NCBI GenBank assembly: GCA_035688955.1 | Contig: DASSMJ010000017.1 | Location: 14,061 to 78,060, forward strand | Source: Solirubrobacterales bacterium | Lineage (GTDB): Bacteria > Actinomycetota > Thermoleophilia > Solirubrobacterales > 70-9 | DNA: 64,000 nucleotides | Direction of reading: 5' to 3' | Part shown: one piece after another, positions 1-64,000 of the stretch | Layout of the letters: each line of letters opens with the position of its first letter | Position numbering within the stretch: position 1 is the first letter of the stretch | Translations under genes and position numbers: made by a program | Notes under the pieces: generated by a model | Told to the model about the DNA's origin: nothing | Databases searched by the model: none | What the model saw: only the letters and a program-made list of their open reading frames with translations

Positions 1-73
1 CCCGAGGGCATCGTCATCGGCCTGGCCGAAGCGCTCCGCTGAACCGCTGGTTCGATGACCGCCGTAGCCGGTC

Positions 74-448
74 GTGCTAACTTACAACCAGATGGTTGTA
101 GGTAAGAAACAGACCCACGACGACGAAGAGGCCACCGACCTGCTGTTCGCGGCGCTGTCGGACCCGATTCGCCGCGCCATCCTCCGCCGCGCCCACGAGG
201 GCCGGCTCTCGGTCTCGGCCCTGGCCCGCGAACACCCGATCAGCGTGACGGCGATGCAGAAGCACGTCGCCGTCCTGGAGCGGGCCGAACTGGTGAGCAA
301 GCACCGGGTCGGTCGCGAGTCGATCGTCCGCACCAAGGCCGACGCCCTCGCGCGCGCCCGCGCCGCGCTCGACCGCCTCGAGGCGGACTGGCGTGACCGG
401 ATCGAGCGGATGGACCAGATCCTCGACACCGACAAAGGAGATACCTGA
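74..448 (+). CDS. ArsR/SmtB-family winged-helix transcriptional regulator
   Basis: 124-aa ORF with the typical ArsR HTH stretch LFAALSDPIRRAILRRA...LSVSALAREHPISVTAMQKHVAVLERAELV. Its stop overlaps the start of the next gene (TGATG), giving the classic ArsR + AHSA1/SRPBCC pair. Confidence 0.85.
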   Translation: MLTYNQMVVGKKQTHDDEEATDLLFAALSDPIRRAILRRAHEGRLSVSALAREHPISVTAMQKHVAVLERAELVSKHRVGRESIVRTKADALARARAALDRLEADWRDRIERMDQILDTDKGDT

Positions 449-954
449 TGCCCGTTATCGACGTAGACAAGGACATCGACGCCCTGACCATGACGATCAC
501 GGCCGAGTTCGATGCCGATGCCGAGCGCCTCTGGCAGCTATGGGCGGACCCGCGCCAGCTGGAGCGCTGGTGGAGCCCGCCGTCCCATTCCTCCACCTTC
601 GTCGAGCACGAGCTCACTCCCGGCGCGCGCACCACCTACTTCATGACCGGCCCCGACGGTGAGAAACACCACGGCCGCTGGCTGGTCGAGGAGGTCGACC
701 CGCCCCACCGCCTGCGGATCAAGGACGACGAGGTCGACGACGAAGGCAACCCCGAGGACGGCGGCCCCTCCGCGATAACCGTGACGATCGCCGAGGCCGA
801 CGGCACTGCAACCATGTCAGTCCAAACCCACTTCGCCGACCGCGACGCGATGGAACAGACGATCGAGATGGGCTTCGAGCAAGGCATGATCGAAACCCTC
901 GGCCAGATCGACCCCCTTCTCGGCGCGGCAAAGGGCCTGACGAAAGGACGATGA
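448..954 (+). CDS. SRPBCC / AHSA1 (Aha1-like) domain protein
   Basis: 168 aa. The motif ERLWQLWADPRQLERWWSPP is typical of the activator-of-Hsp90-ATPase-homolog-like SRPBCC family. Translationally coupled to the ArsR gene. Confidence 0.8.
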   Translation: MPVIDVDKDIDALTMTITAEFDADAERLWQLWADPRQLERWWSPPSHSSTFVEHELTPGARTTYFMTGPDGEKHHGRWLVEEVDPPHRLRIKDDEVDDEGNPEDGGPSAITVTIAEADGTATMSVQTHFADRDAMEQTIEMGFEQGMIETLGQIDPLLGAAKGLTKGR

Positions 955-1577
955 CCGGGATGCGCAAGCTCCAGACGCAGGGTGTCCACCACATCACCCT
1001 CACCGGCGCGGACCGCCAAACCTCGATCGACTTCTGGGAGGGCCTGCTCGGGATGCCGTTCGTCTTCGAGCAGCCCAACCTGGACCGCCCCGAGGAGAGC
1101 CACCTCTATTTCGACCCGGGCGACGGGCGGCTGATCACGATCTTCACCAACGAGGACCGTGTGCCCGACCCATCCCCGCGGTCGCAGGACACCGGCCACG
1201 TCCATCACATCGCCTTCGCCCTCTCGAACGCGACCTTCCGCCAGACCGTCGAGCGGCTCGACGAGCGCGGCATCGAGCACAGTGGCGTCAAGGACCGGGG
1301 CTTCATGGACTCGATCTACTTCCGCGACCCCCTCGGCCTGCTGATCGAGCTGGCCTCCTACCGCTTCGAACCCCCCACCGGCCACACCCACGCCGACGTA
1401 CTCCTAGAGGCCCACCTGATCCGCACCGAGCGCGACGATTACAACATCGCCCCCGAGCACCTCGCCGACGCCATCGAGCGGCTCGTCGCCCGTTCGCAGC
1501 GCTCCCTATCCGAGGATCGCGCCCCCCGCGACCCCTACGTTCACCCCCGGCCGGACGCGCCCGGAGAGACCGACTAG
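951..1577 (+). CDS. VOC/glyoxalase-family ring-cleaving dioxygenase-like protein
   Basis: 208 aa. GVHHITLTG...SIDFWEGLLGMPFVFEQ...HLYFDPGDG...HHIAFA...GFMDSIYFRDPLGLLIELAS matches the two-module glyoxalase/bleomycin-resistance/dioxygenase fold. ATGA overlap with the upstream gene. Confidence 0.8.
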   Translation: MTGMRKLQTQGVHHITLTGADRQTSIDFWEGLLGMPFVFEQPNLDRPEESHLYFDPGDGRLITIFTNEDRVPDPSPRSQDTGHVHHIAFALSNATFRQTVERLDERGIEHSGVKDRGFMDSIYFRDPLGLLIELASYRFEPPTGHTHADVLLEAHLIRTERDDYNIAPEHLADAIERLVARSQRSLSEDRAPRDPYVHPRPDAPGETD

Positions 1578-1813
1578 GAAACCTTCAAGTGAGGGCGATC
1601 GCAGCGCCTGCCGTCCTTGGTGAGGACGATCCAGTCGTTTTTGCCAGCGTCTCGCAGCCAAGCCTCGTCGGCGAGAAGCTGGGCGCGCTCCTCTCCGTAT
1701 ATGTCGGCCATCGAATAGATCGTGAGCCCGGCATCGCGAAGACCCTTGACAATGCTCTTACCGAGGCTGCGGTCAACAAAGAATTCGGCCGGCTTCTCTC
1801 TCGGACGAGACAT
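1574..1813 (-). CDS. DUF5615-like (Mut7-C/PIN-like) small protein, probably truncated
   Basis: 79 aa. FFVDRSLGKSIVKGLRDAGLTIYSMADIYG...WIVLTKDGR resembles the N-terminal two thirds of DUF5615 PIN-like toxin-type proteins. It is shorter than I expect and no DUF433-type partner is present. The start lies 9 nt from the tRNA-fragment repeat. Confidence 0.45.
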   Translation of the reverse strand: MSRPREKPAEFFVDRSLGKSIVKGLRDAGLTIYSMADIYGEERAQLLADEAWLRDAGKNDWIVLTKDGRRCDRPHLKVS

Positions 1814-1822
1814 CGCCGCGCC

Positions 1823-1872
<50 letters not shown>

Positions 1873-1988
1873 ACCTGGCGGTCGGCTGAACTACGTGGAA
1901 CTAGGTTTCAAGCGGTTTTCAGGGAATCGAGCTACGTGGAGATCGGCTGGAATCGGTGGGGCATGTTGCCCCATTCGTTGCCCCAGGA

Positions 1989-2372
1989 CTACACCGACGA
2001 AGCCGCCACAACGGAAACGTCGTCGTGGGCAATCGCCCCGCCTTTCTGAGCTCGCGCGGTCACCAGTGCCGGCTTGCGATCCGCGGGTGCCACGTCCAGC
2101 ACGAACTCGATCCCCAGACTTCGGACAGCGTTGATGATCGTGTCGATCTCCGGGTTGTGCTCCCCGGACTCGAGCTTGACGACGCGCGGCTGCGAGACGC
2201 CCAGCTTCTTCGCCAGGGCCCTCTGGCTCAGTTTGTGCTCAGCGCGATAGCGCAGCAGCGTCGCCGCGAACTCCCGGGCAGGAGCAAGCCTCTGCCACTC
2301 TGCTCGAAAGCTCGGGTCGGCAAGCTGCTCCTCGGCCACAAGGGCATCGAAACTCTTGTCTGGGCTCTTCAT
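1989..2372 (-). CDS. XRE-family HTH protein, HigA-like antitoxin candidate
   Basis: 127 aa. LRYRAEHKLSQRALAKKLGVSQPRVVKLESGEHNPEIDTIINAVRSLG is a Cro/C1 (XRE) HTH. It sits immediately downstream of a small RelE/HigB/Gp49-like ORF, in toxin-first order. Confidence 0.7.
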   Translation of the reverse strand: MKSPDKSFDALVAEEQLADPSFRAEWQRLAPAREFAATLLRYRAEHKLSQRALAKKLGVSQPRVVKLESGEHNPEIDTIINAVRSLGIEFVLDVAPADRKPALVTARAQKGGAIAHDDVSVVAASSV

Positions 2373-2383
2373 TGCTGACTCAT

Positions 2384-2401
2384 GATAATAAATTTATTAT
2401 C
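2384..2401. promoter_or_regulatory. 18-bp perfect AT-rich palindrome GATAATAAATTTATTATC between toxin and antitoxin ORFs
   Basis: Read directly from the sequence. It is the only strongly AT-rich stretch in the neighbourhood and lies in the 33-nt gap between the toxin stop (2406) and the antitoxin start (2372). Candidate operator or internal promoter. Confidence 0.4.
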
Positions 2402-2405
2402 GGAG

Positions 2406-2738
2406 TCAACTGCGACGCTTCAAACGAGCACCCGCTGCCACCACCGCTCGATCGAAGTCTTTCTTCTTCGCCGCTACCGCCAGGACGACGAACAGATCGC
2501 CGAACCGCGCATAGATCGGCCGAGCCTCACAAGCGCCCTGCTTCGGCCGTAACTCAAACAGGTTGGCCTCACCCTTCAGCGACTTCATATGCGGTGACGG
2601 CAGATCGGGACCGAGATCTTTCAGCTTCTGCACCACATTGAAGACCGCCTTGCGGTCTCCGCGCGACTTCACGTCCTCGAAGTCGATGACCGCGTCGCTG
2701 GCGAAGTCCACGATCCAATTTTTTGGCTGCATCGCCAT
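2406..2738 (-). CDS. RelE/HigB/Gp49-like (DUF891-type) toxin candidate
   Basis: 110 aa. The size, KLKDLGPDLPSPHMKSLKG..NLFELRPKQG...RPIYARFGDLFVVLAVAAKKKDF and the position upstream of an XRE HTH gene fit phage-Gp49/HigB-type toxins. Confidence 0.6.
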   Translation of the reverse strand: MAMQPKNWIVDFASDAVIDFEDVKSRGDRKAVFNVVQKLKDLGPDLPSPHMKSLKGEANLFELRPKQGACEARPIYARFGDLFVVLAVAAKKKDFDRAVVAAGARLKRRS

Positions 2739-2855
2739 TCCGGCGACAATAACCTTCGGCGCGGACTAAATGTTTTGTCTACAGAGATACTGGGTTGTGC
2801 GAGAACCTGCGACGGTCGAGGCCCGTGAGGCTTGAGTTTGAGAGTCGTGATGGTC

Positions 2856-4655
2856 CTACGTTGATTGGTCCTCGCTACCAGCACCCTCGCCGAGCATTTC
2901 ACTGACCAGTGCCGTCACCTCCTCTTGGCGCGTCGGCTCGTCGCCTGGCACCGTTGCGTCGACCCCCCAACGCTCGAAAAACCAGACGAGGTTCGCTCGC
3001 GCCAGAAGTGCTAGGGGGCCATATTGCGCTAGCGCCACTGTCCAGTCATGAGCGGCCTCGTCTCGCTGGCCGTACTTCCACCGACAGATTGCGGCATACG
3101 TGGTGGCGAACATCTCGCGCTCGTCTCTTCGCCCGACGATCGCGATCCAGTCGTAGAAGGCCATTGCCCTTGCCCAGTTGCTTGCCTCGGTTGCCTTCCA
3201 CGCACGCTTCCAGTAGCGCTTGCGGATTCGTTGAAAGCGCCACTCCAAAAATCGTGCTCGTATCTGGTTGCCGGCTACGCGATGGGCGTCCACAGCATTG
3301 GCGTAAAGGATGGGCGAGAGCGGGATCCAGCGCAACCACCGCCACGGCCTCCGCCCCACCCGCCTCAGCTGCAACCGCGGTCTCGCTCTAATCGTCCGCG
3401 AGTACCACTCTGCTGCATCCTTGCCTGCCGCCTGTTCAGCATCGCGGTTCTGTTCCTCCCAAGCCTTCTCGACCCCACGCCAAGACCGGAGCGCTGCTGC
3501 ACGACGGACGTACCACTGCTTTCCATACCGGGCCTGAGACCGGAGGAGCTCTTCTAGGAGCTCATCCGCCTCACAACGCTCCTCCTCGCTGGCCCCGCCA
3601 AAATCAAGCGCGGCAAAAAGGTTGTAGGTGGTTTGGTCACGGAGTGGATCTGCGTCGTTCCTTCGCGCCAGCCGGAGCGCTGCGATTTGTTCATCGCGGT
3701 CAGCTAGGTCAGGCGCACCACCAACAGCTGCCACTCGATTCGCCCTATCAAGAAGAAGGTGGGCGAAGCCACGCAACAGCTCGGGCGAGGGGTTGAGCCC
3801 TTCCACCCGGGCGCGCAGGAAGTTAATAGCCTCGTCGATTTCGTCCTCGGCCGCCATCGCACGAGCAAGAGCCAGACGCAACTCATCGATTTGTGGATTA
3901 GTACTCTCGCCGGCGATCTCAAGCGCATCTCTGAGTGGCTTCATCGCCTCCTTGAAAACCCCGAAGGCAACGGCCGCTCGCCCCAAGATCCCGCGAAGGA
4001 GGGCCTCGAGGTCACGACAGAACTCCAGCGGAAACTCCTCATCATGCACACCGATCTGTGGAGTAAGGCTGCTAACAAATGGACCGAAGCGAGGATTTGC
4101 CGGGGTTCGATCCCGGGTGAACCAGTCAATGTGCGTCGTCGAGTCGAAAGCGGGCTCGAGGATCCGTGGATAGATGGACCAGTTCCCGTCGGGACGCGAG
4201 GCGATCCGCCCGTGCAGAACGAACATACCCCGTAGTCGCTTGCGGGTGCGCTCGGCAAGAGCTTGCTGGTCGGACCCAATCGTTAGAGCCAAAGGCTGCA
4301 CAAGATCCAGCAGCTCAGCAGGTAGGTGTGACCGAAGGGTGTCGACCACGATTCGCTGTGCTTCCTCCGCCCGACCCTTCGCGTTGGCGCCCTCATAAAA
4401 AAGCGCCACCACCAAGGAGTGACGACAGCGTCGCCTTGCCGCGAACCAGCGCAATCCACCAGCGAGCGCTATGAGTGCCAGAACTGCTGCGCTCACCGAA
4501 ACTTCGAACTTGGGCGCAGTGAGGGCCAGCACCGCCAGCACTATCCCCGCCAACCACCACAACAATGGCGCTAGGCGGAAATGGAATGCCCACATTCTCG
4601 TCCCAATTCGCTCAAGAGCGCCAATCATCGGACCCACGCTAACCCACTGGACCAC
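2856..4655 (-). CDS. Hypothetical 599-aa protein: two N-terminal TM helices plus a long alpha-helical (TPR-like) Arg/Trp-rich region (islet gene B)
   Basis: Longest ORF at this locus, GTG start preceded by GAGAGGAA. Hydrophobic helices LAPLLWWLAGIVLAVLALTA and VSAAVLALIALAGGL are present. The rest is helix-forming, repeat-like sequence with no family I can name. Codon usage and G+C are visibly different from the flanks. Confidence 0.6.
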   Translation of the reverse strand: MVQWVSVGPMIGALERIGTRMWAFHFRLAPLLWWLAGIVLAVLALTAPKFEVSVSAAVLALIALAGGLRWFAARRRCRHSLVVALFYEGANAKGRAEEAQRIVVDTLRSHLPAELLDLVQPLALTIGSDQQALAERTRKRLRGMFVLHGRIASRPDGNWSIYPRILEPAFDSTTHIDWFTRDRTPANPRFGPFVSSLTPQIGVHDEEFPLEFCRDLEALLRGILGRAAVAFGVFKEAMKPLRDALEIAGESTNPQIDELRLALARAMAAEDEIDEAINFLRARVEGLNPSPELLRGFAHLLLDRANRVAAVGGAPDLADRDEQIAALRLARRNDADPLRDQTTYNLFAALDFGGASEEERCEADELLEELLRSQARYGKQWYVRRAAALRSWRGVEKAWEEQNRDAEQAAGKDAAEWYSRTIRARPRLQLRRVGRRPWRWLRWIPLSPILYANAVDAHRVAGNQIRARFLEWRFQRIRKRYWKRAWKATEASNWARAMAFYDWIAIVGRRDEREMFATTYAAICRWKYGQRDEAAHDWTVALAQYGPLALLARANLVWFFERWGVDATVPGDEPTRQEEVTALVSEMLGEGAGSEDQST

Positions 4656-4683
4656 TTCCTCTCTGTGGGCGCAGCGGCATCAG

Positions 4684-5943
4684 CTAAGGCTGCCGCTCAA
4701 ACTGCAAGAACGTCTTTATCCAGTCCGTGCGCTCATCCGGACTGAGCGCCTTGCCGATCCAGCGCGCAAAGTTTCCGGTCGCAACCTTCGAGTCGTATGC
4801 CTCTCCGGCGGTGGCCTTCTGGCCTTCATGGACAATCCGATTTCGCAGCCGATAGCAATCGGCATGCCAGCGCCCCGGGGCTGAGGATTCGTCGGCGAGC
4901 GTGAGATCCTCGTCGAGGAATTGGGGAAGAAGTTGGGTTAGCTGGTTCTTGAATGGTGCTGCCAGCACGCCTCCCAACTTGTCCGGATCGCGCTCAAGGC
5001 ACACCCAAAGCACTCGGAAGATCGTGTTCACGAGCACCTCGGTCGCGGTACACGCCGCAATCACCGATTGGTCGTACCGCCCAGCCCCCAGATGGTGCTC
5101 TGCTGCCTGGTACAGCTCGACAAACTGAAAAAAGGGCGCTCGACCAGCGCCGGCCTCATGAACTGCCTCGATCGCGTAGACAAGTTCCTCCTCAGAGCGC
5201 TCCTCGGGCAGGTCGTCACGAATGGTTGCGTGCACATCAAGCGTCCCACTCGGCCCGGTCCAGCCTTCCGGAGCTGGGAAGAGATTCAGTTTCCACGGCG
5301 TCTCCCGCGGGAGATCGATTCGCGACAGCGTCGAGATGTGCCACTCGTCGCGTAGTCCCGTGAGGATTACGACGTATCTGTTCAGGAAGAGCAGGGCCTC
5401 ATCAAGGCGTCGCGACAACCATTCGAGTACGTCGTGTCGAAAGTGCTCGTCATCGGCCTCTTCCTTGCCAAGCGGCGTTTCGCCTACGAGCTCATAAATC
5501 GTAATTTGGACAACACTCCGCAGTTCATCGGCTCCGCGAGCCGTGACTCCGCGAGGACCATTCGGTTGCTTCACGTTCTTCCAGTCCGGAAAGGCGCGTT
5601 CGGCCGCGAGAAGAGGAACCCAACCGTCGACTCGAGTCTGCTTCACCTCGACACGAAAGCGCGGCCGCAGATCGTCCTCCGGCACTGGCGCTGCCATCCC
5701 GACCATGTGGCCGATTGCGTCGGGATTCCAGCCAGGCCAGCTCCCCCCGCGATCACTCACCAAGAAGATAAGGCCATCAATCCGCAAGCAATGAGGAAGT
5801 TCAAGCAAGAAGGTCAGGCCAGAGATTTGCTCTACATCCGGATCGGGATCAATTCGATCAGGATCAAATTGGCGCGGCTTCAGTTCTTCCATCACTGCTT
5901 CTCTCGGACCTCGTGTTGCCCCAGGCGTTGCCCCAGAAGCCAT
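4684..5943 (-). CDS. Hypothetical 419-aa protein with a C-terminal HEPN-like domain (islet gene A)
   Basis: Longest ORF at this locus. The C-terminal region has YQAAEHHLGAGRYDQSVIAACTATEVLVN ... CYRLRNRIVHEG, an R-x4-H HEPN-type signature (R367..H372 = nt 4828..4845). The N-terminal ~270 aa are unrecognised. The start is uncertain: 5943, or the ATG at 5892. Confidence 0.6.
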   Translation of the reverse strand: MASGATPGATRGPREAVMEELKPRQFDPDRIDPDPDVEQISGLTFLLELPHCLRIDGLIFLVSDRGGSWPGWNPDAIGHMVGMAAPVPEDDLRPRFRVEVKQTRVDGWVPLLAAERAFPDWKNVKQPNGPRGVTARGADELRSVVQITIYELVGETPLGKEEADDEHFRHDVLEWLSRRLDEALLFLNRYVVILTGLRDEWHISTLSRIDLPRETPWKLNLFPAPEGWTGPSGTLDVHATIRDDLPEERSEEELVYAIEAVHEAGAGRAPFFQFVELYQAAEHHLGAGRYDQSVIAACTATEVLVNTIFRVLWVCLERDPDKLGGVLAAPFKNQLTQLLPQFLDEDLTLADESSAPGRWHADCYRLRNRIVHEGQKATAGEAYDSKVATGNFARWIGKALSPDERTDWIKTFLQFERQP

Positions 5944-5977
5944 TTTGCGGCCTATTGTCTACGTCCTCAGAAATGCG

Positions 5978-6001
5978 AAAACCCCGCATTTGCGGGGTTT
6001 T
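5978..6001 (-). terminator. Intrinsic terminator hairpin directly downstream of tRNA-fMet (bidirectional in form)
   Basis: AAAACCCCGC-ATTT-GCGGGGTTTT: a 10-bp stem with a 4-nt loop, flanked by an A-run and a T-run. It starts 8 nt after the tRNA 3' end on the minus strand. Confidence 0.6.
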
Positions 6002-6008
6002 CGTCCTA

Positions 6009-6082
<74 letters not shown>

Positions 6083-6193
6083 GCGGACTAAGGATGGTAG
6101 CAATGCGGCGGGGGTGGTGGGTGGGGTTGGAGCTTGGTTGACGGGGGGATTGCGCAGGGGGCTTTGGGGGTGGGGGCGGTCTAGAGTGGCCGG

Positions 6194-7132
6194 ATGCAAG
6201 CGGGGCGAAAGCGGGTTGCGGTGGTAGATATCGGGACCAACTCGACGCGGTTGCTGGTGGCGGATGTGGAGGGGGGTCGGGTTTCGCCGCTGGACCGGCG
6301 GAGCACGGTGACTCGGCTGGGGCGGGGCGTGGATCTCTCTGGGCGCTTGGCCAGTGAGGCGATCGAGGACGTCTGCTCGGCGATCGCGGAGTACCTCGGG
6401 GTGATCGAGGAGTTGGAGGCCGAGACGGTGGATGCGATCGCGACCAGCGCGGTCCGGGACGCCGACAACGGCAGCGCCTTCATCGCCGAGCTGCGGGAGC
6501 GGTTCGCGCTCTCGGCCCGCGTCCTCGACGGCGAGGAGGAGGCTCGCTCCACCTACCTCGGCGCCACCTCGGAGGCACCGCCCAGCGAGCCCACTCTGGT
6601 CGTCGACATCGGTGGCGGCTCGACCGAGCTGATCGTCGGCACCGGCAGCGAGATCTCCTTCCACGACTCCCTCCAGGCCGGCGTCGTCCGCCACAGCGAG
6701 CGCCACATCGCCAACGACCCGCCCGCCGCCAGTGAGCTGGAAGCGCTGGCGACGGATGTGCGCGGCCTGATCGAGGAGTCGGTCGGCGCCGGCGTCGAGG
6801 CCAGCCGGGGCATCGCTGTCGCCGGCACCCCGACCTCCCTCGCCGCCGTCGAGATGGAGCTCGAGCCCTACGACCCCGCCCGGGTCCACGGCCACGTCCT
6901 CGCCCTCCCCTCGATCCAGCGCATGCTCTCGCGCCTCGCCTCGGTACCGCTCGCCGAGCGGATCGAGATCCCCGGCTTGCACCCCGACCGCGCCCCGACG
7001 ATCGTCGCCGGCGTGGTCATCCTGATCGAGACGATGCGAGCCTTCGACCTCGAGGAAATCGCCGTCTCCGAGCACGACATCCTCTACGGCACTGCAATCT
7101 CCGCCAGTCGTAAAAATCCTTCGATTTACTAG
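6194..7132 (+). CDS. ppx: Ppx/GppA-family exopolyphosphatase / pppGpp phosphohydrolase
   Basis: 312 aa. VAVVDIGTNSTRLLVADV... and LVVDIGGGSTELIVG are the two ASKHA-fold phosphate-binding motifs typical of Ppx/GppA. Confidence 0.85.
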   Translation: MQAGRKRVAVVDIGTNSTRLLVADVEGGRVSPLDRRSTVTRLGRGVDLSGRLASEAIEDVCSAIAEYLGVIEELEAETVDAIATSAVRDADNGSAFIAELRERFALSARVLDGEEEARSTYLGATSEAPPSEPTLVVDIGGGSTELIVGTGSEISFHDSLQAGVVRHSERHIANDPPAASELEALATDVRGLIEESVGAGVEASRGIAVAGTPTSLAAVEMELEPYDPARVHGHVLALPSIQRMLSRLASVPLAERIEIPGLHPDRAPTIVAGVVILIETMRAFDLEEIAVSEHDILYGTAISASRKNPSIY

Positions 7133-7423
7133 CTGTACAGGGTGTCTTTTAGGGCTCGGCCAAAAGGGCCACTGCCCATACCAAAGCCCTAAAAGCAAGT
7201 AGCGTGGCCTAGACGATTTTCAGTAGCCGCTGCACTGCCTGGGTAGCAATAAAGGACACGCGGGTACATACTTAAGACACCGGGGACGAAGTGGGGTGCG
7301 CCTCACCTTTGCCACCCGGATATAGGGCTTAGGCGATTGCCGCATCATGGCGCCTCCCGCCGTCTGGGCCCACCAAATAAAGGTCCCTGAAGACGTACCC
7401 CTGCCCGTCCTGAGGGGCCGATC

Positions 7424-7459
7424 GAATCGGCCGTCAGCGATGACGGCCGATTCTTTTAT
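7424..7459 (+). terminator. Rho-independent terminator (plus-strand orientation)
   Basis: GAATCGGCCGTCA-GCGA-TGACGGCCGATTC (13-bp stem) followed by TTTTAT. It ends a 347-nt lower-GC intergenic region. Confidence 0.6.
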
Positions 7460-7479
7460 CTAGGGCCTTGCGCGAAGCC

Positions 7480-9096
7480 CTACGCCAGATTCGCCTTGCG
7501 CGGGTAGGCGACCTCGGGATCAGTGAGCACATTGACCAGGGTCGGCCGCCCTGAGGAGAAGGCCCGCTCCAGCGCCGGCTTCAGCTCCCCCGGCTCGCGC
7601 ACCAGGATCCCGTCGCAGCCGAGCGATTCGACCAGCTGCTCGTAGCGCGTTTCCGGCCGCAGCTCGGCCGCCACCGAGTAGCCGTAGAGGAATTTCATCG
7701 GATGGTGCTCGAGCCCCCAGATGCCGTTGTTGCCCATCACCCCGACGACGCCGAGGCCGTGCCGCGCCATCGTGTCGAACTCCATGCCGGCGAAGCCGAA
7801 GGCGCCGTCGCCCAGCAGCAGGCAGACCTGGCGGTCGGGATGGGCGACCTTGGCTCCGATCGCCTGTCCCGGCCCGGCTCCGAGGCAGCCAAAGGGACCC
7901 GGGTCCATCCAGCAGCCCGGCTGGTAGGTCTCTATGTAGCGACCGGCGTAGGAGACGAAGTCGCCGCCGTCGCCGACAACGACCGCGTCGCGGTCGAGGA
8001 CTTCGTTCAGCTCACGGTAGACCCGCACCGGGTGCAGCGGCGAGCGCTCGTCGTCGAGCTCCACCCGCTCGGCCGCCCGCTTCTCCTTCTCGGCGCCGCG
8101 CAGCTGCTCGAGCCAGGCGCCGGTCCGCGCCGCCCCCTCCCCCGCCGCTTCCAGCAGCGCCGCCAGCGTCGCCCGCACGTCGCCGACCAGGTCGACCTCG
8201 GGGGCGCGGTTGGCGACCAGCGCGTTCGGTGCCACGTCGAGGCGGACGATCTTCGTCTCCTCGCCGAAGCTGCCGCCGAAGCCGAGCCGGAAGTCCATCG
8301 GCACCCCGATCACGAGGGCGACGTCGGCGCCCTTCAGCGCCTGCCCGCGGGTGCGGCTGAAGGCAAGCTCGTGGTCGGCGGGCAGGCAGCCGCGGCCGAG
8401 CCCGTTGAGGTAGACCGGAATCCCGACCGCCTCGGCCAGAGCTCGCAGCTCCTCCTCGCCGTGCCCCCAGTAGAGGCCCGTCCCGGCCATGATCGCCGGA
8501 CGCTCCGCCGCGGCCAGCAGCGTCGCCGCCTCCTCGATGCCCTCGGCCGGCCGCGCCTCGGCTGCCCCAGGCACCGGCGGCAGCTCGAGCTCGGCCTCAG
8601 TGAAGACGACGTCAAGCGGATAGTCAACGAAGGTCGGCCCGCTCGGCGCCTCGGCCGCGCGGTCGAGCGCGGCGGCGGTCACAGGAGCAATCCGCGCTGG
8701 GTCCTTCACGGTCTCCGCCGACTTGACCAGCGGCGAGACGAACGGCAGGTGGTCGATCTCCTGCAGCGAGCCCGAGCCCCAGCGCAGCTCCGGCGCCCGC
8801 CCGCCGAGGACGCAGACCGGCGAGTAGTTGGCCTGGGCGCCGGCGATCGCGCTGAGCCCGTTGGTCACACCCGGCCCGGCGGTCAGCGCCGCCACCCCGA
8901 CCCGCCGGGTCGCCTTCGCGATCCCCTCGGCGGCGAAGGCGGCGGTCTGCTCGTGGCGGACGTCGACCAGCTCGATCCCCTCGGCTTTGCAGCCGTCGTA
9001 GATCGAGAAGAGGTGCCCGCCGGAAAGCGTGAAAAGGTGATCCACCCCGCGCGACTTCAGCGCCTTCGCGACCAGCTTGCCGCCGTGCTCGGCCAT
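7480..9096 (-). CDS. Thiamine-pyrophosphate-dependent enzyme (acetolactate synthase large subunit / oxalyl-CoA decarboxylase-like)
   Basis: 538 aa. The N-terminal TPP_enzyme_N signature [19 protein letters not shown]...[34 protein letters not shown] and the C-terminal GDGAFGF TPP-binding motif are both present. Confidence 0.8.
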
Positions 9097-9143
9097 GGCG
9101 GCAGACTATTGGCTGGCCGGCCATGGCGGGTTACCATCGCCTG

Positions 9144-9229
9144 GCCCGGATGGCGAAACCGGTAAACGCGGCGGCCTTAAAAGTCGCTGCCCCTCTCGGG
9201 GCTTGCGGGTTCGAGTCCCGCTCCGGGCA
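9144..9229 (+). tRNA. tRNA-Leu (anticodon TAA), type II with long variable arm
   Basis: GCCCGGA acceptor pairs with TCCGGGC. Anticodon arm is GCGGC-CTTAAAA-GTCGC, variable arm TGCCCCTCTCGGGGCT, T-arm GCGGGTTCGAGTCCCGC. Confidence 0.9.
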
Positions 9230-9373
9230 CTCTTCCCCGTCACCTCCCGAACCTAAATCCCTGCTTCTGCTGGTTTTCCGGGCTCCTAAAAGGGCACTAA
9301 ATGTTCTAAGGGCGCAACTCGGCCCTTGTTACGGTGTCTATTAGCTCAGACCCAGTCCTCAGGGGAGAGATCT

Positions 9374-10903
9374 TTGGAGGCTTCAGCTCTAACTCATGCC
9401 AGTCGCCGCGGGCTCCTCGCCCGCCGTTCGCCGCTGCTCAAGCTGCAGGGCGACGAGAAGCTGATCGCGATGGCGCGGGCGGGGAACCCGGGCGCCTTCG
9501 AGACGATCGTCGACCGCTACCAGGGCCGCCTGCTCGGCTTCTGCCGCCAGATGCTGGGCTCGACCGAGGACGCCGAAGACGTCCTGCAGGAGGTCTTCGT
9601 CAACGCCTACCGGGCGATGTTGGCCGACGAGCGGGAGATCAACCTCCGCCCCTGGCTCTACCGGATCGCCCGCAACCGCTGCCTCAACTACCTGCGCAAG
9701 CCGAAGGCCGACGCGCAGGAATCGATGGACATGGTCCCCGAGGTCGAGGCCGCCTCGACCGCCGAGAAGGTCCACAACCGCGAGGAGTTCCGGCAGATCC
9801 TCAGCGACGTCAACAAGCTTCCCGAGACCCAGCGCGCCGCCCTGCTGCTGCGCGAGATGGACTCGCTCTCCTACGAGGAGATCGCCGCCGCGATGGACAC
9901 CACGGTGCCCTCGGTCAAGTCGCTGCTGGTGCGGGCGCGCATCTCCCTCGCCGAGGCGAGCCAGGCGCGGCTGCTGACCTGCGGTGAGGTCCGGGTCGAG
10001 ATCTCCGAAGCTGCCGAGGGCCTGCGCAAGGTCTCCGCGCCGGTCCGTCGCCACGTCCGCGAGTGCGAGGAGTGCGCCGATTTCCGCTCGCAGGTCCGCT
10101 CGACCAACAAAGCGCTGGCGGCGCTCTCGCCGATCGGCCCGCTGCTGGCTCTCAAAGGCTTCCTGCTCTCCAAGCTCGGCCTCAGCACCGGCGGTGCCGG
10201 CGCGGCAGGTGCCGGTGCCGCGAGCGCCGGAGTCGGTGCCGGTGCGATGGGCGGCGCCGCTGCTGCGATCAGCGGTGGCTCGGCGGCCGGCGGGATCGGC
10301 GCGGTCGGCGGCGCAATCGGGACCAAAGCCGTCGCCGGAGTGGTCACCGCGGCGCTGCTGACGGCCGGCGCGGTCGAGGTCAAGCACTCGACCAGCTCGA
10401 CCCCGGTCACCCCCGCTGCCAAGACCGCGACGCGGAACTACCCGACGGTCGAACCGACCGCGGACATCGCCAAAGCCGCCCCGATCCCGGCGCCGAAAGC
10501 CGAACAGCCGCCGGTCGAAGCCGTCGAGGCGACGCCGATCCCGGCCCCCGAACCCACCGCCGCGGAAGAGGAAGCCCCGGCAGCCGATCCGGCCCCGGCT
10601 GCCGTAAACGACGAGGAAGCCGCCGACCAGTCGGCCGCCGAAGGCGAGATCACGATCGGCGATCCGGAATCCGAAGGCCTCGGTTCGGCCAAACCGTCTG
10701 AAGAAGTCGCCGGCGCCCACGGCGGCAGCGGCACCGTCGTCGTGACCACCGCGCCGGCCACCCCCCCTCCGGCCGAACCGGCACCCGCCCCGGCGCCGGA
10801 ATCCACGCCGCCGCCGGCCGAACCGGCCGAAGCGAGCCCGCCGCCGGCGGCTCCCCCGGTGGTCGAAGTCGAACTGCCGCCGGTGCTTACCGAAGGCCTA
10901 TGA
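9374..10903 (+). CDS. ECF-type sigma-70 factor fused to a zf-HC2 anti-sigma-like segment, a TM/Gly-Ala region and a Pro/Ala-rich C-terminal tail
   Basis: Region 2 (DAEDVLQEVFVNAYRA...PWLYRIARNRCLNYLRK) and region 4 (LPETQRAALLLREMDSLSYEEIAAAMDTTVPSVKSLLVRARISL) are followed in the same ORF by HVRECEEC (H-x3-C-x2-C), a hydrophobic/Gly-Ala stretch and PAPxP repeats. I prefer the TTG at 9374, after the GGGGAGAG RBS. The ORF opens at 9326. Confidence 0.75.
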   Translation: MEASALTHASRRGLLARRSPLLKLQGDEKLIAMARAGNPGAFETIVDRYQGRLLGFCRQMLGSTEDAEDVLQEVFVNAYRAMLADEREINLRPWLYRIARNRCLNYLRKPKADAQESMDMVPEVEAASTAEKVHNREEFRQILSDVNKLPETQRAALLLREMDSLSYEEIAAAMDTTVPSVKSLLVRARISLAEASQARLLTCGEVRVEISEAAEGLRKVSAPVRRHVRECEECADFRSQVRSTNKALAALSPIGPLLALKGFLLSKLGLSTGGAGAAGAGAASAGVGAGAMGGAAAAISGGSAAGGIGAVGGAIGTKAVAGVVTAALLTAGAVEVKHSTSSTPVTPAAKTATRNYPTVEPTADIAKAAPIPAPKAEQPPVEAVEATPIPAPEPTAAEEEAPAADPAPAAVNDEEAADQSAAEGEITIGDPESEGLGSAKPSEEVAGAHGGSGTVVVTTAPATPPPAEPAPAPAPESTPPPAEPAEASPPPAAPPVVEVELPPVLTEGL

Positions 10904-10942
10904 CTTTGAGCCGGCGCGGCTAGCCGGTTTTCTCCGACAGGC

Positions 10943-11656
10943 TCAGACGTTGTGCGTCTGACCGGGCTCGAGGATCACGACCTGCGACGAGGTCTGCGCC
11001 TCGACGTCGGCCTTAAAGGCCGCGGCGTCGGTCTCGATCGGCGGGAAGGTGTCGAAGTGGATCGGAATCACCGTCTTCGCGCCGATGAACTTGACCGCGT
11101 GGACGGCGTCGTGGCGATCCATCGTGTAGTGGCCGCCGATCGGCAGCAGGGCGATGTCCGGCTGCTCGAGCTCGCCGATCAGCTTCATGTCGCCGAACAG
11201 GCAGGTGTCGCCGGCGTGGTAAACGGTGACGCCGCCGAGCTTGACGATGAAGCCGCTGGGGGTGCCGATCGCGATCCCGTGCTCGGCGCTGAACGGAGCC
11301 TCTTCGGAGCCCGGCAGGGTGCTGGTGTGCCAGGCCGGGACGAGCTTGATCGAGCCCCAGTCGAAGGTGACGGTGCCGCCGAGGTTGGGGTCGCTGACGT
11401 TCTCGATGCCCTGGCCCTTCAGCCATTCCGCGAGCTCGACCATCGAGACGCAGTGGGCGCCGGTCCGCTTCGCCACCGGCACCGCGTCGGCCATGTGGTC
11501 GGCGTGGCCGTGGGTGATCGCGATGTGGGTCGGGGCAACCTCGTCGCCGGTCGCGACCGCGGCGGGGTTGTTCGGCTTCAGGAACGGGTCGATCAGCAGC
11601 GTCGTCTCGCCCTCGCTCAGCTCGAAGGTGGAATGGCCGTGGTACTTGATCTCCAT
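10943..11656 (-). CDS. UPF0173-type metal-dependent hydrolase (metallo-beta-lactamase fold)
   Basis: 237 aa. MEIKYHGHSTFELS...LLIDPF...ITHGHADH... is typical of the UPF0173/YtkL family. Confidence 0.85.
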   Translation of the reverse strand: MEIKYHGHSTFELSEGETTLLIDPFLKPNNPAAVATGDEVAPTHIAITHGHADHMADAVPVAKRTGAHCVSMVELAEWLKGQGIENVSDPNLGGTVTFDWGSIKLVPAWHTSTLPGSEEAPFSAEHGIAIGTPSGFIVKLGGVTVYHAGDTCLFGDMKLIGELEQPDIALLPIGGHYTMDRHDAVHAVKFIGAKTVIPIHFDTFPPIETDAAAFKADVEAQTSSQVVILEPGQTHNV

Positions 11657-11657
11657 C

Positions 11658-11975
11658 TCAGCTCTCTTCCTTGGTTTCGCTCATCTCTTCCTTCAGTGCC
11701 CAGCCGACGGCGACGCCAACCATCATCCCCATCCTCGCCTCCTCGGCGAGCAGGGCGCGGACGGCGGTGAGGCGCTCCTCGGGATCCGGGGCGGTCGCTG
11801 CCTTCAGGCTCTCGGCCTCGTGCGGCTCCCCGAACCAGCCTCCCTCGGCGAGCGCGGCGGCCAGGACCTTCTGCAGCTGGGGCGCGGCTTTGGCGACGAT
11901 GCGCTCGGCCTCGGAGAACCGCTCCGGATCGAGCAGCCGCTCGATCGCCGCTTCGAGCTTGCTCTCGTCGGGCAC
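11658..11975 (-). CDS. Hypothetical small protein
   Basis: 105-aa ORF immediately upstream of, and co-directional with, the hydrolase gene (1-nt gap). Coding-like composition, no recognisable family. Confidence 0.45.
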   Translation of the reverse strand: MPDESKLEAAIERLLDPERFSEAERIVAKAAPQLQKVLAAALAEGGWFGEPHEAESLKAATAPDPEERLTAVRALLAEEARMGMMVGVAVGWALKEEMSETKEES

Positions 11976-11999
11976 GCCCGAAACCCTAGCCCCCTGCCG

Positions 12000-12767
12000 C
12001 TACTCGGAGCGGTGGAAGGCCGAGGTGGCGGTGCCGGCGAGCAGGCCGACGGCGCCGCCGACCAGGCCGGCGACGAGGTCGGCGGTGGGGGCGAATAGCG
12101 GCAGCGCGATCAGGACCACGGCGGCGACGGCAACGCCGATCGCGTCGTAGTCCTCGCCGATCATGCCGCTGACCTCGGCGCGGCGGATCGCGAACCAGGC
12201 GCCGACGGCGCCGAGAGCCATGCCGTTGCCACCGGCGACGACGGTGAAGTCGTCCTGGGCGTTGGCGACGACGCTCGCTGCCAGCATCCCCAGCGCCCCG
12301 CAGGCGAGGAGCAGGACCGCCGTCGGCAGCGTGCCGAGCCGGCGCTCGACCCCGGTGCCGAAGATCGCCAGGCCGACCGCGACGACGAAGAGGTAGCCGA
12401 CGTCGACGTAGGCGAAGGGCGCCGTCAGCACCCGCCACCACTCGTCTTCGAGCGGGATGACGAGGCCGCCGAAGGTCGCCAGAGCGTCGCCGCTTGCCTT
12501 CTGGATCAGCAGCAGGATCGCCGAGGCGAGGATCACGGCGGTCGTTGCGTAGGGGCGATCTTCGGAGACGGCGAAGCTCGGCCGGCCGGGGCGCGGGAGC
12601 CGCCGTCGGCGCCGCCGCGGCTGCTGCGCCTCGAGCGCGTCGCCGCGCCGCTCCAGCTTTGGCGCCCGCTTGCGCAACCGGGCCCCGCAGTACGGGCACT
12701 CGGTTACGTAGGGACTGACCTCGGAGCCGCAGTTCTTGCAGATGACGCTGAGCTCAGTCTCGCTCAT
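12000..12767 (-). CDS. Rhomboid-fold membrane protein with N-terminal zinc ribbon; catalytic Ser/His apparently replaced
   Basis: CKNCGSEVSPYVTECPYCG zinc ribbon, then the rhomboid landmarks EWWRVLTAPFAY, VERRLG, AGGNGMALGAVGAW and ADLVAGLVGGAVGLLAG. Start taken at MSETEL (12767). The ORF extends to 12845. Confidence 0.7.
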   Translation of the reverse strand: MSETELSVICKNCGSEVSPYVTECPYCGARLRKRAPKLERRGDALEAQQPRRRRRRLPRPGRPSFAVSEDRPYATTAVILASAILLLIQKASGDALATFGGLVIPLEDEWWRVLTAPFAYVDVGYLFVVAVGLAIFGTGVERRLGTLPTAVLLLACGALGMLAASVVANAQDDFTVVAGGNGMALGAVGAWFAIRRAEVSGMIGEDYDAIGVAVAAVVLIALPLFAPTADLVAGLVGGAVGLLAGTATSAFHRSE

Positions 12768-12867
12768 CTGTCGAGGATACCCCGCTCCAGAAAGCGGGAC
12801 TGCGACTGCCTTCGGCCCGTTGCCGGTGACATACTCCCCAGACACCCATCTTCGAGGAGGAATTCAC

Positions 12868-13788
12868 GTGGAGTTGAAGAGTCTGACCGAGCAGAAATCG
12901 CTGCTGGAGGTCCTGCCGCCGGGCAAACGCGCCCGCCTGCACCGCCTTCTGTTCGAGTTCGGCCCGGGCAACGGAACCCTGATGCTGCTGCCGATCGACC
13001 AGGGGATCGAGCACGGTCCGCGCGACTTCTTCCCCAACCCCGCCTCGAAGGACCCCGACTACCAGTTCCGGCTCGCCGCCGAGGCCGGTTACTCCGCCCT
13101 CGCCTGCCAGATCGGCATGGCCGAGAAGTACTACCCCGACTACGCCGGCCGGGTGCCGCTGATCCTCAAGGTCAACGGCAAGACCGACGTCCCCTCCTCC
13201 TCCAAGGCCTTCTCGAGCTGCAACGCCAGCGTCGAGGACGGCGTCCGCCTCGGCGCCGACGCGATCGGCTACACGCTTTACGTCGGCTCGCCGCGCCAGG
13301 ACGAGGATCTCGCCCAGCTGCGCCGCGTGCGTGAGGAATGCGACCGCTTCGGCATGCCGCTGGTCGTCTGGTCCTACCCGCGCGGCGAAGCGATCGAGGC
13401 CAAGGGCGGCCAGAACAGCTTCTACGCGATCGACTACGCGGCCCGGATGGCGATGGAGATGGGCGCCGACGTGGTCAAGCTCAACATGCCGAAGGTCGAT
13501 CCGAGCAAGGACAAGGACGCCCCGGCGCCTTACAACGAGATGGACGTCGACCAGCCCGAGGCGATCCGCCAGTGCGTCGAATCGGCCGGCCGCGCCCTCG
13601 TCGTCCTCTCCGGCGGCTCCAAGACCGATGACGAGACCGTCATCACCAACACCCGCGACGTGATGCAGGCCGGCGGCTCCGGCGTCATCTTCGGCCGCAA
13701 CGTCTGGCAGCGCGAGTGGAACGAGGCGCTGGCGATCATCGAGCAGATCAAGGAGACCCTGCTCAGCAACGTGCGCCGCACCCCGTAG
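12868..13788 (+). CDS. Class I (DhnA-type) fructose-bisphosphate aldolase family protein
   Basis: LMLLPIDQGIEHGP...GYSALACQIGMAEKYY...PLILKVNGKT...VKLN...VLSGGSK are DhnA/FbaB-family landmarks. GTG start at 12868 is preceded by GGAGGA. The ORF track start at 12736 overlaps the divergent gene. Confidence 0.8.
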   Translation: MELKSLTEQKSLLEVLPPGKRARLHRLLFEFGPGNGTLMLLPIDQGIEHGPRDFFPNPASKDPDYQFRLAAEAGYSALACQIGMAEKYYPDYAGRVPLILKVNGKTDVPSSSKAFSSCNASVEDGVRLGADAIGYTLYVGSPRQDEDLAQLRRVREECDRFGMPLVVWSYPRGEAIEAKGGQNSFYAIDYAARMAMEMGADVVKLNMPKVDPSKDKDAPAPYNEMDVDQPEAIRQCVESAGRALVVLSGGSKTDDETVITNTRDVMQAGGSGVIFGRNVWQREWNEALAIIEQIKETLLSNVRRTP

Positions 13789-13824
13789 GGGGGAGAGTTT
13801 GATCGCGCCGCGCCTTGAGGAGAG

Positions 13825-14325
13825 GTGCGGCGCGACAGCGGCAGTCTTCTTCTCCTGGTTCTGATCGCCACGGTTCTCCTGCGGCCGTGGGAGCACGTGC
13901 GCCTCGGCGACCCACCGCCGCGGAGCGCCTGGGCCTACGTTCGGCGCGCCGTCGACGGCGACACGATCGAGGTGCGGCTGGCGGGCGGCGAGGTCGAGGA
14001 CGTGCGCTACATCGGCATCGACACCCCGGAGACGGTCAAGCCCGACACCCCGGTGCAGTGCTTCGGGCCACAGGCGCACCGCTTCAACGCCCGACTCGTC
14101 GCCCACCGGCGGGTACGGCTCGTCTTCGGCGTCGAGCGGCGCGACGTCTACGGGCGGCTGCTCGCCTACGTCTACCGAGGGGACCGCTTCGTCAACGCGG
14201 AACTGGCGCGGCGCGGCTTTGCGCGGACGCTCGAGATCGCTCCCAACGACCGCCTCGCGAGACGCTTCGAACGGCTTCAGCAAGCGGCTGCGCGGGCCGG
14301 GCGCGGCCTCTGGGGGGCCTGCTGA
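13825..14325 (+). CDS. Secreted or membrane-anchored thermonuclease (staphylococcal nuclease homologue)
   Basis: N-terminal hydrophobic segment LLLLVLIATVLL, then VDGDTIEVRL...VRYIGIDTPE...GPQA...DVYGRLLAYVY...FVNAELARRGFA, the SNase motifs. Confidence 0.8.
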   Translation: MRRDSGSLLLLVLIATVLLRPWEHVRLGDPPPRSAWAYVRRAVDGDTIEVRLAGGEVEDVRYIGIDTPETVKPDTPVQCFGPQAHRFNARLVAHRRVRLVFGVERRDVYGRLLAYVYRGDRFVNAELARRGFARTLEIAPNDRLARRFERLQQAAARAGRGLWGAC

Positions 14326-14417
14326 AATATGAGCGAATCGTGAGCCGTGCAAGATCTTTTGCTACGGTCACCGCTGCCCCAGGGTCCTCCCCAAAAGGAA
14401 CCGGGCGACTTTTCCTT

Positions 14418-14657
14418 ATGAGAATGCGACAGAGCATCTCCCAGTTCGAGACCGCCTTCGAGCAGGAGACCTACCTCGAGCGCCGCCGGCGCGAGCAGCT
14501 GCGCCGCCGTGCGGCCAACCGGTCGCGGGCGCGCAAAATCAACCGCGTCGAGCAGGAGGGCAAGGTCCGCTTCAGCGTCCTCGCCGTTTGCCTGACGGCA
14601 ACGGTGATCGTCGTCGTGATGGCGATGTTCGAGGCGCTCTCCTTCTTGATGTCGTAG
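14418..14657 (+). CDS. Hypothetical small single-pass membrane protein
   Basis: 79-aa ATG-initiated ORF with a basic N-terminus and C-terminal TM helix FSVLAVCLTATVIVVVMAMF. Internal to a longer artefactual ORF. No family recognised. Confidence 0.4.
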   Translation: MRMRQSISQFETAFEQETYLERRRREQLRRRAANRSRARKINRVEQEGKVRFSVLAVCLTATVIVVVMAMFEALSFLMS

Positions 14658-14724
14658 CCCGATCCAGATCTTCTTCTCCCCCACCCCGCAGCCCAATGCC
14701 CTCCTTCAATAGACTCGCGCGCCG

Positions 14725-15288
14725 ATGGCTCGTCGCTCGCTGAAGCCGCAGCTGAATCAGATCCGCGCCTGGGTGCAACAGGGGCGGACCGATGCCTGGA
14801 TTGCCCACCAGCTCGAGATCAGCGCTCAGGAGCTGCGCGACTTCCGCAAGCAGTACGACCTCTCCCCCGACGAGGAGGGCGCCGGCGCCGGCGAAGTCGA
14901 TCTCCGCGACGAAATCGAAGCCGAGATCGAGGCGGCGACCGAAGCCGAAGAGGTCGAGGACGAGGAGGAGAGCGACGAAGACGAGGAGCGCGAGGATCGG
15001 CCCGAGCCGGGCTCCGGCCGTCGCCGCCGCCGCCGTCGCGGCCGCCGTGGCGGGCGCGGGCGGCGCAAAGAGCTCGAGGCGACCTTCGACCACGGTGAGA
15101 CCGACGGCTACGGCCTCTGGCTCGACGCCGCGGTCAAGGACAACCCCGTCTACAGCGAGCACTGGGCCGGCAAGCGCGACGTCACCGTCCGCATCGAGGC
15201 CGACCAGATCGTCATCCGCCGCGCCGGCGAGCCCAGCGGCAACGGCAACGGCGAGAACGACTCCGAGCCCGACGACTCGGACGAGTAG
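14725..15288 (+). CDS. Hypothetical protein: N-terminal HTH-like segment, then acidic and poly-Arg/RGG blocks
   Basis: 187 aa. QIRAWVQQGRTDAWIAHQLEISAQELRDFRKQY, then EIEAEIEAATEAEEVEDEEESDEDEE followed by GRRRRRRRGRRGGRGRRK. The mirror-frame ORFs are low-complexity artefacts. Confidence 0.5.
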   Translation: MARRSLKPQLNQIRAWVQQGRTDAWIAHQLEISAQELRDFRKQYDLSPDEEGAGAGEVDLRDEIEAEIEAATEAEEVEDEEESDEDEEREDRPEPGSGRRRRRRRGRRGGRGRRKELEATFDHGETDGYGLWLDAAVKDNPVYSEHWAGKRDVTVRIEADQIVIRRAGEPSGNGNGENDSEPDDSDE

Positions 15289-15612
15289 CTAGACCTCCAG
15301 CTTCCTTCCCCCGGCGAAGTCAGACGCTCCCCTGAGGTAGAGCCAGAAGGCGGCGTCGCCGAGTGACTGCGCCTCATCCTCCATCGCAGGCGCGACGTCG
15401 ATCGCCACCTGCTGACACCAGTCCGTCCCCTCGCCGTAGAGGTCGGCAAGCTCAGCGGCGCTGAAGGTCGGGCCGATCCGGCGGCGCAGCTCTTCGCGGA
15501 TCGAGTCGACGACCCGGTCGGCCATGCGGCGCTGCCGCGGGTCCTCGATCTCATCCAGGGAACGTTTCCCCGACTCCCACTGGAAGAGCGCGTTGTCGAG
15601 CGGGTAGGCCAT
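15289..15612 (-). CDS. Hypothetical protein
   Basis: 107-aa ORF with balanced, coding-like composition. No family recognised. Confidence 0.45.
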   Translation of the reverse strand: MAYPLDNALFQWESGKRSLDEIEDPRQRRMADRVVDSIREELRRRIGPTFSAAELADLYGEGTDWCQQVAIDVAPAMEDEAQSLGDAAFWLYLRGASDFAGGRKLEV

Positions 15613-15662
15613 CGGCCGAGGTTACCCGGCCGGCTGCACCGGCAATCGGGCGCGCATCCGCA

Positions 15663-17834
15663 TCAGCTCCGCGGCGTCTGTGGAATTTGGCGCAGCGGCG
15701 CGTTCTTTGGGCCGCAGGCGCCGGGGGCCAGGTCGCCATCCACCTTCCAGACGGTCACCGGACCTTCGTGGAGGACCGGGCGGACAGCAGCCTCGCCGCG
15801 CAGCCAGCGCGCCTCCGGAGATGGAATCGGCTCGCCGGGGTGGAGGAAGTTGAGGAAAGGCGAGGTGACGAGGTAGTCGAGGTCAGCGGCGTTGACGGCG
15901 GCGCGGAAGGCGGCGCAGGTCGGAATCGCGTTGAAGGCACCGTGCGGTCCCGCTTCGCCCAGATAGACGACGCGGTTGGTGAGGTCGGTGCCGTAGAAGC
16001 CGTAGCCGGCGAAACCGGCGGTGGTGCCGGAGAGGCCGATGCGGGCGTGGCCGACGGCCCGCGCCCATTTGTAGGCGCGATCGAGGTCCATCCCCGGGAT
16101 CTGCTCTTCCTTCGAGCCGGTGTTGGCGAAGCGGCCGTCGAGGTAGTGGCGCTGCAGTGGGTACCCGATCGCGACGAGGGCGAGGAGCAGGGCGGCGGAG
16201 GCAGCGGCAACGAGAGTGGCGCTCGTCCCGCGGGCGCGGGCGAGGAGAAGCAGCGCCGGAATCCCGACTAGGAGGACGACGAAGAGCAGCGCGAAGACGC
16301 GGGCCGAGTCGTGAAGCGCGTCGTCGGGCCGGTTGGTGAGGAGGAAGACGAGGACGAGAGCGCCGAGCAGGCCCCACTGCGCCCTCCTGGCGTCGAACCA
16401 GCGATCGAGCGGCAAGAGCACGATCCCGGCCAGCAGGGCCGGGATGACGTAGCGGATGTTGATCCCGAACCCCACCGGTTCCCCCTCCGCCCCGGCAGCG
16501 CTGAGCGGGGTGAAGAGGTAGGCGAAAAGCCCGAAGAGGGCGACGGCGCCGATGGCTCGGACGATCCGGTCGCGCCCGCGGAGCAACGCCAGCAGGGCCG
16601 CGGCAAAGGCGCCGAAGACGACCAACGGCCAGAGCGCGCCGAAGGCGGTGTGAAGGCCGGGCACGAAGTATTCCCGCCAGACGCCGGTGTCGGTGGCGTA
16701 GTGGGCGATGCTGAAGTCCGGCCGCCCTTCCTGCAACCGCTCCGGATGCGGGAGCGAGATCGGCCCCAGCGACTCGACCTCGGGGATCGGGTTGCCGGCG
16801 ACGACCAGGTTCCGCAGATACCAGAACGCCCCACCCGCCAGCGCCGGCAGGAACCACCAAGCGAACGAAAACCACCGCCTGCCCCGCGGCGTCAACAGCA
16901 CAACGGCAACCGTCAAGGCCCCAGCCATCGCCAGCCCCGTCACCCGCGTCCCCGCCGCCAACCCGGCGGCAAGCCCAGCCGCCCCGAGAACCCAGCCGTC
17001 AAAAGGTCCGCCGGACCTTAGCCCCGCATAGCGGTGGAAAGGTCCGGCGGACTTTTGCCACGCCTCGACGAGGATCGCGATCGAGGCCAGGAGCAGCGCG
17101 GCGGCGGCGAGGTCGTTCTTAGCGGCTCCTGGATCGCGGACGACGAGCGTGTGACAGGCGAGGAGGATTGCGGCGGCGACAACTGCCAAAGCACCGCGGC
17201 CGTACGGACGCCCTATGCAGTAGGCAGCGAGGAAGGCAACTGCCAGCCAGCCGAAGTTGAGGAACAAGCTCAGCGTGTCCCGCCCCGTGAGCAGGATCCC
17301 GACCCCGTGCAGCAGTTCGGAATTCTGGGGGTAGAACCAGTTGGTGAACACCGTCTCGGGGTGGTGCATACCGACGACGCTGTGTTCCTGCACCATCTCC
17401 ACCGCGAACGGCAGGTGGTACCAGAGCGAATCGAAGTTGAAGACGCCGAAATCCAGAGCGTGCTTCGTCGTGACGGCCCAGCTGAACACAGTCGTCGCGA
17501 TCACCAGGGCCATCACGACCTGCAAGGCGGGTGGCTCTGGGGCGATGGGATCGGCCGTTGAAGTAGCGCCACCCACCGGCAGGAGTCTCGTAAGCAAGGC
17601 CAGTAGAACCGAGACCGCGACCAGAGTCCCTGCGTAAAAGAGACCAACGCTGCCGAGGATCTCGGAGATCCAGATGAGCAGAGCTACGCCGACGACGGAC
17701 TCGACCAGGCGCGCTGGGGCTCCGGTCCAGCTTGGCAGCAGCTTCCTCCGCAGCTCATAGGCGCTGAAGCCGATCGGGCCGACCACCAGCGCCAGCTGGA
17801 GGGCTCCCAGCAGGTAGGAGCCGAGGTCAACCAC
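15663..17834 (-). CDS. Large polytopic membrane protein, GT-C-like (ArnT/PMT-type glycosyltransferase-like) with C-terminal soluble domain
   Basis: 723 aa with more than 12 hydrophobic helices, followed by a ~170-aa non-membrane C-terminus. The architecture resembles the dolichyl-phosphate-mannose/ArnT superfamily. The assignment is architectural only. Confidence 0.55.
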   Translation of the reverse strand: MVDLGSYLLGALQLALVVGPIGFSAYELRRKLLPSWTGAPARLVESVVGVALLIWISEILGSVGLFYAGTLVAVSVLLALLTRLLPVGGATSTADPIAPEPPALQVVMALVIATTVFSWAVTTKHALDFGVFNFDSLWYHLPFAVEMVQEHSVVGMHHPETVFTNWFYPQNSELLHGVGILLTGRDTLSLFLNFGWLAVAFLAAYCIGRPYGRGALAVVAAAILLACHTLVVRDPGAAKNDLAAAALLLASIAILVEAWQKSAGPFHRYAGLRSGGPFDGWVLGAAGLAAGLAAGTRVTGLAMAGALTVAVVLLTPRGRRWFSFAWWFLPALAGGAFWYLRNLVVAGNPIPEVESLGPISLPHPERLQEGRPDFSIAHYATDTGVWREYFVPGLHTAFGALWPLVVFGAFAAALLALLRGRDRIVRAIGAVALFGLFAYLFTPLSAAGAEGEPVGFGINIRYVIPALLAGIVLLPLDRWFDARRAQWGLLGALVLVFLLTNRPDDALHDSARVFALLFVVLLVGIPALLLLARARGTSATLVAAASAALLLALVAIGYPLQRHYLDGRFANTGSKEEQIPGMDLDRAYKWARAVGHARIGLSGTTAGFAGYGFYGTDLTNRVVYLGEAGPHGAFNAIPTCAAFRAAVNAADLDYLVTSPFLNFLHPGEPIPSPEARWLRGEAAVRPVLHEGPVTVWKVDGDLAPGACGPKNAPLRQIPQTPRS

Positions 17835-17855
17835 TTGAACCTCCCCCGGGAGGCG

Positions 17856-18284
17856 TCAGCCGCCGAGGCGGCCGTGGATCACGGCCGGGGTCTCGCCTTC
17901 GGCGACCATGCCCTGGCCGCGTGCCTCCTTCTGGATCACCAGCGGATCGTCGGCGGACTGGATGCGGTTGTGGAGCTGGCGGTTTTCCTTCAGCAGCACG
18001 TGCAGCTTCGCTTTCGCCGCCGTCGTGCCGGTGTAGGTCTTGAAGAAGTTCATCGAGGGGTGCAGGTAGGAATAGAGCACCGCGGCGAGGACGAGGGTGA
18101 GGGCGACGCGGCCGACGCGGTCCCACGCGATCCGGCTGGGGCCGCTGCGAGCGGCGGGCCGGGCCCTGCGAGCTGCCGGGCGCCTGCGGGCGGTCCCTGC
18201 CCGGCGGGCGGCATGAGCGCTCGCTGCCATACCCGGAGCTACGCGGCCGGGAACCGCTTTCCTGCATTGGATGGTCGATTGCAC
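17856..18284 (-). CDS. ftsB: Septum formation initiator FtsB/DivIC-family protein
   Basis: Arg-rich N-terminus, a single TM (VALTLVLAAVLYSY), then the coiled coil KAKLHVLLKENRQLHNRIQSADDPLVIQKEARGQGMV. It has the conserved position downstream of eno. The start is uncertain (alternative ATG at 18230). Confidence 0.75.
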   Translation of the reverse strand: MQSTIQCRKAVPGRVAPGMAASAHAARRAGTARRRPAARRARPAARSGPSRIAWDRVGRVALTLVLAAVLYSYLHPSMNFFKTYTGTTAAKAKLHVLLKENRQLHNRIQSADDPLVIQKEARGQGMVAEGETPAVIHGRLGG

Positions 18285-18434
18285 GTCCAGGCACGCCTGA
18301 ATGACGCGCCTGGCACACTGCGCATCTCTGCGTCCTCGGACTTGCCTTTGCCAACCGGCAAAGGCTGCGCCCTGCGTCCTTGATCTGCTTGGCCAGTCGC
18401 GCCTTCAGTCGCACCTGGAAGTGCAACCGACCAT

Positions 18435-19739
<1,305 letters not shown>

Positions 19740-19770
19740 TTATTCACCCGCACCGGCGGCGGGCTGTGCG

Positions 19771-21111
19771 CTATTCGCCGGTTGCGCCTTCGGGCGGCGG
19801 CGCGGCTTCGCCTTCGGGCGCTGCCCCGGGGACCGGGGCTTCGGCTGCTCCTTCGCCTTCTTCGCCTGAGCTTTCCGGCAGCGGCCGTTGCGGGAACGGT
19901 TCGCCTTTCGGTTTCTGTTCCGTGACGCTGCCCGGCAGGGCCGGAGAGATCGGCGTGACGAGCGCCGGGCATTCTTTCGCCGGGACTTTCGGGTCAGCTT
20001 CGTAGCAGGCCGGGGAGGCATTGGCCGGGCGGCCGTTGCCCTTGAAGTTCGAGCACTGTTCGGTCACGTAGCCGTCGGCGCAGAAGGTGCGAGAAACCCA
20101 TCGGGACTGGTAATCGCTGACGAATTCGGCGAAGAATTCCTGCTGCTTTTCGCCTTTCAGGGTTTCTTCGATCTGCGCTTTGACTTCGCCCAGCGATTTG
20201 ACTTTGGCCGGGTTCAGCTTCACGACTTCGACCACGAAGTAGTTACCCGAGAGCTGCGTCGGGCCGGTGAGTTCGCCGGTGGCGCTGCCGAAGATCGCTT
20301 TTTTCAGCGGGCCCTGGAGGAATTCTTCCGTGATGCCTTCCTGCAGACCGCCTTTGGCTTTGCTGGTGGGGTCGCTGGAGTACTTCTTCGCCACCGTTTT
20401 CCAGCTCTCCGGCGAGTTGTCTTTTTCCAGCTCCTTCTTCGCGGCTTCCACCTTGGCTTTGTCTTTGTTGACGACGAAGCGGACGTCGCGGCTTTCTTTT
20501 TCGGTGAACTGGGCGTCCTTTTCGGCCTCGTAGTAGCTCTCGATTTCGCCGCTGGTCGGGGCGGGCGATTCGCTGTTCACCTGTTCCTGCAGGGAGCTGC
20601 TGAGGACCTGGAGTTCGACTTTTTCCAGCACTTCATCCTGGCTGTACCCGGATTCTTTGAGGAATTTGTCGTAGGAGGCTTTGGTCGGGAAGCTCTGTTT
20701 TTTGATCTGGGCGAGTTCGTCTTCGACCTGTTTGTCGGTGACTTTGACGCCGAGGTTTTCGGCTTCGCCGCGGATCCAGATCGGTTCCAGCAGTTCCTGC
20801 ATCGCGGCTTTCTTCAATTCTTCGAATTTGTCGCTGCCGGGCTCGGGCGCTTTTTTCAGTTTTCCTTCTTTGACTTTCCGTTTGACCGCGGCGTCAAATT
20901 CCTCTTGGCTGACGTGGCCGAATTCGTCGGGGACGTTCTGGACGAGCGCCACGTCGCCGGAAGGCACGCTGGGCGAGCCGATCCCCTGGGCGACCGCGAA
21001 GCCGACGAAGAGCAGGACGAGCAGGGCGCCGAAGACGATCAGCGCCAGCCGCTGGCGACCGGCAGCCCGGTCACGCTCGGGTTTCCCTCTCTGCCCAGCT
21101 TTCGCTCCCAC
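19771..21111 (-). CDS. Membrane-anchored SurA/PrsA-like peptidyl-prolyl isomerase (parvulin/PpiC-type)
   Basis: TM anchor LALIVFGALLVLLFVGFAVA, a chaperone-like helical region, then the parvulin-like core RDVRFVVNKDKAKVEAAKKELEKD...KYSSDPTSKAKGGLQ...GPTQLSGNYFVVEVV. I placed the start at the in-frame GTG 21111 to avoid overlapping the mfd 3' end. The ORF extends to 21276. Confidence 0.7.
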   Translation of the reverse strand: MGAKAGQRGKPERDRAAGRQRLALIVFGALLVLLFVGFAVAQGIGSPSVPSGDVALVQNVPDEFGHVSQEEFDAAVKRKVKEGKLKKAPEPGSDKFEELKKAAMQELLEPIWIRGEAENLGVKVTDKQVEDELAQIKKQSFPTKASYDKFLKESGYSQDEVLEKVELQVLSSSLQEQVNSESPAPTSGEIESYYEAEKDAQFTEKESRDVRFVVNKDKAKVEAAKKELEKDNSPESWKTVAKKYSSDPTSKAKGGLQEGITEEFLQGPLKKAIFGSATGELTGPTQLSGNYFVVEVVKLNPAKVKSLGEVKAQIEETLKGEKQQEFFAEFVSDYQSRWVSRTFCADGYVTEQCSNFKGNGRPANASPACYEADPKVPAKECPALVTPISPALPGSVTEQKPKGEPFPQRPLPESSGEEGEGAAEAPVPGAAPEGEAAPPPEGATGE

Positions 21112-21152
21112 GAAGGCGGCAGCATAGTCAAATTCGTTCGGTCGGGTGGAGC

Positions 21153-24100
21153 TCAGGCGGTTGCGGGCTCGGCTGAGCGGCGCGCCTCGCGCAGACCCTC
21201 GGCCAGGGCGAGCACTGCCGTCAGCCGCTCTTCGGGGTCGCCATCGACCCGGATCGCCGCGGTCTGCTCGCGCCATTCGTAGAGCGCTCCCTCCACCTGC
21301 TCGGCCAGCACACCGGCCCCCGCCGAGTCGAGTTCCACCCCGGTGACGCTGAGGCGGCCGCCGCGGAACTCGACGCTGCGAGCCCCCGCCAGCCCGAGCT
21401 GGATCCGCGCCTGCTGCAGCTTCAGCAAGTTCTCGGCTTCTGATGGCAGGGGGCCGAAGCGGTCCTCGAGCTCGTCCCGGATCGCCCGCAGCTGGCCCGG
21501 CTCGCGAGCGGCGACGATGCGGCGGTGGACGTCGATCTTCGCCGCCTCGAAGGGCACGTAGCTCGCCGGCAGGTAGGCATCGACTGGAACGTCGAGGCGG
21601 ACCGGCTCCGGCGCCTCCTCCCGGGCCTCCTCCTCACCGCCCGCCGCGGCCGCCTCGGCGACGGCTTCGTCGATCATCTGGCAGTAGAGCTCGAAGCCGA
21701 CCGCGGCGACGTGTCCGGATTGCTCGTCGCCGAGCAGGTTGCCGGCGCCGCGGATGTCGAGGTCCCGCATCGCGATCCGGAAGCCGGAGCCGAGCTCGGT
21801 GTGGTCGGCGAGGGTCGAGAGCCGCGCCGCCGCCTCCTCGGTCAGCGCTTCGGCCGAGGGATAGAGCAGGTAGGCGAAGGCGCGCTCGCGGGATCGTCCG
21901 ACCCGGCCGCGGATCTGGTAGGCCTGGGAGAGCCCGAGCTGGTCGGCCCGCTCGACGATCAGCGTGTTCGCGGTCGGGATGTCAAGGCCGGACTCGATGA
22001 TCGTCGTCGTCACCAGGCAGTCGGCCTCGCCCCGGAGGAAGGCCAGCATCGTCTCCTCGAGCTGGTGCTCGTCCATCTGCCCGTGCGCTTCGAGGAAGCG
22101 CGCCCCCGGCACGAGCGCCCGCAGCCGCTCGGTCGTTTCCGGCAGCGAGTCGATCCGGTTGTGGAGGACGAAGGCCTGCCCTTTGCGCTCGATCTCCCGA
22201 TTGATCGCCTTGCCGACCAGGTCCTCGTCGTAGGGGCCGACGTAGGTGCGGACCGGGCGACGACCCTCGGGCGGCGTCTCGATTACGGAAATGTCGCGCA
22301 GGCCGGCGAGGCTCATCTGCAGCGTCCGCGGGATCGGCGTCGCCGAGAGCGCCAGGACGTCGACTTTCAGTTTCAACTGCCGCAGCAGCTCCTTCTGTTT
22401 GACGCCGAACCGCTGCTCCTCGTCGACGACGACTAGCCCGAGCTCCTTGGCGCGGACGTCGCGGGAGAGCAGGCGGTGGGTACCGATGAGGACGTCGACC
22501 TTGCCGGCCTCGAAGTCTTTGAGGATGGCTTTGACCTCCGCCGGCGGCCGCAGCCGGGAGACGCCCTCGACCCGGAACGGCAGGTCGGCGAGGCGCTCGC
22601 GGAAGGTGCCGTAGTGCTGCTGAGCGAGGATCGTGGTCGGCACCAGGACCATCACCTGCTTGCCGTCGGAGGCGGCCTTGACGGCGGCGCGCAGCGCCAC
22701 CTCGGTCTTGCCGAAGCCGACGTCGCCGCAGACCAACCGGTCCATCGGCCGCTCGGACTCCATGTCCGCCTTGACGGCCTCGATCGCTTCGATCTGGTCG
22801 GCGGTCTCGCGGTAGGGGAAGGCGGTCTCCATCGCGATCTGCCATTCGCCATCGGGCGGGAAGGCGTGGCCTTTGCGGAAGCGGCGCTCGGCGTAGAGGT
22901 TGAGCAGTTCGCCGGCGAGAGCGCCAGCCGCTTTCCGCGCCCGCGCCTTCATGTTCTGCCAGCGTTTGCCGCCCAGCGCCGAAAGGGTCGGCGAGCCGCC
23001 GGCACCGACGTAGCGGCTCAGCTTCGCCAGCTGGTCGGTGGGGACGTAGACCCGGTCCTCGCCTTTGTATTCGAGGTAGAGGTAGTCGCGGGTGACGCCG
23101 CCGACTTCGCGCGTCTCGAAGCCGGCGAAGCGGGCGACGCCGTGGTCCTCGTGGACGACGTAATCGCCGACCCGCAGTTCGGAGAAGGCGAGGCGGCCGC
23201 GACCGGCGCCGGGTGCCGGCTCCTCGCTGCGGCGGCGGTGGACGAGGCGCCGGAAGGGGTAGACGGCGAGCTTCAGCTCGGGGCTGACGAAGCCCTCGCG
23301 CAGGCGCGCCTCGGCGAAGGCGAGGCCGGGCTCGGGCGAGAGGTGGCCGCCTTCGAGCAGGCGGGCATCGAGGCGGTCGAGGCCGTAACGGGCGCGCTCG
23401 GCCTCGCCCCGGCTGTCGAAGGCGACGACGGTGCGGTAGCCGGAGCGGACCAGTTTCTCCAGCTCCGACTCGGCCTCCTTGACGCTGCGGGCAGGGGACT
23501 CGGCGCGGACCGCCCGGAAGGCGTCGTCGTCGTCCTCGCCGGCGCCGCTGAGGGCGAGCGCGGCGCGCTGGGCGAGCGGCTCGGCGACGTCGACGTAGAG
23601 GTGCTGGGCGTCGTCGGCGTGCATCGCCGTGGTGGCGTCCTCCCAGTGGTCGCGCAGCGCCGGCTCGATCTCCTCCTCACCGACCAGGACGACCGCGGCT
23701 CGCTCCGGAACCAGCTCCAGCGGCGCTCGGAAGTGCTCCAGCGGCAGCACTTCGGCGAGGTTCGGCGACTCCCCGTCTTCCTCCGCAGCTGCCATCGCCG
23801 CCAGCTCGGCGAGCTCGCGATGCTCGGCGTCCATCTCCGCCGCCGGCGCCAGCTCGACCCGCTGGGCGTCCCCGAGCGAGCGCTGGGTGAAGGTGGAGAA
23901 CCAGCGCATCGACTCCACCTCGTCGCCGAAGAGCTCGATCCGCACCGCCCGTTCCTCGGTCGCCGGGTAGACGTCGAGGATGCCCCCGCGGACCGCGAAC
24001 TGGCCGCGCTCCTCGACCTGCTCGACCCGTTCGTAGCCGGCAGCGACGAGGTCGTCGGCGACCGAGTCGAGCTCGATCTCCTCCCCCAGCTCGATCGCGA

Positions 24101-24539
24101 ACCCGGCGGGCCGCAGCGAGGCATCCGGGACCGCCTCGGCGAGGGCGGTCGCCGAGGCGACGACGATCGCGTCCTCTTCTGCCCCGAGGGCGTCGAGCGC
24201 GTCGATCCGCAGCCCGACCAGGTGCGGCGGCGGGGTCACATGTGAGGCGTAGCCGGTCCCGCGGGAAGGGTAGAAGCGGACCCGGCGCGGCGCCAGGTAG
24301 GAGCGCAGGTCGGCGGCGAGGTCGCGGGCCGAGCGGTCATCGGCACCGACCAGCAGCGCCGGGCGCCCGGCAAGACCGCGATCGTCCTCCAACAGCGCCG
24401 CCAGCAGCAGCGGCCGCAGCATCGTCGAAGCGCGGACATGCGCCCCCTCCCCACCCTCGGCGGCCGCGCGAACACGCGCCGCGAGCGCGTGGACGCGCTC
24501 GTTCTCAGCAGCGATCTCGATCAGCGGACGAAGGCTCAT
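21153..24539 (-). CDS. mfd: Transcription-repair coupling factor
   Basis: 1128 aa. UvrB-homology N-terminus, CarD/RID segment (GDYVVHEDHGVARFAGF), the superfamily-2 helicase motifs (VCGDVGFGKTEVALRAA, VVDEEQRFG, LSATPIPRTL) and a TRG region. Confidence 0.96.
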   Translation of the reverse strand: MSLRPLIEIAAENERVHALAARVRAAAEGGEGAHVRASTMLRPLLLAALLEDDRGLAGRPALLVGADDRSARDLAADLRSYLAPRRVRFYPSRGTGYASHVTPPPHLVGLRIDALDALGAEEDAIVVASATALAEAVPDASLRPAGFAIELGEEIELDSVADDLVAAGYERVEQVEERGQFAVRGGILDVYPATEERAVRIELFGDEVESMRWFSTFTQRSLGDAQRVELAPAAEMDAEHRELAELAAMAAAEEDGESPNLAEVLPLEHFRAPLELVPERAAVVLVGEEEIEPALRDHWEDATTAMHADDAQHLYVDVAEPLAQRAALALSGAGEDDDDAFRAVRAESPARSVKEAESELEKLVRSGYRTVVAFDSRGEAERARYGLDRLDARLLEGGHLSPEPGLAFAEARLREGFVSPELKLAVYPFRRLVHRRRSEEPAPGAGRGRLAFSELRVGDYVVHEDHGVARFAGFETREVGGVTRDYLYLEYKGEDRVYVPTDQLAKLSRYVGAGGSPTLSALGGKRWQNMKARARKAAGALAGELLNLYAERRFRKGHAFPPDGEWQIAMETAFPYRETADQIEAIEAVKADMESERPMDRLVCGDVGFGKTEVALRAAVKAASDGKQVMVLVPTTILAQQHYGTFRERLADLPFRVEGVSRLRPPAEVKAILKDFEAGKVDVLIGTHRLLSRDVRAKELGLVVVDEEQRFGVKQKELLRQLKLKVDVLALSATPIPRTLQMSLAGLRDISVIETPPEGRRPVRTYVGPYDEDLVGKAINREIERKGQAFVLHNRIDSLPETTERLRALVPGARFLEAHGQMDEHQLEETMLAFLRGEADCLVTTTIIESGLDIPTANTLIVERADQLGLSQAYQIRGRVGRSRERAFAYLLYPSAEALTEEAAARLSTLADHTELGSGFRIAMRDLDIRGAGNLLGDEQSGHVAAVGFELYCQMIDEAVAEAAAAGGEEEAREEAPEPVRLDVPVDAYLPASYVPFEAAKIDVHRRIVAAREPGQLRAIRDELEDRFGPLPSEAENLLKLQQARIQLGLAGARSVEFRGGRLSVTGVELDSAGAGVLAEQVEGALYEWREQTAAIRVDGDPEERLTAVLALAEGLREARRSAEPATA

Positions 24540-24614
24540 GGCAAGGCAAACGCCCGGAGCGGCGCTCCGGGCGAGCCGATCGATTCTAGGGAGCGGCCGA
24601 CACCGGCCGCAGCG

Positions 24615-26897
24615 CTACTTCAGGACGGTGAACTTGCGCTTGGCAGGCGTCGGGTCGACGTTCCCGGCCTTATCGATGGCGCGGACCTTGAAGACATGTT
24701 TGCCGGGCTTCAGCTTCTTGTATTTCTTCGGCGACAAGCAAGGCTTGAACGGCTTGCGGTCCAGTTTGCACTGGAACGTCGAGCCGCCCTCGGTCGCGGT
24801 GAACTTGAACTTCACCGTCGTCTTGTGGGTCTTCTTCGGTGGGCCTTTGACGATCTTGGTGTCGGGCGGGGTCATGTCCGCCGGCGTGCCGTTGTTGCCA
24901 CCGCCGTTGTTGCCACCGCCGGAGCTTCCACCGCCGTTGTTGCTCCCGCCGCCACCGTCACCGCCTTCGCCACCACCACCGCTCGATTCGGAGGCGGCCG
25001 CCACCGGCGAGGCAAGCTCAGAGGTGGCGTGCTGTTCGTTCGTCTGGGTGGCGGTCACCAGCGTCCCGGCGGGGACGGCGGGGAAGGTCGCTTTCCAGTT
25101 GCCGCTGCCGTCGGCCACGGCTTCGGCGAGGAAGCCCTCGAGCTCCCCGGCTTCCGCGCTCGCCTTGCGGAAGACGCGGACCTTCGCTCCCGGCAGCGCG
25201 GTGCCGGTGGCGCTCGACTGTTTCGCAACAGAGACCACAGGCGGCTGGATCCCTTCGTTCGCGCCGGCGACCAGGTCGATGAAGAGACCGTCGTTGTTGC
25301 TGCCGCGGTTGCGGGTGATTTCGGTGGTGCTCCCCGGTTCGCCGGCGTCTTCGACGATTTCGATCGCAGGCCCAGCGCTGCCTTCGATCACGTTCTCCTT
25401 TTCTTCGGTGCTGCCGCCGACGATGACGCCTTCCATCGCGATGCCGCCGGTCTGAGGCTTGACGCGGATCCCGGCAGCACCGGTGCCGAGGATGTCGTTG
25501 TCCCGGACTTCGTTTTTTTCGCCTTCGACCAGCACCCCGTATTCGCCGGTTTTTTCGATCAGGTTGCTGGCGATGAGACCGCCGCCAGGTTCGCCCTTCA
25601 CCCAGACCCCAATCGAGCCGCCCGCAACTTCGTTGCCGGTGATGTGGTCGACCAGCCCGATCTGTTCGATGCCGACGCCGCCGGCGTTGACGATGTTCTG
25701 TTCGATGCTTGCCGCCTGGCTCACGCTCTGGTTCAGAGCGAAGATCCCCTTGCCCGGCTCGGTCAGTTCGCCGCCGTCAGGGCCCACGCCGAGTTTGTTG
25801 CCCCTGACGACGAAGCTCTCACCCTCTTCGCTGGTGATCCCTTCGCTGCTCCCGGCCAGGTAATTCCCCTCGCCCAGCAGGTAGCCGCCCACAGTCACTC
25901 TGTCGGCCCCGCCGGCGAGGATCCCCCATTCGGTGTTTACGATCGATCCGGTCCCGGCCGGATCGAGGCCGATGAAGTTGCCGCGGATTATCGTCGGCCC
26001 GGTGGCGGGAGTCTCGCCTTGGAGGATGGAGCCGACGAGATCGATCCCGCGGCCGGCGCCGGAGATCACGTTGCAGCCGCCGTCGCATTCCGGGGATTCG
26101 TCCGGCCCTTCGGCGACTTCGGTCCCGATTTCGTTGCCTTCGGCTTTGTCGACGATGTTGTAGTCGGTCAGCTCGATGTCCTGGAAAGCGGAGCCGGCAG
26201 ACGTCCCGTCGGGTTTGAGCCCGAACCAGTTGCCCAGCACTTTTGCGTCGTCGGTGCCCTCGATATCCAGGCCCGTCTGGCTGTTCGCGATCAGGTTGCG
26301 CTGAACCGGGTCGGTGCCGCCGATCGTCGCTTCGGTGCCTTTGGGGCCGATGGCGATGCCGTTCGTGCCGGCGGTGCCGAGACTGCCGTCCAGTTTGATC
26401 CCGATCCAGTTGCCGGCGGCGGTGAATTTTTCCGCGTCGACGCGGATCCCGGTCGAGGCGTTGGTGATCGCGAGGTCGAAGATCGAGGTTTCGTCGGCTT
26501 CGACGCTGAGCGTGGTGCCGCCGCTCGGGCCGCTGATCCCGACGCACGGGCCGTTGATCGTCGCGGCGGTCGGGCAGGTGGCCCCGTTGATTTCCACCGG
26601 CGAGAGGATCGTCGGCAGCGGCGTGCCCGGTTCGATCGTGTCCGCGAGCTGGCCTTCGAAGACGCTCAGGCTGAAGAGGATCGTGTCTTCTTCGACTAGG
26701 GAGGCATTGGACTCTTCCAGCGCCGCCCTCAGCGTGCAGGTGTTCGCCGACGTTTTGCAGACGCCGTTGGCCGCGGTTTCGTCGGCTTGGTCGCCGGTAC
26801 TGTCGACGGTGTAGACAGCAGCCGAAGCAGCGGCCGGAAGCGCGAGCAGTAACAGGGCAGCGAGAAGCGCCAGCGCGGCGCGCGGGATGAAGTTCAT
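24615..26897 (-). CDS. Secreted CSLREA-domain / parallel beta-helix repeat protein with Gly/Asn linker and C-terminal Ig-like domain (paralog 1)
   Basis: Signal peptide MNFIPRAALALLAALLLLALPAAASA and the CSLREA-type motif NTCTLRAALEESN. Many GN.IG/beta-helix repeats, a GGGG(S/N) linker, and the tail TPPDTKIVKGPPKKTHKTTVKFKFTATEGGSTFQCKLD...GKHVFKVRAIDKAGNVDPTPA. Confidence 0.75.
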   Translation of the reverse strand: MNFIPRAALALLAALLLLALPAAASAAVYTVDSTGDQADETAANGVCKTSANTCTLRAALEESNASLVEEDTILFSLSVFEGQLADTIEPGTPLPTILSPVEINGATCPTAATINGPCVGISGPSGGTTLSVEADETSIFDLAITNASTGIRVDAEKFTAAGNWIGIKLDGSLGTAGTNGIAIGPKGTEATIGGTDPVQRNLIANSQTGLDIEGTDDAKVLGNWFGLKPDGTSAGSAFQDIELTDYNIVDKAEGNEIGTEVAEGPDESPECDGGCNVISGAGRGIDLVGSILQGETPATGPTIIRGNFIGLDPAGTGSIVNTEWGILAGGADRVTVGGYLLGEGNYLAGSSEGITSEEGESFVVRGNKLGVGPDGGELTEPGKGIFALNQSVSQAASIEQNIVNAGGVGIEQIGLVDHITGNEVAGGSIGVWVKGEPGGGLIASNLIEKTGEYGVLVEGEKNEVRDNDILGTGAAGIRVKPQTGGIAMEGVIVGGSTEEKENVIEGSAGPAIEIVEDAGEPGSTTEITRNRGSNNDGLFIDLVAGANEGIQPPVVSVAKQSSATGTALPGAKVRVFRKASAEAGELEGFLAEAVADGSGNWKATFPAVPAGTLVTATQTNEQHATSELASPVAAASESSGGGGEGGDGGGGSNNGGGSSGGGNNGGGNNGTPADMTPPDTKIVKGPPKKTHKTTVKFKFTATEGGSTFQCKLDRKPFKPCLSPKKYKKLKPGKHVFKVRAIDKAGNVDPTPAKRKFTVLK

Positions 26898-26954
26898 GAA
26901 GCCGACCCTATCCAGCACCGGCGGACAGACAGGCTGTCTAGTCGGACGTTCGAG

Positions 26955-29189
26955 TCAGTCGATCGTGAACGTGCGCTTGGCCGGCGTCGGGTCGACGTTG
27001 CCGACCGCGTCGACCGCCCGCACCTTGAAGAGGTGCTTGCCGGGTTCCAGGCTTTTGTACGTCTTGGGCGAGCGGCAGGGCTTGAATGGCTTGCCGTCGA
27101 GCTTGCATTGGAAGCTCGAGCCGGCCTCGGTCGCAGTGAACTTGAACTGCACCGTCGTCTTGGTCGTCTTCTTCGGCGGGGCCTTGGTGATCTTCGTGTC
27201 AGGTGGGGTCAAGTCCTTGGGGGTCGGGTTGCTACCGCCCCCGCCGCCGCCAGTTTCTCCGCCGGTGCCCCCACCTTTTTTGTCACCGCCGCCACCGCTG
27301 GGATCGGCGGCAGCCGACGTGGTGGCGAGCTCCGAGGTCGCGCCGGTGGTCTTCGTCTGGGTGGCGGCGAGGATCGTGCCCACCGGCAGCGACGCATAGG
27401 TCGCTTTCCATTTGCCGCTGACGTCAGCTTCGGCCTGGGCGAGGAACGAGCTCAGCTCCCCCCCTTCGGCGCTTGCCTTGCGGAAGACACGGACCAGAGC
27501 GCCGGGCGTGGCTGTCCCTTCAGCTTTCGATTGGAAAGCGGAAATGACTGGGGGAGCGATGCCTTCGTTCGCGCCCCCGACGAGGTCGATGAAGGGGCCG
27601 CCGTTGCCGCTGCCATGGTTGCGGGCGACCTCGTTCGGTGACGCCTCCAGGCCGTCGACCTGGATCGCCGCGCCGCCGCTCTCGGTGATCTCGTTCTCGG
27701 CGTCGATTTCTTCGCCACCGATGAAATTGCCGGAGGCGGGGAGGCCGGGTGCGGGGCCCTGGATGCGCACGCCCGCCCCGCCCGCGCCGACGATTTCGTT
27801 GCCGGCCACCAGGTTGTCGTCGCCTTCGACGAGGATGCCGTTGGCCAGCGTCTCTTGGATCGAGTTCGCTTCGACGACGCTTTCGCTCCCGCGCAAGCGG
27901 ATGCCCGTCGCGCTGCCGCGGATCGCGTTGCCGTTGACAATGGCACCGCAGCAGGCGGCGACGGCAGCCACAGCCGGTGGGGGAACGGGAGACCCCGCCG
28001 GGCCAAGGCCGAAGCCGTTGCCTTCGACCCGCCATACCGCGCCTCCTTCGCCATAGAACCCGTACAGGCCGCCGGAGAAGAAGTTGCCCGTTCCGGGTTC
28101 GTCGTTGCCGACGAAGACCCATTCCGCTTCTCCGGCGTAAATGCCGTAGCGCCTGGTGTCGGACGCGAGCGGAGCGCCGGTCGCGTCGAAGCCGATGTAG
28201 TTGCCGAAAACCGTCACCGAGCCGCTGACCGGCAGCTGATGGTCGTCGCTGGGATCGCCCTGCAGGTCGATCCCGACCGTCCCGTCCGCGATCACGTTGC
28301 AGGATCGGTCGCAGGCGGGAGTGGCCAGGCCGCTGGCGGTGATCTTGCCCCCGATCCCGATCTGGTTTGCCTGGTCGATGCCGGGAATCGCATACCGGTC
28401 CCAGTCGGCGACGGCGATGTCGATTGCGTTCGGGGCCGGCGTCACCCCGTCGGGCAGAACCCCGAAGTAGTTGCCCTTGATGATCGAGGTGGAGGCCCCC
28501 CTGATGGCCAGGCCGGCCTTCTTGGCGCCGGCAATGACGTTGCGGTCCTCCGGGCTGGTGCCGCCGATGGTGGCAACTTCCGAGCCCGGCGTCAGTTCGA
28601 TCCCTTCGGCCATCGGGTCGACGTCGCCGGCGAGCGAAACGCCGAGCCAGTTCCCCTGCGCCCGGAAGTTTTCAGCGACGGGGATGACTCGCAGCAGGCT
28701 GTCGTTTTCGTTGCTGGAGGTGATCGCCAGCCCCTTGATCGTGACGTTCTTGGCGAAAGCGACGAGGCCGTTGGCTTTGAGGTTGAGTCGCAGGCCGACG
28801 CAGGGACCCTCGATCCCCGCCGCGGTCATGCACTGGCCGGATGCTTGGCCGTCGATTTCCAGGGCATCGTCGATCCTGGGGAACTCGGTTTCGCCGGCGA
28901 TGATGTTGTCGGTCAGCTCGCCGTTGAACAGCGAGGAGAAGACGACCTTGTCGGGAGTGCCCTCGGGCTGGTTCGCCTCCTCGATCGCGGCCCGCAGGGT
29001 GCAGGTGCCGAGGGCCGTTTCGCAGATGCCGTCGTTCGGGTCGAGATCAGCCTGGTCGGCTTTGCTGTCGACCGTGTACTCGGCGGCGGGCACCGTGGTG
29101 GGCAGGGCCAGGGAGATCAGGGCTGCAATGACGAGAGCGACGAGAATCCGCCCGTAGGCGTGAGCTCCCTCCTGCGCCAGCTCAGCCAT
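26955..29189 (-). CDS. Secreted CSLREA-domain / parallel beta-helix repeat protein (paralog 2)
   Basis: Same architecture as 24615..26897: signal anchor ILVALVIAALISLALPTTVPA, GTCTLRAAIEEAN, beta-helix repeats, a Gly-rich linker and a near-identical C-terminal Ig-like tail. Start taken at MAELAQ (29189). The ORF extends to 29282. Confidence 0.75.
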   Translation of the reverse strand: MAELAQEGAHAYGRILVALVIAALISLALPTTVPAAEYTVDSKADQADLDPNDGICETALGTCTLRAAIEEANQPEGTPDKVVFSSLFNGELTDNIIAGETEFPRIDDALEIDGQASGQCMTAAGIEGPCVGLRLNLKANGLVAFAKNVTIKGLAITSSNENDSLLRVIPVAENFRAQGNWLGVSLAGDVDPMAEGIELTPGSEVATIGGTSPEDRNVIAGAKKAGLAIRGASTSIIKGNYFGVLPDGVTPAPNAIDIAVADWDRYAIPGIDQANQIGIGGKITASGLATPACDRSCNVIADGTVGIDLQGDPSDDHQLPVSGSVTVFGNYIGFDATGAPLASDTRRYGIYAGEAEWVFVGNDEPGTGNFFSGGLYGFYGEGGAVWRVEGNGFGLGPAGSPVPPPAVAAVAACCGAIVNGNAIRGSATGIRLRGSESVVEANSIQETLANGILVEGDDNLVAGNEIVGAGGAGVRIQGPAPGLPASGNFIGGEEIDAENEITESGGAAIQVDGLEASPNEVARNHGSGNGGPFIDLVGGANEGIAPPVISAFQSKAEGTATPGALVRVFRKASAEGGELSSFLAQAEADVSGKWKATYASLPVGTILAATQTKTTGATSELATTSAAADPSGGGGDKKGGGTGGETGGGGGGSNPTPKDLTPPDTKITKAPPKKTTKTTVQFKFTATEAGSSFQCKLDGKPFKPCRSPKTYKSLEPGKHLFKVRAVDAVGNVDPTPAKRTFTID

Positions 29190-29242
29190 CCGTCCACCGT
29201 AGCGGTACCCCCCGGGTCTCGGAGAACCGCGGGCTGCTGTCG

Positions 29243-29992
29243 CTACTCGCTGTGTGGCAACCCGGGCCCGCTGCGTGCCCACTCGACCTGGCGGCGGCCC
29301 TCGGCGGCAGAGCGGCCGACGATGTCATCCCACTCGTGCAGCATCGCCTTCAGGCGGGCGACCGCCTCGGGGGGGTGGGCGGCAACGCCAGCGGCGAGCT
29401 CGAGTGCGGCCTGCTCGGTGCCGGCGGCGGGGGCGACGCGGTTGACGAGGCCGAGCCGCAGGGCCTCGTCGGCACCGATCGTCCGCGAGCTCAGCAGCAG
29501 GTACTTGGCGGCGGCGAGGCCGCAGAGGGTGACGAGGCGGGCCGGGCCGACCGGAACTCCGAGGGCGGCGCCGGGGAAGCGCAGGCGCAGGTTGGCGCCG
29601 CCGATCCGCATGTCGCAGGCGACCGCGATCTCGGCCCCACCGCCGACGACGTCGCCGTGGCAGGCGGCGATCGTCGGCTTGGGGAAGTCGACGATGGCGT
29701 CGTAGAGGTCGGCGAAGAGCTGCATGCGGCGGACCCTGCCCTCGTCGTCGAGCTGCTCGCGGACGTCGGCACCGGCGGAGAGGCCGAGGTTGTCGGAAGA
29801 GCTGAAGACCAGCACCCGCACCGCCTCGTCGCCGCGGGCGACGGCGAGGTGCTCGAGCAGCTCGAGCAGCATCTGGGTGTTGATCGCGTTGCGCGCGCCC
29901 GGCCGCTCGAGGCGGATCAGCGCGATCCCGCGCTCGTCGACGGAGTAGCTGGTGACCTCGGTCTCGGCGGTACTGCCGTTGCCTGCGCTCAT
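29243..29992 (-). CDS. Enoyl-CoA hydratase/isomerase (crotonase) family protein
   Basis: 249 aa. IALIRLERPGARNAINTQM...VLVFSS...LSAGADV...KPTIAACHGDVVGGGAEIAVACDMRI are the crotonase-fold oxyanion-hole motifs. Confidence 0.85.
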   Translation of the reverse strand: MSAGNGSTAETEVTSYSVDERGIALIRLERPGARNAINTQMLLELLEHLAVARGDEAVRVLVFSSSDNLGLSAGADVREQLDDEGRVRRMQLFADLYDAIVDFPKPTIAACHGDVVGGGAEIAVACDMRIGGANLRLRFPGAALGVPVGPARLVTLCGLAAAKYLLLSSRTIGADEALRLGLVNRVAPAAGTEQAALELAAGVAAHPPEAVARLKAMLHEWDDIVGRSAAEGRRQVEWARSGPGLPHSE

Positions 29993-30540
29993 GCCTCTGA
30001 AGCTATCCGTTCGACCAGGCGCTCGGTCTCCTCGGCGGCATCGGCGACCAGCGCCTCGACCTCCGCCTTCGGCTCGCGAAAACGGCCGAGAACCCAGGAC
30101 GAGACGATCTCGGGGTCAGTGGAGTCGGGGCGCCCCACCCCCACCCGTACCCGCCAGAAGTCGGCGTCGCCAAAGCCTTTTTTCAAGCTCTTGAGGCCGT
30201 TATGACCGGCGAGGCCGCCGCCGAGGCGGGCCTTGATCTCGCCAAACGGGAGGTCGATCTCGTCGTGGACGACGATGACTCGGTCGAGCGGGACCTTCAG
30301 AGAGCCCCGCGCCGGTCCGGCCGAGTTGCCGGAATCGTTCATGTAAGTCTGCGGCAGCAGGACCGCGACGCGCGGGCCGACCACAGCGCTCCGACCTTCC
30401 CACAGCCGCCCGCGGAACTTCTCCCGCGGCTGCGCCAGCTGCCAGCGCCGGGCCAGCTCCTCGCCGACCATGAAGCCGAGGTTGTGGCGGTCGTGCGCAT
30501 GCTCGGGCCCGGGGTTGCCGAGTCCGACTATGAGGATCAG
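29989..30540 (-). CDS. pth: Peptidyl-tRNA hydrolase (requires a non-ATG/GTG/TTG start)
   Basis: The conserved N-terminal LIVGLGNPGPEHAHDRHNLGF is encoded upstream of the first ATG (30471), in frame, directly after the L25 stop codon. The remainder (YMNDSG, VVHDEIDLPFG, GGLAGHNGLKS) is typical Pth. The 5' end is set at the CTG at 30540. Confidence 0.85.
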   Translation of the reverse strand: MILIVGLGNPGPEHAHDRHNLGFMVGEELARRWQLAQPREKFRGRLWEGRSAVVGPRVAVLLPQTYMNDSGNSAGPARGSLKVPLDRVIVVHDEIDLPFGEIKARLGGGLAGHNGLKSLKKGFGDADFWRVRVGVGRPDSTDPEIVSSWVLGRFREPKAEVEALVADAAEETERLVERIASEA

Positions 30541-30543
30541 GGG

Positions 30544-31221
30544 TTACTCCCCTTCGGAGTCGCCCGAACCGTCGCCGCCGTCGCCCTCGGCAGCCTCGCC
30601 CTCGCCCTCGCCGACGACCTCGGTCTCCTCCTCGACCTCGGTCTCGACTACTTCGACCCGCGGTGGCGAGACGGTGACGATCGTGACCTCCTCGGGCTCC
30701 TCGGCGAGGAAGGTGACTCCCTCGGGGGCCTCGACGGAGGAGAGCTGCAGGGTGTCGTTGATCTCCATCGCGGAGACGTCGACGCAGATGTTGTCGGGGA
30801 TCTCGGCCGGCAGCGCTTCGACCGTGATCTCACGCGTCACGTGCTCGAGCACACCGCCGCCCTTGACTCCGGGCGCGTCCTCGACGCCTTCGAGCTCGAT
30901 CGTGACCTCGGCCTGGATCGCTTCTTTGAGGTTGACCTGCATCAGGTCGAGGTGCTGGAAGCTGCCGCGCACCGGGTGGTGCTGCGCTTCCTTGATCACG
31001 ACCGGGACGGCTTTGCCGCCCTCGATCTCGAGGTCGAACAGCGCCGCGCCCTCGCTGAGGATGTTGCGGACCTCGCGTTCGCTCACCTGGAAGGGCTTGG
31101 CCTCCGAGCCGCCCGAGTAGACGACGCCGGGGACGAGCCCCTCACGGCGCATGCGTCGGGAGGCGCGGGAGCCGAAATCCTCGCGCGGAGCAGCTTTAAG
31201 GGTGGAGCGACCAGCAGCCAT
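30544..31221 (-). CDS. rplY: 50S ribosomal protein L25 / general stress protein Ctc, with acidic C-terminal tail
   Basis: From ATG 31221: LKAAPREDFGSRASRRMRREGLVPGVVYSGG...VVIKEAQHHPVRGSFQHLDLMQV...VEALPAEIPD. The rest of the 536-aa ORF upstream is rejected. Confidence 0.85.
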   Translation of the reverse strand: MAAGRSTLKAAPREDFGSRASRRMRREGLVPGVVYSGGSEAKPFQVSEREVRNILSEGAALFDLEIEGGKAVPVVIKEAQHHPVRGSFQHLDLMQVNLKEAIQAEVTIELEGVEDAPGVKGGGVLEHVTREITVEALPAEIPDNICVDVSAMEINDTLQLSSVEAPEGVTFLAEEPEEVTIVTVSPPRVEVVETEVEEETEVVGEGEGEAAEGDGGDGSGDSEGE

Positions 31222-31281
31222 CGGACGGGAGAGGATAGAGAAATCGCCGCGGGGCGGCGGCTGTGACACCCTTCGGGGCCG

Positions 31282-32700
31282 ATGGCCGACGACTCGAAGA
31301 TCCCCAAAGGGCGGATTCGCCGCTCCGCCAAGCTGGGTTCGATCGTCGGCGTGCAGAGTGCGCGGTACGCCGGGACCAAAGCCGCCAACGTCGGCCGCTC
31401 CGAGGACGAGAGCAAAGAGCGGCTCGAGCAGCGCCACCTGGAGACGGCGATGAAAATGGTCGGGGCGCTGGGCCAGATGAAGGGCGCGGCGATGAAGCTG
31501 GGTCAGTTCGCCTCCTTCATCGACACCGAGTTCATCCCCGAGGAGTACCGCGACATCTACCAGGAGCAGCTGGCGAAACTGCGCACCGACGCGCCCTCGA
31601 TGCCCTGGGAGAAAGTCGAGAAGGTGCTGGAGGAGGAGTACGAAGGCGAACCGCTCTCCGAGCTCTTCGCCGAGTTCGAGCAGGAGGCCTTCGCCGCCGC
31701 CTCGATCGGCCAGGTCCACCGGGCCGAGCTGCTCGACGGCCGCGAGGTGGCGGTCAAGGTCCAGTACCCGGGGATCGCCGAGGCGCTCGACGCCGACCTG
31801 CGCAACGCCGGCACGCTCGTGCGCTTGGCGCGGGTGCTGGCGCCGGGGCTCGACGCGAAGGCGATCGCCGAGGAGATCCGCGAGCGGGTGATGGAGGAGC
31901 TCGACTACGAGTACGAGGCCCAGAACCAGCGCACCTTCTCCCGCGCCTATCGCGAACACCCCTTCATCTACGTGCCGGAAGTGGTGACGCGGCTCTCGCG
32001 GCGGCGGGTGCTCGTCACCGAGCTGGTCAAGGGCAAGGGCTTCGAGGAGATCAAGGAGCTGCCGCACGAGGAGCGCAGCCGCTTCGGCGAGATCGTCTTC
32101 CGCGGCAGCCTCGGCTCGATGTTCCACCTGCAGCACTTCAACGCCGACCCCCACCCCGGCAACTACATCCTGCTCGAGGACGGCCGCGTCGCCTTCCTCG
32201 ACTTCGGGATGACGAAGAAGGTCGACCGCGAGCAGCTGCTGCTCGAGCAGCGCGCCTTCGATGCCGCCTCACGCAACGACCCCGAGGCCTTCCGCCAGGC
32301 GCTGCACGACCTCGGCTTCGTCAAGAACCCCTCCAAGCTCGACGCCGAGCGGCTGCTGGAGCACATGGGTGCCGTCGGCGGCTGGTACATCGAGGACAAG
32401 GAGATCGAAATCACCGCCCGCCGGGTGATGAAGATCATCGAGTCGACCAACGACCCGCGCTCGGAGTACTTCGACCTGATGCGGCGCGAGTCGCTGCCGG
32501 CCGAGGAGCTGATGGGGCGCCGGATGGAAATCGGCGTCGTCGCCGTCCTTGGGCAGTTGCAGGCGAAGCGCAACTGGCATCGAATCTTCCGCGAGTGGGT
32601 CTACGCCGACGCGCCGGCGACGGAGCTGGGCGAGCTGGAGTGGGAGTACTTCGAGGAGCGCGGGGTCAAGCGCACGCCCGGTTTGGCCGAAACCTTTTAG
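31282..32700 (+). CDS. ABC1/UbiB-family atypical kinase (AarF domain)
   Basis: 472 aa. KLGQFASFIDTEFIPEEYRDIYQEQLAKLRTDAP...FAAASIGQVHRAEL.DGREVAVKVQYPGI...NADPHPGNYILLEDGRVAFLDFGM. Confidence 0.85.
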   Translation: MADDSKIPKGRIRRSAKLGSIVGVQSARYAGTKAANVGRSEDESKERLEQRHLETAMKMVGALGQMKGAAMKLGQFASFIDTEFIPEEYRDIYQEQLAKLRTDAPSMPWEKVEKVLEEEYEGEPLSELFAEFEQEAFAAASIGQVHRAELLDGREVAVKVQYPGIAEALDADLRNAGTLVRLARVLAPGLDAKAIAEEIRERVMEELDYEYEAQNQRTFSRAYREHPFIYVPEVVTRLSRRRVLVTELVKGKGFEEIKELPHEERSRFGEIVFRGSLGSMFHLQHFNADPHPGNYILLEDGRVAFLDFGMTKKVDREQLLLEQRAFDAASRNDPEAFRQALHDLGFVKNPSKLDAERLLEHMGAVGGWYIEDKEIEITARRVMKIIESTNDPRSEYFDLMRRESLPAEELMGRRMEIGVVAVLGQLQAKRNWHRIFREWVYADAPATELGELEWEYFEERGVKRTPGLAETF

Positions 32701-32721
32701 GTCCCGGAACGAGGAGGAGCG

Positions 32722-33588
32722 ATGCGCAGGATCAAACGCGGTTGGGGTTTGACGAAGAAGAGCTGGGCGCTGCTGCGAGAGCACCCTTCACTGCTGCGCT
32801 TCCCCCTCTACGGCGCAGTGGCGACGACTCTGCTGGCGATCGTCTTCCTCGGGCCGGGGCTCTACCTCTGGGACGACGACAAGCAGGCCGGGGCGATCCC
32901 GTTGATCGTGATCGGCGTCTACGTGCTCAGCTTCGTCGGCTTCTACTTCAGCGTCGGCCTGGCCGCCTGCGCCGACATGATCTTCCGCGGCCAGGAGGCG
33001 AGCGTCGCCGACGGGCTCGCCGTCTCCCGCAGCCGGATCAGCCAGATCAGCGGCTGGGCTGCGGTCTCGGCCGCAATCAGCCTGGTGATGGGGCTGCTGG
33101 AAAACCAGGGCGGGACGCTCGGCACCGTCGCCGCCCGCCTGGTCGGCATGGCCTGGTCGCTGATCACGTTCCTGGCGGTGCCGGTGATCGCGATCGAGGG
33201 GACCGGCCCCTTCGAGACGATCAAGCGCTCCGGCGCGCTCTTCCGCGAGCGCTGGGGCCAGCAGATCACCGGCAACATCGCGATCGGCGGCGCCGTCTTC
33301 CTGATCGGCGTGCTGCCGGCGATCCTCCTGATCGTCGCCGGCGTCGCCGTCTGGTCCTCGGCCGCCTTCCCCGGCGCGCTGCTGGTCGTGATCGGCGCCC
33401 TCGTGCTCGCGATTGCGCTCCTGATCTCCCGCGCCCTCAGCGGCATCTTCGGCGTCGCCCTCTACCGCTACGCGCTCGACGGCGAGGTCGTCGGCGGCTT
33501 CACCGGCGAGGAGCTGGAGTCGGCGGTAAAGGCGAAAGGCCGCGGCCGCCGGGCAAGTCCCCCCGGCGCCACCCCCGGCACGGTCTGA
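32722..33588 (+). CDS. Polytopic membrane protein (DUF6159-like)
   Basis: 288 aa. The N-terminal MRRIKRGWGLTKKSWALLREHPSLL is followed by about six TM helices. The family name is from memory. A paralogous architecture occurs at 60410..61603. Confidence 0.55.
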   Translation: MRRIKRGWGLTKKSWALLREHPSLLRFPLYGAVATTLLAIVFLGPGLYLWDDDKQAGAIPLIVIGVYVLSFVGFYFSVGLAACADMIFRGQEASVADGLAVSRSRISQISGWAAVSAAISLVMGLLENQGGTLGTVAARLVGMAWSLITFLAVPVIAIEGTGPFETIKRSGALFRERWGQQITGNIAIGGAVFLIGVLPAILLIVAGVAVWSSAAFPGALLVVIGALVLAIALLISRALSGIFGVALYRYALDGEVVGGFTGEELESAVKAKGRGRRASPPGATPGTV

Positions 33589-33591
33589 GCC

Positions 33592-33635
33592 GCATCCGAC
33601 TTTCTCCCCACCCCAGTGGGGTCAAAGTCGGATGC
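33592..33635. terminator. Long bipartite hairpin between convergent genes (bidirectional terminator candidate)
   Basis: GCATCCGACTTT ... AAAGTCGGATGC (12-bp outer stem) enclosing CCCCAC-CCCA-GTGGGG. It overlaps the stop codon of the minus-strand GDPD gene. Confidence 0.45.
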
Positions 33636-34359
33636 GTTGAAATAGTCGCGGGTCGTTGGAGCAGATGCCGTCAACGCCGGCGGCGACTAGCTGCTCCATG
33701 CGCGGGAGGTCGTCGACGGTCCAGGCGATCAGCTCGACGCCGGCGAGGTCGCAGATGCGGGCCAGGCGCGGCGTGACCAACGGGTGGTAGACCCACATCG
33801 CCTCGACCCCGAACTGCGGCAGCTTCTCGGCGGCGAGGCCGGGCAGGCGCGTCCGCATCCCGATCAGGGCCGCCCGCATCGGCAGCTTGGCCCAGCGGCG
33901 CGAGGTCCAGTCCTTGGTGACTTTGGGATAAGTCCAGCCACGCCGTAGCGCCGGCTGGAGCTCGAGCACCCGGCGCAGCGTGTGCATCTCCATCGTCGAG
34001 ATCATCGCCCGCTCGATCAGCCCCCGCTCCTGCAGCGCCTCGACCAGCTCCTCCTCCCTTCCAGGCAGCTTGACATCGAGGTCGATCTCGACCCGGTCGA
34101 GCGGCGGCTCGAGGAAGGCGTCGAGCGCCTCGGTCAGCTTCAGCGGCGTCCGCCGCTCCGCGTCCTCCCAGTCGTGCGCGATCACCAGCGGGTGCCGCTC
34201 CTCGACCGGCAGGTGCGCGTCCTGCAGCCAGAGCACGTCCATCTCGATCGTGTCGACGCCCGCCTCGACCGCGGCGCGGAAACTCTCGACCGTGTTCCCG
34301 GACGTGATCAGGTCCGCCCCCTTGTGGCCGACCAGCCGCAGCTTGCGCTCGGCGCTCAA
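33622..34359 (-). CDS. Glycerophosphodiester phosphodiesterase family protein
   Basis: LVGHKGADLITSGNTVESFRAAVEAGVDTIEMDV... is a GDPD signature. I prefer the TTG at 34359, which overlaps the upstream gene's TGA (TTGA). The ORF extends to 34416. Confidence 0.75.
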   Translation of the reverse strand: MSAERKLRLVGHKGADLITSGNTVESFRAAVEAGVDTIEMDVLWLQDAHLPVEERHPLVIAHDWEDAERRTPLKLTEALDAFLEPPLDRVEIDLDVKLPGREEELVEALQERGLIERAMISTMEMHTLRRVLELQPALRRGWTYPKVTKDWTSRRWAKLPMRAALIGMRTRLPGLAAEKLPQFGVEAMWVYHPLVTPRLARICDLAGVELIAWTVDDLPRMEQLVAAGVDGICSNDPRLFQRIRL

Positions 34360-34862
34360 CAGAAGGCCCCTTCGCTCGCCGCTATGCAGAAGGCCGCCAC
34401 GACGTAATAGATCCACCCGGCGCCGAGCAGGTAGATCGGCAGGAGCACCCCCACCGAACCGACACGTAAACCGCCGATCGCGGCGCCGATCAGCGCCAGC
34501 ATCGCAACCGGGCCGATGAACAGACCGGCGACGAGCACGCTGTCGGAGCCGCCGTGCCCGCCCGTGAGCGTGCCGGCGATCACCCCGAGCAGCAGAAAGG
34601 TGACACAGGCGATGACGAAGTCGGCGGTCCGGAAGCCGCCTTCCCGCCCCATCACGACGAGGCGGTACAGCGCGGCTCCGGCAACAGCGGCGATCGAGCT
34701 GGCCGTGAGCCCGATGAGGACGATTTCGGCAAGGCTCCCGGCGGTGTCTTCACCGCTGCAATCGCTGGAGGGGAGGGAGAAACCCGCGAGCACGATGACG
34801 CCCAGCAGGATCAGCGGCACGACTATCCACGGCGGCAGCCAGTCGGACAGCAGCTCGTCCAT
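34356..34862 (-). CDS. Hypothetical polytopic membrane protein
   Basis: 168 aa with about five hydrophobic helices. It lies between prs and the GDPD gene on the same strand and is translationally coupled to the latter. Confidence 0.5.
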   Translation of the reverse strand: MDELLSDWLPPWIVVPLILLGVIVLAGFSLPSSDCSGEDTAGSLAEIVLIGLTASSIAAVAGAALYRLVVMGREGGFRTADFVIACVTFLLLGVIAGTLTGGHGGSDSVLVAGLFIGPVAMLALIGAAIGGLRVGSVGVLLPIYLLGAGWIYYVVAAFCIAASEGAFC

Positions 34863-34880
34863 CCGCTGCGCGCTCGGGCC

Positions 34881-35906
34881 CTAGAACAGCTGGTTCTCGC
34901 CGGCGAAGATCTCCGAGACCGAGTCGTCGGTGAAGATGCGGCGGATCGAGTCGGCGAAGGTGCTGGCGGTGGAGAGGACGGTGATGTTGTCCGGGGCGCC
35001 GGGGCGCAGCGGCAGCGTGTCGGTGACGACGATCCGCTCGATCGCCGAGTTTTCGATCCGTTCGAAGGCCGGGCCGGAGAAGACGCCGTGGGTGGCGCAG
35101 GCGATCACCCGTGCCGCACCCTCGTCGATCACCGTCTGGGCAGCGGCGCAGAGGGTGCCGGCGGTGTCGATCATGTCGTCGACCAGGACCGCGGTCTTGC
35201 CCTTGACGTCGCCGACCACGTAGCCGATCTCGGCGACCTGCTGGGCGGGCCGCTCCTTCTCCATCACCGCCCAGTGGGTGCCGATCCGGCGGGCGAAGTT
35301 GCGCGCGGTCTTCACGCGACCGGCGTCGGGGGAGACGATCACCAGCTCGTCGCCCATTTCCTGGTCGGCGAACCACTGGGTCAGCATCGGCATCGCCGTC
35401 ATGTGGTCGACCGGGACGTGGAAGAAGCCCTGGACCTGGCCGGCGTGGAGGTCCATGGTGAGGACACGGTCGACGCCGACGCCCTCGAGGCACTTGGCGA
35501 CGATCCGGGCCGAGATCGGCTCGCGCGGGGCCGACTTCTTGTCCTGGCGGGCGTAGCCGTACCAGGGGAGGACGGCGATGATGCGGTGGGCGGAGGCGCC
35601 CTGGGCGGCGTCGATCATCGTCAGCAGCTCCATCAGGGCGTCGTTCGGGGTCATCCCCTCCTGCTCGTTGGCGCAGGTCGACTGGACGAGGAAGACGTCG
35701 GCGCCGCGAATCGACTCTTCGTAGCGGCAGTAGACCTCGCCGTTGGCGAAGGTCGTCAGCTTGGCCTGCCCGAGGTCGATGTCGAGCTTGTTGGCGACTT
35801 TGGCGGCGAGGTCCATCGAGCAGCGGCCGCCGAAGACCATCATCCGCTTCGAGTAATCGTGGTCGATTGCGGTCGCCACCTGCGGGCGCTCCTCGATCAT
35901 GCTCAC
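34881..35906 (-). CDS. prs: Ribose-phosphate pyrophosphokinase
   Basis: 341 aa. FANGEVYCRYEESIRGADVFLVQS...LPWYGYARQDKK...VLVDDMIDTAGTL are the PRPP synthetase motifs. Conserved glmU-prs order. Confidence 0.95.
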   Translation of the reverse strand: MSMIEERPQVATAIDHDYSKRMMVFGGRCSMDLAAKVANKLDIDLGQAKLTTFANGEVYCRYEESIRGADVFLVQSTCANEQEGMTPNDALMELLTMIDAAQGASAHRIIAVLPWYGYARQDKKSAPREPISARIVAKCLEGVGVDRVLTMDLHAGQVQGFFHVPVDHMTAMPMLTQWFADQEMGDELVIVSPDAGRVKTARNFARRIGTHWAVMEKERPAQQVAEIGYVVGDVKGKTAVLVDDMIDTAGTLCAAAQTVIDEGAARVIACATHGVFSGPAFERIENSAIERIVVTDTLPLRPGAPDNITVLSTASTFADSIRRIFTDDSVSEIFAGENQLF

Positions 35907-37297
35907 GGGCTCTCGTCCTCTCGCATTTTGGCCGCCTTGCGAGCGGCGTATCCGTCGATGTTCCTTTGCGTGTTCTCGCTCACGGCCAGCGCGCCCTCCG
36001 GCACGTCGTCCTTGACCACCGCGCCAGCGCCAGTGTAGGCGGAGTCGCCGACTTCTACCGGTGCGATCAGCATCGTGTCAACGCCGATGCGGACGTCGCG
36101 GCCGATCACCGTGCGGTTCTTGCGGAAACCGTCGTAGTTGGCGGTGATCGTGCCGGCGCCGAGGTTGCTGCCGGGGCCGATCTCGGTGTCGCCGACGTAG
36201 GAGAGATGGGGCACCTTGGTGCCCTCGCCGACCTGGGAGTTCTTGATCTCGACGAAGGTGCCGGCCTTGGCGGCGTCCTCGAGCACGGCGCCGGGGCGCA
36301 GGTAAGCGAATGGACCGACCGAGCAGCCGTCGCGGACGTCGCACTCGACCAGATAGGAGTGCAGGACCTGGGAGCCGGCGCCGACGGAGCTGTCGATCAG
36401 CGTGCTGAGCGGGCCGATGACGGCGCCCTCGCCGATCCGGGTGGCGCCGCGCAGGCTGGTGCCGGGCTCGATCCGGGCGTCGGCGGCGATCTCGACCCCG
36501 GCGTCGATCCAAGTCGAGGCCGGATCGACGATGGTGACGCCGGCGTGCATGTGCGCCTCGAGCAGGCGGCGCCGGCCCTCGGCCTCGACCGCGGCAAGGT
36601 CGACCCGGTTGTTGACGCCCATCGTCACCGCGAGGTCGTCGGCGCGGTGGGCGAGGACCGAGTGGCCGGCCTCACGCAGGGCCGGGAAGACGTCGGGCAG
36701 GTAGTACTCGCCCTGGGCGTTGTCGTTGGAGAGACCCTGGAGGGCAGCGGCCAGCGGGGCGGCGTCGAAGGCGTAGGTGCCGGCGTTGATCTCGCGGATC
36801 TCTAACTGCGAGGCGTCGGCGTCGCCGGCGGCTTTGGCCTCGACCACGCGCTCCACCCAGCCCTCGCCGTCGCGAACGACGCGCCCGTAAGCACCGGGGT
36901 CGTCGAGCTCGATCGTCAGCATCGTCGCCGTCGCCTGCGAGGACTCGTGCGCCGCCAACAGCTCGGCGATCGTCTCGGTCGAGATCAGCGGCACGTCGCC
37001 GGAGAGGACCAGCACGGTCTCGCTCTTCTCGATCAGCGGCAGCGCCGCGCGGATCGCGCCGCCGGTCCCGTCCGGCTGCGGCTGCTCGACCGTCTCCACC
37101 CCCTCGGGCAGCCCGGCGGATATATCTCGCCCGGGAGAGACGATCGCGGCAACGCGGCCGGCGCCGGCCTCACGCGCAGCGACGATCGGCCAGGCGACCA
37201 TCGGCCGTCCGCAGACAGGGTGGAGCATCTTCGGCGTGGAGGAGCGCATCCGCGTCCCCTCCCCCGCCGCCATAACGAGCACTAGGGGGGAGCTCAC
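35903..37297 (-). CDS. glmU: Bifunctional UDP-N-acetylglucosamine diphosphorylase / glucosamine-1-phosphate N-acetyltransferase
   Basis: 464 aa. LVMAAGEGTRMRSSTPKMLHPVCGRPM N-terminus and C-terminal left-handed beta-helix hexapeptide repeats. 4-nt overlap with prs. Confidence 0.95.
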   Translation of the reverse strand: MSSPLVLVMAAGEGTRMRSSTPKMLHPVCGRPMVAWPIVAAREAGAGRVAAIVSPGRDISAGLPEGVETVEQPQPDGTGGAIRAALPLIEKSETVLVLSGDVPLISTETIAELLAAHESSQATATMLTIELDDPGAYGRVVRDGEGWVERVVEAKAAGDADASQLEIREINAGTYAFDAAPLAAALQGLSNDNAQGEYYLPDVFPALREAGHSVLAHRADDLAVTMGVNNRVDLAAVEAEGRRRLLEAHMHAGVTIVDPASTWIDAGVEIAADARIEPGTSLRGATRIGEGAVIGPLSTLIDSSVGAGSQVLHSYLVECDVRDGCSVGPFAYLRPGAVLEDAAKAGTFVEIKNSQVGEGTKVPHLSYVGDTEIGPGSNLGAGTITANYDGFRKNRTVIGRDVRIGVDTMLIAPVEVGDSAYTGAGAVVKDDVPEGALAVSENTQRNIDGYAARKAAKMREDESP

Positions 37298-37335
37298 CCC
37301 AAGAGGATATTTCTCCGAGCGGGAGGTGCGTCGCC

Positions 37336-37908
37336 TCAGCGGGCGCGCGACAGGTCGCGCCCAAGCAGGGCAACGGAAGTGAGGGTCCAGCCGGCGAAGA
37401 TCAGGTCGATGCCGACGAGGAGGCCGATCGCCCAGTCGGCGGAGCTGGGGAACTTGGCGAGGATGAGGATCCCGATCAGGATGCCGGCGACTCCGCTGAG
37501 CCCCAGCAGGCCGGCATTCGGCTCGCCGCGAGCGATGAAGGCGATCGTGGTCCGGGTCAGGCCCATGAAGAGGAAGTAGATCCCGAGGACGAGGGTCAGG
37601 GTGAGCGTGCCGTTGTGGGGTTCGACGATCAGCCAGAGGCCGACGAGCACGGTCAGCAGCGCCCAGGCGAGCCGCACCGCCACCGAGCCGATCGAGTGGG
37701 CCGAGAAGGCGGCGGCGATGAGGATGGCGCCGACGATCAGCAGCAGCCAGCCGATGAAGATCGCCGTGCCGACCGAGGCGACGGCCGGGACCAGAATCGC
37801 GATGCAGCCCAGCACGATCGCTGCGATGCCGACGAACATCAGCGGCTTCCAGCTGCGGCTCAGGCCCTCGCGGACCTCCGGGTCCAGCGACGCTCCTCCG
37901 ATCTCCAT
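37336..37908 (-). CDS. HdeD/DUF308-family membrane protein
   Basis: 190 aa with six TM helices and the repeated pattern ...G...I..G....... (WKPLMFVGIAAIVLGCIAILVP) characteristic of DUF308. Confidence 0.65.
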   Translation of the reverse strand: MEIGGASLDPEVREGLSRSWKPLMFVGIAAIVLGCIAILVPAVASVGTAIFIGWLLLIVGAILIAAAFSAHSIGSVAVRLAWALLTVLVGLWLIVEPHNGTLTLTLVLGIYFLFMGLTRTTIAFIARGEPNAGLLGLSGVAGILIGILILAKFPSSADWAIGLLVGIDLIFAGWTLTSVALLGRDLSRAR

Positions 37909-37938
37909 GAAGGAGAAGCTAGGGCTTGTGGCGGACGC

Positions 37939-38775
37939 TCAGACCTTGCGGTAGCGGGCGTCGACGATCGAGTAGAGCCCGAACCCGATCAGGCCGGCGG
38001 CGACAAGGCCCAGCAGGGCGGGGCCGTAGGTGGCATGCGCGAGTTCGCGCAGCGCGCCGTCGAGCCCGACCGCCTCCTTCGGGTTGTAGTCGATCGCGGC
38101 CTTCAGCAGCCCGTAGCCGATCAGGGCGAAGATGACCGCCCGAGCGACGGTTCCGAAGACGCCGAGGGCGGTGTAGGCCTTCTTGACGCCGGGGCTCATT
38201 TCGCCCGTGTTGGCGTCCTCGAGGAACTTCCTCGCCAGGCCCTTGTACGCCTGATAGATGGCGACGCCGATCAGGATCGCCCCGGCGATGCCGACGAGCA
38301 CGGTGCCACCGGTCCAAGCGAGAACGCCGCCGGTCGTTTCCTTCGTCGATCCCGAACCACCGGAGGACGAGGTGAGGATCTTGACCGCGGTCACGCAGAG
38401 GATCCCGTAGGCGATGCCGCTGTCGAGTGAGGAGAAGCGCTCGAAGGCGCTGTCGCGCTGTTCGGCGCCGTGGCCGATCGCGGCGCGGGTCAGGCGCCAG
38501 AGCGAGTAGCCGCCGAGGCCGATCGCGACCAGGATCAGCAGCACCTCGCCGAAGGACTGGCCGGAGATCGTCTTCAGGGCGCCTTCCTGGTCGGTCGCCT
38601 TGCCGCCGTCGCCGAGAGCCAGCTTCAGGGCCAGCAGCCCGATCAGCCCGTAGACGACGCCGCGGGCGACCAGGCCCGCCCGCGCCAGCCAGCCGAGCGT
38701 CTTCGCGTGCGCGAGCTGCTCCCCCTGCCCCTTGGCCTTGTTCCCCAGATTTTCGACCCCGACGTTCGTGCTCAT
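37939..38775 (-). CDS. DUF1206-domain membrane protein
   Basis: 278 aa with three repeats of the type ARAGLVARGVVYGLIGLLALKLA / TVARAVIFALIGYGLLKAA, typical of DUF1206. Confidence 0.65.
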   Translation of the reverse strand: MSTNVGVENLGNKAKGQGEQLAHAKTLGWLARAGLVARGVVYGLIGLLALKLALGDGGKATDQEGALKTISGQSFGEVLLILVAIGLGGYSLWRLTRAAIGHGAEQRDSAFERFSSLDSGIAYGILCVTAVKILTSSSGGSGSTKETTGGVLAWTGGTVLVGIAGAILIGVAIYQAYKGLARKFLEDANTGEMSPGVKKAYTALGVFGTVARAVIFALIGYGLLKAAIDYNPKEAVGLDGALRELAHATYGPALLGLVAAGLIGFGLYSIVDARYRKV

Positions 38776-39668
38776 CTCGCTCCATTCCCTTCTGCAGGCC
38801 CGCGCGGGACGCAGACGGTGATCGCGCCGGGTTCGATGTCTACCTTGAACTTCTTCACCTTCTTGCGGTCGCCGCCGTCAAGCTCGTAGCGGACCTTGCG
38901 ATCCAGCTTCACCCGCACCTTGCGGCCCTGGGTGACGCGCACGAACGGCGACTTCTCGGCGCTGCCGACGGCGGTGCGTGCGGCCGCCCGCACCAGCTGG
39001 ACCGGCCCTTCGGAGGTGAGGACGCCGATATCGAGCTTGCCGTCGTCGGGCCGGGCGTCGGCGAAGACGTCGATGCCGCCGAAGAGCTCGCCGACATTGC
39101 CGACCAGGATGCAGCTGGCGGTGCCCTCGTACCAGGGCGTGCCGTCGATCTTGATCTTCGCCTCGAAGCTCTCGCTGTTCAGCTCGGCGGCGCCACCGAC
39201 CACGTAGGCGGCCCGGCCGAGGCGGTCCTTGAGGTCGTCGGCGCCCTTGATCATCGCCGCGTCGAAGCCGGCGCCGGCCATCACCGCGAAGCGCTCGCCG
39301 TCGAAGCAGCCGACGTCGAGCTTGCGGCGCTCCCCGTGCAGGGCGACGTCGACCGCCTGGGCGATGTCGCGTTCGACCCCGAGGTGGGTGGCGAAGAGGT
39401 TGGAGGTCCCGGCCGGGACGATCGCCAGCGGGACGTCGGTGCCTTTCAGCGCGTTGACGCAGCGGCGGACCATGCCATCGCCGCCCCAGGCGAGGATCAG
39501 CTCGGCGCCTTCCTCCAGCGACTGCTCGACCGCGGCGGGCGCCCGCTTGCTCTTCGGCACCTCGGTCCAGAGCGGGTCGGAGACCCCGGCTCCCTCGAGG
39601 GTGCGGCGCAGCTCCGGCAGCCCGCCGCCGACCGTCTTGCCCGCGTGGGCGACGACGGCGATCTTCAT
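38772..39668 (-). CDS. Diacylglycerol/lipid kinase family protein (YegS/DagK-like)
   Basis: From ATG 39668: MKIAVVAHAGK...ILAWGGDGMVRRCVNAL...PLAIVPAGTSNLFA. The upstream part of the 597-aa ORF is rejected. ATGA overlap with the PAP2 gene upstream. Confidence 0.8.
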   Translation of the reverse strand: MKIAVVAHAGKTVGGGLPELRRTLEGAGVSDPLWTEVPKSKRAPAAVEQSLEEGAELILAWGGDGMVRRCVNALKGTDVPLAIVPAGTSNLFATHLGVERDIAQAVDVALHGERRKLDVGCFDGERFAVMAGAGFDAAMIKGADDLKDRLGRAAYVVGGAAELNSESFEAKIKIDGTPWYEGTASCILVGNVGELFGGIDVFADARPDDGKLDIGVLTSEGPVQLVRAAARTAVGSAEKSPFVRVTQGRKVRVKLDRKVRYELDGGDRKKVKKFKVDIEPGAITVCVPRGPAEGNGAR

Positions 39669-40501
39669 GCCCCCGCCCGCCTCTCCGCCGCGGCGCCGGC
39701 AGCGCGGCAGGCGAATAGCAGCACCAGGATCGCGCCGATACCGACGAAGACGCCGCCGAGGACGTCGAGCGGGTGGTGCATCCCCTCGTACATGCGTGAG
39801 AGGGCGACGTAGGTGGTCAGCAGGATCGCGGCGGTCCAGGCCAGCGCCTTCTTCAGGCTGCTGGTGAAGCGGGTGGTGAGCAACAGCACAAGGCCGGAGT
39901 AGACGGCGATCGAGGCGGCGGTGTGGCCCGAGGGGTAGCTGGCGTCGAACTCGAGGTGTTCGAGGCGCGGGACCGAGGGGCGGTCGCGGGGGACGACGAT
40001 CGAGGTGACGCGGTAGGTGGCCGACTCGACGGCGAGGACGAAGACGGCGAAGGCGGCGATCAGCCACTGGCGACGAAAAGCGCAGACGATGGCGACGAGG
40101 CCGACGATGATCGGCAGCAGCGGCGCGCCGCCGACCACCGAGCCGATTTCGGCCAGGGTGGTGAGGAAGCCGGTGCGGTGTTCGGCGAGGGTGTCGTTGA
40201 AGCTCTCGTCGGTCTTTTCCAGGCCGAGGCCGCTGCTGGGGACGAGAACGTGGACGACGATCAAGGCGAGCAGGATCGAGGCCGCGGCCAGCAGCAGGAA
40301 GCCGGCGAGCATCGCCAGGAAGAAGACGAGGGCGGGGTGGCGCGAGTCGAGCTTGGCGGCGAAGCGGTCGGGCAGGCTGCCGCGGGCGGCCTCGAAGATC
40401 GGGACGGTGTGGCGGGTGGCGGAGCCCTCCCGCGCGGGGGACGAAGCGGCGTGCGGTCTCTCCTCGACGGTCACGCCCCGTGCTATTCCCAGGGGACGCA
40501 A
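39665..40501 (-). CDS. PAP2-superfamily phosphatase (phosphatidic acid phosphatase type 2-like)
   Basis: The PAP2 motifs are seen: RDRPS..., SYPSGHTAASIAVY, SRMYEGMHHPLDVLGG. The start is uncertain. Confidence 0.75.
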   Translation of the reverse strand: MRPLGIARGVTVEERPHAASSPAREGSATRHTVPIFEAARGSLPDRFAAKLDSRHPALVFFLAMLAGFLLLAAASILLALIVVHVLVPSSGLGLEKTDESFNDTLAEHRTGFLTTLAEIGSVVGGAPLLPIIVGLVAIVCAFRRQWLIAAFAVFVLAVESATYRVTSIVVPRDRPSVPRLEHLEFDASYPSGHTAASIAVYSGLVLLLTTRFTSSLKKALAWTAAILLTTYVALSRMYEGMHHPLDVLGGVFVGIGAILVLLFACRAAGAAAERRAGA

Positions 40502-40570
40502 ATACTATGCATCGATATCTCGAACCAAAGCTGGATTTCGATGGCCTTTGCGGGGTAAACCCCACTTCTG

Positions 40571-41470
40571 ATGCCGTTCTTCGTCCTCCTGTTGATTTCC
40601 GTTTGCGCCGGGCTCGGGGCCGCCCTCCTGGCCCGTCGCTATCCCGGCAGCGCTTCCGCTCCCCCCGTGGTCGAGGTGGCGCGGGAGGCGGGCGAGCACG
40701 CCACCGGGCCGGTGGGCCAGCGGGCGGCGCGCGCGGCGCGGCTCGACCCGGAGAAGGCGACCGGGCTGGCGTTGACGCTGGCGCTCCTCGTCATCTTCGT
40801 CGGCGCAGTGCTGCTGGCAGTGCTGGCCGTCGTCGTCCGCAGCACCGACCTGCTCGCCGGCATCGACAGCAGCGTCGCCGATTGGGGAAACCGCCACGCT
40901 AGCGCCTGGTCCCACGACGCCCTGGTGCTGGTCACCGACCTCGGCGAGACCGTGACCGTGGTCGTCGTCGCGATCGTGGTCGCGACAGTTGAGCTGACCC
41001 GAACGCGCAGCCGCTGGGTGGTGCCGTTCCTGCTGGCGGTCATCCTCGGCGACAAGCTCCTGACCGAGGCGGTGAAGCAACTGATCGACCGCGCCCGCCC
41101 GACGATCGAGGCCGTCGCCGCGACCCTCGGTCCCTCCTTCCCCAGCGGCCACACCTCCACCGCCGCCGCCTCCTGGGCCGCCTTCGCCCTCGTCGCCGGC
41201 CGCTGGTGGGGGCGCCGATCCTGGCCCCTCCTCGCGGGCCTCGCCGTGGGCATCGCCGTCGGCGTCGCGATCAGCCGCGTCTTCCTCGACGTCCACTGGC
41301 TCACCGACGTCCTCGGCGGCCTCGCCCTCGGCTGGGCCTGGTTCGCCGCCTGCGCGATCGCCTTCGGCGGCCGCCTCCTCAGCTTCGGCGCGACCGCTCA
41401 GGCGGCGGGCCGCGGCGCGACAGAGGGAGCGGCGACCAACCAACGGTCAAATAATCCAGTGGGCAGTTGA
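40571..41470 (+). CDS. PAP2-superfamily phosphatase (second copy, divergent orientation)
   Basis: KQLIDRARP..., SFPSGHTSTAAASW, SRVFLDVHWLTDVLGG. Confidence 0.75.
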   Translation: MPFFVLLLISVCAGLGAALLARRYPGSASAPPVVEVAREAGEHATGPVGQRAARAARLDPEKATGLALTLALLVIFVGAVLLAVLAVVVRSTDLLAGIDSSVADWGNRHASAWSHDALVLVTDLGETVTVVVVAIVVATVELTRTRSRWVVPFLLAVILGDKLLTEAVKQLIDRARPTIEAVAATLGPSFPSGHTSTAAASWAAFALVAGRWWGRRSWPLLAGLAVGIAVGVAISRVFLDVHWLTDVLGGLALGWAWFAACAIAFGGRLLSFGATAQAAGRGATEGAATNQRSNNPVGS

Positions 41471-41500
41471 CCCCTCTATGGGGGGATCAATTGCCCACTG
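41457..41500. terminator. Long hairpin overlapping the PAP2 stop codon (terminator candidate)
   Basis: CAGTGGGCAGTTGA ... TCAATTGCCCACTG (14-bp stem with one G:U) enclosing CCCC-TCTAT-GGGG. No clear U-tract. Confidence 0.4.
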
Positions 41501-41530
41501 AGAATCTTCACCGGTACCCTCGGGCTGCGG

Positions 41531-41603
41531 TCCGGGGTGGTGTAGTCGGCTAGCACGCCTGGTTTTGGTCCAGGAAGCAGGGGTTCGAGTCCTCTCCCCG
41601 GAA
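41531..41603 (+). tRNA. tRNA-Gln (anticodon TTG)
   Basis: TCCGGGG acceptor pairs with CCCCGGA. Anticodon arm CCTGG-TTTTGGT-CCAGG and T-loop GGTTCGAGTCC. Confidence 0.88.
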
Positions 41604-41619
41604 TGACTGCCGCTTCGAG

Positions 41620-42834
41620 TTACTCCTCCGCTGCTCGAACCACTTTGCCGCCTTTCGCCCCCGGCTCCATCGCCGGGCCGCTGGGGGAGGCGATGCCGAG
41701 AACTCGCATCGCTTTCAAGCCGAGGCCGAGCTTCTCGCGGCCTTCGGTGCCGGAGACGTCGTGGCCGCAGAGCTCGCGGACGCGCTCGAGGCGGTAGCGG
41801 ATCGTGTGGCGGTGGGTGAAGAGCTGTTTGGCGGTGGCGGCGACGTTGCCGTCGTTGTCGAGGTAGGCCTCGACGGTGGTGACCAGCTCGGTCTCGTACT
41901 GCTCGTCGTAGGAGCGCAGCGGCTGGATCGTCTCGGCGTAGAAGCTTTCGAGCTCGGCCGGGTCCTCGCTGATCGCCGGCAGCAGCAGGCGGTAGGCGCC
42001 GGTGTCCTCGAAGGCGAGCAGCGAATGGCCTTCGGCCTCGCCGACGTTGACCGCCAGCTGCGCCTCGTTGCCGGCCCGGTAGAGGTCGACCGGATCGGCC
42101 ACCCGCCGGCTGCGGCCGACGGTGAGGTGGAAGCCGCCGAGGCTGTCGTCGAGCTCACGCGAAAGGCCGGCGGCCGCCCGGGCCAGCCGCTCGTCGTCCT
42201 CGGCCGGGACGATCGCCGCGATCTCCGCCGCCTCGCCGCCGTCGATCGCCGCCAGCGAGCCCGGCGCCAGCGCCCGCAGCGCCCGCTGGGTGAGGACCAG
42301 CACCCGCTCCCGCCACTCCCCCGTCTGCGCCGCCCGCGGCGCGGCGCGCAGGACGACCACGCCGGCGCCGCGGTCGAGGTCGGCTCCAAGCTCCGCCGCC
42401 CGGGCGACGATGTCGCCGCGGTCGGTGACTTCGCGCTTCAGCACCGCTGTCACAAAAGCTCCAGCCGCCTCCTCGCTCTCCCACTCCGGCGAGCGCGAGC
42501 GCTCCAGCTCCAGCGCCAGCAGGGTGGTCACCATGCGGGCGATCGCCGCGTCCGGCGGCTCCTTGGCCCGGTAGCGCAGCTCTCCGACCACGGTGTCGGC
42601 GACCCGCAGCTCCACTTTCGTAACCCCCTCACCGCCCGAGAGCAGCTTCTGCTCCTGGTCGGAGGAGGCGCCGGCGACGGCCAAGACCGCGCTGGAGCGG
42701 TCGATCAGGGCGACGCTGGCGTCGAGCAGCCGCGCCGCCGCGCGCGCCACCGCGGGCAGCCCGGCGCCGGACTCAACCGCGTCGGAGAGAGCCTCGAGCA
42801 ACGTCGCGCGCTCGGTTGATGCAGAGCCAGGCAT
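41620..42834 (-). CDS. PucR/CdaR-family transcriptional regulator
   Basis: 404 aa. The C-terminal HTH ATAKQLFTHRHTIRYRLERVRELCG is diagnostic of the PucR C-terminal domain. Confidence 0.8.
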   Translation of the reverse strand: MPGSASTERATLLEALSDAVESGAGLPAVARAAARLLDASVALIDRSSAVLAVAGASSDQEQKLLSGGEGVTKVELRVADTVVGELRYRAKEPPDAAIARMVTTLLALELERSRSPEWESEEAAGAFVTAVLKREVTDRGDIVARAAELGADLDRGAGVVVLRAAPRAAQTGEWRERVLVLTQRALRALAPGSLAAIDGGEAAEIAAIVPAEDDERLARAAAGLSRELDDSLGGFHLTVGRSRRVADPVDLYRAGNEAQLAVNVGEAEGHSLLAFEDTGAYRLLLPAISEDPAELESFYAETIQPLRSYDEQYETELVTTVEAYLDNDGNVAATAKQLFTHRHTIRYRLERVRELCGHDVSGTEGREKLGLGLKAMRVLGIASPSGPAMEPGAKGGKVVRAAEE

Positions 42835-42867
42835 CGCGCCATTATCCGGGTGCGCGGCTGGCGGCGG

Positions 42868-43119
42868 CTAGATCCCGAGGATCCTGGTGATGTCCGTGTA
42901 GTAGTAGACGATCGCCAGGCCGATGACGACGCCGCCGATCACCAGCGCGGCGAGGACGAAGAGGGAGAGAAACCCGGCCGCCGCCTTCTCCCAGATCCGC
43001 CCGTAAGCGCTCAGCGCCGGGCTGAGAATGAGCGTGACGAAGACGACCAGGCAGATCGTCGCGGCGGCGCCATAGAGCAGGTACTGGTGACCGAGGTCGG
43101 TCAGCGCGAAGAGAGTCAC
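42868..43119 (-). CDS. Hypothetical small two-TM membrane protein
   Basis: 83 aa with two hydrophobic helices. 4-nt overlap with the upstream DedA-PAP2 gene suggests co-translation. Confidence 0.5.
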   Translation of the reverse strand: MTLFALTDLGHQYLLYGAAATICLVVFVTLILSPALSAYGRIWEKAAAGFLSLFVLAALVIGGVVIGLAIVYYYTDITRILGI

Positions 43120-44609
43120 TGCTCTGGATTCTGGCGCACTTGCGAGACGACCAGCCCCACCGCGGCGCTGAGGGAGAAGGCCGCGGCGCCCAGCGCCCAG
43201 CCGCCGCTGACGTCGCTGAGGTACTGGATCTTCAGGTAGACGCCGGAAAGTCCGATCAGGGCGGTGAGCACGAACCCGGTCGTCACCACGGCGGCCCCCC
43301 GCGCCATCCCCGGCCGCAGCCGCAGCACGATCGTCGCCGCCAGCCAGAGATAGAAGACCGAGTGAGCGGCGTGACTGCTGGGGTACGCCGTGCCGGAGGC
43401 ATCGACCAGCCCGCCAACCGGCCGCGGCCGGTCGACCACCTCCTCGACGACGTCGATCCCGGTCTGGGTGATCGCCATCCCTGCGACCAGGACCCAGAAC
43501 TCGGTCCAGCGCCGCCGCCAGGCCAGCAGCAGGGCGCAGAGCGCCGCCAGCGCGGTGACTGCGCCCGCCGAGCCAAGCCAGCTGATCACCTTCGAGACGT
43601 CAGCCAGCGCCGAGCTGTGCAGGTGGCCGACGATTTCAGCCGCGGTTTCGTCGCCGGGGGTGGGTCCCGGGTTTTCGCCTAGGACGACGGCGTAGGCGAC
43701 GAAGACGAAGGAGGCGACCGCGAGCGTCGCCATCAGAGTGGTGAATTCGAGGCCGAAGGTCCCGCCGGGCGTCACCCGGTCCCAGAGGAAGCGGAACTGC
43801 GGCTGCCGCGCCAGCTCGACCAGCCAGCGGGTGGCCCCGTGCTCCTCCATCCAGGCCACCGCCTTCTCCCGGTTCTCCTCCTCGCGGAAGTGGCGGATGA
43901 GGAAGACGGTGCCGGCGAAGATCGCGATCAGCGTCGCCAGCAGGAAGGCTCCTTTGGCGGCGTATTTGCCGGCGGTCTCGATGCTGCGCGAGAAGAAGTA
44001 GCCGACGAGGATGTGGCCGGTTGCCCACAGGCCGGTACCGAGGACCGAATAGGGCACGAAGGCGCGGTACTGCATCCCCGAGCTGCCGGCGATGAACGGG
44101 GCGAACGCGCGCACGAGGCTGATCCAGCGGCCGATGAAGATCGTCTTGCCGCCGTGCCGATCGAAGTACTCCTCGACTTTCTCGAAGCGCTCGTGGCTGA
44201 TCCCGAACTTCGGGCCGTGGTCGAGGACGAAGCTGCGGCCGAGCTTGCGGCCGAGGAAGAAGCTGAAGGTGTCGCCGAGCCAGGCCGAGAACCAGGCGAC
44301 CGCGATCAGCAGGTAGATGTCGATCGCGCCCTGGCCGGCGACGGCGCCGCCGAGCAGCATCACCGTCTCGCCGGGCACCACCAGGCCGACGAAGGCTCCC
44401 GTCTCGGCAAAGGCGAAGAGGCCGACCAGCAGGTAGGTCCAGGCTCCGAGGGTGTTGGAGACCTCTTCCAGCAGCTCCTGCAGGTCGAGGTGCCCGAGCT
44501 GGCGGCTGATGAAGAAATAGCCGACGGCTACCGCCACCGCGCCGATCGCGAGCAGAATCCGTTTGCGCGTGATCGGCCCCTCCCCGTTGCCCTCCCCCGG
44601 CAGCTTCAT
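43116..44609 (-). CDS. DedA (SNARE-associated) family domain fused to a PAP2 phosphatase domain
   Basis: The N-terminal half has AFAETGAFVGLVVPGETVMLLGG and FIGRWISLVRAFAPFIAGSSGM (DedA). The C-terminal half has RPRP..., AYPSSHAAHSVFY and YLSDVSGGWALGAA (PAP2). Confidence 0.75.
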   Translation of the reverse strand: MKLPGEGNGEGPITRKRILLAIGAVAVAVGYFFISRQLGHLDLQELLEEVSNTLGAWTYLLVGLFAFAETGAFVGLVVPGETVMLLGGAVAGQGAIDIYLLIAVAWFSAWLGDTFSFFLGRKLGRSFVLDHGPKFGISHERFEKVEEYFDRHGGKTIFIGRWISLVRAFAPFIAGSSGMQYRAFVPYSVLGTGLWATGHILVGYFFSRSIETAGKYAAKGAFLLATLIAIFAGTVFLIRHFREEENREKAVAWMEEHGATRWLVELARQPQFRFLWDRVTPGGTFGLEFTTLMATLAVASFVFVAYAVVLGENPGPTPGDETAAEIVGHLHSSALADVSKVISWLGSAGAVTALAALCALLLAWRRRWTEFWVLVAGMAITQTGIDVVEEVVDRPRPVGGLVDASGTAYPSSHAAHSVFYLWLAATIVLRLRPGMARGAAVVTTGFVLTALIGLSGVYLKIQYLSDVSGGWALGAAAFSLSAAVGLVVSQVRQNPEQ

Positions 44610-45445
44610 GGCTCGAGTCTCGCGTGTCCGGCGGCGCAGACGATGGCTTCCTCGTACCCGGTCGCGGCGGCGGCATCTTGAGCCGCGCTCAGATCCGGGA
44701 AGAGGCCGACGGCGGTCGGGCCGGAGCCGCTGAGGATCGCGACCGGGGCGCCGGCGGCGCGCAGGGCCTCCAGCGCCTCGCCGATCTGCGGCCGCAGCGA
44801 GAGCGCCGCCGCGGTCAGGTCGTTGACCAGCAGCTCGGGATAGTCGAGCGGCGAGGCGCCGGCGCCGGCGACCTCGCGCAGCTGTGCCGCCAGCTCGTCG
44901 AGCTCTGCCGCCGGGCGGTCGAGGCCGAGCCGGTCCGCCTCGGCGAAGACCGCGGCGGTGCTGAGCCCGCCGCCCTCGGGCAGCAGCACGGCAGCGTGCT
45001 CGGCCGGCTCCGGCAGCGGCTGGATCTCCTCCCCTGCTCCGCGCACCAGTGCCAGCGAGGGCCGCAACTGGGAGGGAACGTCGGCGCCGAGCTCTGCCGC
45101 GAGCTCGGGCAGGTCGGCGACCTCTGCGGCCGCCAGCCGCAGGACCGCGGCGGCGTCGCCGCTGCCGCCGCCGAGCCCGGCCGCCACCGGCACCCGCTTC
45201 TCGATCTCGACCCGCAGCGGCTCGTGATCCCAGCCGCGCTCGCGCAGCCCGGCCAACGCCCGCGTCGCCAGGTTCTCCCCCTCCACCCCCGGGCAGACGA
45301 CCTCGTCGCGCTCCGCCGGCGAGACCTCGATCAGGTCCGCCAGCGCCAGCGGCTCGAACAGCGAGCAGAGCTCGTGCAGGCCGTCCTCGCGGCGGCCGCC
45401 GAGGTAGAGGCAGAGGTTGAGCTTGGCGGGGGCGTGGAGCAGCAT
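44606..45445 (-). CDS. ispE: 4-diphosphocytidyl-2-C-methyl-D-erythritol kinase
   Basis: 279 aa. APAKLNLCLYLGGRREDGLHELCSLFEPL...IEKRVPVAAGLGGGSGDAAAVL is the GHMP kinase motif. Conserved rsmA-ispE order. Confidence 0.9.
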   Translation of the reverse strand: MLLHAPAKLNLCLYLGGRREDGLHELCSLFEPLALADLIEVSPAERDEVVCPGVEGENLATRALAGLRERGWDHEPLRVEIEKRVPVAAGLGGGSGDAAAVLRLAAAEVADLPELAAELGADVPSQLRPSLALVRGAGEEIQPLPEPAEHAAVLLPEGGGLSTAAVFAEADRLGLDRPAAELDELAAQLREVAGAGASPLDYPELLVNDLTAAALSLRPQIGEALEALRAAGAPVAILSGSGPTAVGLFPDLSAAQDAAAATGYEEAIVCAAGHARLEP

Positions 45446-45448
45446 CTT

Positions 45449-46207
45449 CTAGCCGCGCAGCTTCGCGGAGAGGGCGGCGAATTGCTCCGGCGCCAGCGCC
45501 TCGGCGCGGGCGTCTTCCGGCAGCCCCAGCTCGGCCAGCGCCGCGCGGGCCGGTGCCAGCGAGCCCGACCGCGCGTGCTCAAGCGAGCGGGCGAGCGACT
45601 TGCGCCGGTGGGCGAAGGCGGCGCGGATCAGCTCCCGGGTGGCGGCGTCAGCGCCGGGGCCGATCCGCCGCAGGCGCAGGATCGCCGAGTCCACCCGCGG
45701 CCGCGGCTTGAACACCGCCGGGTCGACCGCCCGCACCAGCTCGACCTCGCAGGCGAGCTGGGCGACCGCGCTGGGCGAGCCGTAGGTGCGGCTGCCGGGA
45801 CCCGCGCGCAAACGGTCGGCGATCTCGCGCTGCACCATCACCGTCCAGCGCCGCAGCGAGGGCAGCTCCTCGATCGTCCGCAGGATCAGCGGCGTCGCCA
45901 CCGAGTAGGGGAGGTTGGCGACCATCGCCGTCGGCGCCGGTTGCAGCGTCCCGAACTCGAGCTTCATCGCGTCGCCCCAGTGCAAGTCGACATTCGGCAG
46001 CGCCGCGATCGGCTCCAGCGCCGCCTCCAGGCCGCGGTCGATCTCGACCGTGTGCAGGTGCGCCGCCGCGGCGGCGAGGCGCTCGCTCAAGACCCCTTCC
46101 CCCGCCCCGACCTCCAGCACCACGTCGTCGGGATCCAGCTCGGCGTCACGGACGATCGCGTCGAGCAGGTTGGGATCGGCGAGGAAGTTCTGCCCGAGCC
46201 GGACCAT
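45449..46207 (-). CDS. rsmA: 16S rRNA (adenine1518/1519-N6)-dimethyltransferase
   Basis: 252 aa. LGQNFLADPNLLDAIV...VLEVGAGEGVLSERL...MVANLPYSVATP. Confidence 0.92.
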   Translation of the reverse strand: MVRLGQNFLADPNLLDAIVRDAELDPDDVVLEVGAGEGVLSERLAAAAAHLHTVEIDRGLEAALEPIAALPNVDLHWGDAMKLEFGTLQPAPTAMVANLPYSVATPLILRTIEELPSLRRWTVMVQREIADRLRAGPGSRTYGSPSAVAQLACEVELVRAVDPAVFKPRPRVDSAILRLRRIGPGADAATRELIRAAFAHRRKSLARSLEHARSGSLAPARAALAELGLPEDARAEALAPEQFAALSAKLRG

Positions 46208-46219
46208 CAGACGGTCTCC

Positions 46220-46987
46220 CTACCAGCCGAAGAGGGCGCGGGCGTTGGCCTCGACCGTCTCCTCCAGCTGCTCGTAGGAGACGCCGCGCACCTCCGCGAT
46301 CTCCCGCGCCGTCTCGACCACGAAGGCGGGCTGGTTGCGCTTGCCGCGCCGCGGCTGCGGCGCCAGGTAGGGCGCGTCGGTCTCGACCAGGATCCGCTCC
46401 TCCGGCACCTTGGCCGCGGCGAAGCGCAGCTCCTTTGCGCTCGGGTAGGTGGCGTTGCCGGCGAACGAGCAGTACCAGCCACGCTCAGCGGCGTCGGCGA
46501 CCCGCTGCGGCGCCGAGAAGCAGTGGAGGATCACCGGCGCGTCGCCGGCGCGCTCGTCGAGCGTGGCGAAGATCTCGTCGACCGCCGCCGTCTCCCCCTC
46601 CGGGTCGCGGGCGTGGATCACGATCGGCAGCCCGAGCTCGCGGGCGATCTCGATCTGCGCCGCGAAGGCCCGTCGTTGGTCCTCCTTCGCCGTCGTGTCG
46701 CGGTAGAAGTCGAGCCCGGTCTCGCCGATCGCCCGCACCTTCTCGTGACGGCCCAGCTCGGCGATTTCCGCGGCGGCCGCGTCGTCGAAACCGGTGGCCT
46801 CGTTGGGGTGCCGCCCCACCGCGGCGAAGACGGCGCCGTAGCGCTCGGTGCTCGCCACCGCCTCGGCGTTGGTCTCGGCGTTCATCCCCACCGTCAGCAT
46901 CCGCACCACGCCCTCGCCGGCAGCCGCAGCGACCAGCTCGGCCTCCTCGCCGTCGCAGAGGAACAGGTGGGTATGGGAATCGATCAT
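46220..46987 (-). CDS. tatD: TatD-family metal-dependent DNase/hydrolase
   Basis: 255 aa. MIDSHTHL...AVGRHPNEA...AIGETGLDFYRD...PIVIHARD...ILHCFS...ILVETDAPYL. Confidence 0.9.
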   Translation of the reverse strand: MIDSHTHLFLCDGEEAELVAAAAGEGVVRMLTVGMNAETNAEAVASTERYGAVFAAVGRHPNEATGFDDAAAAEIAELGRHEKVRAIGETGLDFYRDTTAKEDQRRAFAAQIEIARELGLPIVIHARDPEGETAAVDEIFATLDERAGDAPVILHCFSAPQRVADAAERGWYCSFAGNATYPSAKELRFAAAKVPEERILVETDAPYLAPQPRRGKRNQPAFVVETAREIAEVRGVSYEQLEETVEANARALFGW

Positions 46988-47903
46988 CAGCCGATCAGCC
47001 TATCCTCGCGCGATCGCGGCCCGGATCCCATTCCTGCTGCTGCTCCTCGGCCTCCTCTGCTCGCCCTCCTCGGCGCCCGCGGCGGCGCCGGCGCAGCCGT
47101 CCTCCCTCTTCGTCGTCGTGCTCGAGAACCGCGAGTACGACGAAGTCGTCGGCAACCCGGAGATGCCCTACCTGAACGGGCTGATCGGTCGCGGCGCGGT
47201 GGCGACCAACTACTACACGCAGGCGCATCCCTCGCTGCCGAACTATCTGGCGCTGCTCGGCGGCGACACCTTCGGCGTCAGCGACAACTACCTCGACTTC
47301 GAAATCGCCGGGCCGAACCTGGCGACCCAGCTCTCCCGCGCCGGCGTCTCCTGGCGCGCCTACATGGAAGGGATGCCCTACCCCTGCTTCACCGGCTCCA
47401 GCTACGGCCGCTACACCAAGCGACACAATCCCTTCGCCTACTTCTCCTCGATCACCGCGGTGCCGGAGCGCTGCGCCAACGTCGTCCCGGCAACGCGGCT
47501 GAACAGGGACCTCGAACGCGACCCGCTGCCGGAATTCGCCTGGCTGACGCCTGACGTCTGCAACGACGGACACGACTGCACGCCCGGCCTCCTCGACCTC
47601 TACCTCTACGAACTGATGCCGCGGATCCGGCGGGCGCTCGGGCCGCACGGGCTGCTGGTGATCACCTGGGACGAGGGCCGCAGCAAGGTCGGCTGCTGCG
47701 GGCTCCCTGGCGGCGGGCGGATCGCGACCGTCCTGGCCGGGCCCGCCGTTCAGCCGGGCCGCCAGGTCGAAATGGTCGCCGACCACTACTCGCTGCTGGC
47801 GGCGATCGAGGACCGCTTCGGCCTGCCGCGGCTGCGCCTGGCGGCGGCAGCGCGGCCCCTCGCCCCTGCGCTCTTCCGGCTCCCCGGGTTAGCCTCCCGC
47901 TGA
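46848..47903 (+). CDS. Secreted phosphoesterase-family protein (AcpA / non-haemolytic phospholipase C-like); 5' end unresolved
   Basis: Signal-like IPFLLLLLGLLCSPSSAPAAAPA, then LFVVVLENREYDEVVG...HPSLPNYLALLGGDTFG...TPDVCNDGHD, the PF04185-type landmarks. The only canonical start is the GTG at 46848, which overlaps divergent tatD by 140 nt. Confidence 0.65.
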   Translation: MLATASALVSAFIPTVSIRTTPSPAAAATSSASSPSQRNRWVWESIISRSAYPRAIAARIPFLLLLLGLLCSPSSAPAAAPAQPSSLFVVVLENREYDEVVGNPEMPYLNGLIGRGAVATNYYTQAHPSLPNYLALLGGDTFGVSDNYLDFEIAGPNLATQLSRAGVSWRAYMEGMPYPCFTGSSYGRYTKRHNPFAYFSSITAVPERCANVVPATRLNRDLERDPLPEFAWLTPDVCNDGHDCTPGLLDLYLYELMPRIRRALGPHGLLVITWDEGRSKVGCCGLPGGGRIATVLAGPAVQPGRQVEMVADHYSLLAAIEDRFGLPRLRLAAAARPLAPALFRLPGLASR

Positions 47904-49066
47904 TGGCCGACTTCGCCGACTACTACCGCGAGATCTACGCCCGCGGCCTCGGCGGCGAGACGCCGGCGATCCCGGTCGCCGTCGCCGAGCTCGAGGAGCG
48001 GGCGGTGGCGGCGATGGAGCCGCGAATCGCCAACTACGTCGGTGCCGGGGCGGGTTCGGAGGAGACGATCCGAGCCAACCGCGCGGCCTTCAACCGCTGG
48101 CAGATCGTGCCGCGCATGCTGCGCGACGTCTCCAGCCGCGACCTCTCGACCTCCGTCCTCGGCACGGCGATGCCCGCGCCGCTGCTGCTGGCGCCGATCG
48201 GGGTGCAGCAGGGCGTCCACCCCGACGGCGAGCTCGCGACCGCCCGCGCCGCCGCCGCCCTCGGCGTGCCGATGATCGCCAGCTCGGCCTCGCACTACTC
48301 GCTGGAGGAGATCGCCGCCGCGGGTGGCCCGGAGGCGCCGCGCTGGTTCCAGCTCTACTGGCCGAACGACCCGGAGCTGGCGCGCAGCTTCGTCGAGCGG
48401 GCAGAGCGCGCGGGCTATGGCGCGATCGTCCTCACCGTCGACACCTTCATCCCCGGCTGGAAGCCGCGCGACCTCCAGCAGGCTTGGCTGCCGTTCCTCG
48501 AAGGCCGGGGTGTCGGCAACTACTTCCAGGACCCGGTCTTCCGCGCCAAGCTGGAGAAGACTCCAGAGGAGGACCCGGGAATGGCGACCGGGCAGTTTCT
48601 CGCCGTGCAGGCGAACCCGGCGCTGAGCTGGGAGGACCTGGCGACGCTGCGCGAGATGACCTCCCTGCCGATCCTGGTCAAGGGCATCCAGCATCCCGAC
48701 GACGCCCGCGAAGCGGTGGCCCGCGGGGTCGACAGCATCGTCGTCTCCAACCACGGCGGCCGCCAGGTCGACGGCGCGATCGCCTCGCTGACGGCGCTGC
48801 CCCCGATCGCCGCGGCGGTCGGCGGCGAGCTGGCGGTCCTCTTCGACAGCGGCGTCCGCAGCGGCAGCGACGTGCTGAAGGCGCTCGCCCTCGGTGCCGA
48901 CGCCGTCTGCCTCGGCCGCCCCTACATCTGGGGTTTGACCCTCGACGGCCAGGCCGGAGTGGAAACGGTGCTGAAGATGGTCCTCGCCGAGCTCGACCTG
49001 ACGATGGCCCTCTGCGGCCTCACCCGGCCCGTGGAGATTGGCCCGGGGCTGCTCAGCCCTGAGTAG
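47903..49066 (+). CDS. FMN-dependent alpha-hydroxy-acid oxidising enzyme (lactate 2-monooxygenase / L-lactate dehydrogenase-like)
   Basis: 387 aa. NRAAFNRWQIVPRMLRDV...LLLAPIG...RWFQLYWP...IVLTVDT...LVKGI...VVSNHGGRQVDG...DSGVRSGSDVLKALALGA. Confidence 0.85.
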   Translation: MADFADYYREIYARGLGGETPAIPVAVAELEERAVAAMEPRIANYVGAGAGSEETIRANRAAFNRWQIVPRMLRDVSSRDLSTSVLGTAMPAPLLLAPIGVQQGVHPDGELATARAAAALGVPMIASSASHYSLEEIAAAGGPEAPRWFQLYWPNDPELARSFVERAERAGYGAIVLTVDTFIPGWKPRDLQQAWLPFLEGRGVGNYFQDPVFRAKLEKTPEEDPGMATGQFLAVQANPALSWEDLATLREMTSLPILVKGIQHPDDAREAVARGVDSIVVSNHGGRQVDGAIASLTALPPIAAAVGGELAVLFDSGVRSGSDVLKALALGADAVCLGRPYIWGLTLDGQAGVETVLKMVLAELDLTMALCGLTRPVEIGPGLLSPE

Positions 49067-49069
49067 TAG

Positions 49070-49627
49070 CTACGGGCATTCGAACGGGGGCAGCGCCGTC
49101 GGGATCGCCGGCAGCCCCAGCACCGTCAGCGTTTTGAGCACAGCGCTCAAGCCGCTCAGCGCCGTTCCCAGTTCGCCGGATTTCTCCGTCAATGCTTTCG
49201 TCTGCGTGCAGACCGCCGCTACTGCTGGAACCAGCGCTTCCAGCGCTTTCACCCTCGCCAGCAGTTCGGTGACTTTGTCTTCGAGTTCGTTGACAACGAC
49301 GTTTTCGTTGCGGCCCGGCAGGCCCTGGGGGCCACGTTCCCCAGCCGCCCCCGCCGCACCGGTGTCACCGCGCGCTCCCGCTTCGCCGGCCGGCCCCGGA
49401 ATCCCGCTCGCCGCCCAGGCGACTTTCTTCCACTTCTTCGGGCACTTGACCTTGGCGCCGCGGACGATGCGCAGAGTGCCCTTGCCCTTCCCCTTCAGCT
49501 TGTAACAGGCGTGGATCTTGCCGTCCTTGCCGATCGGCGAGGCGGCGAGGGCAGGGCCGTTGGTGAACAGCAACCCGGCCAGAGCGAGGAGGAACAGGGA
49601 GATCGGAGTCCGAACGCGCAGCTTCAT
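49070..49627 (-). CDS. Secreted protein with Lys-rich head, 11 collagen-like G-X-Y triplets and a coiled-coil tail
   Basis: Signal peptide ISLFLLALAGLLFTNGPALA. GIPGPAGEAGARGDTGAAGAAGERGPQGLPGRN is an uninterrupted run of G-X-Y triplets. It is followed by the heptad-like ELEDKVTELLARVKALEALV. Confidence 0.65.
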   Translation of the reverse strand: MKLRVRTPISLFLLALAGLLFTNGPALAASPIGKDGKIHACYKLKGKGKGTLRIVRGAKVKCPKKWKKVAWAASGIPGPAGEAGARGDTGAAGAAGERGPQGLPGRNENVVVNELEDKVTELLARVKALEALVPAVAAVCTQTKALTEKSGELGTALSGLSAVLKTLTVLGLPAIPTALPPFECP

Positions 49628-49725
49628 CGCGCCGCACCTACCCAGCTTCGATCTCCAAAACCCCGAAATGGACTCCCAGAGCCAAATTCGTGCAGATTTT
49701 CAGTATGCAGGCTTTGGTGTAATCG

Positions 49726-50598
49726 TCAAAGATCGCGGCGCGAGAAGACGAGCGCGGCGAGGGCGAGCACGCCGACCAGGTAGACGAAGGCCCAGGCGAT
49801 CGAGCCCGCGCCCGCCGCCTCCGAGCCACCGAACGGTCCGAGCTGCAGCACCACCCCGGTCAGGCCCGAGGTTTCGGAGATCAGGGCGTGCAGGCTGGCG
49901 GCATACAACCCCTCGAACGGGAGCGCCCAGCTCGCGGTGCGGCCGATCTCGTGCAGCGAGTCGGAGTCGATCGCGTTGCCGATCTGCGCCAGCAGGCCGG
50001 CGGTGAGGCCGGCGCCGAAGACCATGAAGACGACGATCCCCTGCGCGGTGACCGAGAGCACGGTGGAGGCGAGCAGCGAGAGCGCAGCGATGATCGCGAC
50101 GGCAAGGGCCAGGCCGAACGCCGGTCCGAGCAGGTGGTCGGGCGACCAGTCGCCGGTCGCCTTGGTGATCGCCCAGGCGGCGAGGTAGACGACGAGCACG
50201 TAGGCGCCGGAGAGGACCGCCGCGCCGGCGAAGCGGGCGACCAGCATCGTCGTGCGGCCGATCGGGCGGACGACGATCGGCTGCAGCAGGCCCGACTCCG
50301 CGTCGCCCCGGACGACGCCGAGGGTGAGGAAGACGGCGAGCACGGCGCCGAGGAAGAGCGTCGCGAACATCGCCAGGCCGAAGATCGTCGCCCCGGTGAA
50401 GGCGTGGGGATCGAGGATCTTCGGTTCGCCGGCGGCGAATTCGTCGACGTCGCGGAAGGCGAAGTGCGCGCCGAGGCCGTAGAGGGCGAGGAAGGCGACG
50501 GTGAGGACGAGGACGGCGAGGAAGACCCGGCGGCGGATCCCCTCCTGGATCGAGAGCCCGACCACCGTCGCCGCGCCGCGCAGTTGCGAGCCGCTCAT
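49726..50598 (-). CDS. ABC-2-type transporter permease
   Basis: 290 aa, six TM helices, 4-nt overlap with the upstream ATPase gene. Confidence 0.7.
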   Translation of the reverse strand: MSGSQLRGAATVVGLSIQEGIRRRVFLAVLVLTVAFLALYGLGAHFAFRDVDEFAAGEPKILDPHAFTGATIFGLAMFATLFLGAVLAVFLTLGVVRGDAESGLLQPIVVRPIGRTTMLVARFAGAAVLSGAYVLVVYLAAWAITKATGDWSPDHLLGPAFGLALAVAIIAALSLLASTVLSVTAQGIVVFMVFGAGLTAGLLAQIGNAIDSDSLHEIGRTASWALPFEGLYAASLHALISETSGLTGVVLQLGPFGGSEAAGAGSIAWAFVYLVGVLALAALVFSRRDL

Positions 50599-51440
50599 CC
50601 CGTCTGCCCTCCCACTGCCTCCAGGTAGACGTCTTCGAGTGAGCTGTGGCGGACCTCGACGCCGTAGACGCGCTCCCCCGCGGCGACGAGGTCGGCGACG
50701 ATCCGCGGCGCCTGCTCGCGACCGGCGCCCTCGAAGCTGCGCACGCCTCCCTCGGTCTCGACGACAACAGCGGCAGGCCCGGCGAGTCCCTCCGGCGTCC
50801 CGGCCTTGACCAGGCGCCCGCCGGCGATGATCGCGACGTGGTCGCAGATCAGCTCGACCTCGCTCAGCAGGTGAGAGTTGAGCAGGACGGCGACGCCGCG
50901 CTCGCGCAGGCCCTCGAGCAGCTCGCGGACGATCCGCCGGCCGACCGGATCGAGCGCGCTGGTCGGCTCGTCGAGCAGGAGCAGGCGCGGCGATCCGACC
51001 AGCGCCTGGGCGATCCCCAGCCGCTGCTGCATCCCCTTCGACATCGCTTCCACCCGCTTGCCGGCTGCGTCGCCGAGCTCGACCAGGTCGAGCAGCTGCC
51101 GCCGCTCCCCCTCGCCGCCCTCAGAGCCGGTGAGCCGCTGATGCAGGCGCAGCAGCTCGGTCGCGCTCAGCCAGCCGGGAAAACGGAAGAGCTCGGCCAG
51201 GTAGCCGAGCGCCGCCCTCGCCTCGAGCGAGCCGGCCGGGCGTCCCACGACCTCGACCCGGCCGCCGCTCGGCCGCACCAGGCCGCAGGCGATCTTGGTC
51301 AGCGTTGACTTGCCGGCGCCGTTGGGCCCGAGCAGACCGACCAGTTGCCCGGCCTCGACCTCGAGGTCGACCCCGGCCAGGGCCGCCTGGCTCCCGTAGC
51401 GCTTGTGCAGGTCGGAGACGGCGAGGACGGGGCCCGCCAT
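50595..51440 (-). CDS. ABC transporter ATP-binding protein
   Basis: From ATG 51440: Walker A GLLGPNGAGKST, signature MSKGMQQRLGIAQAL, Walker B LLLLDEPTSALD. ATGA overlap with the metG stop. The upstream part of the ORF is rejected. Confidence 0.9.
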   Translation of the reverse strand: MAGPVLAVSDLHKRYGSQAALAGVDLEVEAGQLVGLLGPNGAGKSTLTKIACGLVRPSGGRVEVVGRPAGSLEARAALGYLAELFRFPGWLSATELLRLHQRLTGSEGGEGERRQLLDLVELGDAAGKRVEAMSKGMQQRLGIAQALVGSPRLLLLDEPTSALDPVGRRIVRELLEGLRERGVAVLLNSHLLSEVELICDHVAIIAGGRLVKAGTPEGLAGPAAVVVETEGGVRSFEGAGREQAPRIVADLVAAGERVYGVEVRHSSLEDVYLEAVGGQTG

Positions 51441-52948
51441 CAGGCGGGCGCCTCGATCTTCGGGAAGAGCGGGGCGACGCGTTCGACCTGCTGGCCGCCG
51501 GGACGCGAGCCCAGCTCGGCCAGCTCGCGCGAGTCCTCCGCCAGCGCCGCCAGCAGCGTCTCGGCGGTCGCCGGCAGGTAGGGCACGAGCAGCAGCGTCG
51601 TCACCCGCAGGCCCTCGACCAGGTTGTAGAGGACTTCGTCGAGCCGCTCGGGGTCGGCCTCGTCCTTGGCCAGGACCCACGGCTGGGTTTCCTCGACAAA
51701 GCGATTGAGCCGGCGGACGAGAACCCAGACGAGGTCGAGCGCTTGGCTCAGCTCGGCCCGGTCGAGCAGGTCGCTGAAGCGAGCGACGGCGCCTTCGAAG
51801 TCCTCGGCGAGGGTGGCGTCGACCTGCGCCGCCGGCACGGTCCCGTCGCGGTAGCGGTCGACCATCGCCAGCACGCGGCTGGCGAGGTTGCCGTAGTCGT
51901 TGGCGAGCTCGGTCTCGTAGCGCTGCTCGAAGCCGGCCGTGGAGATCGAGCCGTCCTGGCCGAAGCTGACCTCGCGGAAGAGGTAGAAGCGCAGCGCGTC
52001 GGCGCCGAAGCGGTCGATCACCTCGAAGGGGTCGAGCACGTTGCCAAGGCTCTTCGACATCTTTTTCTCGCCCATCAGCAGGTAGCCGTGGATCACCATC
52101 CGCCGCGGCGGCTCGAGGTCGGCGGCGAAGCAGAGGGCGGGCCAGATCACCGCGTGGAACTTGAGGATGTCCTTCGCCATCACGTGCAGGTCGGCGGGCC
52201 AGTAGCGCTCGCTCAGATCCTCGCCCTCACGGGCAAACGTCAGCGCCGTCACGTAGTTGAGCAGCGCGTCGAACCAGACATACATCCGCTGCCCTTCGTC
52301 CCACGGCAGCCGCAGTCCCCACTTCAGGTTCGGCCGCGAGAGCGAGACGTCTTCGAGTCCGCCTTTGATGAACGAGAGCGCCTCGTTGCGCCGGAACTCG
52401 GGCACGACGAAGTCCGGCCGCTCCTCATAAAGGCCTTCAAGCTGCGCCTGAAATGCGGAGAGCTGGAAGAACCAGTTCTCCTCCCGTTCCTTCTGCAACG
52501 GAATCTCATGAATCGGGCAGGTGTTCCCCGGCCCCAACTCGCGCTCGGTTTTGAAGTCGGCGCAGCGGGGGCAGTACCAGCCCTCGTAGACCCCCTTGGT
52601 CACCCAGCCGTTGTCGTAGACCCGCTGCATGATCTCGGCGACCTTGTCCATGTGCCGCGGGTCGCTGGTCCGAATGAAGAAGTCATTCGTCGACCCGATC
52701 GTCGGCATCAACCCTTCGAACTTCGCCGCGTTCGTGTCCGCCAGCTCCTGCGGCGTCACCCCGGCTTTCTTAGCCGCGTTCTCCACCGGCTCCCCGTGCT
52801 CGTCGGTCCCGGTGAGGAAGAAAACATCGTCCCCCCGCTGCCGATGGTGCCGAGCCAGCACGTCCGCCGCCATCGTCGAGTACGCGTGCCCGAGGTGCGG
52901 CTCCGCGTTGACGTAGTAGATCGGGGTGGTGACGTAGAAGCTGTTCAC
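51440..52948 (-). CDS. metG: Methionine--tRNA ligase (short form, no C-terminal tRNA-binding domain)
   Basis: 502 aa. TTPIYYVNAEPHLGHAYS (HIGH region), zinc-knuckle-like CPRC...CP, and KMSKSLGN (KMSKS). Confidence 0.95.
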   Translation of the reverse strand: MNSFYVTTPIYYVNAEPHLGHAYSTMAADVLARHHRQRGDDVFFLTGTDEHGEPVENAAKKAGVTPQELADTNAAKFEGLMPTIGSTNDFFIRTSDPRHMDKVAEIMQRVYDNGWVTKGVYEGWYCPRCADFKTERELGPGNTCPIHEIPLQKEREENWFFQLSAFQAQLEGLYEERPDFVVPEFRRNEALSFIKGGLEDVSLSRPNLKWGLRLPWDEGQRMYVWFDALLNYVTALTFAREGEDLSERYWPADLHVMAKDILKFHAVIWPALCFAADLEPPRRMVIHGYLLMGEKKMSKSLGNVLDPFEVIDRFGADALRFYLFREVSFGQDGSISTAGFEQRYETELANDYGNLASRVLAMVDRYRDGTVPAAQVDATLAEDFEGAVARFSDLLDRAELSQALDLVWVLVRRLNRFVEETQPWVLAKDEADPERLDEVLYNLVEGLRVTTLLLVPYLPATAETLLAALAEDSRELAELGSRPGGQQVERVAPLFPKIEAPA

Positions 52949-52961
52949 GAAGTCACAGAGG

Positions 52962-53789
52962 CTATCTCCGTGCCTCGCGGCCCGTCAGCGCTTTGTAGAG
53001 GTCGTTGGCCCGGGTCCCGGTGAGGGCGGCGACGACGGAGGCTGCCGCGCGTGGTCGCGCTCCGGACTGAACCAGGTGCCGCAACGCGTCGACGGCGAAG
53101 CCGACGTCTTGATCATGGTCGCCGGAGGCGGCGGGGCCGATGACGAGGACGATCTCGCCTTTGACGTTGGAGCGGAAGCGGCGGGCGAGTTCGCCGAGGG
53201 TGCCGCGGGCGACCTCCTCGTGGACCTTGGTCAGCTCGCGGCAGACGGCGGCCTCGCGGTCGGGCGCCAGGGAGGCGAGGGCGGCGAGGGACTCGCCGAG
53301 GCGGCGGGGGCTCTCGAAGGCGACGACGGTCTCGGCCGAGCGCAGGACCCGCTCCATCTCCCCTGCCCGCCGCGGCAGGAAGCCCTCGAAGCGCCATTTG
53401 TCGGTCGGCAGGCCGGAGGCGACGAGGGCCACGGGCACCACCGAGGGACCGGGTAGGACGGTGACATCGAGGGCGCGGTCAATGCAGCGGCGGATCAGCT
53501 TGTAGCCGGGGTCTGAGATCGCCGGCATGCCGGCGTCGGAGACGAGGGCGACGTTGTCACCGCGCTCGATCCGCTGCGCCAGCTCCAGGGCGCGCGCCTG
53601 TTCGTTGCCCTCGTGGAAGGAGACGAGCCGGGGATGCGGCCGGATCCGCAGGCGGTCGAGCAGCGCGCCGGCGCGGCGGGTGTCCTCGCAGGCGATGTAG
53701 TCGGCGGCGACGAGGGCGTCGCGGATCCGCGGCGAGACGTCGTCCATGTTGCCGATCGGCGTCGGGCAGACGACGAGGCAACCCGGCAT
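52962..53789 (-). CDS. rsmI: 16S rRNA (cytidine1402-2'-O)-methyltransferase
   Basis: 275 aa. LVVCPTPIGNMDDVSPRIRDALVAADYIACEDTRRAGALL...VALVSDAGMPAISDPG. Confidence 0.9.
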   Translation of the reverse strand: MPGCLVVCPTPIGNMDDVSPRIRDALVAADYIACEDTRRAGALLDRLRIRPHPRLVSFHEGNEQARALELAQRIERGDNVALVSDAGMPAISDPGYKLIRRCIDRALDVTVLPGPSVVPVALVASGLPTDKWRFEGFLPRRAGEMERVLRSAETVVAFESPRRLGESLAALASLAPDREAAVCRELTKVHEEVARGTLGELARRFRSNVKGEIVLVIGPAASGDHDQDVGFAVDALRHLVQSGARPRAAASVVAALTGTRANDLYKALTGREARR

Positions 53790-54766
53790 CAGCCGCCGTC
53801 CCTCGCCGGCTCGCTCGCTTTGGCCAGTTCGGTTCGGGCCATCGCGGCGGCGCCGATCATGCCGGCGTCGTTGCCGAGGGTCGCCTCGAGGATCGGCGTC
53901 TGGTTCATCGGGTCGAGCGCCCGCTCGCGGATCTCGCGCCGGGCCGGCTCGAGCAGCAGATCCCCGGCGGCGATGACGCCGCCGCCGACGACGATCGCGT
54001 TCGGCTGGAAGATGTTGGCGAGGCTCGAGCAGGCGACGCCGAGGCGGCTGCCGATCAGCTCGAAGACCCCCCTGGCGGTCTCGTCCCCTGCCACGGCGGC
54101 TTCGGTGACGACCCGCCCGTCGATCTCCTTGCCTTCGGCGAGCGCCTTGCCGAGGGCGGAGTCCGCCGTGCTTTCGCCCGCGGCCCGCCCCTCGCGCCCG
54201 AGCGCCGTCCCCGAGGCGAGCGACTCGACGCAGCCGTGGTTCGGGCAGTTGCCCTGGCAGGGCGGCCCGTCGGCCTGGATCACGACGTGGCCGAGCTCGG
54301 CGCCGGCGCCGGTCGAGCCGCGGTAGATCTCGCCGCCGAGGATGAGGCCGCCGCCGATGCCGGTGCCGACGGTGAGCATGACCATGTGCGGCATGCCCTT
54401 GGCGGCCCCGTAGAGATACTCGGCGAGGGCGGCGACATTGCCGTCGTTGTCGACGTAGACCGGCAGGCCGGTGCGCTCGCTGACGATGTCGCGGATCGGC
54501 AGGTCCTTCAGCGGCAGGTTCACCGCCGAGACGGCGAGGCCGCGATCGTGATCGATCGTCGCCGGAATCCCGAGCCCGACCGCAGCGACGTCGGGGCGCG
54601 CTTCCCGCGCCTCTTCGATCTCGCGGATCAGCAGCTCGACCAGCTCGTCCTCGGTCTGCCCCTTGGACGCCTCGCGCTGCTCGTAGACCGGCTCGATGCC
54701 CGAAAGCACGCCGACGAGCATCTTCGTGCCGCCGAGATCGACCCCGATCGTCTCGCTGGCGCTCAC
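53789..54766 (-). CDS. ROK-family glucokinase
   Basis: 325 aa. IGVDLGGTKMLVGV...VDNDGNVAALAE...TVGTGIGGG...GHVVIQADGPPCQGNCPNHGCVE, with the ROK Cys motif. Confidence 0.85.
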   Translation of the reverse strand: MSASETIGVDLGGTKMLVGVLSGIEPVYEQREASKGQTEDELVELLIREIEEAREARPDVAAVGLGIPATIDHDRGLAVSAVNLPLKDLPIRDIVSERTGLPVYVDNDGNVAALAEYLYGAAKGMPHMVMLTVGTGIGGGLILGGEIYRGSTGAGAELGHVVIQADGPPCQGNCPNHGCVESLASGTALGREGRAAGESTADSALGKALAEGKEIDGRVVTEAAVAGDETARGVFELIGSRLGVACSSLANIFQPNAIVVGGGVIAAGDLLLEPARREIRERALDPMNQTPILEATLGNDAGMIGAAAMARTELAKASEPARDGG

Positions 54767-54825
54767 GAGGAGCGGGAGGCTCGAAGGCGAATGACCGGCT
54801 TCATCGCCATGATTTCTAGCCTTTC

Positions 54826-56064
54826 ATGAGTCCCGACGGCGAACAGCGGCCCCCCGAGCCGCCTAACGACCAACCCGAGTACAAGGTCTACCGCTCCCGC
54901 CGGGGGCTGTTTTCGCGCTTGAAAGGCGCCGATCTCTCCGGATTGCGGGACCGTGCAAGTTTGCCTTCATGGCGGCGGCGCAAGCGCGACGAGCCGGGCC
55001 TGCCGCCCGCCCGGCGCGGGCGTATCGACGGCCGGCGCATCCTCAAATGGGTCGGCATCGTCGCCCTCAGCTGGATCTTGATCAGCCTCGTCGCCTTCGG
55101 CGTCTCCGCGCAGATCCAGTCCTTCAAGCTCTCCAACGAAGCGGCCAAGGCCCTGCACGGCAACCCGCTGCTGCTGCCGAGCGCGCAGACGATCCTCGTC
55201 CTCGGCACCGACGCCCGGCCGCCCGGCAGCGGCGACGGCAACACCTCCGAGAAGTGCTTCGAGCAGCAGTCGCGGGGCGAGAAGCCCCACTCCCCCTGCT
55301 ACCAGGGCGAATTCCGCGCCGACACCCTGATGCTTGTCCGGGCCGGCGGCGGCGCCTTTCGCAAACTCTCGATCCCCCGCGACGCCTACGCCGAGATCCC
55401 CGGGCAAGCGCCGCAGAAAATCAACGGCGCCTACGCCTTCGGTGGCGCCGCCCTGCAGATCAAGACGATCGAACAATTCCTCGGAATCCAGATCGACCAC
55501 GTCGCGATCGTCGACTTCACCGGCTTCGAAGACCTGATCGACGCGGTCGGCGGGGTCAAGATCGACGTGCCGCAGAAGCTCTGCGCCGACATCTCCGGCG
55601 GCGCCGGCGGTGGCCAGGGCGGCGTCACCCTGCGCCTGCACAAGGGCGAGAACACCCTCGACGGCGAAAAGGCGCTCGCCTACTCGCGGGTGCGCCACGT
55701 CAGCGAATGCCCCGGCCCGGGCAAGAGCGTCTACTCGCTCGGCGGCTACGACGACCTCGACCGCGAGCGCGCCCAGCAGGAAGTGATCAACGGCATCAAG
55801 AGCCGCCTGACCGACCCGCTGCGCCTCCCCTACAACTTCATCCACGGCCCGATCATCGGCTGGGACGCTCCGAAGGCGTTCGTCAGCGACATGGGCTTCT
55901 TCACGATGCCGCAGCTGATCCTCTCCGCCGCGATCGGCGGCAGCGCCCCGGCGGAAGTGCTCTGCGGCAAGGACCCGAGCGAATGCGGCGAAGGCCCCGA
56001 AGGCTCGATCGAAGTCCCCGAGTCGGTCCGCCGCAAGGCCGTCCACCGCCTGATCGACGGCTGA
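54826..56064 (+). CDS. LytR-CpsA-Psr (LCP) family cell-envelope phosphotransferase
   Basis: 412 aa. N-terminal TM anchor, then TILVLGTDARP...RADTLMLVR...SIPRDAYAEIPG...KINGAYAFGG...IDHVAIVDFTGFEDLIDAVGGV. Confidence 0.85.
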   Translation: MSPDGEQRPPEPPNDQPEYKVYRSRRGLFSRLKGADLSGLRDRASLPSWRRRKRDEPGLPPARRGRIDGRRILKWVGIVALSWILISLVAFGVSAQIQSFKLSNEAAKALHGNPLLLPSAQTILVLGTDARPPGSGDGNTSEKCFEQQSRGEKPHSPCYQGEFRADTLMLVRAGGGAFRKLSIPRDAYAEIPGQAPQKINGAYAFGGAALQIKTIEQFLGIQIDHVAIVDFTGFEDLIDAVGGVKIDVPQKLCADISGGAGGGQGGVTLRLHKGENTLDGEKALAYSRVRHVSECPGPGKSVYSLGGYDDLDRERAQQEVINGIKSRLTDPLRLPYNFIHGPIIGWDAPKAFVSDMGFFTMPQLILSAAIGGSAPAEVLCGKDPSECGEGPEGSIEVPESVRRKAVHRLIDG

Positions 56065-56126
56065 CGCCACCAGTGGTCACTTAGACACAGAGGAGTGGTC
56101 CCAACTGACCACTCATGGTCGAGCGT

Positions 56127-56423
56127 TCAGTCCGCGGTCGAGGTGGCCGGCTTCGAGTCGCTCTTCGAATCGCTGCCGGAAGTCGGCTTCGACTCCGAAG
56201 AGCTCGAGTCGCCGCTTTTGTCCGAGCTGCCGTTGCCGCCGCCCCGCTTCGTCTTGTAATCGGTGTTGTGGAAGCCGGAGCCCTTGAAGTGGATCGCCGG
56301 GGGGGTCAGGACCCGTGAAGCCGGAGCACCGCACTCCTGGCACTCGCGCAGCGGCTCGTCGCTCATCTTCTGGATCACCTCGAAGACGTGCCCGTTCTCG
56401 CATTTGTACTCGTAGATCGGCAT
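56127..56423 (-). CDS. FmdB-family zinc-ribbon protein with Ser/Gly/Asp-rich tail
   Basis: MPIYEYKCENGHVFEV...CQECGAP (CxxC...CxxC_SSSS type). Confidence 0.8.
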   Translation of the reverse strand: MPIYEYKCENGHVFEVIQKMSDEPLRECQECGAPASRVLTPPAIHFKGSGFHNTDYKTKRGGGNGSSDKSGDSSSSESKPTSGSDSKSDSKPATSTAD

Positions 56424-56461
56424 GGCGGCCCGGGATTATCGCAGCCGCTACCGTTCCCGCC

Positions 56462-57859
56462 ATGGAGGCAACCGAGCAGGAGCAGTCACCCCGCCCGACG
56501 GAGGTGACGATGGAAGAGATCGTGGCGCTGTGCAAACGGCGCGGTTTCGTCTTCCCCTCCTCGGAGATCTACGGCGGGCTCGGCTCGACCTACGACTACG
56601 GCCACTACGGCGTCCTGCTGAAGAACAACGTCAAAGCCGAGTGGTGGAAGGCGATGCTGCAGGAGCGCGACGACATCGTCGCCCTCGACTCGGCGATCCT
56701 CCAGCACCCGCGCGTCTGGGAGGCCTCGGGCCACCTCGAAGGCTTCACCGACCCGCTCGTCCAGTGCCTCGGCAAGTGCAAGAAGCGCTGGCGCGAGGAC
56801 CATCTGCGCGAGGCGGTCGAGGCCGAAGGCGGGGACCCGAACGCCGAACTGCGCTGCCCCGAGTGCGGCGGCGAGCTTTCCCCGCCGCGCCAGTTCAACC
56901 TGATGTTCGAAACCCACGTCGGCCCGGTCGCCGAGGAGGGCTCGACCGTCTACCTGCGCCCGGAGACGGCGCAGGGCATCTTCATCAACTTCAAGAATGT
57001 GCTCGGCTTCGCCCGCAAGAAGCCGCCGTTCGGGATCGCCCAGGTCGGCAAGTCCTTCCGCAACGAGATCACCCCCGGCAACTTCATCTTCCGCACCCGC
57101 GAGTTCGAGCAGATGGAGATGGAGTACTTCGTCCCCCCGGCCGAGGCCGACAAGTGGCACCAGCATTGGATGGCGGAGCGAGAGAGCTGGTACACCGAGC
57201 TCGGCATCCGCCCCGACCACCTGCGGGTCCGCGCCCACGGCGAGGACGAGCTCTCCCACTACTCCTCGGCGACGAGCGACATCGAGTACCTCTTCCCGAT
57301 CGGCTGGTCGGAGCTGGAGGGGATCGCCAATCGCGGCGACTTCGACCTCACCCAGCACGCCAAGTTCTCCGGCGAGAAGCTCGAGTACTTCGACCAGCAG
57401 ACGAAAGAGCGCTACGTCCCCCACGTGATCGAGCCCGCCGCCGGCGCCGACCGCGCCACCCTCGCCTTCCTCGTCGACTCCTACGAGGTCGAGGAAGTGG
57501 AGGGTCGACAGCGCACCGTCCTGCGCCTGCACCCGCGCCTGGCACCGGTCAAGGTCGCCGTCCTCCCTCTCGTCTCCAAGGACGGCCTGCCGGAGAAGGC
57601 CCGCGAGCTCTTCCAAGAACTCCGCCGCCGCCTGCCCGCCGAGTTCGACGAAGGCGGCTCGATCGGCAAGCGCTACCGCCGCCAGGACGAGATCGGCACC
57701 CCCTGGGGCATCACCGTCGACCACCAGACGATGGAAGACGACACCGTCACGCTCCGCGACCGCGACTCCCTCGAGCAGGTTCGCGTCCCGATCGAGGGCC
57801 TGGGCGACGAGCTGGTCAAGCGCCTGGCAGCACCCTGGCGGTCGCCGAAGCTGGGCTGA
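56462..57859 (+). CDS. glyQS: Glycine--tRNA ligase (alpha2 dimeric type)
   Basis: MEEIVALCKRRGFVFPSSEIYGGLGSTYDYGHYG...YLRPETAQGIF.NF...FRNEITPGNFIFRTREFEQMEMEYF...EPAAGADR. Start taken at ATG 56462; the ATG at 56507 is also possible. Confidence 0.93.
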   Translation: MEATEQEQSPRPTEVTMEEIVALCKRRGFVFPSSEIYGGLGSTYDYGHYGVLLKNNVKAEWWKAMLQERDDIVALDSAILQHPRVWEASGHLEGFTDPLVQCLGKCKKRWREDHLREAVEAEGGDPNAELRCPECGGELSPPRQFNLMFETHVGPVAEEGSTVYLRPETAQGIFINFKNVLGFARKKPPFGIAQVGKSFRNEITPGNFIFRTREFEQMEMEYFVPPAEADKWHQHWMAERESWYTELGIRPDHLRVRAHGEDELSHYSSATSDIEYLFPIGWSELEGIANRGDFDLTQHAKFSGEKLEYFDQQTKERYVPHVIEPAAGADRATLAFLVDSYEVEEVEGRQRTVLRLHPRLAPVKVAVLPLVSKDGLPEKARELFQELRRRLPAEFDEGGSIGKRYRRQDEIGTPWGITVDHQTMEDDTVTLRDRDSLEQVRVPIEGLGDELVKRLAAPWRSPKLG

Positions 57860-57874
57860 CCCCGGCGGGGTTCG

Positions 57875-58303
57875 TCAGGCGCCCGGACGGGGCTTGAGGC
57901 GAACCAGCTCGACGCGGTAGATCAGCGGACCTTCATCGTCCGTCAGGCGGGCAGGGATGACCAGCTTGCGCCGGCCGCCGACCCGCATCCCTTCGATGCC
58001 TTTTTCGAATCCGGGGCTGAAATGACCGGCGCCGAGTTGCAGCGGTAACGGAGGGTCCGACCCCCAACGACGGACCCACTCTTCGCCGGAGCCGTAGTAG
58101 GTGCCTATGTACAGAACGCCCACTCGGTCCCCTCGCCCTGCCTGAGGTCCGGCACCAACCTCGAGATCCTGGAGGATCAGCTTCTTGGGTTCCGGACGTG
58201 AGGTACTGACTTGTCCGTCCGATACCGGAGCCACGTCGTTATCCCCGCACCCGAAGAGAGATAGCGCACCGCAACAGAGGAGCGAAACGACGGTGCATTT
58301 CAT
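57875..58303 (-). CDS. FKBP-like lipoprotein (divergent single FKBP domain)
   Basis: Lipobox LSLFGC. GAGPQAGRGDRVGVLYIGTYY...LQLGAGHFSPGFEKGIEGMRVGGRRKLVIPARL...YRVELVRLK follows the FKBP-fold pattern but lacks several canonical FKBP residues. Confidence 0.7.
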   Translation of the reverse strand: MKCTVVSLLCCGALSLFGCGDNDVAPVSDGQVSTSRPEPKKLILQDLEVGAGPQAGRGDRVGVLYIGTYYGSGEEWVRRWGSDPPLPLQLGAGHFSPGFEKGIEGMRVGGRRKLVIPARLTDDEGPLIYRVELVRLKPRPGA

Positions 58304-58340
58304 TGCTCAGAGGATACCGCGCAACGCGGTGGTAGGGCTG

Positions 58341-58931
58341 TTACCGCTTCGTCGAGGCTGGCTTGAGTTTCATCAACACCATGACGTAATCGAGCGCTTC
58401 ACTGCCCTTGCCATAGAAGCCCGGGGGGAGAATCACCTCACGTAATCCGCCGGTCCTCAAGCCTTGGAAACCCAATTCATAGAGTCTTATGGCGATCCCA
58501 CCACCCAATTTGAAGGACGTAGGAGGAGCCGGCGGCCAGCCGTAGTACTGGACTTTTCCCGTCTTGTAGGGAGCGCCGGCGTAATAGATGGTTATCCGGT
58601 CCCCGAGTTGCGCAGGAGGGCCGAACCCCCGCCTGAGATCCCTGACAAGCGGCTTCCGGGGTGGCGGCCCATCAGCGGGATCGATAGTGGGTCTTTCGTT
58701 GCCCTCTCCCCCGGAGATCGCTGCAAATGGACCTACATGGGGATACGACCCTATCTTCGGCGCCTTCGTCTTGACGGACCAGGTTTTTCCCGGGGAGTCC
58801 GTGCCAGATTCGGCCTGTTCCCTTGCACTCTTCGTCCCCTTGTCAGCGCCGGTGGCTGATTCGTCTCCTCCACAGGCGAGCGGCACGGATGCAAGGCACA
58901 GCAGCCCCAATGCAAGCAGTAGCTTCATCAT
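58341..58931 (-). CDS. FKBP-like lipoprotein (divergent)
   Basis: Lipobox VPLAC. It shares the linker motif GPFAAISGG...PTIDPADGPPPRKPLV with the next gene. The FKBP-like core is GDRITIYYAGAPY...FKLGGG...LRTGGLREVILPP...VMVLMKLK. Confidence 0.6.
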   Translation of the reverse strand: MMKLLLALGLLCLASVPLACGGDESATGADKGTKSAREQAESGTDSPGKTWSVKTKAPKIGSYPHVGPFAAISGGEGNERPTIDPADGPPPRKPLVRDLRRGFGPPAQLGDRITIYYAGAPYKTGKVQYYGWPPAPPTSFKLGGGIAIRLYELGFQGLRTGGLREVILPPGFYGKGSEALDYVMVLMKLKPASTKR

Positions 58932-59794
58932 TCGGCGTCGGGAGCGATCTTTACGAGTTCGATCATGTAGTCGACGGCTCCTGAATCGCCGAGCAGGCGG
59001 GAAGGAACGATCAGCTCGCGACGACTGCCGGCTCGCATCCCCACGAGGCCCCTTTCAAAGGCACCACCCAAGTTGCCAGACCCGAGTGGAAAGAGCCGGG
59101 TCTTTCCTCCGTACCGGAGCTCACCCGTCGCATACATCGCCCCGTCGTAGCGAATGGCAATTTCGTCTCTCCGCTCTGCGGGGGGTCCAGAGCCCTCCTC
59201 CAGGCTGCGGAAGAGAAGCTTCTTGGGAGCCGGCCGATCCGGGGGGTCAATTACCGGTTTGTGCTTACCGCCCTTCGCCGTAATCGCGGCGAAGGGGCCC
59301 TTATGCGCATAGGTCCGCGGACCGGGCTTGATCCTGACCAGTTCGAGGACGTATGCGAGGTCTCCGTCTGAGCCTTCGAAGATGAGACGTGCCGGGATCA
59401 AGATTTCTCGCCGGCCCCCTGCCTTCATCCCGTGAATGCCTTTCTGCCATCCGGGACCGATAGTCTTCCCGTCGAGCTTGAAGTCCGCGGTGTAGCCCCA
59501 GTGTGGCGAGTAGGACTTGCCGGTCTTGTAATACACGCCGACATAGCGGACTATTGCCGTATCTCCCCATCGGGCAGCGGGTCCTTCACCAGCCTTGAGG
59601 TTTTTGATCACGAGCTTCTTCAGAGGCTCTTTTTGCGGAGGGACTGCTGGAACCGGAAACCCGATCTTTTCTTCGGTCGTTGAGGTGGAGGTCGATTCGG
59701 CAGAGGTCTTGTCCGCAGAGGTGGCGGTACTTCCCCCGCATCCACAGACTGCGAGAGCTACGAGGAGAGCCGCAATGCCGCTACTCAGCTTCAT
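58928..59794 (-). CDS. Tandem-FKBP-like lipoprotein (two divergent FKBP domains)
   Basis: Lipobox LAVCGC. There are two repeats of the pattern KKL(V/L)..L..G.GP.A...D...(V/I)RY.G..Y.TG...(F/L)..G....G...G..GM.AG.RRE(I/L)(L/I)(I/V)P(A/S)RL. ATGA overlap with the downstream gene. Confidence 0.7.
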   Translation of the reverse strand: MKLSSGIAALLVALAVCGCGGSTATSADKTSAESTSTSTTEEKIGFPVPAVPPQKEPLKKLVIKNLKAGEGPAARWGDTAIVRYVGVYYKTGKSYSPHWGYTADFKLDGKTIGPGWQKGIHGMKAGGRREILIPARLIFEGSDGDLAYVLELVRIKPGPRTYAHKGPFAAITAKGGKHKPVIDPPDRPAPKKLLFRSLEEGSGPPAERRDEIAIRYDGAMYATGELRYGGKTRLFPLGSGNLGGAFERGLVGMRAGSRRELIVPSRLLGDSGAVDYMIELVKIAPDAE

Positions 59795-59920
59795 TGCTCA
59801 GACTTTATCTATGTTTTCTGCTTGCAATTTTGCGCGCGCGATCTAAGAGTACGCTCGACTAAAGCGATACGTGTCCGCAACCGAAACCGCTGTGCAGCCA
59901 CCAAACGACACGGGAGAGAC

Positions 59921-60379
59921 ATGGCCTACGAAATGAAGATCCGCGGCACCGAGCACGAGGTGAAGGTGCGCAATCCCTGGGCCGTGGCCCTGCTGCCGAT
60001 CATCACGCTCGGCATTTACCACCTGGTCTGGTGGTACAAGATCAACAAGGAGCTGAAGGCTTATGGCGAGGCCAAGGGATATGACCTCGGCCAGAACCCG
60101 ACCAACTCGCTGCTGGCGCTGTTCCCCGGCGCCTTCATCATCGTCCCTGCCCTTGTCACCTACTACCGCGGCACCAAGCGCGTCCAAGGCGCCTCGAAAG
60201 TCGCCGGGCGGGAGCCGGTCAACGGCTGGATCACCCTGATCCTCTACCTGCTGCTGGCGCCGGGGATGTGGTTCTACCTGCAGAGCGCCCTTAACCAGGT
60301 CTGGGAGCAGGAGGCCGAGGCGCTGCCCGGACAGGATGCTCCGCCCGGCGCGGCCCCCGACATGCCGCCACGCCTGTAG
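59921..60379 (+). CDS. DUF4234-like small membrane protein
   Basis: ATG preceded by GGGAGAG. ALLPIITLGIYHLVWWYKINKEL is the hallmark of the DUF4234 family (name from memory). Confidence 0.6.
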   Translation: MAYEMKIRGTEHEVKVRNPWAVALLPIITLGIYHLVWWYKINKELKAYGEAKGYDLGQNPTNSLLALFPGAFIIVPALVTYYRGTKRVQGASKVAGREPVNGWITLILYLLLAPGMWFYLQSALNQVWEQEAEALPGQDAPPGAAPDMPPRL

Positions 60380-60409
60380 AGCGCTCGGGCATCTGCCGAT
60401 AGCCACGGC

Positions 60410-61603
60410 ATGGAGGCGTGGCTCGACGAACTGAGGCCCTACGCCGGCGAGCCGAAAGGTAGCGCCGGCTGGCGCCTTGCCAAAGCGAGCTGGAGGCTGG
60501 TCGGCGGACAGCGGACGATCCTCCAGCTCGTCCTCGTCCTTGCTGCTGTGGCAGCCGCGCAGGTCTACTTCGTCTCCAGCTCGCATCTGCACTGGCGCGG
60601 CGGCGACATCGCCTGGATCCTCCTGCTGGATGCCGCGGAGATGTTCGTGGCGACCTACCTCCTCGCCGCCATCGTGGCGAGTGCCGACGCGACGCTTGAC
60701 GGAGTCTCACTCGACCTCGCCGCCGCTCTTGACGAGGCGCGGGAGCGCCTGCGTCCGCTGCTGGGCTGGGCGGCCCTCTTCTTCGTGGGCTGGATCGGCT
60801 TCTTTCAGATCGGGCGCGGCCTCCACTCGCCGCTGGCCGGGTTCCTCGGGCTGCTCGCCTGGTACCTCGTCACCTTCTTCGCGATCCCGCTCGTGGTCCT
60901 CGGGGGCATGGGTCCCAGATTGGCGCTCCGCGAATCGCTGGGCCTGCTGCGCGGACGCAAGCGACAGGTCTTCATTGCCCTCCTGGGAACCTTCTTCTTC
61001 CTCGGCCTGATCGCGGAGGTCCCCGGCACGATCCTGCTTACCCACGCCGCCGCCCTGCACCAGGAAACCGGGGAGATTCCGCATCTGCTCTTCGCGCTCG
61101 GCCTGTTCGTCACCTTCGCCGGGTTCGGGCTCGCCGTCGCCGCCAAAGAAGTGTTCGCGGTGATGGTCGTGCGCGACGAGATCGACGACCTCTCGCCGCG
61201 GGAATACGCCGGCAGGCGCCGCAGTCGCGGGGTCAGATTCCTGCGCTTCTGCGGCGCTCTGGTGCTTTTAGTTGCCGTATTTGCGGCGATGATGGCGATC
61301 AACAAGAACGACCGCGCGGTGGTGAAGGAGGCCAACTCACCAGGGTCCAACTACACGACCGAGGTCGCGTATGACGGCGAGTTGCCGTCGGGCTCGGAAG
61401 TCCTCTACCGCGGTCGCAAGATAGGCGAGGTGCTGGGCTCGGAGCGGGACGGCTCAGGGCTTCGCGTCAGGTTCCACGTCGAACCGGGGTTCAGCCCTAC
61501 GTCTACGCCGGGCGAACTGCGCGTGGAAGCACCACTGGGGACGGCCTGCCTCGTCCTCATAGCGACCGGCGAAACGTCCGCCGGCGCACCAGCCTTCTAT
61601 TAG
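60410..61603 (+). CDS. Polytopic membrane protein, DUF6159-like N-terminal half plus extra C-terminal soluble domain
   Basis: 397 aa. GWRLAKASWRLVGGQRTIL and the TM layout parallel the protein at 32722..33588. The ~90-aa C-terminus (YRGRKIGEVLG...LRVRFHVEPG) is unassigned. Confidence 0.5.
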   Translation: MEAWLDELRPYAGEPKGSAGWRLAKASWRLVGGQRTILQLVLVLAAVAAAQVYFVSSSHLHWRGGDIAWILLLDAAEMFVATYLLAAIVASADATLDGVSLDLAAALDEARERLRPLLGWAALFFVGWIGFFQIGRGLHSPLAGFLGLLAWYLVTFFAIPLVVLGGMGPRLALRESLGLLRGRKRQVFIALLGTFFFLGLIAEVPGTILLTHAAALHQETGEIPHLLFALGLFVTFAGFGLAVAAKEVFAVMVVRDEIDDLSPREYAGRRRSRGVRFLRFCGALVLLVAVFAAMMAINKNDRAVVKEANSPGSNYTTEVAYDGELPSGSEVLYRGRKIGEVLGSERDGSGLRVRFHVEPGFSPTSTPGELRVEAPLGTACLVLIATGETSAGAPAFY

Positions 61604-62646
61604 GGCCGCCGCGTCGGCTTAGGGGCTAGGAACTCGAGCACGCGCTTGGCGTCTGCCTCCAGCGCGGCCGCGTCCTTGCTCTTCACCTTGCCTAGATGCT
61701 CGATCGTCAGCTTGCCGCCGGCGAGGCGCCAAGTCGCGACCGCTCGGCCGTTGACCATCGCGAAAGGGCGGAAGATGCCGTTGCTGGTGACCAGCATCTT
61801 GTGCGGGCCGACGATTTCCTCGCGGGAGGTCCAGCCGAGCAGGACTGGGTCGAAGGGCCCGAGCAGGCGGGGCGGCGGGGTCGGCGCTGCCGGCAGGGCC
61901 TTCTTCAGCTCGACGAGGCCGTCCTCGCGCTCGACCAGCTGCTTCGCGATCGCCGCCAGGCCCGCGCGCGCGTCGCGCAACGGCAGCCCCGCCCAGCGGG
62001 CCAGGTCGCGATCGTCGGCCGGACCGTGGCCAACCAGGTAGCGGCGCGCCAGCTCCGCCAGGGCCCGCTCGCGCCCAACCGGCTTCTGCTCGCCGAGCCA
62101 GTCGCGGACGAGGACGAAGGCGTGCTCCTTGCCGACCATCGGGCCGCGAACCGCGACGCCGCGCAGCGTCGCCAGGAAGAGCAGGTGGACCAGCGCCTGC
62201 CCGGCCGTCGGCACGCCGGCGGCATCGAGGCGGTCACGCAGCTGCGGGCGCGTCCGCGGCCCCTCCTCGACCAGCGCCTTCTCGATCACCCCCACACCCT
62301 TCTCGGCCGCCTCCTCGCTGACTCCCTCCTGCCGTAGACGCCGCGTGTTCGAACTCAGGATCGGCGGCGTCGTCAGCGCGTGCAGCCACGGGTAGTCCAC
62401 GCTGCGCACCAGGTGCAGGGTGCCCCGGTTGAGCCAAGTGATCAGCAGCGTGCGCTCCTCCGTCAGCGCGCGGTCCACATCGGCGGCGTTGACCCCCGTG
62501 GTCCTCGCGCGCACCGCCAGACGAGTGCCCCGCGGATCCTGTCCCTGTACCGCAAGCAGGCGGTCCGCCACAGCCTCCGCCGAGCGCAGGGGCTCCCCGG
62601 CGAGGGCTTGGGAGGTCAGTCTTTCTGGGAGGGGCGTCCGGGCCAC
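61600..62646 (-). CDS. Winged-helix YcaQ/AlkZ-family protein (DNA interstrand-crosslink glycosylase-like, DUF1006)
   Basis: 348 aa. LLAVQGQDPRGTRLAVRARTTG...LTEERTLLITWLNRGTLHLVRSVDYPWL... matches my memory of the YcaQ family. Confidence 0.75.
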   Translation of the reverse strand: MARTPLPERLTSQALAGEPLRSAEAVADRLLAVQGQDPRGTRLAVRARTTGVNAADVDRALTEERTLLITWLNRGTLHLVRSVDYPWLHALTTPPILSSNTRRLRQEGVSEEAAEKGVGVIEKALVEEGPRTRPQLRDRLDAAGVPTAGQALVHLLFLATLRGVAVRGPMVGKEHAFVLVRDWLGEQKPVGRERALAELARRYLVGHGPADDRDLARWAGLPLRDARAGLAAIAKQLVEREDGLVELKKALPAAPTPPPRLLGPFDPVLLGWTSREEIVGPHKMLVTSNGIFRPFAMVNGRAVATWRLAGGKLTIEHLGKVKSKDAAALEADAKRVLEFLAPKPTRRP

Positions 62647-62668
62647 GAAGCCCGATGATGACGCGGCG

Positions 62669-63226
62669 CTAGGAGACCTTCAGCAGCTTGACCAGGAAGA
62701 CCAGGGTCGAGTTGGGCGGAATCGGTTCTCTCCCTTCGGAGCCGTAAGCCAGATTCGGAGGGATGATCAGTTCTCGTTCGCCGCCGACCTTCATCCCCTG
62801 CACTCCCTGATCCCAGCCTTTGATGACTTCGCCGACTCCAAGTTTGAAGCTAAACGGTTCGTCGTCGCCCCAGTTGGCGTCGAAAAGCTTCTTCGTCTTG
62901 TAAACCACGCCGACGTAGTGGACGGTGACCTGGTCCCCGGGCTTCGCCACCGCGCCCGATCCCGTCTTCTCGTCCTTTATCACCAGCTTCTTCGGCGGCG
63001 GGCCCGAGGGAACAGTCGGATGCGGCAGTTCCGCCGCCCGCTTTTCTTCTTCTTCGGCAGTTTTTTCGTCAGCTTCTTTTTCTTTCCTAGCGGCCACTTT
63101 TTCTTCCTTTTCCACTTCTTCCAACGCCTTTTCACCACCGGTGGCGGTCGAGTCGGAGGAATTACTGCCACAGCCAGCGGCCACGAGGGCTAGGCAGGCC
63201 AAAATGATCAAGAAGAATCGCTGCAT
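62669..63226 (-). CDS. Canonical FKBP-type peptidyl-prolyl cis-trans isomerase lipoprotein
   Basis: Lipobox LVAAGC. GDQVTVHYVGVVYKTKKLFDANWG..EPFSFKLGVGEVIKGWDQGVQGMKVGGERELIIPPNLAYG...IPPNSTLVFLVKLLKV is a full FKBP signature. Start taken at MQRFFL (63226). Confidence 0.85.
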   Translation of the reverse strand: MQRFFLIILACLALVAAGCGSNSSDSTATGGEKALEEVEKEEKVAARKEKEADEKTAEEEEKRAAELPHPTVPSGPPPKKLVIKDEKTGSGAVAKPGDQVTVHYVGVVYKTKKLFDANWGDDEPFSFKLGVGEVIKGWDQGVQGMKVGGERELIIPPNLAYGSEGREPIPPNSTLVFLVKLLKVS

Positions 63227-63245
63227 CGGCGGCATGCTACACGCG

Positions 63246-63512
63246 TCAGCGTCGCCGCGGCAGCTCGTCCACATGATCGGCCGAGATGGTCAGCACCACG
63301 CCGCGCTCGTGGATTCGCTCCACCTCCGGCGCGTCGACGAAGCGCCGACCGCCCGGGCCGCGCTTGGTGTCGAAGAGGATGCCGTCGAACATGTTGGCCT
63401 CGGGCGCGGCCAGGACCTTGCTCACCCGTCCCACCTGCTCGCCGTCGCTGGCGTAGACGGGCACTCCCCGCTTCAAGACCAGGTAGGAGAGGGGCGCCCC
63501 GAGGTCGTCCAT
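63246..63512 (-). CDS. PRC-barrel domain protein
   Basis: 88 aa. VLKRGVPVYASDGEQVGRVSKVL...MFDGILF fits the PRC-barrel pattern. Confidence 0.6.
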   Translation of the reverse strand: MDDLGAPLSYLVLKRGVPVYASDGEQVGRVSKVLAAPEANMFDGILFDTKRGPGGRRFVDAPEVERIHERGVVLTISADHVDELPRRR

Positions 63513-63582
63513 CGAGCGAGCCTAACGGAGCGCAACCTTCCGCTTAGACTGGCCCTCGGGGAAATCGACAGGGGGAGAAACG

Positions 63583-64000
63583 ATGGGCCTGAACCTCGCA
63601 TCGATCGTGACCGAGAGCGCCGCGCGGACGCCGGAGGCTGTGGCCGTGCGCCTGGGCCCGCTCGGGCTCACCTACGGCGAGCTCGACCAGCGCAGCGCCC
63701 GCCTGGCGACGCTGCTGCGGGAGAAGGGGCTGCAGCAGGGCGACCGGGTCGGGGTGATGCTGCCGAACGTCCTCGAGTTCCCGATCTCCTACTACGGCGT
63801 GCTCCGCGCCGGCGGGGTAGTGGTGCCGATGAACGTGCTGCTGAAGCGGCGCGAGATCGCCTTCTACCTCGAGGATTCGGGCGCGAAGCTGCTGCTCGCC
63901 TGGCACGGATTCGGCGAGGAAGCTCGCGAGGGCGCCGCCGCGGCTGGCGCCGAGCTGATCGAGGTCGAACCGGAGACCTTCGCCGCGCTGCTCGACGAGC
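63583..64000 (+). CDS. AMP-dependent synthetase/ligase (acyl-CoA synthetase), 5' part only; runs off the window
   Basis: ATG preceded by GGGGGAG. The translation MGLNLASIVTESAARTPEAVAVRLGPLGLTYGELDQRSARLATLLREKGLQQGDRVGVMLPNVLEFPISYYGVLRAGGVVVPMN is a typical ANL-superfamily N-terminus. It is not in the ORF track because there is no stop inside the window. Confidence 0.8.
   Translation, partial: MGLNLASIVTESAARTPEAVAVRLGPLGLTYGELDQRSARLATLLREKGLQQGDRVGVMLPNVLEFPISYYGVLRAGGVVVPMNVLLKRREIAFYLEDSGAKLLLAWHGFGEEAREGAAAAGAELIEVEPETFAALLDE

Follow-up and report, generated by a model that had tools for sequence, protein, structure and literature searches.

The HEPN superfamily is characterised by metal-independent endoribonuclease activity and by an Rx4-6H motif, often in the form R-N-x3-H, which lies on the last core helix. 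Among its anti-phage members, ApeA and DARNA are single-protein tRNA anticodon nucleases whose activity is switched on only by a ligand that binds away from the catalytic centre (bioRxiv 10.64898/2026.01.26.701840; 10.64898/2026.02.22.705581). HEPN domains are also common toxins of toxin-antitoxin systems, e.g., HEPN-MNT and RnlA-RnlB (PMC3710099), and the LA2681-like HEPN proteins are recognised by their fusion to TPR repeats or by an operon shared with a TPR protein (Anantharaman et al., 2013; PMC3710099, Table 1). A comparable division of labour is seen in BcTir/BcTpr, in which an enzymatic effector is accompanied by a distinct TPR protein to which recognition of the trigger or control of the effector is attributed (bioRxiv 10.1101/2023.05.26.542521). 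Here we compare with these systems a two-gene locus located in a 64-kb stretch of DNA (the window, i.e., the whole stretch that was analysed), which had been predicted to be a novel defence or abortive-infection system formed by a HEPN-like protein (A) and a membrane-anchored helical-repeat protein (B). Our analysis points to A as a candidate HEPN RNase of abortive infection, with a TPR protein as its accessory partner.

The locus sits on a tRNA-integrated genomic island, since a direct repeat of a tRNA 3′ end flanks DNA of atypical composition. The windowed G+C content is ~0.58-0.63 over positions 1500-6000 vs. 0.67-0.74 on both flanks, and two copies of a 42-nt direct repeat, 95% identical to each other, duplicate the 3′ half of a tRNA-fMet gene. 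The proposed lower-G+C insertion at tRNA-fMet was thus borne out, and because the repeat lies at 1831-1872 and 6014-6055 the islet is now delimited to ~4.2 kb. Its features, in window coordinates, are:

1831..1872, plus strand: distal copy of the direct repeat (partial tRNA-fMet 3′ half), the far islet boundary
1965..1986, plus strand: doubled GTTGCCCCA motif, second copy, within the islet ~92 nt from its distal end
1989..2372, minus strand: XRE/HigA-like HTH antitoxin gene (HTH_3, E = 7e-12)
2406..2738, minus strand: Gp49/HigB-like toxin gene, islet cargo (PF05973, 35.3 bits, cut-off 23.9)
2856..4655, minus strand: gene B, membrane-anchored alpha/beta and TPR protein, 599 aa if started at GTG 4655 and 590 aa if started at ATG 4628
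4684..5892, minus strand: gene A, predicted HEPN RNase, 402 aa (419 aa for the full ORF, which reaches 5943)
5915..5936, plus strand: doubled GTTGCCCCA motif, within the islet ~78 nt from its tRNA-proximal end, also found as repeat D3
5977..5996, minus strand: terminator-like hairpin CCCCGC-AAAT-GCGGGG with a TTTT tail, placed directly after the tRNA and ahead of gene A
6014-6055: tRNA-side copy of the direct repeat, the tRNA-fMet 3′ half (repeat search, family D1)
6009..6082, minus strand: tRNA-fMet, anticodon CAT, the integration target (ARAGORN; Rfam tRNA, 63.9 bits)

The tRNA sequence reads as that of an initiator, with a C1xU72 mismatch and three G-C pairs (GGG/CCC) in the anticodon stem. 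The hairpin at 5977..5996, read directly from the sequence and not reported by the consensus scan, is a putative terminator, and the doubled GTTGCCCCA motif, which occurs just twice in the 64-kb window (once per islet end; 0 matches expected by chance), is possibly an integrase arm-type site. ORF calling and a Pfam scan showed that the cargo consists of A, B and the toxin-antitoxin pair and nothing else. This adjoining pair had also been predicted, and the PF05973 and HTH_3 matches agree with it; the antitoxin gene additionally matches TIGR03070 (Y4mF-family antitoxin) at E = 9e-13, below that model's cut-off. The same scans found no integrase gene in the islet, and none lies inside the module of relatives, whose modules carry IS66 and DDE transposase insertions; the islet was presumably mobilised in trans. 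The 42-nt repeat flanks the module on both sides in two related loci (L017 and L019) and is present in at least six copies in a third (L001), where related islets are arranged in tandem, while the Gp49/HigB-like toxin gene is kept beside A-B in these three and in L002.

The two predicted ORFs, A (4684..5943, 419 aa) and B (2856..4655, 599 aa), both on the minus strand and separated by 28 nt, were confirmed. The ORF of A stands as it was called, but its start was revised: all homologs of A (n = 79) begin at Met18 of the ORF (MEELKPR...), and the gene is therefore most likely 4684..5892, encoding 402 aa. The dN/dS of A among close relatives is 0.25-0.31, indicating purifying selection. The encoded protein has two domains:

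5149..5838, minus strand: N-terminal alpha/beta domain, ORF residues ~36-265, with six strands and a long helix (165-198) in the model
4699..5142, minus strand: C-terminal HEPN domain, ORF residues ~268-415 (Foldseek)
4828..4845, minus strand: catalytic-type motif R367-N-R-I-V-H372 (R-x4-H) in CYRLRNRIVHEG (conservation)

In the AlphaFold model of A (pLDDT 86), residues 272-399 form five helices arranged as the all-alpha bundle typical of the HEPN fold. The high-probability Foldseek matches were HEPN domains only, namely 2hsb (prob 0.98, target TM 0.60), 2q00 (prob 0.97, target TM 0.65) and Csm6′ 8pe3 (prob 0.90, 147 columns aligned), with 1ufb and sacsin HEPN also among the matches. The target TM was 0.59-0.65 for the single-domain structures (2hsb, 2q00, 1ufb), the E-values for the HEPN match were weak (~0.1-0.4), and the alignments spanned ~130-150 residues, i.e., the HEPN part alone. 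The motif itself, LRNRIVHEG, is of the HEPN Rx4-6H type, and in an alignment of 89 divergent superfamily members (~20-58% identity) Y..RN...H.G was the best-conserved feature, where the Tyr ahead of the motif does not vary and R, N, H and G each reach at least 90% conservation. Among 33 close homologs, CYxLRNxxVHEG is likewise at least 90% conserved and EHHLGxGR shows no variation; a set of paralogs, here called A′, keep R-x4-H and have lost the motif Asn. Taken with weak Csx1/Csm6-type profile matches in relatives, the modelled fold and the motif conservation support the prediction that the C-terminus of A is a HEPN module in which Rx4H is conserved. The N-terminal domain is a novel alpha/beta domain, in which the motifs WPGW, AFPDW, LNxY and DEWH are invariant in the close-homolog alignment and for which Foldseek found no structural match in PDB or BFVD; we propose that it has a sensor or regulatory role.

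That neither protein belongs to a named family also held, since no curated family was found for either in searches of Pfam, NCBIfam, PADLOC and PHROG. No model in these collections covers A, no curated HEPN model was above threshold on A itself, profile searches placed B in no curated family, and neither A nor B matched any defence-system model in PADLOC-DB v2 (best E = 0.04 for the B family). At E ≤ 1e-3 the A superfamily comprises 857 representative clusters (50% identity); homologs come, without exception, from uncultured soil Solirubrobacterales-type MAGs, and none was found in annotated phages, plasmids or viral contigs.

Among the described systems, ApeA and DARNA provide the best working model for A, by analogy of architecture: they too combine a non-catalytic N-terminal region with a C-terminal HEPN domain carrying Rx4-6H, lie in a defence-island setting and have no obligate partner. 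They differ in showing no detectable sequence relationship to A. HEPN_Apea (PF18739, Pfam) and the PADLOC ApeA model did not match A at E ≤ 1; weak HEPN_Apea or HEPN Pfam matches occur in relatives, 2 of the 89 matching HEPN_Apea at E ~0.014, below cut-off, and Ec2ApeA vs. the A profile gave E = 0.72 over 26 residues. Moreover, the N-terminal domain of A is without structural match, and A is recurrently joined to TPR proteins whereas ApeA is not.

By sequence profile, the HEPN domain closest to that of A among characterised defence proteins is that of Csm6/Csx1 (type III CRISPR-Cas), and 8pe3 is among the top structural matches of A. We therefore considered whether A might be an effector of this kind, activated by a nucleotide signal, with its N-terminal domain acting as a very divergent CARF/SAVED-like sensor of a second messenger made elsewhere. 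Consistent with this, ApeA is a HEPN defence protein activated by small nucleotides (bioRxiv 10.64898/2026.01.26.701840), several A relatives show weak matches to CARF_HEPN models in PADLOC, and the PADLOC 'Csx1/Csm6 CARF+HEPN' model is matched by 6 of the 89 relatives (best E = 8e-6; A itself unmatched), although these matches were counted without regard to which protein region matched. Against it, no CARF domain was detected in A, whose N-terminal fold is different or without match and lies outside the Foldseek alignments, and no CRISPR, cas, cyclase or CBASS genes were present in the ~20 neighbourhoods examined, leaving A outside the Csm6/Csx1 family as it is defined. We regard such a signal-activated effector as quite improbable.

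The company that A keeps elsewhere is defence-like, as judged by inspection of ~15 neighbourhoods without a statistical test; the neighbourhood check called for in the original prediction thus came out in its favour. One homolog lies beside SIR2_2 and DUF4365, a TPR-CHAT gene is directly upstream of another (L003), a deaminase-domain protein is encoded on the opposite strand near a third (L008), and a McrBC-type cluster and HNH genes adjoin fusions of A to TPR repeats. Schlafen AlbA_2, an AAA_16 ATPase, DUF5677 and Phd/ParE toxin-antitoxin genes are also among the neighbours.

Gene B may start at either of two codons: GTG 4655 has the better Shine-Dalgarno-like spacing, and ATG 4628 (Met10), giving 590 aa, is used in most homolog calls. 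B has 22 homologs and is under purifying selection (dN/dS 0.16 among close relatives), and its model (pLDDT 82) shows three parts:

4446..4571, minus strand: membrane hairpin of two hydrophobic helices, residues ~29-70 (model helices 30-46 and 50-77)
4056..4415, minus strand: compact alpha/beta domain of ~120 aa, residues ~81-200, between hairpin and repeats (model)
2880..4028, minus strand: TPR-like helical repeats, residues ~210-592 (profile and Foldseek)

Both sides of the hairpin have Arg-rich flanks (RIGTRMWAFHFR... and ...ARRRCR), from which the positive-inside rule predicts both termini to be cytoplasmic, and hence the soluble domains would face the cytoplasm. The tandem repeats match TPR profiles and structures: the B-family profile matched consensus TPR structures at E = 1e-7, and Foldseek matched the repeats to the TPR domains of CTPR, OGT and LGN (prob 1.00, E = 3e-6), with single-sequence Pfam TPR matches below threshold. 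The description of B as two TM helices followed by TPR-like repeats was therefore right except for residues ~81-200, which are not TPR-like. This alpha/beta domain has invariant H148, R150, H175, D177, T180 and D182 in the B-family alignment, and searches of Pfam, PADLOC and PDB gave it no sequence match.

A and B are co-directional, and a sequence scan found no terminator-like site in the gap between them. Of 13 independent B loci, 5 have an A-family gene next to B, and most of these are three-gene A′-B-A cassettes, with overlapping stop and start codons in L011/L012 and short intergenic gaps in L010 and L033; L018 has A′-B running to the contig end. B occurs without A in 8 of the 13, and ~13 of 17 independent A loci are without B. 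Linkage elsewhere, on which the original prediction had staked itself, is thus present in several independent loci, but mostly in the three-gene form, and the idea of A and B as a fixed two-gene system was not supported. The exact pairing of the window is confined to a single lineage (at least 96% identical), and its A groups with a partner-less clade (69-72% identity) and not with cassette A (52-53%), so that the adjacency could be recent and without functional meaning. Two genes that are unrelated cargo and chance neighbours, A being a self-sufficient HEPN defence protein or toxin and B having a role of its own as an envelope scaffold or separate defence gene, would fit these figures. They would also fit the window B grouping with cassette and solo B alike (75-85%), the loss of B in L001 (broken by a DDE transposase) and L002 (internally deleted) with A intact at full length and 97% identity in both, and the A-less settings of B, which include a position between ribF and a peroxiredoxin gene (after truB-ribF) in L020 and L021, an ICE and a place among IS elements. 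We nevertheless consider chance neighbourhood doubtful, though a real contender, as two families, both of them rare, lie side by side in at least five independent arrangements, in which two different A paralogs take part, the gene overlap in L011/L012 is unlikely by chance, and the 28-nt gap of the window is uninterrupted by a terminator-like site. Furthermore, independent fusions of A to TPR repeats (at least eight proteins, P0179, P0182, P0205, P0210, P0214, P0251-P0253), the TPR gene upstream of A′ in L013 and the TPR-CHAT gene beside A in L003 show that the connection of A with TPR proteins is recurrent. The A-B linkage is real but not obligate, and B is a recurrent, dispensable partner.

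Any locus with an intact toxin must also keep the antitoxin. B fails in this respect (L001, L002; A without B in ~13 of 17 loci) and was rejected as an antitoxin of A. A toxin-antitoxin or toxin-immunity pair, in which A would be a HEPN toxin counteracted by B and the main effect would be to keep the islet in place by addiction, would account for a predicted HEPN RNase lying tightly beside a second gene on mobile DNA, as in HEPN-MNT and RnlA-RnlB, and on an islet that already carries another toxin-antitoxin pair. It is nonetheless very unlikely, given that B (590 aa, membrane-anchored, TPR-rich) differs from the known HEPN antitoxins, is not similar to MNT or RnlB, and in the cassettes is flanked by two HEPN paralogs.

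The pairing had been described as unrecognised. This was too strong, as the LA2681-like HEPN proteins show the same TPR association as the A superfamily, in which we found fusions to TPR repeats, A′-B-A cassettes and the TPR-A′ arrangement of L013. The corresponding Pfam family, HEPN_LA2681 (PF18733), had no match in A or in ten relatives scanned individually (Pfam, HMMER only) and is not in the 25 most frequent of the 63 Pfam families matched by the 89 members. A resemblance also exists to BcTir/BcTpr and to TPR-CHAT (Csx29)-type regulators, where an effector is paired with a TPR protein, and the TPR-CHAT beside A in L003 is a real one; the effector here is HEPN and not a TIR or protease, B is membrane-anchored with an extra alpha/beta domain, and the pairing is facultative.

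Our preferred explanation, to which as a whole we assign about an even chance, is that A is an autoinhibited HEPN defence RNase and B an optional accessory scaffold or sensor and not an antitoxin. From the features above we infer RNase activity, trigger, A-B interaction and phenotype as follows. The N-terminal alpha/beta domain of A would sense the trigger, and the C-terminal HEPN domain with its canonical R-N-x3-H motif is the predicted catalytic part. The analogy of other HEPN defence nucleases that consist of a single protein suggests that A may assemble into dimers or larger oligomers, that infection or stress may provide the cue that activates it, and that it may then cut RNA, most likely tRNA or mRNA. 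Cutting would lead to growth stop of the infected cell (abortive infection), and the activity may also aid persistence of the mobile islet. B, anchored in the membrane by its hairpin, would present the alpha/beta domain and the long TPR solenoid on the cytoplasmic side and may bind A-type proteins or the trigger. Alternatively, A′-B-A might be the ancestral unit of an undescribed membrane-coupled HEPN immune system. In that case the membrane TPR scaffold B would hold the divergent A′ and A, sense an event at the cytoplasmic membrane, e.g., genome injection or envelope stress, and release or assemble both into an active heteromeric RNase; the A-B pair of the window would be a reduced or recombined descendant of the cassette. 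We think a three-gene ancestor of this sort unlikely.

This locus opens no new principle, as both HEPN effectors that carry sensor domains and associations of HEPN with TPR proteins are well established; it is a plausible new variant among familiar anti-phage systems. Should A prove to be an active defence RNase, then Pfam, NCBIfam, PADLOC and PHROGs have overlooked a large HEPN family (857 clusters) altogether; its centre is in soil Actinomycetota, a group with a poorly explored immune repertoire. The family also lends itself to a natural comparison, as the effector is found by itself, next to a membrane TPR protein in an operon, in two copies flanking that protein, and fused to TPR repeats; this could reveal how HEPN nucleases are coupled to TPR sensors.

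Both genes named in the original prediction were recovered by ORF listing as minus-strand ORFs, A and B, separated by 28 nt, and the start of A required revision: since every A homolog begins at what is Met18 of the A ORF, the gene was taken as 4684..5892, encoding 402 aa. Among relatives at 96-97% identity, dN/dS was 0.25-0.31 for A and 0.16 for B, and both genes are under purifying selection. The features of the locus are as follows.

4684..5943, minus strand, gene A as an ORF of 419 aa; 4684..5892, 402 aa, by homolog starts
2856..4655, minus strand, gene B, 599 aa, from ORF listing and homologs; start GTG 4655 or ATG 4628
6009..6082, minus strand as A and B, tRNA-Met(CAT), from tRNA scan and Rfam
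1831-1872 and 6014-6055, 42-nt direct repeat, copies 95% identical, duplicating the 3' half of the tRNA gene
1965-1986 and 5915-5936, doubled GTTGCCCCA motif, direct orientation, about 80-90 nt inside each islet end

The tRNA is recognisable as an initiator from its sequence, in which C1xU72 is a mismatch and the anticodon stem has three G-C pairs in a row. The claim that A and B lie on a lower-G+C insertion at a tRNA gene, next to a toxin-antitoxin pair, held in each of its parts: G+C is about 0.58-0.63 from ~1500 to ~6000 and 0.67-0.74 on either side, the tRNA-derived repeat bounds an islet of about 4.2 kb whose only cargo is A, B and the toxin-antitoxin pair, and in this pair the toxin is Gp49/HigB-like (PF05973, above cut-off) and the antitoxin an XRE-type HTH protein. 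No integrase gene lies between the repeats, and Rfam together with promoter and terminator scans of the islet returned the tRNA alone, with no convincing signals. The GTTGCCCCA motif pair occurs only twice in the 64-kb window, once per islet end, a placement that would fit arm-type sites around an attP core after excision; this arm-type-like pair is present although the islet is without an integrase. Just beyond the distal att repeat, a PIN_10-like ORF of 79 aa (1574-1813, minus strand; E = 3e-10) has no obvious partner gene and, as G+C is already lower from ~1500, may be left over from an older insertion at the same site. The module order Ppx - tRNA-fMet - A - B - toxin - antitoxin was also found in two other loci of the window's lineage (L017, L019). 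In another, L001, an att-like repeat of ~50-165 nt derived from the tRNA-fMet 3' end is present in at least six copies (near 2443, 6017, 8354, 9777, 15730 and 20240; span L001:2443-20407), with differing cargo in between (a Vsr endonuclease; an ECF sigma factor with a 416-aa partner; the A-B-toxin-antitoxin module), so that the locus looks like small islets accreted in tandem at one tRNA gene. In L002, also of this lineage, an IS66 transposase is inserted between the tRNA and A.

Protein A had been described as lacking a named family and ending in a HEPN module, and the searches bore out both points. Pfam, NCBIfam, PADLOC and PHROGs contain no model that matched A, none of 89 relatives matched a Pfam family at threshold, a few of them gave sub-threshold matches to four different Pfam HEPN models, and PDB sequence searches with two profiles of A relatives (A1, A3) gave no significant match. 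The AlphaFold model (pLDDT 86, pTM 0.75) has two parts, of which the N-terminal alpha/beta domain (residues ~36-265) bears invariant Trp-rich motifs and has no structural match in PDB or BFVD by Foldseek; the search of A against the viral structures of BFVD returned nothing credible. For the C-terminal helical domain (residues ~268-415), the high-probability Foldseek matches are all HEPN domains, including AF_0298 (prob 0.98), SSO P95883 (0.97), Csm6' (0.90), TT1696 and sacsin HEPN, with target TM-scores of 0.59-0.65 for single-domain HEPN structures and E-values of only about 0.1. An exhaustive profile search collected 857 representative clusters at E <= 1e-3 (310 at <= 1e-10), mostly of 370-430 aa and matching end to end, and the 89-member alignment was taken from these, at about 20-58% identity to A. 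Among 33 close homologs, the motif CYxLRNxxVHEG (R367-x4-H372) is near-invariant, and positions at least 90% conserved in the 89-member alignment include Y347, R350, N351, H355 and G357, forming the HEPN catalytic motif, as well as A264, E285 and W342. Together, the predicted fold and the conserved motif place A in the HEPN superfamily at the clan level, in a large family absent from curated resources. A nucleotide-signal-activated, Csm6-like effector would be in keeping with the six of 89 relatives that match the PADLOC Csx1/Csm6 CARF+HEPN model (best E = 8e-6), and we regard this identity for A as improbable.

The model of B (pLDDT 82) has four parts.

First, a short amphipathic helix (model)
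About residues 29-70, two hydrophobic helices with Arg-rich flanks on both sides (model)
About residues 81-200, a compact alpha/beta domain with invariant His, Arg and Asp residues (model and alignment)
About 380 residues, TPR-like repeats (profile and Foldseek)

Membrane helices and TPR-like repeats had thus been described correctly, and the alpha/beta domain that precedes the repeats had been missed. Because the Arg-rich flanks lie on both sides, the positive-inside rule predicts that the remainder of B faces the cytoplasm. The TPR region matches the consensus TPR profile (E = 1e-7; Foldseek prob 1.0). Searches of Pfam, NCBIfam, PADLOC and PHROGs gave TPR matches below threshold and nothing else; the alpha/beta domain has no relatives by sequence in Pfam, PADLOC or PDB, and Foldseek returned TPR proteins alone, none assigning this domain. 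B homologs form 22 clusters only, all from similar soil MAGs.

Linkage of A and B was surveyed across 37 A-anchored and B-anchored loci. Around A, B is adjacent only in L001 and L002 and in L010-L012, where the order is A'-B-A, A' being a paralog at 24-26% identity whose motif R-V-R-S-V-H keeps R-x4-H and has lost the Asn. Around B, an A-family gene is present in L017, L019, L018 and L033, the last two with cassettes of the same kind.

L011:2188-6351, A'-B-A
L010:6960-11197, A'-B-A
L033:4650-8938, A'-B-A
L018:8685-11770, A'-B running to the contig end

B without A was found between ribF and a peroxiredoxin gene (L020/L021), near HsdM and PIN toxin-antitoxin pairs (L027), adjoining a PemK toxin-antitoxin pair (L028), on an element with TrwC relaxase and integrase (L034), among IS elements (L035), and in L022 and L036. 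Once redundant loci are collapsed, 5 of 13 B loci have an A-family gene next to B, all five of them in a B clade at least 74% identical to the window's B, and about 4 of 17 A loci have B. The expected linkage therefore stands for several loci, often as A'-B-A, and fails for 8 of 13 B loci and about 13 of 17 A loci. In L011/L012, the A' stop and B start overlap by 4 nt and B and A by 14 nt, which argues for co-translation. That A and B are independent neighbours is a reading that the counts favour and the overlaps speak against, and we consider it rather unlikely. The window's A is 69-72% identical to an otherwise partner-less A clade but 52-53% to cassette A, and its B is 75-85% identical to cassette and solo B alike; these matrices indicate that the juxtaposition in the window is a lineage-specific, recombinant arrangement. 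Certain ORFs of 560-600 aa downstream of A (L003, L005, L008) were considered as divergent B and proved to be a Ser/Thr kinase, a carbamoyltransferase and a deaminase-like protein. An IS21 insertion splits A in L016 (7252-10636), and B in L010 (8188-9996) and A in L007 and L008 (around 10000-10400) are broken into frames; long-read assembly of the MAGs may have introduced some of the L007/L008/L010 frameshifts, which would then not mark real pseudogenes.

A toxin-antitoxin relationship between A and B is very improbable, since A is intact both in L001, where a DDE transposase interrupts B, and in L002, where B lacks residues 58-482; as A persists where B is lost, B is clearly no antitoxin.

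At least eight distant A-family proteins consist of a complete A module fused to C-terminal TPR arrays (P0179, P0182, P0205, P0210, P0214, P0251-P0253), L013 has a gene for a TPR protein ahead of an A paralog, and in L003 about 70 nt separate the end of a TPR-CHAT protein gene from A. The recurring theme across these gene arrangements is an A-type HEPN with some TPR protein rather than A with B. The TPR tail of P0179 was rejected as a B homolog beyond generic TPR likeness (hhalign probability 2%). In L013 (9911-16301), an A ortholog faces a divergent A paralog in convergent orientation, and the minus-strand run comprises an unknown 603-aa protein, a 624-aa TPR protein and, as last gene, A'.

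Examination of homolog neighbourhoods for defence genes, as had been proposed, turned up defence-like company for A. The neighbourhoods of A homologs contain a 1013-aa SIR2_2 protein with DUF4365, Schlafen AlbA_2 proteins, an AAA_16 ATPase, a Phd/ParE pair, an IS21 insertion, TPR-CHAT, a kinase, a deaminase-like protein and DUF5677, and A-TPR fusions neighbour a McrBC-type restriction cluster (upstream of the fusion in L030) and HNH genes. By inspection of the loci, A neighbourhoods show what is typical of defence islands and of mobile DNA, and tRNA genes are close to many of them. A small HNH endonuclease gene lies about 0.7-0.8 kb downstream of both A-TPR fusion genes with readable context (L030:10976-11512, L037:10832-11251). 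No relatives were found on annotated phages, plasmids or viral contigs in IMG/VR, INPHARED and PLSDB. DUF5677, which a 2025 preprint (PMC12632615) selected as a candidate for defence, is encoded directly upstream of an A homolog (L009:8746-9942) and directly downstream of a B homolog (L025:9814-10839); it was rejected as an A relative (hhalign probability 0.2%) and may be third among the neighbourhood's interchangeable modules.

In the best-supported reading, A would be an abortive-infection-type HEPN RNase that is complete in itself and inactive under normal conditions; its catalysis, trigger and phenotype are argued by analogy. ApeA is activated by deoxydinucleotides and cleaves tRNA anticodon loops (bioRxiv 10.64898/2026.01.26.701840), and DARNA is activated by ssDNA presented by phage SSB (bioRxiv 10.64898/2026.02.22.705581); A is proposed to share with them a region ahead of the HEPN domain that would regulate or sense. 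Mycobacteriophage Butters gp57r was set aside as a closer analogue than ApeA; it is a stand-alone cytoplasmic HEPN protein without a membrane partner. B is best read as an accessory of A-type proteins, a putative membrane-tethered, cytoplasm-facing TPR scaffold or sensor that would interact with them physically.

An architecture of sensor domain plus HEPN, sometimes with TPR, is known already. As far as the profile libraries and published literature searched extend, there is no earlier description of the A family or its N-terminal domain, of the membrane-anchored alpha/beta-TPR partner, or of the A'-B-A cassette. The pairing, originally called unrecognised, is less surprising than proposed, because it is facultative and HEPN-TPR associations are on record. 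The A family merits inclusion as a candidate when Actinomycetota are screened for defence systems.
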